DNA of 29,070 nt from a virus, in the IMG/VR virus record IMGVR_UViG_3300010274_000145. One strand, given 5' to 3'. Shown here in pieces: positions 1-29,070 of the stretch. The position numbers and the translations under genes were made by a program. Every line of letters starts with the position of its first letter. Positions within the stretch are counted from its first letter, which is position 1. Below the pieces are notes generated by a model. It was given only the letters and a program-made list of their open reading frames with translations. It did not search any database and was not told the DNA's origin.

Positions 1-285
1 GCAGTTTGAACCATCTTCTAAGTTTTGTAATGTATGCGGCTATCATAATAAGGAATTGACTTTAGCAGTTCGAGAATGGACTTGTCCGTCTTGTAATACT
101 TCTCATGATAGAGATGTTAATGCGGCAATTAACATTAAGAAGTTTTCACTTCAAGATCAGAACTTAGTAGGCGTTTAAAAAAAGAAATTTGCACCGTAGG
201 AACTACGGGGTGAGCTTGTTGACTTATGAACGATGGTTCAAGGAATGAAACAAGAATCCCCTTCGTTTACGGAGGGGTAGTTCAA
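1..285 (+). mobile_element. Right part of an IS200/IS605-family element, including the right-end hairpin and probable omega-RNA scaffold region
   Basis: tnpB 3' end, then hairpin CCCCTTCG-TTTA-CGGAGGGG (258-277), then TTCAA (281-285), the usual right-end arrangement. A coding-like frame resumes at 286. Confidence 0.8.
2..178 (+). CDS. tnpB: TnpB (IS200/IS605 family RNA-guided nuclease), C-terminal part only; gene starts upstream of the window
   Basis: Frame 2 reads [58 protein letters not shown]. This has the CxxC...CxxC zinc ribbon and the HDRDxNAAxNI RuvC-III motif typical of TnpB. Confidence 0.93.
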
Positions 286-375
286 GCAAAACGTGGTATA
301 GAAGTAAGTCAAGCGACTGTTTCACGGAGAATTACAGAACTGCAAACACAGAAGAAGTGTCGTAAGATGAAGTAA
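286..375 (+). pseudogene. 3' remnant of an HTH-protein gene interrupted by the IS
   Basis: Directly after TTCAA the frame reads AKRGIEVSQATVSRRITELQTQKKCRKMK*, with no start codon. GIEVSQATVSRRITEL is a helix-turn-helix recognition-helix pattern. Confidence 0.55.
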
Positions 376-634
376 TTAGTTTTTTAATATTATAATATTA
401 AGTTATCTTTATATCTCCTGCTACTTTTTTTCAGATAGGGGCTAATTGTTGAGCTTAATTTTTCCTTTCGTGGTTCTTTTTCAGATTGGATTTCTGGAAG
501 TGGGTCGTCGTCTTCCATACATCCTATTTCATTGAAAGGAGTATATATATATAGTATGTGACTATTAGCACATTTAGATAAACTTAAATAGGATAATAGC
601 GTACTATTTTTGTCAGCTAATTGAGGTTAAATCG

Positions 635-802
635 ATGGCAAAAACTAACATTAAAAGAACGCTAAGATTTCCAAAAACCGATGATAATTATTTACATAGT
701 TTGTGGGAAACTGGCGAATATACAACCCTTAACGCTGCATATACAGATGCCGTGAAGCGTGGGATAAGGGCAATGAAACGAGAAAAAAGTCAATATAAAT
801 AA
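635..802 (+). CDS. Small ribbon-helix-helix-like DNA-binding protein (55 aa; not in ORF track)
   Basis: MAKTNIKRTLRFPKTDDNYLHSLWETGEYTTLNAAYTDAVKRGIRAMKREKSQYK. GAGGT RBS at 623-627; alternating beta-strand followed by two helices. Confidence 0.65.
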   Translation: MAKTNIKRTLRFPKTDDNYLHSLWETGEYTTLNAAYTDAVKRGIRAMKREKSQYK

Positions 803-834
803 CCCCCTGTTAATCCTCCGGCAGGGGGCATCAT

Positions 835-905
835 GCCATATAGCACCCATAAACCTGTGTTGACCAACTGGGTGGGCTTGAGGGGTTCGAATCCTCGGTG
901 TGGCA
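835..905 (+). ncRNA. tRNA-like structured RNA or degenerate tRNA (71 nt)
   Basis: GCCATAT (835-841) pairs with GTGTGGC (898-904), followed by A905. A T-loop GG-TTCGAAT-CC lies at the canonical distance (884-894). The D and anticodon arms are non-canonical. Confidence 0.4.
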
Positions 906-958
906 TCTCCGAGAGGAGAAAAGGATATTTCCAGTGTAAAAAATAAGGAGCCAACAAG

Positions 959-1129
959 ATGAGAAATGCAGTTGAATCAATTGCAGAATCATTGAAAATC
1001 ATTGCTGAGAAACCGCCTGTAGGGTTTACCTTAGATATGACAGACGGTTTTAACAAAGCCTCTGAAAATTTAAGAGATCTTGTTTTAGCTGATGCCCGAA
1101 ATAAAAAAAATTCGGGGGCGGGACTATGA
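959..1129 (+). CDS. Hypothetical protein (56 aa; not in ORF track)
   Basis: MRNAVESIAESLKIIAEKPPVGFTLDMTDGFNKASENLRDLVLADARNKKNSGAGL. AAGGAG upstream; its TGA overlaps the next ATG (ATGA at 1126-1129). Confidence 0.6.
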   Translation: MRNAVESIAESLKIIAEKPPVGFTLDMTDGFNKASENLRDLVLADARNKKNSGAGL

Positions 1130-1569
1130 GCCACGAAGAAGCTCTGAAACTTGATGTCCTCATGGGACTGCAAAAGGAAGACTTGAAGCCTCAGAAAAAG
1201 AAGAATTCTGCCCCTGCAAAAAATAAGGCTCGTGTGGGCATGAGAAAATCACGCTTCGCAGAATCCCTCATTAAAGCTCGCTCTAAAGGGAAATCCCCTT
1301 CTGTCATTTCCCTTTACGGTATCCACCGTGTCACTATTAAGCCTAGTGACGAAATGAAAGAAATCCTTGAGGAAATTAACAAATCTCTCAAGAAACTTGC
1401 CAACTCGGATAAGTCAACTTCCCAGATTGTCCAGGAAGTCCTTTCTCAGCCTCTTGGTGAGCCTGGAACTACAGAAGAGATAGACGAACCTGCTGAACTG
1501 TCAGGAGTTAATACAGAAGCTCTCAGCATGAAGAAGGGGGGTGTTAAATGCAGATATCTCCTGCTATAA
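1126..1569 (+). CDS. Hypothetical protein, basic N-terminal half
   Basis: 147-aa ORF overlapping both neighbours on the same strand. No family recognised. Confidence 0.7.
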   Translation: MSHEEALKLDVLMGLQKEDLKPQKKKNSAPAKNKARVGMRKSRFAESLIKARSKGKSPSVISLYGIHRVTIKPSDEMKEILEEINKSLKKLANSDKSTSQIVQEVLSQPLGEPGTTEEIDEPAELSGVNTEALSMKKGGVKCRYLLL

Positions 1570-1766
1570 ATCCTGCTATAAATGTGGACCTGGATGGATA
1601 TCTCAGGCGATTCAAACGACCTGAAGAATACCGCCCAAAAGTACTAAAAATAATTGAAATGTCTAAAGAAGGCAGGACTCTTGAGGAAATCCGAAACACT
1701 GTCAAAATGAGCAGAGGAAATATTAATTCTGCTCGGAGATGGGGCAGACAGGCGGGGTTGTGGTAA
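1548..1766 (+). CDS. Small HTH DNA-binding protein (paralog of 1972-2178)
   Basis: KIIEMSKEGRTLEEIRNTVKMSRGNINSARRWGRQAGLW is an HTH pattern. GGGGTG RBS upstream. Confidence 0.7.
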   Translation: MQISPAINPAINVDLDGYLRRFKRPEEYRPKVLKIIEMSKEGRTLEEIRNTVKMSRGNINSARRWGRQAGLW

Positions 1767-1767
1767 T

Positions 1768-1971
1768 ATGGCAGTCGATAACCAATATGCCCGCCCTGTA
1801 ATCGCTTGCGCTGCGGAAATTCGAGGTACTGCTATCTGTCATTTAGGCGGTAAATGTTCCGTTTGTGAGTTCGCCAGGAGGTACGAGCATCCAGAAGAGA
1901 CACCGCTATTCTTCCAGGAGCTTGTTAAGAGGGCAGAAGAAACGAGAAAAGAGATGAACGGGGTGGTTTAA
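1768..1971 (+). CDS. Small Cys-containing hypothetical protein (possible metal binding)
   Basis: C-x9-C-x5-C-x2-C. Tightly packed in the operon with a G-rich RBS. Confidence 0.62.
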   Translation: MAVDNQYARPVIACAAEIRGTAICHLGGKCSVCEFARRYEHPEETPLFFQELVKRAEETRKEMNGVV

Positions 1972-2178
1972 ATGCCCCTTACCGATGCTGAAGAACTCAA
2001 ACTTTCAGAATATTTTGAACTGTATGGGATCAAGCCATCCAGACAGGAACGAGTTAGGACTATTGCGAGAATGTCGAGCAATGGACACTCGATCAAAGAG
2101 ATATATGCTGAGGTGAAGGGGAGCATGGGGGATCTTATAGAGCATATGAGTAAGTTGAGAAGATGGGGGGTATGGTAA
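1972..2178 (+). CDS. Small HTH DNA-binding protein (paralog of 1548-1766)
   Basis: RTIARMSSNGHSIKEIYAEVKGSMGDLIEHMSKLRRWGVW. GGGGTG RBS. Confidence 0.7.
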   Translation: MPLTDAEELKLSEYFELYGIKPSRQERVRTIARMSSNGHSIKEIYAEVKGSMGDLIEHMSKLRRWGVW

Positions 2179-2179
2179 T

Positions 2180-2350
2180 ATGCCTGTTATAGTGAAATGG
2201 AAACCGAGAGACGTTGTTTTAACTAAAGAGTTTCCTACTGAAGAAGAAGCGAATAATTTTAAAAAGAATTGCAGGTCACTTGGGATTAAGGTAATCGGTT
2301 CTGAAACGCAAGAAAAAATGATTAATACAATTGAGTGGCCCAGAATATGA
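2180..2350 (+). CDS. Hypothetical protein (56 aa; not in ORF track)
   Basis: MPVIVKWKPRDVVLTKEFPTEEEANNFKKNCRSLGIKVIGSETQEKMINTIEWPRI. Same TGGTAATATG junction as at 1761-1770. Confidence 0.6.
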   Translation: MPVIVKWKPRDVVLTKEFPTEEEANNFKKNCRSLGIKVIGSETQEKMINTIEWPRI

Positions 2351-2395
2351 CTCTTGAAGTGCGGCGACCCACTGAAAAACGATCTCCTTCTTTTT

Positions 2396-2483
2396 TAAAA
2401 AATGTGCTATACATCACATTATTTTTTCAATGTCGGCAGCCATTATTAAAAATGAGTATATAAAAAATGTGCTATCTGTCACA
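2396..2483. promoter_or_regulatory. Two operator-like boxes TAAAAAATGTGCTAT...TCACA
   Basis: 15-bp direct repeat at 2396-2410 and 2461-2475. Each continues into an imperfect dyad TGTGC-N6-TCACA (2403-2418, 2468-2483). Confidence 0.5.
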
Positions 2484-2612
2484 AATGAGAATACTTATAT
2501 ATGTTGACAACTATATGAGTTTTGGACATCTCAAAATTCTGAACGAAAAACAGTAAACTCCTTTGTCGAACCTCTTCCTTCGAAACTCTGAAAAACAGCC
2601 GGTTAGTTAGAA

Positions 2613-2650
2613 ACCCTGGGGCACGGAGCCAACATGAGATGCCCCAGGGT
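2613..2650. repeat. GC-rich perfect 11-bp inverted repeat
   Basis: ACCCTGGGGCA (2613-2623), 16-nt loop, TGCCCCAGGGT (2640-2650), in an AT-rich intergenic region. Confidence 0.8.
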
Positions 2651-2956
2651 CTTACTTTTCTATAAGGCCATAACAGATACAACCTTACAAGGACCATATC
2701 TCTGTTTTATATTATAAATAAGTTTTCTTTTATACCATTTTATTTTTAACAGTGCGTAACATATATTAGAATATATATTCAGTATGTAGAGTCTTGTTTT
2801 AGTGTGAAATTATTTTAAAATTGTGGTTTTTATATTTAGTGGGTTACAGTGTGAAATATATTTGGAGATTTTTATTTAATTTTTTGGATAAGTGGGAAAC
2901 CTTATATACTTTTGTGTAATATACTCACTATACATAAAATATAGGAGGTGTGCCAT

Positions 2957-3112
2957 GTGGCGAGAACTAACATATGGATACCTGACGAAATAAAAGTAAA
3001 AATTGACGCTTATAATAAGAATCACAAATATGCTAAAATCAACGTTAGTAAAATTGCACAGGACGCTATAGTTAAAGCATTGTCTGAAGTAGAGAATACT
3101 GCAAGAGCATAA
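2957..3112 (+). CDS. Ribbon-helix-helix (CopG/antitoxin-like) regulator (51 aa; not in ORF track)
   Basis: GTG start 6 nt after GGAGGTG (2944-2950). MARTNIWIPDEIKVKIDAYNKNHKYAKINVSKIAQDAIVKALSEVENTARA has the RTNIxIPD strand and the NVSKIAQDAI second helix. Confidence 0.78.
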   Translation: MARTNIWIPDEIKVKIDAYNKNHKYAKINVSKIAQDAIVKALSEVENTARA

Positions 3113-3215
3113 AAATAAATAAAAGAATACTCATAAAAGAAGGTTAGAATATGGAAATAACAGGAGCCAACATAGTTACTACTATTTTTCAAAGAAATGA
3201 AGGGAGGGTTTAATT

Positions 3216-3494
3216 ATGCCCTACTTAGACCCATTCCCTGAAGATAACCCCAGTAATTTTAAGATTGTCAAGCCGGGGTATATAGAGGAATATCTGAAAG
3301 ATGCGCCTCTCACGGATTGTCAAAAACAATTCATTGAATGTATAAAAGACCCTGTAATTTTATCTTTGTTGAATCTGTTTCTCCTTGAGAAAGTTGTTCC
3401 ATTATCCACGATTAAAGAACAGGAGCGCGTTCTTGAAAATCTGAGTGAAGAGATGGAAAAATGGGTACATGAGAGGGGATTTGATGACCTCTAA
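3216..3494 (+). CDS. Hypothetical protein
   Basis: 92-aa ORF with GGAGGG RBS; overlaps the next gene. Confidence 0.65.
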   Translation: MPYLDPFPEDNPSNFKIVKPGYIEEYLKDAPLTDCQKQFIECIKDPVILSLLNLFLLEKVVPLSTIKEQERVLENLSEEMEKWVHERGFDDL

Positions 3495-4161
3495 ACCGGG
3501 GCTTTTACTTATGGGGTCATCAAAAGAAAGGCAGTTTTTAGACTTGTGGAATGATCCAGAACTAAAGCCGGTAATCGAGAGCCAAATAGGTAAATACCTG
3601 CTTTCGGATGCGGGGCGAAGTATAATATCAGATGTTTTTTTCTCGATGCTTGGGGAAACAAGACTACTTAAACGGGTCGGGCTTCTCGAAGCATATACAG
3701 GACTAGACGTTGATACTCATTGCGTCGGATCTGATTGGGAATGGGAAGAAATGAGCTCGGTTGAAAGGGAGATGTACCCGGAGAATAAAAAAATCGTAGT
3801 ACAACCTCTAAACGCTCAACTTTCCCTTATTGCTGATAGGATCAATGATGTTTCATTACCTGTCCTTAAAGAAACTGTGATCATCTCTGCAAACGAAACT
3901 GAGGTACGGGCACGACTCCTTAAAGATAAGCTCTCCTCTGTGCCCTACCGGAACGGAAAAAAGTTCATGTTGGGAACAGAAGTTCAAAAGTTTCTACTTC
4001 ACGAAATTGCCGAGGATCACAGGGCAAATGAGAAAGGAATAAGGCAAACTGCAAAAGACGTAATGAAAAAGGCAGTTGAACAATTTCCTAATGAAGTGAG
4101 ACTCGGAAAGAACGAGAAAAAAAGAAACTTTATTGAATATATCGAAAAGCCATATAACTAA
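3484..4161 (+). CDS. Hypothetical protein, candidate replication initiator (basic, possibly wHTH-like C-terminus)
   Basis: Start moved from 3445 to ATG 3484 (after GAGAGGGG). The function is inferred only from the repeat field that begins right after the stop codon. Confidence 0.65.
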   Translation: MTSKPGLLLMGSSKERQFLDLWNDPELKPVIESQIGKYLLSDAGRSIISDVFFSMLGETRLLKRVGLLEAYTGLDVDTHCVGSDWEWEEMSSVEREMYPENKKIVVQPLNAQLSLIADRINDVSLPVLKETVIISANETEVRARLLKDKLSSVPYRNGKKFMLGTEVQKFLLHEIAEDHRANEKGIRQTAKDVMKKAVEQFPNEVRLGKNEKKRNFIEYIEKPYN

Positions 4162-4163
4162 AT

Positions 4164-4465
4164 GTTGTAAGTTCTAACTTACAAGAATGTAAGTTTGTGT
4201 AAGGACTTACTTACAACTCAGCGACTAAGAAGGAGAGAAAAAGGAAGGATTTGAGGTAAAATGTAACACAAAAAGAAAAGCTAAAAAAATAAAGATGAAA
4301 ACTTGACTAAAAATGTCGTATAACATCTTTGAATAATATAAATAGAATAATACGAATAGCTTAGAATGTGTTACGATTTCATGTGTTAGATTAGTAAGGT
4401 TTGAGTAACCCGCTTACAGATTTTTTAATTCTTGTAAGTAAGAACTTACAAGAACTTACAAGAAT
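4164..4465. repeat. Iteron-like ACTTACAA(G) direct and inverted repeats in two clusters
   Basis: TTGTAAGTT-ct-AACTTACAA (4165-4184); further copies at 4188-4195 and 4209-4217; ATTCTTGTAAGT (4428-4439); AGAACTTACA x2 (4441-4460). Confidence 0.75.
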
Positions 4466-4567
4466 TCTTGTTAAGAAATGAGACAAATGTGTTATCTTGA
4501 TGAAAATCGCTTGAAGTTCTTAAATAAACAACTTAAGAAAAAATTGGAGCTATATCGAGGTGTCTAA

Positions 4568-4873
4568 ATGCGCTTAATGAATGTCTCAGAATCAAGATAT
4601 CATTATCTCCCAGATGAAATAAAACTGAAACGGGCTAAAATGTTTGTCAAGCTCGCTACATTGCTGGAAATGGGACAACTTGAAAACCCAGATAAAATAT
4701 GGAACTATCTTGATTCTCATATGATAGAAGACGATCTCGAGTATATGACTATCGAGGAACTTATACTCATGAGGTCTAAGGGATTTGTAGATGACTCTAA
4801 AATTTATGATCTTTTCCCTGAAGAATTCGATTATCTTGACGGGATTCCGGTTTTGATGTGGGATGATCTATAA
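4568..4873 (+). CDS. Hypothetical acidic protein
   Basis: 101-aa ORF with GAGGTG RBS; stop overlaps the next start. Confidence 0.68.
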   Translation: MRLMNVSESRYHYLPDEIKLKRAKMFVKLATLLEMGQLENPDKIWNYLDSHMIEDDLEYMTIEELILMRSKGFVDDSKIYDLFPEEFDYLDGIPVLMWDDL

Positions 4874-5205
4874 TGTTACTCTCTGACATCATCCCTAGCA
4901 TCCAGCCAACTCCAAAAACTCCAATATTCAGCTCCATAAAGAAAAAAGCACCCACAAAACCGCTTCTGCACAAACAGAAAGCCGTCATGGACTGGGATTA
5001 CAAACTGCCTGATCCTGGCATAGAAGCGTACAACATTCCAGAAGAAAGCCGGACAAGACACGAATCTCCGTGTATGTCGGCATTCTGGAGACGAATACCG
5101 ATTAAAATAAACTGGGTTAAAGTCTTTGAATTGATTAATGACGAAGCAGCACATGAAGAACACGATGAGAAACCAGAAGAGGAGGAAGAACAATGTCAAT
5201 ACTAA
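4873..5205 (+). CDS. Hypothetical protein
   Basis: 110-aa ORF, TAATG-coupled to the upstream gene. Confidence 0.6.
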   Translation: MLLSDIIPSIQPTPKTPIFSSIKKKAPTKPLLHKQKAVMDWDYKLPDPGIEAYNIPEESRTRHESPCMSAFWRRIPIKINWVKVFELINDEAAHEEHDEKPEEEEEQCQY

Positions 5206-5303
5206 TAATCTACAACACTGGAAGCAAATGTCACGAAATGGGATTAGCCGAGAAAGCCCGGATCTACCGGGAGTTTGCATATAACAAGCTGGGGAATAAG
5301 TAA
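5193..5303 (+). CDS. Possible 36-aa microprotein (not in ORF track)
   Basis: MSILIIYNTGSKCHEMGLAEKARIYREFAYNKLGNK, preceded by GGAGGAAG. Short, so weakly supported. Confidence 0.35.
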   Translation: MSILIIYNTGSKCHEMGLAEKARIYREFAYNKLGNK

Positions 5304-5377
5304 TAATCTCCTTATTTTTAATTTCCTTTAAATAGTAACATAATAAAATAAAAGATAATATATTGAAAGGTGCGAAG

Positions 5378-5815
5378 ATGGCGGTCCAGAAAAAAAAGAA
5401 ACCAAAGAAGAAAACTTCTGAAAATTCAAATAAATTAGAAGTTTTTACATGGACTCCAAAAAGAAAACAAGCCGCTCTTTTACTATCTGAAGGCACTAAA
5501 ACTTATGAAGAAGTCGCTGAAGCGGTTAGAATCCATATTTCAACACTCTGGTTATGGAGACAGAACGATATTTTTTTAAAAGAAGTTGACAGGCTCACTT
5601 TTGAAAACGAGAAAGCAACTAGGGCGGGAATTCTAAGAAAAGCTCTAAAAGCATTAGATATCAAAGAAAATAACATTTCCGAAGATAAAAATACATTCCT
5701 CGATTATCTGGAATTTATTATTAAAATCATTCCTGAAGATACAAAAGACGACGACGATAAACTCAATGCTCTTGCAGAAGCAATTAAACAGAGTGCAAAG
5801 AAGGTAGGAAAATAA
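5378..5815 (+). CDS. terS: Terminase small subunit (N-terminal HTH)
   Basis: WTPKRKQAALLLSEGTKTYEEVAEAVRIHISTLWLWRQNDIF is an HTH. TAATG-coupled to the large terminase. ATG 5378 follows AAGGTG. Confidence 0.8.
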   Translation: MAVQKKKKPKKKTSENSNKLEVFTWTPKRKQAALLLSEGTKTYEEVAEAVRIHISTLWLWRQNDIFLKEVDRLTFENEKATRAGILRKALKALDIKENNISEDKNTFLDYLEFIIKIIPEDTKDDDDKLNALAEAIKQSAKKVGK

Positions 5816-7080
5816 TGGCTTTCACTCCAGGACTTTTCTCAGAAAAACAGCTTGACGTAATGGCTAACTGTACAGCCAACGTCAATATTCTTGAGGGGTC
5901 TGTACGATCTGGAAAAACAATAGCTTCTCTTCTCGCGTTTATCACAGCTTTGGCAGACTACCCCAAAGGGGTAAATATCCTGCTAGCAGGGAAAACTACT
6001 AGATCTCTTTTTAGAAATATAATCAAGCCACTTGAGGATATAGTAGGGAAAACGTATACTAAATTTAAACTCGGTATAGGGGAAGGGACTATTTTCGGCA
6101 GGTCCTTCTATGCAGTAGGAGCAAACGATGAGAGAGCATATACAAAGATACAAGGGCTTACATTAAGCTTGGCTTATGGCGATGAGGTAGCAACATGGCC
6201 AGAAAGCTTCTTTAAAATGCTTCTTTCTAGGCTTTCAGATTTTAACGCTCGATTCATAGGGACAACTAACCCAGAAGGCCCATATCACTGGCTCAAGGTT
6301 GAATATCTCGATAGAGAAGAAGAACTCGATTTAAAAAGCTGGCATTTCAATCTAGAAGATAACCTCAATCTTCCAAAGGCCTACGTGGAAAACCTTAAAA
6401 AACTCTATACCGGTCTATGGTTCAAGCGGTATATCCAGGGGTTATGGGTACTAGCCGAAGGCACAGTTTATGACATGTTCAATGAAACGTATCACGTCAA
6501 AGACATTACAAAAGAAACATGGGATAACTGCATTTCAAAATACGTTTCGATTGACTATGGCACTATAAACCCATGCGTATTTCATTTATGGGGGGTTTCT
6601 GAAGGCAAACGATATCTAAAAAAAGAATACTACTACGATTCTAAGGTAAAAGGCAGGCAGAAAACAGATAAAGAATTCGTGGCGGATCTTAAAGAATTCA
6701 TAGGTGAAGATAAAATAAAGTATGTAATTGTCGATCCTTCAGCAGCATCTTTTAAAACCGAATTACGGGAAAACGGGTTTCATGTAGTAGATGCAATAAA
6801 CGACGTTCTAGACGGTATTAGAGCAACGTCGAAAGAATTGATGGAGAAACTTATAATTATTGATAAGTCTTGTATAAACACAATTATGGAATTCGGAGGG
6901 TACGTTTGGGACGTTAAAGCGTGTATGCGGGGGGACGAGAAACCACTAAAACAATCAGATCACTGTATGGATTCGTTAAGGTATTTTATAATGACGGTTC
7001 CTTTGAAACCTGTCATCTCTTATGCTTATGAAACATCATACGTCGGGACTTCATACAGTTCAGGGAGCATGAGAATTTAA
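5815..7080 (+). CDS. terL: Phage terminase large subunit, PBSX-like
   Basis: Walker A GSVRSGKT, Walker B AYGDEVA, coupling motif GTTNP, and RNase H-like nuclease residues (SIDYG, IVDPSA, DHCMDSLRY). Confidence 0.95.
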   Translation: MAFTPGLFSEKQLDVMANCTANVNILEGSVRSGKTIASLLAFITALADYPKGVNILLAGKTTRSLFRNIIKPLEDIVGKTYTKFKLGIGEGTIFGRSFYAVGANDERAYTKIQGLTLSLAYGDEVATWPESFFKMLLSRLSDFNARFIGTTNPEGPYHWLKVEYLDREEELDLKSWHFNLEDNLNLPKAYVENLKKLYTGLWFKRYIQGLWVLAEGTVYDMFNETYHVKDITKETWDNCISKYVSIDYGTINPCVFHLWGVSEGKRYLKKEYYYDSKVKGRQKTDKEFVADLKEFIGEDKIKYVIVDPSAASFKTELRENGFHVVDAINDVLDGIRATSKELMEKLIIIDKSCINTIMEFGGYVWDVKACMRGDEKPLKQSDHCMDSLRYFIMTVPLKPVISYAYETSYVGTSYSSGSMRI

Positions 7081-7154
7081 TTTTTTTTCGTTGGTATATT
7101 TGCGTTAAGCTTATATAATATTTGCGTTATAACACTTTACACAGGAGGTGAACC

Positions 7155-7325
7155 GTGAAAAAAAGAAAATTCAAACTTGAAAAATACGAAACCCCCCGAG
7201 ACATAACTATAAAAAACGTAGTCTACGAAACAGCCGGAACCGTAACAGACCGAGGGTTTGTTTATGTCTCATCACTTCCAGAATTCAAAGGAAAGAAGGT
7301 GATAATGTTAATTCAGGATCAATAA
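7155..7325 (+). CDS. Small DUF2080-like (AbrB-fold-like) protein (56 aa; not in ORF track)
   Basis: GTG after GGAGGTG. MKKRKFKLEKYETPRDITIKNVVYETAGTVTDRGFVYVSSLPEFKGKKVIMLIQDQ resembles the archaeal DUF2080 pattern VxExxxT...P.e..GKKV..li. Confidence 0.65.
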   Translation: MKKRKFKLEKYETPRDITIKNVVYETAGTVTDRGFVYVSSLPEFKGKKVIMLIQDQ

Positions 7326-7942
7326 CCCTTTCTCAATTAATCTGTAAGTCCAGAAACATCCAGCCAGACCAGGGCAACATACAAGGAACTTGTGTTTATT
7401 GCGGTCTGCCTACGGACCGCGGTCACAAATTCGAGCCCACCGGGCAATTCACAACCTATCAACTCATTCTAGGCGGTTCCTGTATATGTCCAGAGTGCAA
7501 TGTAATGAAAAATAGCCAGGATTACAGGCGGTCAATGTGGACCGTAAACCCAGACGAATTCCGACCATTCAAACAGGTTGAAGCTAAGAACATCTTACAA
7601 AATCCCCCAGAGCCTCCCTTTGTAATGTACTTTACCCAAACATGGAAAAAACAAGGATGGCCTGGACTTGTAAACCGGGTAAACACAGATAAAAATTATT
7701 TCATAGTTGGATATGATTACGAACTTGTTTTAGTCGAGGCTGGAAAAAGGGATAACTATCTAGATTTTGCTCAGTCCTTGATTGATAGAGGACTAAATAA
7801 AACGGAATTGTTAACAGGAGAACTCAAAGCGAAGTCATATGATAAAATCGATTTTTCCGAGGCTGAACGACTCAAAGAACTATCCAATGATCCCCTTTGG
7901 GATTTATGTGTTTATGTTACGAGGAAGAACTATGATAAGTGA
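7322..7942 (+). CDS. csf1: Type IV CRISPR Csf1 (Cas8-like) large subunit with N-terminal Zn finger; apparent ATA start
   Basis: The frame is open upstream of ATG 7505 and encodes (I/M)TLSQLICKSRNIQPDQGNIQGTCVYCGLPTDRGHKFEPTGQFTTYQLILGGSCICPECNVMKNSQ, with CxxC...CxxC. It is first of the four effector genes. Confidence 0.75.
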   Translation: MTLSQLICKSRNIQPDQGNIQGTCVYCGLPTDRGHKFEPTGQFTTYQLILGGSCICPECNVMKNSQDYRRSMWTVNPDEFRPFKQVEAKNILQNPPEPPFVMYFTQTWKKQGWPGLVNRVNTDKNYFIVGYDYELVLVEAGKRDNYLDFAQSLIDRGLNKTELLTGELKAKSYDKIDFSEAERLKELSNDPLWDLCVYVTRKNYDK

Positions 7943-8255
7943 AACTCACGAAAAGTTAGGCGAGCTGGTTGCAGCCGTTTATAAAAAAGTAGACTGGAAG
8001 AAACAGACTTCACTAAAAAGAAGTGCCTTAGACATCTTAACAGACCGTTTAAGAGTAGCAAGCCACGAACCAGACGTAATAAGAGCATTTGAGAAGTTAT
8101 GTGCTTCTCTGCATATCCCGAATGCTAAAGTGGACGCGGAACTCTTAACAGGACTATACTACCAAAAAGATTCCATGGAGATATTGAGAGAGCAAACTGG
8201 ATATATTGCCCTATTAGGACAGAAAAAAGCAAAGGAGCTAAAACATGAAAACTGA
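7932..8255 (+). CDS. cas11: Cas11-like small alpha-helical subunit (type IV-B)
   Basis: ~107-aa helical protein (LTDRLRVASHEPDVIRAFEKLCASL) between csf1 and csf2. Start moved to ATG 7932. Confidence 0.68.
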   Translation: MISETHEKLGELVAAVYKKVDWKKQTSLKRSALDILTDRLRVASHEPDVIRAFEKLCASLHIPNAKVDAELLTGLYYQKDSMEILREQTGYIALLGQKKAKELKHEN

Positions 8256-9090
8256 ACATATCCACGGGCATATAATCGCAATTACTCCAATCCATCACGG
8301 AGGAGATGAAAGCACAGGCGCAAGAGCTACACTTCGCAGGATGAAATACCTTGTAGACGGAAAGCGCGTGGAAATCCCGGTAATCTCTGGAAACGCGATA
8401 AGGGGAGTCCTTAGACGGCTTATAATGGCTCACATGCTTGAAACGCTAGGCTACGGGAAACGGACAGAAGAAGGAGAAGCTGACGACAGAATGAAGTCGA
8501 TGAAAGCTTATCATATGCTCTTTTCCGGGGGAACGCTTGAATCAGTCGAGGATTCCGGAGCTATTGACCTGGCACTCAGGCGAGAATTAAGAACATCATT
8601 GCCTGCGCTTTCGGTATTTGGTTCTGCAATCGGAAACCAGATGATAGAAGGGAAGATGAAATGCGGAATCGCCGTTCCTGTATGTACCGAGCTTGCAGCT
8701 TTCCAACCCGGAGAACAGGCAACGAACTCAATATATGAACTTCTCACTGACGATTTCACTACAAGAAAAGATGATCTACACGGAGAACGTGAAGAAGGAG
8801 AAGCAGCCCATCAAATGATTGTTAATTTTGAGTGCTTCGCTCCTGGCACTACATTTGTGCATAAGTTCAGCCTGCTTGATTGTACAGAGGTAGAAAGGGC
8901 CATACTTGATAAGGCCCTGCAACTGTGGACAGCTAGGCCCTACATAGGCGGGAAATCCAGTATAGGATATGGAGAAGTTAAGTTAAGCTATCTATCGGAG
9001 TATCACACTGAAGCTTATGATAGATTCCTCGTGGAGCAGGCAGATAAGATGAGAGCAACAATTGAAAAAATAGAAGGTATCCTGGGATGA
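8245..9090 (+). CDS. csf2: Type IV CRISPR Csf2 (Cas7-like RAMP backbone subunit)
   Basis: AITPIHHGG, IPVISGNAIRGVLRR, SVFGSAIGNQMIEGK and C-terminal IGGKSSIGYGEV glycine loop. Confidence 0.92.
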   Translation: MKTEHIHGHIIAITPIHHGGDESTGARATLRRMKYLVDGKRVEIPVISGNAIRGVLRRLIMAHMLETLGYGKRTEEGEADDRMKSMKAYHMLFSGGTLESVEDSGAIDLALRRELRTSLPALSVFGSAIGNQMIEGKMKCGIAVPVCTELAAFQPGEQATNSIYELLTDDFTTRKDDLHGEREEGEAAHQMIVNFECFAPGTTFVHKFSLLDCTEVERAILDKALQLWTARPYIGGKSSIGYGEVKLSYLSEYHTEAYDRFLVEQADKMRATIEKIEGILG

Positions 9091-9818
9091 ACCTTGACGA
9101 AATAGAAGAGAGATTACGGGCGTTCACCCCGAATCCCTCTGTTTTTAGGCCATTTAAGGCGGTTTTTCACATGAGTACGCCTATATCATTAGCCCATCCC
9201 TGGATTAACGGTGATGCTCTTATATCTGTCCCTTTGTTAAGAAGCCTTCTAGGAGAAGATTATTACACGCTTCCTACAAAGATGCCTATCCCAATGGATG
9301 AGCTTCTTAAACTGCCTCTAAAACGTTCACATGGGGTTTATCACGCGTCGGCTTCGATATTTGATACTGATAAACTCTTTTTAAATACTTTTTACAAGAG
9401 ATTTGATACTGAGAACGTTGACTCCTATGTAAAATCTAAGAAAAATAAGATTCAACGAGGGCAGGGATTTTTTAAGGATTGTATGGTCAGGTCGCCCTAT
9501 AAACCATGCAAGGAAGTTACATTTTATTTTAATGGAGATCTTGCTCTATGTAAAAAGCTTCTTGAGGCAGTCCCGGCACTTGGCAAGGATCGAGCGAAAG
9601 GGTACGGCATAATAAACCGGGTTGAAGTTACAGCAGAAGCCACAGATAAAAGCCTGTTTGATGGTGATATTTGTATGCGTCCGATACCATTTAAGGCGAT
9701 TCAGTATAGAGGGATTCCTGAACATACCATGCAGCTAACTTATAAGATTCCTTATTGGGCAAGGAATAAGGCGACTATGTGTTGTGTGCCGGGGGCTAAG
9801 ATTCTTTTTTCTAATTAA
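9087..9818 (+). CDS. csf3: Type IV CRISPR Csf3 (Cas5-like RAMP)
   Basis: FKAVFHMSTPI...GDALI, LPL...YHASA, FYKRFD, VTFYFNGD...LGKDRAKGYGII glycine loop, RPIP. Follows csf2. Confidence 0.88.
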   Translation: MNLDEIEERLRAFTPNPSVFRPFKAVFHMSTPISLAHPWINGDALISVPLLRSLLGEDYYTLPTKMPIPMDELLKLPLKRSHGVYHASASIFDTDKLFLNTFYKRFDTENVDSYVKSKKNKIQRGQGFFKDCMVRSPYKPCKEVTFYFNGDLALCKKLLEAVPALGKDRAKGYGIINRVEVTAEATDKSLFDGDICMRPIPFKAIQYRGIPEHTMQLTYKIPYWARNKATMCCVPGAKILFSN

Positions 9819-9845
9819 TTTCCTTTTTTCTAGTATCGATACCTA

Positions 9846-9885
9846 TATATATGATAGTACACATACTAGTATATATGATAGTACA
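9846..9885 (+). promoter_or_regulatory. 16-bp direct repeat TATATATGATAGTACA overlapping the promoter/start of the second insert operon
   Basis: Copies at 9846-9861 and 9870-9885; the second contains ATG 9875. Preceded by an oligo-T tract after csf3. Confidence 0.55.
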
Positions 9886-10039
9886 AGAAAATTCTAGCAC
9901 AGGTGCTTTAGTTATCACTATACCGAAGGCTATCGCGAAAGCCAAAAAAATAAAAAAAGGAACCAAAGCTGAATGGGTACTGGATGATAACGGTAAGCTG
10001 TTTTTAGAGGTAGATAAACGTGAAACAAACAACGCTTGA
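9875..10039 (+). CDS. AbrB/MazE/SpoVT-family DNA-binding protein
   Basis: SSTGALVITIPKAIAKAKKIKKGTKAEWVLDDNGKLFLEV is the swapped-hairpin signature. Confidence 0.85.
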   Translation: MIVQENSSTGALVITIPKAIAKAKKIKKGTKAEWVLDDNGKLFLEVDKRETNNA

Positions 10040-10676
10040 AGATATACAACCTTCCTTAATAGACCGGATAAAAGCAATAGCTCAAGAGGCTTCGAACCTT
10101 CCATTAGAAGAGAAGGTCAATTTCCTGAACGAAGCCCGCCGGATATTACACGAAATAAGCCCTTTCTCATTCGAGCCTATAGATTTCGTTGAATGGGTCC
10201 CGGCTGAAACCTTAAAGGCTAACGGCTGGAATCCTAACCACATGGCAGACAATGAAAGAAAAATGTTAGTCGGTTCCATGAGAAAATACGGCATGTCTCA
10301 GGCAATTGTTTCAATGAAAGAAGGTAGGATAATAGACGGCTGGCATAGGAATTACACCGGAAGTACTGACCCTGTATTATCTGAGAGGATGTATCATTAT
10401 CTTCCTAGAGTCTGCATAGAAGGCGACGAAGCTGACCAGAGAGAAGCTACCTTACTTTTCAATGAAACAAAAGGCAAGCACTACGTAGAGAAGGAAGGAC
10501 AGGTTATCAGGGAACTGGTAGAACTTGGACGGGCAGACGAAGAACTATCAAAGAACCTGGGGAAATCATCTGAAGAACTTGTAAGGCTAAAACAGATAAC
10601 CGGGATAGCTGCAAGATTCGCAAATAAAGAATATAGTAAAGCATGGGGTGAACTTGATGAAATGGAAATACGGTGA
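10020..10676 (+). CDS. ParB/Srx-domain protein, IbrB-like
   Basis: WVPAETLKANGWNPNHM...LVGSMRKYGMSQAIV...IIDGWHR...ATLLFNETKGKH. Confidence 0.88.
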   Translation: MKQTTLEDIQPSLIDRIKAIAQEASNLPLEEKVNFLNEARRILHEISPFSFEPIDFVEWVPAETLKANGWNPNHMADNERKMLVGSMRKYGMSQAIVSMKEGRIIDGWHRNYTGSTDPVLSERMYHYLPRVCIEGDEADQREATLLFNETKGKHYVEKEGQVIRELVELGRADEELSKNLGKSSEELVRLKQITGIAARFANKEYSKAWGELDEMEIR

Positions 10677-11304
10677 TTCATGGGAGAAATACCCGATAGA
10701 AGAGGGTGAAATCTGGCAAGAGCCATTCAGTCAGTCAAGAATAGCAGTTGCAGACCTCAGAAATGATTTACCTTTCGAGATCGAAGCCGAAATGGTCTAT
10801 ATGGATTCTCCCTGGAACAAAGGGAACGTGAATTCATTTATCACGAAGGCAGGGATGAACAGTTACATAGATTCATTTGAAAGTTTTATGGATTGTCTTT
10901 TCGATAAAATTAAACATATTGGGCCTGAAGTATGTTATCTTGAAATCGGAAAGCAACATAAGCAGGATTTCATAGGCAGATTAAACCAACTTTTCCCCAT
11001 CGTGCAGGACTGGCAGATCACATATTATAAGAAAAATCCGTGTTACCTCCTCCGAGCAGGTGAAAACGTTTTAGAGCAAGACTTTACAGGACTTGACGAC
11101 GAAGTAACACCTTACAGGGCAATAATGTTTGAACAGCCCGGAAGTGTTGCAGACCTTTGTACTGGAAGAGGGCTTACACTTCTCGCAGCTCATAAATTCG
11201 GTGCTAAATTCTATGGAACAGAACTTAATAAAAGAAGATTGGCAGTAGCAATAGACCGAGCAGCAAAGGCAGGTGTTTTCTATGAAAAGTGTAACCTTCA
11301 CTAA
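10657..11304 (+). CDS. SAM-dependent methyltransferase-like protein (amino-MTase beta-type motif order)
   Basis: MVYMDSPWN (motif IV-like, DSPW rather than DPPW) precedes VADLCTGRG (motif I) and FYGTELN. Start ATG 10657 after GGGGTG. Confidence 0.72.
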   Translation: MKWKYGDSWEKYPIEEGEIWQEPFSQSRIAVADLRNDLPFEIEAEMVYMDSPWNKGNVNSFITKAGMNSYIDSFESFMDCLFDKIKHIGPEVCYLEIGKQHKQDFIGRLNQLFPIVQDWQITYYKKNPCYLLRAGENVLEQDFTGLDDEVTPYRAIMFEQPGSVADLCTGRGLTLLAAHKFGAKFYGTELNKRRLAVAIDRAAKAGVFYEKCNLH

Positions 11305-12076
11305 ACATCCAGAGAACTTAGTCTTTGATCTTGAAAGGTCCGCGTGTGTCTACCATAAACAGTATGCAAAGAAGTTACCAAAAATACCAGACTGTGAATT
11401 TATAGAGTTTGAAAAGTTGTGCCAAACCTTCCAAACTCAGGATTACTTCTCTGGGAAAACAGCTGTCGTTTTCGTAGGTCTTAACAAGATGTTCACGACT
11501 TCAACTCGCTTTCATCCAGTCTGGGACCTGCTACAATATAATATGCCTGCTGGAATACAAAAATATTGTGTTGATATCGCTCCATACATGGGCCCACTCT
11601 GGAGGATCTGGCCGCACTTCAACTTGGCAGGAATCCAGACAGGAGAGTACACTTATAGTTACCTCCTGGAATCACATTATAACGCTTTTCTCGAAGGAGT
11701 ACGGACAGAAAACCCTCTATCAATTGAAAATATCAAAGAATGGGCTGCTGGAAATGTGCAGATTGACTATGATAAGTATTTCTCAGAGCCAGAAATAAAA
11801 ATTATAGAAATGTCTGCCGATGTTCACGAAGGATACCAAACTCTAAAAGCTGACCTATTTGAAACGTATGACAGCATCCAGCCAATATTAAAACAGTTGA
11901 CTGCCTACGCAAAAGAACACTGTAAAGAACGGAAAATACCGCAGGAATTCAAGATCTTTGAAACTCCCGAGAATGTCCAGATAATCAGAACAGACCTAAA
12001 AATAGATGAATATCTTACCGGTAAGTTAGTTACCAAAATGGAAGAGGTCAATAACATCGTGGAGGCCTTACAGTGA
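11282..12076 (+). CDS. Hypothetical protein (possible degenerate SF2/SNF2 ATPase lobe)
   Basis: ORF coupled on both sides, GCAGGTG RBS. Only a weak fold resemblance. Confidence 0.7.
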   Translation: MKSVTFTKHPENLVFDLERSACVYHKQYAKKLPKIPDCEFIEFEKLCQTFQTQDYFSGKTAVVFVGLNKMFTTSTRFHPVWDLLQYNMPAGIQKYCVDIAPYMGPLWRIWPHFNLAGIQTGEYTYSYLLESHYNAFLEGVRTENPLSIENIKEWAAGNVQIDYDKYFSEPEIKIIEMSADVHEGYQTLKADLFETYDSIQPILKQLTAYAKEHCKERKIPQEFKIFETPENVQIIRTDLKIDEYLTGKLVTKMEEVNNIVEALQ

Positions 12077-13155
12077 TTAGATATTGGGATATCTCCGTTT
12101 TAGAAGCTGCAAGACTCCGTATAGCAAAGGTATTTGACGAGTTCGAGAATATCTTTGTTTCAGTATCTTCTGGCAAGGACTCAACAGTTCTTTATCATCT
12201 CTGTTTAGAGGAAGCTCAGAAGAGAGGCAGGAAGATTAAGTTATTTTTCCTCGATCAAGAAGCAGAATACGAAGGGACCGTTCAGATAATGCGGGAAATG
12301 ATGAAGCACCCGCTTGTAGAACCTTATTGGTTTCAGGTTCCTATCCGAATGACCAATGCGACATCATACGATCAGCCTTTCTTATACGCATGGGGTCCGG
12401 GTGAAGAATGGTTAAGACCTAAAGAAGAAATCGCTATAAAAGAAATCAAAGAGGACTATCCAAAAAGATTCTATGACTTCTTTGATTGGTTCGAGCAGCA
12501 GCAGACCGAGAAAACAGCTTTCTTCGTAGGGCTTCGCTCTAAGGAGTCTATGAACAGGTTTAGGGCCGTCACGAAAAACCCTGGATATGACGGGATTCCG
12601 TGGAGTACAAAGACGAAAAATGAAAAGTGTTTCAGGTTCTATCCTATCTATGATTGGACATTCGGTGACATCTGGAAGTACATAGCAGACAACGAGATCC
12701 CGTACAATCCAGTGTATGATAAAATGTACTGTCTGAAAGGGAAAAGCGTAAACGGTATCAGGATATCAAACCTGATCCACGAGAAATCCTTTGCTTGCCT
12801 GTCCGAGCTTCAGGAGATCGAGCCGGAAACTTATGAAAAGTTGTGTAACAGGCTTAAAGGGATTCATGCAGCCGCGAAGTATGCTAGGGAATCAATGATG
12901 TATCAGGCTGAAGAGCTACCAGGAGCTTTTCAATCATGGAAGGATTACAGGGATTACCTGATAGAGTCCTCACCTATGGAAGAAGCTCACAGGGAACGAC
13001 TTAAAAAGAGGTTCTCGAAACAACCAGATGTAGACTCGATTCACCGCCAGCAATGCAGACAGGTACTTTTATGCGACTACGAAAACAACCTGCCTGTTAA
13101 TACGCAGGCTATGAAGAAGGAAGAATTACGGGCTAAATGGTGGAATGTCCTGTGA
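12073..13155 (+). CDS. PAPS-reductase-family (PP-loop) protein, IbrA/YbdN-like
   Basis: SVSSGKDS PP-loop, FLDQEAEY, FVGLRSKESMNR, YPIYDWTFGDIWKYI, YNPVYD, RISNLIH. Confidence 0.9.
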   Translation: MIRYWDISVLEAARLRIAKVFDEFENIFVSVSSGKDSTVLYHLCLEEAQKRGRKIKLFFLDQEAEYEGTVQIMREMMKHPLVEPYWFQVPIRMTNATSYDQPFLYAWGPGEEWLRPKEEIAIKEIKEDYPKRFYDFFDWFEQQQTEKTAFFVGLRSKESMNRFRAVTKNPGYDGIPWSTKTKNEKCFRFYPIYDWTFGDIWKYIADNEIPYNPVYDKMYCLKGKSVNGIRISNLIHEKSFACLSELQEIEPETYEKLCNRLKGIHAAAKYARESMMYQAEELPGAFQSWKDYRDYLIESSPMEEAHRERLKKRFSKQPDVDSIHRQQCRQVLLCDYENNLPVNTQAMKKEELRAKWWNVL

Positions 13156-13829
13156 AACAAACGAACTTACAAACCTTCGGGAAGCCTCCACTCCCACGAG
13201 GTTACTCTCCTTCCCACATTCTCACGTATCGAAGATGTGAATATAAATTCCTGTTGGCATTTATTTATAAAGTCAAAGTGGAAACTAAATTTCAGCCACT
13301 ATTAACAGGGTCTTCGATACATGAAGACATTTCAAAGGGCATTTTTACATCCGAAGCCCCAGAAAGACAAAAAATGTTAAATGTTGCACAGGAATTCCTT
13401 TCAGAAATGCCGGCAAATCCGATATTTGAAACGACTTACGAAGACCCAAATAACCCAGGAATATTCAGAGGGATGATTTTTGGAAAACCGTTCATAGGAA
13501 TATTTGATGCTCATTGGGTCGAAGAAAGACAGGGCGTAGACTGGAAAGCAAGCAAGCATAACGAAAAATACGACAGTGATTATGAGATTCAGGCGTACAT
13601 TCTGAATGAATTATTCAAGCAGAAGTACAAACACAACTTGAGGAAGTTCACATTTGTTTTTCTGAAGGATGGTTTCAGATATGAAGCCCAGTCTATATAC
13701 AATGGAGCAGTACGAAACAGGACTGAAAAAAAGATTAAAAGTGCTCTAGATGGCATCAGTAATTACGAGTTCAAAAAGAAAAGATCATACGCTTGCCAAT
13801 GGTGTGAGTGCAAGGGGCTTTGTATATGA
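13152..13829 (+). CDS. Cas4/AddB-like PD-(D/E)XK nuclease with putative Fe-S cluster
   Basis: YSPSHILTYRRCEYKF, GSSIH, GIFDA...VDWKAS, QAY, and C-terminal CQWCECKGLC (1+3 Cys). The GTG start overlaps the upstream TGA. Confidence 0.85.
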   Translation: MKQTNLQTFGKPPLPRGYSPSHILTYRRCEYKFLLAFIYKVKVETKFQPLLTGSSIHEDISKGIFTSEAPERQKMLNVAQEFLSEMPANPIFETTYEDPNNPGIFRGMIFGKPFIGIFDAHWVEERQGVDWKASKHNEKYDSDYEIQAYILNELFKQKYKHNLRKFTFVFLKDGFRYEAQSIYNGAVRNRTEKKIKSALDGISNYEFKKKRSYACQWCECKGLCI

Positions 13830-13951
13830 CTGAGGAAGGGCCGTGTTTCCGATGCGGAGAATTGACCGATTTTCACAGCTACCAATCGGAGAGGGGCGAA
13901 ACTAAAACATATTATTGCTGCGAAAAATGCGAAGACGAGCTGAGAAAATGA
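13826..13951 (+). CDS. 41-aa zinc-ribbon microprotein (not in ORF track)
   Basis: MTEEGPCFRCGELTDFHSYQSERGETKTYYCCEKCEDELRK with CxxC...CxxC. ATGA overlaps at both ends (13826-13829 and 13948-13951). Confidence 0.75.
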   Translation: MTEEGPCFRCGELTDFHSYQSERGETKTYYCCEKCEDELRK

Positions 13952-14643
13952 ATCCAATAGATAAAGAAATGTACCTGATGTACGCAGAAACAGACGAATA
14001 CCAAGAAGCCGTAAGGCAACTTGAGGAGAACGTTTCTAAGGCGTTTTCTGAGTACTCTAATCCTTACGTTGCCTATTCAGGAGGGAAGGACTCTCTTGTA
14101 ATGTCTCATGCAGTCTTGCAGGAAAACATAGACACTTTAATTTTTCATTGGGATTATGGGCCGTATTACATGCCTAGAGAACTGGAAAAAGAAGTAATTG
14201 ATATGGCGTATAAGATCGGAGCTAAGAACATTAGAGTAGATAGTACAGAAGTATATAAGCAGAAAAAGAGAGAGGCTATAAGTGTTTTAGGCAGGATGCT
14301 CTATGGTAGAGTACTACCAGGTTTGAAAGCAGAAGGTTACGATTTATCCTTTGTTGGACTTCGAGCTCAGGAAGGATGTAAACGAGCTAAACGGGTATCA
14401 GACTTATTTGAAAATGATTCAGTACTGCCTAATTGTTTTCCAGTCCGTCATATGAAAGCGAGAGACATTTGGGCTTATATAGTCAGCAATGATTTACCTT
14501 ACTGCTCTCATTATGACAGGTACGCTTCACTTATTGGATACGAAGAAGTAAGATTCTGTACTTTCTTTGATAAAGAGTTTGATAAGTACGGGAATTCTAA
14601 TTTAGATGGCGTTTTAATGACTCAATTTAAAAATGTTTTTTAA
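13948..14643 (+). CDS. CysH-like PAPS-reductase-family protein (type IV-B-associated type)
   Basis: YVAYSGGKDS, FVGLRAQEGCKR, FPVRHMKARDIWAYIVSNDLPY. No C-terminal ECG motif. Start moved to ATG 13948. Confidence 0.88.
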   Translation: MNPIDKEMYLMYAETDEYQEAVRQLEENVSKAFSEYSNPYVAYSGGKDSLVMSHAVLQENIDTLIFHWDYGPYYMPRELEKEVIDMAYKIGAKNIRVDSTEVYKQKKREAISVLGRMLYGRVLPGLKAEGYDLSFVGLRAQEGCKRAKRVSDLFENDSVLPNCFPVRHMKARDIWAYIVSNDLPYCSHYDRYASLIGYEEVRFCTFFDKEFDKYGNSNLDGVLMTQFKNVF

Positions 14644-14679
14644 TTTTCTTTTATAACTATTTTTAAACTTCTTTCCTGT

Positions 14680-16476
14680 ATGCCTTTCCCTAATTTCATA
14701 TTTTCAGCTTCCCCAACTCCACAAAATGACCCCCAAACAACTACCGTAGGCGCAAGCGTAGCAGCCGAACGCGAACAATTTACCTATCATTCCGACATCT
14801 TAAAATGGATCTCAGAAACCAAACACAAACTCCCAAAAGCAACCCCTTCACTCCGAAAAGAAGCATTCCTAGCCGACCCCATGATAAGCGGGACTATTTA
14901 TCCATACCTAAAAAACGTACTTCTCAAAGACTATAAAATTATCACAAGCGATAATAAACTCTATTCAGAAGCAATTGAAGAAATTACCGACTATCTCGAA
15001 AGTCTTAAAATAATGAAAGTCTTCCGAGAGGACTTTCTGGACTATGCCTTTTTAGTTGGTCACTCATATAGGAGAGCTGACCCAGATAAACAGGGAAATA
15101 TTGCAAGTCTCGGACGGCTGGACCCGGCAAGTATGGAAGTGTACGAAGATCCCTGGGACAGTTCGATTATCGCATACCACCAGAAAGCCCAGGTCAAAAC
15201 GTCATGGTCACAGATGAGTACAACGATAGACGTCGATAGTTGGTTTATCCCATTCGGCGCAGATATCCCGAATATTTATGATACATGGGTCCAGGACAGG
15301 GAAACCGGAAACAATTCGAAAGTCTATGATCTGTTCGAGACTTATAAAACAAAATATTCAATAAGTGACATTAACAACCTGAGAATAGGCTCATCTGAGC
15401 GTATTTTTGCAATGCATAACACAGATGTTAAATATACTCAAACTTCAGATGATGATTACAGGGAAACTTATAATCCTGCACCTATTGATTCCGTACTACT
15501 TGCGGTCTGGCTTAAGAGACTTCTATTAGTCAACAGTCCAAATTTAATTTATGTTGTTCTCAGTCCTTTCCTTCATTTGATTTCCGGAGTTCTAAAAGAA
15601 TCAAAAGATGCTCTAGGGAACCCTGTAATTATTACATCAAATCCCAGGAAACCGTCTTCAGCATTGCAAACCGATAATCCGGCTCAGTATGCTGCAGAAT
15701 TAGCGAACTTTGAAGCCTGGGTCGCTGCCATGAAAGACGCTTCCAAAGGACTTATCCAGAGTCTTAAGGATGGCGGAGTTTTCGCTTCAGGCCCGGATCT
15801 GCAAATAAAACCCGTCGAATCTTCAAGAACTGTATCTTTCCAGCTTATCCAAGGCCTTATAGCAAATTTGAATGAAGAGATTTGTTTAGGGTTCGGGCTA
15901 CCAATTGCCTTAATTTCTGCAAAAGGTACGGAGCTGGCTTCTTCACGAAATATAGTCCAGGTATTCAATAATATTCAAGCAGGCAAACGTACAGATTATG
16001 AAGCTCTTGCAGACGACTTAATTAAAAAACAGTTTGCCGGTAAAAAATGGACTGTCAAAACTGAAGAAGGAACTGTAACATATTCATTTGAAGATATCAA
16101 AGCTCATTTCATCTTGGAAACTCCTGATACGAAAAACCTCAAGGAAGAAGCTGAAACTCTCAAACTCAAAGCCGAAACACTCGTACAGGTCAAGGCTCTA
16201 GGAGGCTCTCAGGCAGACGTACAGGCTCTAGGAGATGAGTACGGCTTCGGGCTATTAGGATTGGACAACTACGAGGCTGCTATTGAGCCACAGACAGCAA
16301 CACAGGTTAATGCAATTTTGAAAGCTTGTCTATTAAGTGTCATGGAGGAGCAGGGGTTAATTTCTGCTTCTCCGACTGCGCCGAGCGGATTTGATGAAAA
16401 AAAGGTAACTAAGAGGCTGAAAGAGGCTTACGAGACTGCAAAAGAAACGATGGACGAACTTTTTGAGGAGCATTAA
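14680..16476 (+). CDS. Phage portal protein (probable)
   Basis: 598-aa protein in the portal slot: after terL (ignoring the insert) and before MuF. Mixed alpha/beta. Assignment is mainly positional. Confidence 0.7.
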   Translation: MPFPNFIFSASPTPQNDPQTTTVGASVAAEREQFTYHSDILKWISETKHKLPKATPSLRKEAFLADPMISGTIYPYLKNVLLKDYKIITSDNKLYSEAIEEITDYLESLKIMKVFREDFLDYAFLVGHSYRRADPDKQGNIASLGRLDPASMEVYEDPWDSSIIAYHQKAQVKTSWSQMSTTIDVDSWFIPFGADIPNIYDTWVQDRETGNNSKVYDLFETYKTKYSISDINNLRIGSSERIFAMHNTDVKYTQTSDDDYRETYNPAPIDSVLLAVWLKRLLLVNSPNLIYVVLSPFLHLISGVLKESKDALGNPVIITSNPRKPSSALQTDNPAQYAAELANFEAWVAAMKDASKGLIQSLKDGGVFASGPDLQIKPVESSRTVSFQLIQGLIANLNEEICLGFGLPIALISAKGTELASSRNIVQVFNNIQAGKRTDYEALADDLIKKQFAGKKWTVKTEEGTVTYSFEDIKAHFILETPDTKNLKEEAETLKLKAETLVQVKALGGSQADVQALGDEYGFGLLGLDNYEAAIEPQTATQVNAILKACLLSVMEEQGLISASPTAPSGFDEKKVTKRLKEAYETAKETMDELFEEH

Positions 16477-16478
16477 TA

Positions 16479-17309
16479 ATGCCCTTCCTATCCAACTTCT
16501 CAAAATCCCTAAAAAAAGCCTTCTCTCAAATAGAAAAAACTCAAGCTGAAGCCCTGGCAATTGAAATCTCTGCGAATTTCATAGCAGGCCGGACAGCAGG
16601 AGAGAAACATAAATCTATTCAATCAGCAGAGCCTGAAGACCCTGAAGACGAAGGTTTAACCGAAGAAGAAAAAGCAGAAATTGCCGTGCTTGCTGCCCTA
16701 TACCTCGGCTACCTATCAAAATTCAATGACATAGCCCAGGCTCAAATCCTAACCACAACAAAGGAGATCATTGACCAGGCAGGCGGGCAGGTCACGCCGG
16801 AAGTCCAGGACGAAATTAAGAAGAGGCTGGATGATGTACTGGACGGGCGGGAAAAAGTGGTCATTGATAATGTCGGGAAGGTTCGCAAGGAACTGTATGT
16901 AGATAAGAACTTAAAAATTTCCGAAGTTGAGAAGGTTATTACGAAGAAATATTCAGCATCGGTGAAAACTTATTCTGAGTTATTGGGAGAACAGGCGAGT
17001 CATGCGAGTTATGAAGCAGGGAGGAAAGCGCAGCTTATAGGGCAGGGCTTTGATAAGTGGGTCTTTGTCGGGCCTGCCGATGAGAGAGCACGCCCCTGGC
17101 ACGTTGCCCTTTTGGGACAGGTATTTACATGGAATACAGAGCAGAGCTCTTACGCTGAAAGATGCCTGCAGGAGCCAAGGTGCAGACACAGAGCAGCTAT
17201 TTGGTATGGGGATCCCAAGAAGGACACACCAAAAGAGAAATGGGAAAATTTAAAAAATGATGCTGGACTATACTGGGATGACAACGCCGAAACATGGGCG
17301 TTAAAATAA
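16479..17309 (+). CDS. Head morphogenesis / minor head protein (SPP1 gp7 / Mu gpF-like)
   Basis: KWVFVGPADERARPWH...QEPRCRHR motif after a helical region; directly follows the portal. Confidence 0.82.
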   Translation: MPFLSNFSKSLKKAFSQIEKTQAEALAIEISANFIAGRTAGEKHKSIQSAEPEDPEDEGLTEEEKAEIAVLAALYLGYLSKFNDIAQAQILTTTKEIIDQAGGQVTPEVQDEIKKRLDDVLDGREKVVIDNVGKVRKELYVDKNLKISEVEKVITKKYSASVKTYSELLGEQASHASYEAGRKAQLIGQGFDKWVFVGPADERARPWHVALLGQVFTWNTEQSSYAERCLQEPRCRHRAAIWYGDPKKDTPKEKWENLKNDAGLYWDDNAETWALK

Positions 17310-17862
17310 ATTTTGTACATTATAGCACAAATCAATACTATAATGTAACAGTTAACTTTCTCTTTTTCACTCAACTAAAAACGCATACGGTAAAAAAGCA
17401 ATCAAGAGACTTAATTTTGAGTACCTATGTGTTTCTTCAGGTACTTTTTGCTGTGAAGTTCTATGTAATCGGCAGGAAACCCTCTATTCTTATAGTCTGT
17501 AGAACGATTGAGCAAACAAAAACATAGCTGAAAAATTCAGCCGTGTAAACCGTTTGAAAACCTTAATTTTAGAAACTAATTTTATTTAGGTTAACGTATA
17601 CTCGAAACGCTATCAAGAGAACAATGTACATAAAAATACATTCTAAATTTGTATTATTCTACACTTAATTATAATATTGTGTTTATGAGTTCAATGTACA
17701 ATATTTGTACATCCTTAAATTTAGACATTAACGTACAATGTTATACAGAGAATTTAAGATGTATGTTTTTTGGGTATTTCATAGAGATGAAAATGCAAAA
17801 AATGGGTAGAAACGTATAGGCAGGTTTAACCGAATACGTTTTTAAAAAAGGTAATTGTTTTG

Positions 17863-17897
17863 CTATCAAAATCTATCAATATCTATCAAATTGATAG
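17863..17897. repeat. CTATCAA x3 at 10-bp period plus one inverted copy
   Basis: 17863-17869, 17873-17879, 17883-17889; TTGATAG at 17891-17897. Confidence 0.7.
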
Positions 17898-17939
17898 TAA
17901 TTCAGATCCATCTATTATTAACACTTTCATTTTCAACCC

Positions 17940-18386
17940 TCAAAATATCTTATTTATTTTCCGTTCCAACCAATCAGGCACGATTTCCCTATATCCTGAA
18001 TAAATCATATCACTTACGATATGAGTCTCTAGCATAAGTACAGCACCTATAATACTCTCAATCGGTACTACTAAATGCCCATAATAAGCAGTAATCGGAA
18101 CCCATAAGAAACAAACAAGAATAAACGGGCCCCAAACGGGATTATGCAGTATTTCCCGATGTCCTGCGTTAGAAAATGGGCTCCAAATAATACCAAATGG
18201 ACCCCACAACCTTCTAACAATACTTTTCTCAGAGTCCAGGTCGCAAGTAATAAACAGCGTATAAGGTATTATTCCGAGCCAGAAGGATTGAAGTCCTTGA
18301 AATGATAAATAGCTTGTCTGATAGCCACCAATCGAAGAGAATATGGCGACTGCGAGACAGGCTTTTACGTGGTTCCAGTAGTTCAT
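17940..18386 (-). CDS. Membrane protein, DUF2227 / metal-binding hydrolase-like
   Basis: CDLDS...RRLWGPFGIIWSPF...HREILHNPVWGP with hydrophobic segments, N-terminal H and C-terminal HIVSD. Confidence 0.75.
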   Translation of the reverse strand: MNYWNHVKACLAVAIFSSIGGYQTSYLSFQGLQSFWLGIIPYTLFITCDLDSEKSIVRRLWGPFGIIWSPFSNAGHREILHNPVWGPFILVCFLWVPITAYYGHLVVPIESIIGAVLMLETHIVSDMIYSGYREIVPDWLERKINKIF

Positions 18387-18696
18387 TTATTCCTCTACAG
18401 CCTCATAAGGGCTGATATTGTTCAGCTTCGATTAATGCGGTTTTTCTGTATTTCATAGTCTTTTCTCCCAGTACTCCACATAATAGCAGCCTGTCTGTTC
18501 TCTATATTTCTTCCCTTCATGAATTCTTCAAGTTCTTCATATGTCATGTCATAGTCACCTCTAATTTATTTAATTAGTATATACATAACATAACATATAC
18601 ATAAATGTTATGTTTGGTATATGCAAAGAATGTATTCTAAAAGGTAAAATACAAAAAAAGAGAAGTATTTAGAAAATAAGTAAGAAAAAAGTAGAA

Positions 18697-18894
18697 TTAT
18701 TTTGGTTCTCGGATGGTCAATTCGTCTTTTTCGTCGTCGTAAAACGCCATTAAGTCAACGTTTGGTATTATTCCAGTCGTCTTTTCTATCCCAGGCGGGA
18801 CTATTTTCTCTATCAATTCTTTTTTCAGGTATATAGTACCCGATCCTCTTTCTGTGTTTATATTTAGTCTCACTGTCGATTTGTGTATTGTCAT
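18697..18894 (-). CDS. AbrB-like small regulator, divergent from the conjugation-type operon
   Basis: From ATG 18894: MTIHKSTVRLNINTERGSGTIYLKKELIEKI...LMAFYDDEKDELTIRE, a swapped-hairpin pattern. Confidence 0.6.
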   Translation of the reverse strand: MTIHKSTVRLNINTERGSGTIYLKKELIEKIVPPGIEKTTGIIPNVDLMAFYDDEKDELTIREPK

Positions 18895-19040
18895 ATTATC
18901 ACTTTGTATATTTCCTAATCTCAATATCAAGCAATCTAGTATATATTTGTTTCGTAATAACATAACATATCAATAGATGACATAACTTATATATACATGT
19001 AATGCGTAGTATACACATAAAAAGTTTATGAGGTGAAATA

Positions 19041-19463
19041 TTGGCATCAAAAAAAGCCGAGGAAGTGACTATGAAAATCGCAGCAAAGTTTCTACTGATG
19101 CTATTAATTGCATCAATTGTTTTGCCAGGACTCGCAGCAGCAACAAATGAGATACCCGAACTCGGGGGTATATCCGCGCCCGCAAATACTACAGACGTTT
19201 CCGAAGGGCTCGGAATCTTTGCACCGATCGGGAAATTCGCTATGGATTACGCGATCCACATAACCGTTTTCTTCGCTGTTATGGTGATCGTCGTGTTAAA
19301 TGCTCGCGGATCGTGGGCACGTAGTAACCAGCGATCTGAAGAAGCAGCTGAAAGCCGCAGAAATGTCAAGGAGTCTATAATGGACAATATATGGACTATA
19401 ATAGCCCTCATGGTAGTGTTCTATATTTTCTCTCCATTTATCAAGAGCTTTATCCAGGGTTAA
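19041..19463 (+). CDS. VirB2/pilin-like membrane protein
   Basis: GAGGTGA RBS; signal-peptide-like N-terminus and two hydrophobic helices joined by a charged linker. First gene of the VirB4 operon. Confidence 0.55.
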   Translation: MASKKAEEVTMKIAAKFLLMLLIASIVLPGLAAATNEIPELGGISAPANTTDVSEGLGIFAPIGKFAMDYAIHITVFFAVMVIVVLNARGSWARSNQRSEEAAESRRNVKESIMDNIWTIIALMVVFYIFSPFIKSFIQG

Positions 19464-19476
19464 GGATGGTCTAAAA

Positions 19477-19680
19477 ATGAACGAATTCGAAAGAGAAGAC
19501 ATGATAAAGAGCGTTTCAGGCACAGTAGAAAAAAACTTCTGTGCTATCAAACGCGAAGATCTGTATAAAAAATATAAAAACACAGATCCCGAAACGTTGA
19601 AAAGTGTAATCGAGACGATGAAAAAACGAGGTCTCTTAAAATACGAACCAAATACTGACAAGTACAGACTGGTGTTATAA
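19477..19680 (+). CDS. Small winged-helix protein
   Basis: IKREDLYKKY...DPETLKSVIETMKKRGLLKYEPNTDKYRLV is a wHTH pattern. Confidence 0.7.
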   Translation: MNEFEREDMIKSVSGTVEKNFCAIKREDLYKKYKNTDPETLKSVIETMKKRGLLKYEPNTDKYRLVL

Positions 19681-21116
19681 TGAAAAAATTGTTTGTCCTG
19701 CTTGGATTATTTTTCTTTGGTTCAATTGATGTTGTTAGTGCAGGACAGACAATTTATTTAGATCCAACTGACGAAGACGGGATCAATGACGCACTTGAAA
19801 CTGCGAAAGGTGCGTCCGGTACGACTACCGTAATATTAAACCCAGGTGTCTATGAGATCAGGGGATCTATAATTATCTATTCTAATACTGTCTTGAAGGG
19901 GAACAATGCTAAACTTTTGATACCTTCCGACTCAAAACAGTGGTTTGTCCCTCCGAATGGGATTATAACAAATAAGAGACCCGTCGAAAACGTCAGGATA
20001 GAGAACCTTATAATAGACGGCAACTGTCACAATCTCCCGGCTAAATATGCACACACACCCGGGCATAAACACGACTGTGAGAAACTGATTGTCATAAAGG
20101 GGTACAGTAACAAATTTTCAAAAAATATCGTTGTTAAAAACTGTAAATTTGCGAATGCGTTTTCTGATGCTGTTTATATGCGGTTCGTAGAAAATGCAAT
20201 CATAGAAAATAACCAGATTTCAAACTGCCAGCACTCTTCAGTATATTTATCTAGATGCGTTAATGGATTAATCCAGTATAACGATATCGCAGGAATAACG
20301 AGTGACGATGTAAGGGTGGAGAGCTCCAAAAATGTAAAAGTGCTCTACAATAATTTGTATGGATATTTCGGCTCAAAATCGAATGGAGCTTACCAGGGTG
20401 GGCACAATTTAATACAAGTAGGGGACCAGGGGCGTTCTCATGGGTATGGCTCGACCATAGCAAACGATATTCATACTGAAAATATCGAAATCGCTTATAA
20501 TACATTTTCGGGAAAACATCGGAACACTATTTGGATTGATGCCGCTGGGAAAACTCCCACCACAAACCTGTGGATTCACGATAATGTATTTGTTGATATG
20601 CCTGTCATCGAACGTGCCGGATACAGCGCAGAGAATCCCCCATCAATCGAAGAAGCTGAGGAGATCTTCACAACCTTGAAAGATTTCCTTAAAAGAGATT
20701 ACACATTCCGATATCCAAACGTGGAACAGAACTTAAAAGCGTCCGCTACAGTCGTTTATCATAATTACTCAACTGCTCCATACAGCATTCTCACAGTTGA
20801 AGGAGAGGACGAAATAGAAGTTATCAAGATTTCATACGATGGGAACTCAGCCAGGCACTTTGTAGACCGTGACATGTGGGTTGGGGAGTTCCAGAGAGTC
20901 GGGGATGGCTGGTATATTCCCGGCGAATTTGACGCTGATAAGTTGAAAGTTACAGTTTACTCAAAAAAAGGATATAAAACGCTATCAAAAGAAGAAATCG
21001 AAGTCGAGAACGCTGTAATAGGGAAAGCTGGGATCAATCCGGATTTATTCACTTTTATATCAGTTTTGACGATTTCGGGAATCTCGATAATTAGAAGCAT
21101 CAGGAGAATTTTATAA
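19680..21116 (+). CDS. Exported right-handed parallel beta-helix protein with C-terminal membrane anchor
   Basis: Signal peptide; INDAL...VILNPGVYEI; repeated IENLII/VKNCKF/IENNQISN/IAYNTF rungs; terminal hydrophobic helix. Confidence 0.85.
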   Translation: MKKLFVLLGLFFFGSIDVVSAGQTIYLDPTDEDGINDALETAKGASGTTTVILNPGVYEIRGSIIIYSNTVLKGNNAKLLIPSDSKQWFVPPNGIITNKRPVENVRIENLIIDGNCHNLPAKYAHTPGHKHDCEKLIVIKGYSNKFSKNIVVKNCKFANAFSDAVYMRFVENAIIENNQISNCQHSSVYLSRCVNGLIQYNDIAGITSDDVRVESSKNVKVLYNNLYGYFGSKSNGAYQGGHNLIQVGDQGRSHGYGSTIANDIHTENIEIAYNTFSGKHRNTIWIDAAGKTPTTNLWIHDNVFVDMPVIERAGYSAENPPSIEEAEEIFTTLKDFLKRDYTFRYPNVEQNLKASATVVYHNYSTAPYSILTVEGEDEIEVIKISYDGNSARHFVDRDMWVGEFQRVGDGWYIPGEFDADKLKVTVYSKKGYKTLSKEEIEVENAVIGKAGINPDLFTFISVLTISGISIIRSIRRIL

Positions 21117-22231
21117 TGAAGTTGAAATGCGTATTAGTCCTGTTGATATTGCTTTTGTCCATGACCTGTACGGCTCTTGGTGCAGAAGAACTCAAGATTA
21201 AGAACTCTGACGGTGAAGAAGTAACAAGGGATACGACCCCCAAAAAATCTGTGACTTTAGAGGATGCAGCTTCTCTTAATGCAGAGATGGAGAACGCTGG
21301 AGTACTGAGTGATAAGGATGATGAAGACGAAGAAAATGAAGAAGAAGATGCCCCTGAAAAATCATACAATTATGAAATAGTTGAAGATGAAGATTATATC
21401 CGAAATGAAGTGGCAGCCGGAAATAAGCAGTTTCTTACCGGGTTATTCACAGATATTTACACAGAGTTCCAAAATTCAAGCGTGAAAGATGAACACGGCA
21501 ATACAGCAGGAATGATTTATACCGCCGTCACTTTTGTACCAAATCCTTATGAAAATAACACAATAGTGGAATTATACGGTGGTTATGTCAACTTCTGTAT
21601 ATTCCTCACAGTTATGTTCATCTTAGGGGAATCTGTTAACCGTAGTGCAGCCAGGATGAGAATTACATCCAGCTCTAAGTATAGCATCCCTCCTAGAAGG
21701 CTTTTTGGCGGGCTTGCCATGTGCCTATTTGCTTTGACGGGAAATATTTTTTACATGTTGGCGTTGGATGTAGTCAAGGCACTTAACGGATTTATCACAA
21801 TGCCTGCGCTTCCCGCAATGACTCCAGACCCAGATAACACAATTACATTTTTGATGATGGGGCTCTGTGACCTGCTTGTAATGATATTTTTTATAGTTCG
21901 CTACTTCCTGATTTACATTTTCGCTGTAATATGCGGCGTTATTTTTGTCATGTTAGTATTCAAAATGACGAGGGACTTCTCGCAAAATGTTATTGAGAAG
22001 ATGATAAGGATTCTAGCCCTTCAGCCAGCTTCTCTTTTTGTCACAACAGTATGCATTTTAGCAATGGATTCACTACCAATGCCCCTCCAGCCTTTTGGGT
22101 ATGTAGGGGTCACGGTTGTAATTTTCCTCACATGTTATTACTTCATGTTTGGAAATTTCACGCTGATTAAAATTGGTATCAATCTAGCAGTCTCAAAAGG
22201 ACTTGTCAAAACAGGAGTTCGATACAAATGA
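21116..22231 (+). CDS. Polytopic membrane protein, VirB6/TrbL-like
   Basis: Signal peptide, acidic extracellular region, then about six to seven hydrophobic helices including VRYFLIYIFAVICGVIFVML. Lies in the VirB4 operon. Confidence 0.6.
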   Translation: MKLKCVLVLLILLLSMTCTALGAEELKIKNSDGEEVTRDTTPKKSVTLEDAASLNAEMENAGVLSDKDDEDEENEEEDAPEKSYNYEIVEDEDYIRNEVAAGNKQFLTGLFTDIYTEFQNSSVKDEHGNTAGMIYTAVTFVPNPYENNTIVELYGGYVNFCIFLTVMFILGESVNRSAARMRITSSSKYSIPPRRLFGGLAMCLFALTGNIFYMLALDVVKALNGFITMPALPAMTPDPDNTITFLMMGLCDLLVMIFFIVRYFLIYIFAVICGVIFVMLVFKMTRDFSQNVIEKMIRILALQPASLFVTTVCILAMDSLPMPLQPFGYVGVTVVIFLTCYYFMFGNFTLIKIGINLAVSKGLVKTGVRYK

Positions 22232-23223
22232 CAAACGAAACACCGTATTCCCAGGCAAGACCGCCAAAGACGATCACAAGAATAAAATCAGACAGGTTCT
22301 TAGACCTTACAAACCTCCATACATGGATACTGTTTGCAGCGTTAGCCGCATGCATGTATCTCTTCCGGGAGATGTCGAACAGTATATTAGTTGTACTGAC
22401 TGCAACAAAAACTATGATGACGGAGGAAATGATAACACATGCTTACATGGATATTCTTCTGTACGCTGTTCTGATTGTTTTGGTAATTTATACGTGGTTC
22501 AAATATTTCAGAAATGACGATCTCGTGGAATACCAAAAAGACCGGTTTGTATTTTTCATTCAGGGTCTTCGAGGAAAGCACGTAATTAATACAATGGCTG
22601 AGCCGATGGAGAACCTGTTAAAACTCATTTCAATCGTTGGAATCCATGACAGCACTGATGGGAAAAAGGAAAGTAAAATCCCGAGAGGCGTTATTATTGA
22701 GTTCGCCCCTCGTATATCATTTATTCAGAGGTTAAAAATATTCTTCAGACTCGAAAAGAAGAAGCTAAACGAATACGGCGTACTCATTGAAACATTCCCA
22801 CCAAGGCTCTCAGATGAATTCCGAGAGTTTCACGAAATGGCACTTCAGAAGGTAGTAAACGGGCTTCCTGTTAATACTTTATTCGAGAATATTTCTTGCT
22901 CAGTGATGGAACCAAAAAAACAGGTTTTGGAATACCTGCTATCATTAATGAACGAGTCGAAAGGAGAAGCAAGCGACAAACACCTTGCAGATATGTATCT
23001 TAAGATTTCGACTGATAACGAACCTGTAATAAAATGGCGGTATTATTCCTTCATTTCATTGGGAGAGCATAAAAATATAGCCGCCGCTAGGGTACAGTAT
23101 GGGGCTATAATTCCAGGGTTAATATCCAGCATGAAGGCGGCTTCTCTGTGCCCCGTAGTGCTCAGAGATAAACATGCAGTTATCGAAGCTTATAAAATTA
23201 TGTTAGGAGAGGTAGACGCATGA
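22228..23223 (+). CDS. Membrane protein with two TM helices and a cytoplasmic domain (VirB3/PrgI-like position)
   Basis: Two hydrophobic segments near the N-terminus; ATGA-coupled to the VirB4-like gene. Confidence 0.6.
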   Translation: MTNETPYSQARPPKTITRIKSDRFLDLTNLHTWILFAALAACMYLFREMSNSILVVLTATKTMMTEEMITHAYMDILLYAVLIVLVIYTWFKYFRNDDLVEYQKDRFVFFIQGLRGKHVINTMAEPMENLLKLISIVGIHDSTDGKKESKIPRGVIIEFAPRISFIQRLKIFFRLEKKKLNEYGVLIETFPPRLSDEFREFHEMALQKVVNGLPVNTLFENISCSVMEPKKQVLEYLLSLMNESKGEASDKHLADMYLKISTDNEPVIKWRYYSFISLGEHKNIAAARVQYGAIIPGLISSMKAASLCPVVLRDKHAVIEAYKIMLGEVDA

Positions 23224-25781
23224 TAATTACAAAACTTAAGAATCTTAAAAATGATGTTAAGAAGAGATGGAACGATGCCGGGCACCATGCTGATAATATG
23301 GCATGGTCCAGGTCATACGCTAGGAAAATATTGCCTTCTAGGATAGAGGTTTTTGATACGAATCTCGTATTTAATCAGCGATCTGTAGTTAGAACGCTTG
23401 TGTGTGGTCTTCCGACAGATACAGGCTCAGAAGGCTATCCGCGAGACTTTAGCAGCAAAACAATAGAACGGATCCAGAACTTAGCCTTTGATGGTGTCAG
23501 GGTCCTGATATCTACGGGTCTTATCCAGTTGCCAGGAATCCATACAAAAAAGGCACTTGAACAAGCACACTTCGATGCAGGAGTTAGGCGAAGCCAAAAC
23601 AACCACGAAGGGACGGAGAAAGACGAGCTTGAGCTGATGATGAAAAATCAGGATATCATTCAAAACTATTCTGAGATTTATCTCAAGTCTCAGAAGGCTT
23701 TCCACGCGTCCTTTGTTGTCGTCCTGCGCGGTCCCGCTGATCTTGTATTCGAGGCAGAGAGCAAGTTGATAAATATTATTAGAGGGGAAAATATAGAGGT
23801 CACTATTCCAAGCAGGCTACAGCTTGAGATGTTGCAGACGGCTCTACCGGGGCCAGATACACATCCTCGTTCATGGGTTGAAGTCCGTTCAGACGGAGCG
23901 GCGGTTCTGTCCTCTGCAGCTAATTTAAACAGTCGAACGGATGATACGGGGATGTATTTTGGAAAGGATATGCTTACCAAAAACGAAGTATTTTACGATC
24001 TGGACCGGCTGGCAGCGAAAACTCTCGCTATGTGTGGAGCTACAGGGTCCGGTAAAACATATGCTTTTCTGCTGCTTCTCATGCGTTTGAAAACTCTCAG
24101 GGATGCAAGGATAATATACACGACTCCAAAGGCCGATGAAGGAACTAATTACAGGTCGGTAGCGGCTGCATTTGGGGACAATGGCTGTATAGCTGACATT
24201 GGTATTAATGGGAGTGAATATTTCAACCCGCTCGATATACTGATTGATATTGAGAGCATGGGTCTTAATAAGCCCGAATTAAAGGCAGCCAGAAAACATA
24301 TTTTTGAAAACCTTTATGATCTGAAAAAGGGGACACTAATAAACGCTCACCGTATCTGGTTAGGCTCAGAATTCACTTCCAACATGGCGAGTTATCTTGA
24401 CGAGTCCCTTGATTATGTTTACGAGCAGGCTGGAATTTATAGGGATGATCCTGACAGTTTCACTAATCCAATGCCTGTATACCCGGCACTTCGGCTTAAG
24501 TGGGAGCTTGATAAGGAAAATAAGAACCTCGGGACCAAGCAGAAGACCGCAGAGGCACTTTATAATAAGACCTATCAGTTCTCTCCAACTGGATTATTCA
24601 ATAGGTACTGCAACCAGACAAAGGGCCTCGATCTGAACAAGGATTTCATAATAATAGACATGGCCAAAGTTCCCGATGAAATTAAAACGTTTATGTCGGT
24701 CATCGTCAACGGGGCCATAGCTTCCAGGTTCAGCACTCACAATGAACGAGAGACTTATCTTGCCATTGATGAAGGCGGGGTGTATCTAAGAGACAAGCTC
24801 TTGAGGGAACAGATGCTACAGAGGCTCACACAAGGCAGGAGTCACAGGTTTTATCAGTGGATCGCAACACATCAGCCAAGTGACTTCACTAAAAATGGAG
24901 TAGGCGAGGATTTCAGGACAAATACATATATAAATATTTTACTGGGTAATAACATTAAAAAATCCCTCAACGATGTAAAAGACTATTTTGAGTTGTCAGA
25001 AAAAGAATGTTCGATCCTGTCAAATTGTACCGTAGGGCAGGGTCTATTATTGTTCGGAGATAATGACGACGAACGAGTTCCCATTTTCTTTGAGTCGACC
25101 AAATGGGAGCATGAAACAATAAAAGGAATAGGATATGAGGACAAAAAAACAGTTCCCGATAGTGGTTTAACGTTTAAGCGGGAATTTAAGCACCTGATAG
25201 CAGACCATAAAATCATTCTCTCTGACTGGTTTGAGGGCGACGCATCCGTATTATTGCAACAGGGCTATGAAAAACATCTACTTACCAGAGTTGAAAAAAG
25301 AGGAACGGTAGCTGGTTTTATGCCGAAAGGAACTGTCAGAAATGGACGGGTAATATTACCGCATTTGGGCGACATGAAACTAGATCACTTCGCTTCTGTC
25401 ATCCAGCTTGAACCCGTGATGCGGGCTGCAAAATTCGAAGAAATCGAGATAAATCACAATGGGGATGTGGATATTAAGGGAATGAAAAACGGGAAATGGC
25501 TCGGCTTGGAATACGAAATTAAAGGCTCCCATACTGCCGAAGAACTGATTGCAAAGAAGGCAGCCGCACTCGAAAAAGGTATGGTGGTGCGGTTTATTTG
25601 CAGTTCAGCGGATTACCCCTACATCTCAAAAGTGGTAGGGGAAGATTACACGCTTCAAAGAGGGTCAGCCGTTGCTGATTTCCTAATGAATTTTGCAGCG
25701 GAAGAAGAGAACGGCGAAGAAGAAACAGATATTCAGGTTTCCAGCGAATCAGGGGTGATTGTAGACGAAATGGAGGCTTAA
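23220..25781 (+). CDS. virB4: VirB4/TraC-like secretion ATPase with C-terminal extension
   Basis: Walker A CGATGSGKT, TPKADEGTNY, FNPLDI, IIIDMAKV, Walker B LAIDEGG, GRSHRF..WIATHQPSDF, GQGLLL. Confidence 0.8.
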   Translation: MIITKLKNLKNDVKKRWNDAGHHADNMAWSRSYARKILPSRIEVFDTNLVFNQRSVVRTLVCGLPTDTGSEGYPRDFSSKTIERIQNLAFDGVRVLISTGLIQLPGIHTKKALEQAHFDAGVRRSQNNHEGTEKDELELMMKNQDIIQNYSEIYLKSQKAFHASFVVVLRGPADLVFEAESKLINIIRGENIEVTIPSRLQLEMLQTALPGPDTHPRSWVEVRSDGAAVLSSAANLNSRTDDTGMYFGKDMLTKNEVFYDLDRLAAKTLAMCGATGSGKTYAFLLLLMRLKTLRDARIIYTTPKADEGTNYRSVAAAFGDNGCIADIGINGSEYFNPLDILIDIESMGLNKPELKAARKHIFENLYDLKKGTLINAHRIWLGSEFTSNMASYLDESLDYVYEQAGIYRDDPDSFTNPMPVYPALRLKWELDKENKNLGTKQKTAEALYNKTYQFSPTGLFNRYCNQTKGLDLNKDFIIIDMAKVPDEIKTFMSVIVNGAIASRFSTHNERETYLAIDEGGVYLRDKLLREQMLQRLTQGRSHRFYQWIATHQPSDFTKNGVGEDFRTNTYINILLGNNIKKSLNDVKDYFELSEKECSILSNCTVGQGLLLFGDNDDERVPIFFESTKWEHETIKGIGYEDKKTVPDSGLTFKREFKHLIADHKIILSDWFEGDASVLLQQGYEKHLLTRVEKRGTVAGFMPKGTVRNGRVILPHLGDMKLDHFASVIQLEPVMRAAKFEEIEINHNGDVDIKGMKNGKWLGLEYEIKGSHTAEELIAKKAAALEKGMVVRFICSSADYPYISKVVGEDYTLQRGSAVADFLMNFAAEEENGEEETDIQVSSESGVIVDEMEA

Positions 25782-25803
25782 TATACCTCCTTTTGAAAAG
25801 GCA

Positions 25804-25834
25804 CTATACAGATAGTATACAGCTATCTGTATAG
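25804..25834. repeat. Perfect 12-bp inverted repeat
   Basis: CTATACAGATAG (25804-25815), 7 nt, CTATCTGTATAG (25823-25834). Confidence 0.85.
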
Positions 25835-25924
25835 ATTTGCGGGGGGTGGCTGCCAAAAATTAATTAATTTCTTTTTCCATTTTTTCACACATGGCAAGTT
25901 TTCCGTTTTCGGTTTCATCTTTTC

Positions 25925-26320
25925 AGGATATATGTATATCCCATTTCCTAAGGAACTACTTTTTAGATAGCTTATTAAGAAATAGTTTTCTTTGTTGTCT
26001 TTTTCTTGCATGTTTATAAATTTGTGTAGGGAGTTAATAAAGATATGTGTATATTACGTTTCCTAAGGAAAGTATAAGCAATTAACCCGGAGCAAGATTT
26101 AGGGATGTGTGTATATCTCATTACCTAAGGAACTTACTTTTAGATAACACTAGAAAAAAAAGAAGAGTTTTATCCAAAATACTTTAGTTAATTATATATA
26201 CTATTAATCTCATAACTCTACAACATGACATTTAAAGAGAAAATGTAACAGACATTAAAGAGAGAGCATTTGCCCTCTCTTAATATTGCTTTCCTTAGGA
26301 AATCAGATATATGTATATCC
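25925..26320. other. Probable Cdc6/Orc1-dependent replication origin (ORB-like boxes around an AT-rich segment)
   Basis: TTCCTAAGGAA at 25945 and 26060, TACCTAAGGAA at 26122, and an inverted copy TTCCTTAGGAA at 26291. Each has a (G)TRTRTATAT(C)-like flank. AT-rich stretch ~26140-26280. Confidence 0.7.
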
Positions 26321-26325
26321 ATGTT

Positions 26326-27561
26326 TTACTGTAAATTCATTAGATAGTTTCTCGCTGGAACGTCTGCAATATCACTTAATGTAAAGTCCTCAAAAAGAGC
26401 TCTTTTTACTAGATCCTTAGAGGCGATCTTTGCAACTACCTTTTTCCTTCCATATCTCCCTTTAAAAAGCTTTGACTCTTCAATTATCCCAAGCTGATTC
26501 AATTCAGAAAGGAGATCATTCATTCTTCTTTGAGTGAGGATATCCATACCAATATCGCTACATATCGCTTTATACACTGAATAAATATTATTTGTATTAC
26601 TTTCTTTAGGAGTATCATCCATGTAAATACATGCGAGCAGGGTAGATTTGGACTGCGTGGGAAGGGTTTTTACTACCTCGATAATCCTATCCATTTCAAG
26701 TTTATCATGTGCAGCTCTCACATCTTCTTCTTCAATAACGGAGTGTTTCTTCGATTCTGCAATTTCCCCGGAAACTCTCAAGAGGTCAATAGCCCGTCTT
26801 ACATCCCCATGTTCCTGCGCAGCATACGCAGCACATAGAGAGATTACGTCCTGAGGCACTACATCAGGTTTAAATGCTATTTCTGCCCTGGCTCTCAGGA
26901 TGTCAGTTAATTGTAAGGCATTGTAAGGGTTTATTATAAGCACGTTCTCACAGAGAACACTTTTTAAGTGTGGCGGGAACCTATCTCTTAATCCTAGATC
27001 GTTTGTAATTCCTACAATAGTCGGAAACTGCCCGGAAGCTTCCGATTCGGTTCTTATTATCTTGTTGATCATTTCAGGATTTACGGCCTTATCAAGTTCA
27101 TCGAGAATGATTATTATTATTCCTGAGTAGTGATTTATCAAATACTTCAGGTATTCACTATGCTTAGAGGTTGAATTCCCTATAACTCTTCTTGGCTCAT
27201 CTGAAGGGATTTCCCGCACAAGTCTCTGTAAAATAGAGTGTTCTGTTCTGAGTTCGTCACAGTTGATATTTATAATACAGAGTTCTATTCCTCTTACTTC
27301 TGCTTCTCTTTTAATTTCTTCAAAAATAAGAGTAGTTAATGCAGTTTTCCCAAGCCCAGGCTTTCCATATACAAATACATTGGAAGGAGAAACCCCATAA
27401 AAAATATCTTTTAGGTATTCAAAATAGGTTCTTATTTCGGCATCCCGGTGCAGGATATTATCAATACTCCCTAATGCATAATTAGGTTTTACAGCATTCT
27501 TATTTTTAAATAAGTTATTACCCGATTCCAGTATTTCAGCCAATGTAAATTTAGGTGTCAT
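26326..27561 (-). CDS. cdc6: Cdc6/Orc1 replication initiator (AAA+ ATPase with C-terminal wHTH)
   Basis: ILHRDAEI, Walker A YGKPGLGKT, Walker B IILDELD, FPPHLKS, PYNALQLTDILRARA, GDVRRAIDLLR, wHTH LTQRRMNDLLSELNQLGII...GRYGR. Confidence 0.96.
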   Translation of the reverse strand: MTPKFTLAEILESGNNLFKNKNAVKPNYALGSIDNILHRDAEIRTYFEYLKDIFYGVSPSNVFVYGKPGLGKTALTTLIFEEIKREAEVRGIELCIININCDELRTEHSILQRLVREIPSDEPRRVIGNSTSKHSEYLKYLINHYSGIIIIILDELDKAVNPEMINKIIRTESEASGQFPTIVGITNDLGLRDRFPPHLKSVLCENVLIINPYNALQLTDILRARAEIAFKPDVVPQDVISLCAAYAAQEHGDVRRAIDLLRVSGEIAESKKHSVIEEEDVRAAHDKLEMDRIIEVVKTLPTQSKSTLLACIYMDDTPKESNTNNIYSVYKAICSDIGMDILTQRRMNDLLSELNQLGIIEESKLFKGRYGRKKVVAKIASKDLVKRALFEDFTLSDIADVPARNYLMNLQ

Positions 27562-27571
27562 ATATCCAAAT

Positions 27572-27690
27572 CTCCTTAGGAAACGATATACATAATATGC
27601 TTAGGAAATATTTAAGTGTTATGATTTTTTCCGAAGGAATATTATACGCTTCTGATAATGGTCTCCTTAGGAAATGAGATATATACATAC
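27572..27690 (-). promoter_or_regulatory. ORB-like boxes in the cdc6 upstream region (probable autoregulation)
   Basis: CTCCTTAGGAA at 27572 and 27663 with GATATA(TA)CATA flanks; partial copies at 27599 and 27629. Confidence 0.6.
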
Positions 27691-27800
27691 CAAAAAAAGA
27701 AAAATGGGAAAATTACCAGTAAGTAACTTTGTAATCCTCTATAATCTCTTTTTTCTAAGTACCGAATGTAAATCTATTAACTTTTTATCTAAGAAGGCGA

Positions 27801-27828
27801 GAAGACCCCGTTCTTTAGGGCGGGGATG
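27801..27828. mobile_element. Isolated IS200/IS605-end-like hairpin
   Basis: GAAGA-CCCCGTTC-TTTA-GGGCGGGG-ATG. Same stem length and TTTA loop as the hairpin at 258-277. No tnpA or tnpB nearby. Confidence 0.45.
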
Positions 27829-27879
27829 AGAGCGAAGCCTCGCAGTTAAGTTAATTTCACTACCCTTATTCTCTTTTTA

Positions 27880-28091
27880 TTTGGTTATACCAATTATAAT
27901 ATAACCAAACGTAAGTTATATATACTATTAGGTTGTATAGTATATTGCACAACCTATTAGAAAAACAGATAATAAAAGACCTAATAAAAGGAGATAACCA
28001 AACATAAGTTTTATATACTATTAGGTTGTATAGTATATTGTACAACCTAAGAGTAAAACAATAACAAAGCTATAACAAGGAGGAAACCAAA
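27880..28091 (+). promoter_or_regulatory. Repeated promoter/operator/RBS cassette, copies 1 and 2
   Basis: 56-bp core ATAACCAAACRTAAGTTWTATATACTATTAGGTTGTATAGTATATTGYACAACCTA at 27901-27956 and 27994-28049, each followed by an A-rich leader and AAGGAG. Confidence 0.85.
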
Positions 28092-28487
28092 ATGATACTC
28101 AATTTGACCCAACATGTTTCAACCGACGAACAAAAAGCTCAACTTGTTGTTGAGCCTAGAATGTGCAAAGCAAAAATACAGAAACTCCTCACATTTGAGG
28201 AGATCCCCACGAGGGAAGAAATTGAAGCAAGAGCCAAGGAGCTTGCGAGAATAGCAGCTTCCGAAGCATCTTTCTACGCGGGCGACACAGACAATAAAAT
28301 CTGGATCACCCGTGTAATGATCGGTGGCGCTCCGTATCTCATGGGGGCACTTGAGAAAGCACTCCGAGAATGCGGGTTCACTCCGGTTTATGCTTTTTCG
28401 AAAAGAGAGAGCATAGACCAGCCACAACCTGACGGATCAGTCAGGAAGGTCGCAGTATTCCGACATCTCGGGTTTGTGGAGGTCTGA
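28092..28487 (+). CDS. Csx20/Csx15-like protein, candidate cyclic-oligoadenylate ring nuclease
   Basis: MILNLTQH..TDEQ N-terminus and VMIGGAPYLM...PVYAFSKRES...DGSVRKVAVFRHLGF C-terminus resemble Csx20-type motifs as recalled. The ORF is solid; the function is tentative. Confidence 0.55.
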   Translation: MILNLTQHVSTDEQKAQLVVEPRMCKAKIQKLLTFEEIPTREEIEARAKELARIAASEASFYAGDTDNKIWITRVMIGGAPYLMGALEKALRECGFTPVYAFSKRESIDQPQPDGSVRKVAVFRHLGFVEV

Positions 28488-28526
28488 GCAGTTGTTAATT
28501 TCTCTTTCCTTTTTTTTCCTTTTTAG

Positions 28527-28647
28527 TTTGGTTATACCAATTATAATATAACCAAACATAAGTTATATATACTATTAGGTTGTATAGTATATTGTACAAC
28601 CTAAGAGAAAACGATAATAACAAAGCTATAATAAGGAGATAACCAAA
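28527..28647 (+). promoter_or_regulatory. Repeated promoter/operator/RBS cassette, copy 3
   Basis: TTTGGTTATA-N10-TATAACCAAA (28527-28556), core 28548-28603, AAGGAGATAACCAAA-ATG. Preceded by a pyrimidine/oligo-T terminator-like tract (~28498-28524). Confidence 0.85.
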
Positions 28648-29070
28648 ATGATGCAAAGAACAGTTGAAGAGAAGGAAATAGGAACAGAAGTGACCTCAAG
28701 ACTCAACGCACTGGAGAACAGTTTTCCTCCAGAGATAATTAATAACACATACAAAAAAATCGTTAACAAAGTCTTGTACGCAAGACTTCGTGAAATGGAA
28801 ATCGAGGGTGCATCTGATCGACAGATGTACTCTGAGGTTTTCAAATATGTTAGCCCAAAAGAAATCCCCGCGTTTCCGGGGGGGCTGAATTATGTCAAAC
28901 GTGGAGCATATTGCTTCCGTTTCGTCGCAAATAGAAAATATTACCGGAGCCCGTGCTTCGTAGTAGAGCCAGTTCAAGATGTGGATCAAGCGCTCAAAGA
29001 GATTAATATTAGATACAATTATGATCTCACATCTGAGGATTGTAAAAAAGCCAAACTTCAAGAAATTGAA
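28648..29070 (+). CDS. Hypothetical protein, truncated by the window end (not in ORF track)
   Basis: Open from ATG 28648 to the last base: MMQRTVEEKEIGTEVTSRLNALENSFPPEII...KKAKLQEIE. Strong RBS. Confidence 0.8.
   Translation, partial: MMQRTVEEKEIGTEVTSRLNALENSFPPEIINNTYKKIVNKVLYARLREMEIEGASDRQMYSEVFKYVSPKEIPAFPGGLNYVKRGAYCFRFVANRKYYRSPCFVVEPVQDVDQALKEINIRYNYDLTSEDCKKAKLQEIE

Follow-up and report, generated by a model that had tools for sequence, protein, structure and literature searches.

Gene content and organization of the locus

The DNA analysed here, referred to as the window, is a stretch of 29,070 nucleotides (IMG/VR virus record IMGVR_UViG_3300010274_000145) from an archaeal-type tailed virus. 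It contains the genes csf1-cas11-csf2-csf3 directly upstream of an AbrB-like gene and of a block of seven genes, all on the + strand, which occupies positions 10020-14643 as originally predicted. The seven genes encode, in order, a ParB/IbrB-like protein, a beta-class amino-methyltransferase, a 267-aa protein, an IbrA-like protein, a Cas4-like nuclease, a 41-aa zinc ribbon, and a CysH-like protein.

The csf genes are likewise on the + strand. csf1 (7322-7942) encodes a Cas8-like protein with a Zn-finger N-terminus and was matched by TIGR03114 over 7505-7942 (3.6e-5). The Csf1 protein of L007 (Pfam PF27781), an element with a different backbone, covered 7322-7942 in a tblastn search with 79% identity and an open frame. 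The ATG of the L007 csf1 gene reads TCA in the window and in G001; the canonical ATG has been lost, and translation probably starts at an ATA at 7322. cas11 (7839-8255; PADLOC typeIV_Cas11, 3.3e-16) encodes the type IV small subunit and probably starts downstream of the listed ORF start. csf2 (8245-9090), encoding Cas7, was recognized by PADLOC Csf2_0_IV (1.7e-72), Pfam RAMPs (2.8e-10), and TIGR03115 (8.8e-16), and csf3 (9087-9818), encoding Cas5, by PADLOC Csf3_0_IV (2.5e-48) and TIGR03116 (4.3e-13). These matches indicate a genuine type IV-B effector. Family and repeat searches of the window revealed neither a CRISPR array nor Cas6, and hence no source of guide RNA; the enzyme block is inserted between this guide-less gene set and the CysH-like gene.

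csf3 and the accessory genes are separated by a single intergenic gap, which holds two tandem 24-nt repeats without assigned strand (9831-9878; repeat search, family D5). Each repeat ends in TATATATGA, and the pair could possibly serve as a TATA-box or operator for the genes that follow. The AbrB/MazE-like gene (9875-10039, + strand) is an eighth member of the operon and encodes a small DNA-binding protein of 54 aa when read from its second ATG; its PF04014 match (2.3e-5) scores 24.7 bits, exactly at the cut-off. The zinc-ribbon and CysH-like genes most likely start at the ATG codons at 13826 and 13948, respectively, rather than at the listed starts (13915-14643 being the ORF listed for the latter), and each of these codons overlaps the preceding stop, of the Cas4-like and zinc-ribbon genes, respectively, as ATGA. 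As the remaining junctions of the seven genes are overlaps of 4-29 nt, the tight translational coupling that had been proposed holds.

Proteins encoded by the enzyme block

The enzymes of the block are predicted to use ATP and to handle DNA. The IbrA-like protein (12073-13155) combines a PP-loop ATP pyrophosphatase (PAPS_reduct, 7.9e-20) with a DUF3440 domain (8e-8) and matches phrog_2302 (1.7e-94); SxGKDS and R155/E158/R162 are invariant among 58 sequences of its family. The CysH-like protein (13948-14643; PAPS_reduct, 1.6e-13) is a PP-loop companion of type IV-B systems, of the CasCysH type. A PDB search with its family profile gave PAPS reductases (2.8e-21) and also the PP-loop relative Cap9, and the family has invariant SGGKDS and R/E/R motifs and no conserved cysteine. 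Inspection of both window sequences confirmed the absence of the ECGLH cysteine, in line with the statement that neither carries the ECG motif of true CysH; their ATP-binding PP-loop motifs are intact and their redox cysteines are absent. Neither conserved cysteines nor Fe-S ligands were found in the PP-loop families, no desulfurase was found, and DndC models scored 27 bits against a cut-off of 290, so the sulfur-based modification once suggested for this operon is unlikely.

The ParB/Srx-fold, IbrB-like protein (10020-10676, phrog_2159, 1e-43) carries the DGxHR motif, which is kept across its family together with NxxNPN; Pfam ParB_N is present in homologues. The arginine-rich motif of the family, RHNRARGKH, is replaced by FNETKGKH in the window protein. 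The next gene (10648-11304) encodes, according to fold and motifs, a compact beta-class N6A/N4C amino-methyltransferase or a protein resembling one. Its structural model (pLDDT 94) was matched by Foldseek to M1.HpyAVI (5.6e-7) and also to TTHA0409, MboIIA, and CcrM. Motif I reads D-x-C-x-G-x-G, motif IV reads DSPW where the family has DPPW, and the Pfam N6_N4_Mtase score of 18 bits is below the cut-off of 26.7; motifs and fold are intact.

The product of the third gene (11273-12076), which had been left unnamed, had no family match in any profile search made, and its predicted structure resembles Snf2/SF2 helicases. The model (pLDDT 95.4) aligned with CSB over 254 residues (VIA Z 12.9) and with phage SNF2 helicases of the ESM-Atlas (TM 0.72-0.74). 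Both the Walker A and the DExH ATPase motifs are absent from this protein, whose predicted fold is that of an inactivated Snf2 helicase core. The family is small, with 99 representatives among 1.84 billion proteins, and no homologue of the gene occurred in 50,697 phage records. Given the DSPW variant, the lost arginine motif, and the missing ATPase motifs, some subunits of the block may be non-catalytic.

The Cas4-like protein (13137-13829; PDDEXK_1, 4.4e-10) is a PD-(D/E)XK nuclease with Fe-S cysteines, showing C33, a C-terminal cysteine cluster, a DxK motif, and QxxxY; its gene is restricted to the window's own clade. The zinc ribbon (13826-13951) is the gene called with the least certainty: it shows a CxxC...CCxxC pattern and ATGA overlaps with both neighbors, but none of the loci retrieved contained a homologue. 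Homologues of the AbrB-like protein are confined to close relatives of the window, at the same position. These three genes are lineage-specific additions. On profile, structure, and motif evidence, all gene identities of the original prediction were upheld.

Distribution of the four-gene module and its association with type IV-B genes

The ParB-like, methyltransferase, Snf2-like, and IbrA genes form a four-gene module found at about 60 metagenomic loci, where IbrA always follows the Snf2-like gene and the other two are almost always present. Of the non-redundant loci that extend 1.5 kb or more to each side, 18 carry the full set of four genes and five carry three of them. Flanks of 4 kb or more on each side are available for 15 non-redundant module loci; the module adjoins or interleaves with type IV-B csf genes in eight and stands alone in seven, and a CysH-like gene accompanies all eight of the former and none of the seven latter. 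At least five gene orders occur: csf1..csf3-module-CysH; module-csf1..csf3-CysH-Cas6; csf..CysH-module; module-csf..CysH; and an interleaved arrangement with overlapping genes, csf1-MTase-ParB-unk-IbrA-CysH-csf3. In the window, the module is located between csf3 and the CysH-like gene. Because the block recurs with csf and CysH-like genes in so many orders, the proposed link between the two operons is more than one of neighbors.

In a tree of the Snf2-like protein, the deep clade that includes the window has 18 loci whose context could be read, 17 of them with csf genes; in the second clade, the association is sporadic. Conversely, IbrA and ParB were found inside the operon, always adjoining CysH, at 8 of 79 (~10%) IMG/VR viral loci found with Csf2; the base rate of any IbrA homologue is 223 in 50,697 phage records. 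csf genes occur at three of four module loci in IMG/VR, where a Csf2 relative turned up in just 121 stretches among 2.9 million contigs. The module and the csf/CysH genes are thus together far more often than by chance. The majority of type IV-B loci are without the module, and csf is missing from about half of the modules; neither therefore needs the other. The module exists alone in mobile elements and has been repeatedly wired into type IV-B operons. The seven genes are not a single inseparable system; the core consists of four genes able to occur alone, with Cas4 limited to one clade and the zinc ribbon lacking homologues in the retrieved loci. No description of the pairing was found in the literature searched; its recurrence in unrelated mobile elements provides a testable lead to the role of type IV-B systems.

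Beyond the region 7285-14634, which corresponds to the complete csf-to-CysH cassette, the window shares with L007 nothing but a TnpB fragment and a weak Cdc6 match; this cassette is the main block common to the two backbones. A version of the cassette also occurs on a plasmid of Actinarchaeum halophilum. Two virus relatives, L078 and L079, have the csf, CysH, and portal genes in common with the window, but nothing matching its positions 9700-14400; their arrangement is terminase-csf-CysH-portal, with other cargo in place of the module. In other viral IV-B loci, the csf3-CysH slot contains different transferases, including a glycosyltransferase 2, a SpoU-like protein, an N6/N4 MTase, and a GNAT located between IbrA and ParB. 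Such variable transferases fit a modification theme. The slot of another IV-B locus holds a LuxR-type regulator. The position of the cassette between terminase and portal may reflect no more than a slot permissive for insertion, and the suggested link to DNA packaging found no support.

Relation to known systems and possible function

Subtype IV-B is exemplified by the Csf complex of Mycobacterium sp. JS623 (PMC7937560) and, in archaeal viruses, by Fuxivirus (PMC10848311) and Mp_virus_41kb (bioRxiv 10.1101/2023.08.02.551345). Like these, the system of the window has csf1-cas11-csf2-csf3 and a cysteine-less CysH-like PP-loop protein, lacks a CRISPR array, Cas6, helicase, and nuclease, and belongs to a mobile element. 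Unlike these, its csf3 and CysH-like genes flank a 4.1-kb block with seven genes of its own, among them those for a second PP-loop enzyme and for the ParB-fold, methyltransferase, and Snf2-like proteins; this block is absent from the IV-B descriptions in the literature searched.

The IbrA-like protein shares the PAPS_reduct plus DUF3440 architecture with IbrA of E. coli prophages (YbdN and YbdM being paralogues of IbrA/IbrB) and is 46% identical to the protein of Flavobacterium phage FCV-1. As in the FCV-1 gp08/gp09 pair, an example of the ParB and PAPS-reductase pairs of cultured phages, it has a ParB-fold partner in its operon and a terminase-portal position. The window differs from both in having the methyltransferase and Snf2-like genes between ParB and IbrA, and in being joined to a Cas effector. 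Resemblance to the Dnd (ParB-like DndB, PP-loop DndC) and Dpd (ParB-like ATPase DpdB, DpdA) systems lies in the pairing of a ParB/Srx fold with a nucleotide-activating or base-exchanging enzyme, in location on mobile or defense islands, and, for DndC, in membership of the PAPS-reductase superfamily, as established (PMC12839542). In contrast to Dnd and Dpd, the window proteins remain far below the DndC cut-off and have no conserved Cys/Fe-S set; DndA/D/E, TGT, and restriction partner genes are absent.

To our knowledge, IbrA/IbrB, CasCysH, and the Csf IV-B complex have no established biochemical function, and activation of prophage genes is the sole known phenotype of IbrAB in E. coli. We propose, at about even chances, that the module and the type IV-B cassette carry out an ATP-dependent nucleic-acid modification, a step that we infer from family analogies only. 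The two PP-loop enzymes would use ATP to adenylate, and thereby activate, a position in the element's own DNA or in RNA held by the Csf filament, and a further mark might come from the methyltransferase. Loading the enzymes onto DNA, or holding them there, would fall to the ParB-like and Snf2-like proteins, as it does to DpdB and DndB in the Dpd and Dnd systems, and the nuclease-free Csf ribonucleoprotein could be the binding or targeting part. Such a modification would likely shield the element from host defenses or mark competitors.

Alternatively, an IbrAB-type module and a IV-B/CysH module may be independent cargo of one hot-spot near the terminase and portal, working separately, as suggested by the solitary modules, by the module-free majority of IV-B loci including L078 and L079, and by the FCV-1 pair, which has a terminase-portal position in the absence of csf genes. 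This is unlikely, since the interleaved, overlapping order would be hard to achieve by hitch-hiking, the association is seen in both deep module clades and on non-viral backbones (L007 and a plasmid from a haloarchaeon), the cassette moves as a single block, and enrichment exceeds base rates by several orders of magnitude. It seems similarly improbable that the module, the AbrB-like protein, and the nuclease-free Csf complex switch viral or host genes in the manner of E. coli IbrA/IbrB rather than serving as a modification pathway. Phage records do label IbrA homologues "co-activator of prophage gene expression," an AbrB/MazE-type gene heads the operon, the ParB-fold and Snf2-like proteins bind DNA, and a LuxR-type regulator occupies the same slot elsewhere. 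However, the invariant catalytic residues of two PP-loop enzymes and the intact methyltransferase fold argue for chemistry and not binding alone, the E. coli phenotype might itself arise downstream of some modification, and the AbrB-like gene is found only in close relatives.

An anti-defense role, in which Csf would sequester host crRNAs or small RNAs, the PP-loop enzymes would inactivate these or defense signaling nucleotides, and the Cas4-like protein would disturb spacer acquisition, is also doubtful. DNA methyltransferase, ParB-fold, and Snf2-like proteins suit DNA better than RNA or nucleotide targets, Cas4 is outside the conserved core, and such a complex anti-CRISPR was considered unlikely even by the authors of 10.1101/780106. 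In its favor, a virus carries the cassette, Cap9 was among the PDB matches of the CysH-like profile, IV-B complexes were proposed to bind heterogeneous RNA and might neutralize crRNAs (PMC7937560; bioRxiv 10.1101/780106), and viral Cas4 homologues reportedly reduce spacer acquisition (PMC10848311). The Cas4-like protein of the window shares with the stand-alone, SIRV2-type Cas4 of archaeal viruses the PD-(D/E)XK nuclease identity, the four-cysteine pattern, and virus encoding without cas1/cas2, but differs in being encoded between two PP-loop genes of a Cas effector operon, in a single clade.

The viral gene string and its type IV-B effector

The window, with a G+C content of ~40%, encodes a T4-type large terminase (5815-7080), a Mu-F-like head protein (16479-17309), a beta-helix protein, a HerA-like ATPase, and a Cdc6/Orc1 protein (26326-27561, minus strand), and is therefore regarded as an archaeal-type tailed virus or provirus. 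Relatives of its proteins carry the labels Methanobacterium, Methanosarcinales, and Methanocaldococcus plasmid. Repeat families on the flanks of the Cdc6/Orc1 gene (25921-26146, 27571-27685, and 27901-28060) look like the origin-recognition boxes of a replication origin.

Twelve genes on the same strand occupy the interval from the terminase to the probable portal (14680-16476). The first four, csf1, cas11, csf2 (Cas7), and csf3 (Cas5), constitute a type IV-B effector; after csf3 a gap of 56 nt contains two 24-nt repeats with TATA-like runs, followed by an AbrB/MazE-like gene and then by seven genes (10020-14643) encoding ParB-like, methyltransferase-like, Snf2-like, IbrA-like, Cas4-like, zinc-ribbon, and CysH-like proteins. 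The original calls for these seven genes, the third of which had been listed as an unknown gene, were all borne out by family and profile searches. Junctions in this part of the string overlap by 4-29 nt. The zinc-ribbon gene has an ATGA overlap at either end, and on the basis of these paired overlaps the starts were shifted to 13826 (zinc ribbon) and 13948 (CysH-like). A 12.4-kb twin record in IMG/VR (G001) shows 95-96% identity to the window across the region, with N's at the zinc-ribbon region, which leaves this gene without a cross-check there.

Csf2, Csf3, and Cas11 matched PADLOC models at 1.7e-72, 2.5e-48, and 3.3e-16, respectively, and Csf1 was recognized by TIGR03114 (3.6e-5) and by 79% identity to a Pfam-Csf1 protein. 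The traits of type IV-B loci are all found in the window: csf1, cas11, csf2, and csf3 occur together, a CysH-like gene with an invariant PP-loop and without the catalytic cysteine (13948-14643) is located 4.1 kb from csf3 in the same gene string, and a CRISPR array, Cas6, and DinG/RecD are lacking, with no array-like repeats in the 29 kb and no match to Cas6 or a helicase among the scanned ORFs. The ATG of csf1 has been lost (7270-7510 region): the window and its twin have TCA at the position of the ATG in L007, an archaeal contig of 110 kb with no virion genes in the vicinity. The frame is open from 7322 and is 79% identical to the Csf1 of L007, including the Zn-finger cysteines, which suggests that translation begins at a non-canonical codon (ATA at 7322) or re-initiates behind a mini-ORF of 6 codons.

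Proteins of the operon and candidate chemistries

The ParB-like protein matched phrog_2159 at 1e-43 and contains the DGxHR motif; Pfam ParB_N matches only its homologues and not the window protein itself. In IbrA/IbrB (YbdN/YbdM-type) pairs a protein with a ParB N-terminal domain is encoded beside IbrA; in the window two genes lie between the ParB-like and IbrA-like genes. The methyltransferase-like protein scored 18.1 bits against Pfam N6_N4_Mtase (threshold 26.7), and its predicted structure (pLDDT 94) matches beta-class N6A/N4C DNA methyltransferases. These enzymes are characterized by a Rossmann fold in which motif IV, (D/N/S)PP(Y/F/W), precedes motif I (FxGxG-like). Motif IV reads DPPW in the family and DSPW in the window, and the glycine pair of motif I is kept by the family. 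The match to PADLOC mad2 was partial only (1e-6), covering ~48 C-terminal residues. Two methyltransferase paralogues occur in some related loci (L010, L026, L027, and L075; e.g., L026 7522-8795), with DPPW as motif IV in one and EP[SA]W in the other; speculatively, such pairs might recall heterodimers of an active and an inactive subunit, as in METTL3/METTL14.

The product of the third gene (11273-12076), with 267 aa, yielded no family match. The predicted structure (pLDDT 95) can be aligned with Snf2-type ATPase cores along almost the entire chain (Z 12.9), and it resembles phage SNF2 helicases with an Atlas TM of 0.72-0.74. The positions of Walker A and DExH read VG[AL]N[KR] and D-x-x-P-Y, so that the ATPase motifs are replaced; similar in fold and only 267 aa long, the protein does not qualify as a Snf2/SF2 ATPase, which is defined by Walker A GxGKT, DExH, and a two-lobe core. 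The family has few members: 99 representatives in a set of 1.84 billion proteins, each of ~250-300 aa.

The Cas4-like protein matched PF12705 at 40 bits, over the cut-off, and the cysteine pattern, DxK, and QxxxY can be read off its sequence. Cas4 proteins possess a PD-(D/E)XK motif and four Fe-S cysteines and are usually encoded beside cas1/cas2. Since cas1 and cas2 are absent from the window, this is probably a stand-alone viral Cas4-like protein. PADLOC models gave no match to the ParB, Snf2-like, Cas4, or zinc-ribbon proteins.

The IbrA-like protein has the expected succession of PAPS_reduct (PF01507, 72 bits) and DUF3440 (PF11922, 32.7 bits) domains, both over cut-off. All of 58 IbrA-like and 81 CysH-like sequences share an SxGKDS loop and an R/E/R triad without variation; no cysteine is conserved among the CysH-like proteins, and a single one, at 82%, among the IbrA-like proteins. 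From the invariant loop and triad and the missing cysteines, ATP alpha-beta cleavage appears plausible for both proteins, and sulfonucleotide reduction and DndC-type sulfur transfer do not. A role in sulfate assimilation as a true PAPS/APS reductase is excluded by the absence of the catalytic Cys and by scores of 18-36 bits against the true CysH equivalogs TIGR00434/TIGR02057 (cut-offs 165-254); the ECGLH end of true CysH is absent from both proteins, as had been anticipated when sulfate assimilation was considered unlikely. The sulfur-based pathway that the original prediction had allowed for is disfavoured. For phosphorothioation of the Dnd type, PADLOC DndC matches were partial only; it is excluded by a TIGR03183 (DndC) score of 27 bits against 290, by the missing cysteines, and by the lack of dndA/D/E partner genes in the window ORF scans. 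BREX type 4 BrxP, at only 24 bits, was also ruled out. Complex prediction for the IbrA-like and CysH-like pair, each with a 23-row alignment, scored 0.10, below the mark of 0.32, a result that speaks neither for nor against a contact.

For the chemistry, we regard ATP-dependent nucleic-acid modification as the guess with the best support and give it about an even chance of being right. The CysH-like gene of L007 (12543-14231) encodes 562 aa with an intein (Pfam Intein_splicing) directly after the conserved RDIW motif, and a tandem pair of IbrA-like ORFs lies between the Snf2-like and Cas4 genes in L017 (2302-4473), which could stem from a duplication or represent one gene split in two.

Distribution of the module and of type IV-B loci

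Loci related to the window were fetched with the Snf2-like protein as probe (4 viral, 2 genomic, 61 metagenomic, and 4 assembly) and annotated with profiles iterated from the window proteins. In these loci the IbrA-like gene always follows the Snf2-like gene, and the methyltransferase and ParB genes nearly always accompany them, which defines a four-gene module. Cas4 is restricted to the window's clade and the AbrB-like gene to close relatives, and the zinc ribbon occurs nowhere else among the fetched loci. A search of genome collections for the module gave only one solid match.

The functional link with the Csf operon that had been proposed is supported by this comparative genomics. Where at least 4 kb of sequence flanks the module on either side (15 non-redundant loci), csf and CysH-like genes accompany it in 8 and both are missing in the other 7; the link is facultative for both partners. 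The CysH-like gene tracks csf across loci. Gene orders vary widely, with the module placed between csf1 and CysH-csf3 in four loci. A tree of the Snf2-like protein has two deep clades: that of the window comprises 17 csf-linked loci versus 1 without csf, and the other contains mostly solitary modules, with four separate csf links.

In the reverse direction, a Csf2 alignment search of IMG/VR yielded 79 further loci; the single protein had retrieved only the twin contig, so that an alignment was needed to find relatives. Most of these loci are canonical, with the order csf1-cas11-csf2-csf3-CysH or csf2-CysH-csf3. IbrA (405-451 aa) and ParB genes lie inside the operon in 8 of the 79, always touching CysH, and just one of these eight also has the Snf2-like gene; in one locus a GNAT gene is placed between IbrA and ParB. 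The csf3/CysH junction of viral type IV-B loci (L076, L078, L085, L097, L118, and L121) is a variable slot, occupied by glycosyltransferase 2, SpoU-like, N6/N4 methyltransferase, or LuxR genes. Cas6 has joined type IV-B operons in L008 (8476-9195) and L105 (11575-12273), where it follows CysH in one locus and fills the csf3/CysH junction in the other. CRISPR arrays were found neither in the fetched stretches of these two loci nor in L006 or L013.

Type IV-B systems with cysH in archaeal tailed viruses have been published (PMC10848311; bioRxiv 10.1101/2023.08.02.551345), and reviews and surveys mention as accessories only cysH and occasionally an ADP-ribosyltransferase. ParB and IbrA pairs are known from cultured phages, likewise between terminase and portal in the Flavobacterium phage FCV-1; unlike the window module, these phages lack the Snf2-like gene. 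No paper linking IbrAB to type IV-B was found in the literature searched. The full combination has a cultured carrier, plasmid NZ_CP071309.1 of Actinarchaeum halophilum, where csf1, cas11, csf2, and csf3 (69669-76523; L155) are all annotated as hypothetical proteins in RefSeq and the type IV-B system is therefore unannotated.

To our knowledge, no CRISPR-Cas subtype other than type IV-B still lacks a known function, and the CysH-like gene has been the sole clue to that of type IV-B. The repeated wiring of the module into type IV-B loci, together with the other transferases of the slot, restricts the candidate functions to ATP-dependent nucleic-acid chemistry, names concrete proteins for testing with one cultured carrier at hand, and gives a functional context to the phage IbrA/IbrB pair, which is widespread but uncharacterised. 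A bolder proposal, which we consider rather improbable, is that type IV-B Csf complexes act as RNA-scaffolded platforms for the recruitment of interchangeable nucleic-acid-modifying enzymes, so that type IV-B would be mobile-element-borne targeted modification and not interference. The recruited sets would include CysH-like/IbrA-like PP-loop enzymes, ParB-fold loaders, methyltransferases, glycosyltransferases, GNAT, and SPOUT enzymes, and the window would represent the most elaborate form of such a modification system.

Mobility and genomic position of the cassette

Apart from a TnpB fragment and a weak Cdc6 match, 7285-14634 is all that the window has in common with the L007 contig. The virus relatives L078/L079 share with the window the csf genes, the 3' end of CysH, and the portal-to-MuF genes, and do not share 9700-14400. 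Judging by these patterns, the csf-to-CysH cassette behaves as one transferable block, and the module is an insertion when compared with the simpler arrangement seen in the virus backbone. At the start of the window an open-ended ORF (2-178) shows 71% identity (tblastx) to a TnpB/IS605 OrfB gene lying at the margin of L007.

Many viral type IV-B operons (L077, L079, L080, L113, L114, L117, L118, L121, L127, L131, L135, and L145) have a large terminase gene no more than a few kb away, as detected solely with a profile built from the window TerL. A role of the operon in packaging is an idea drawn purely from position. The proximity to terminase genes may mean that insertion is favoured at this site or that the two are functionally linked.
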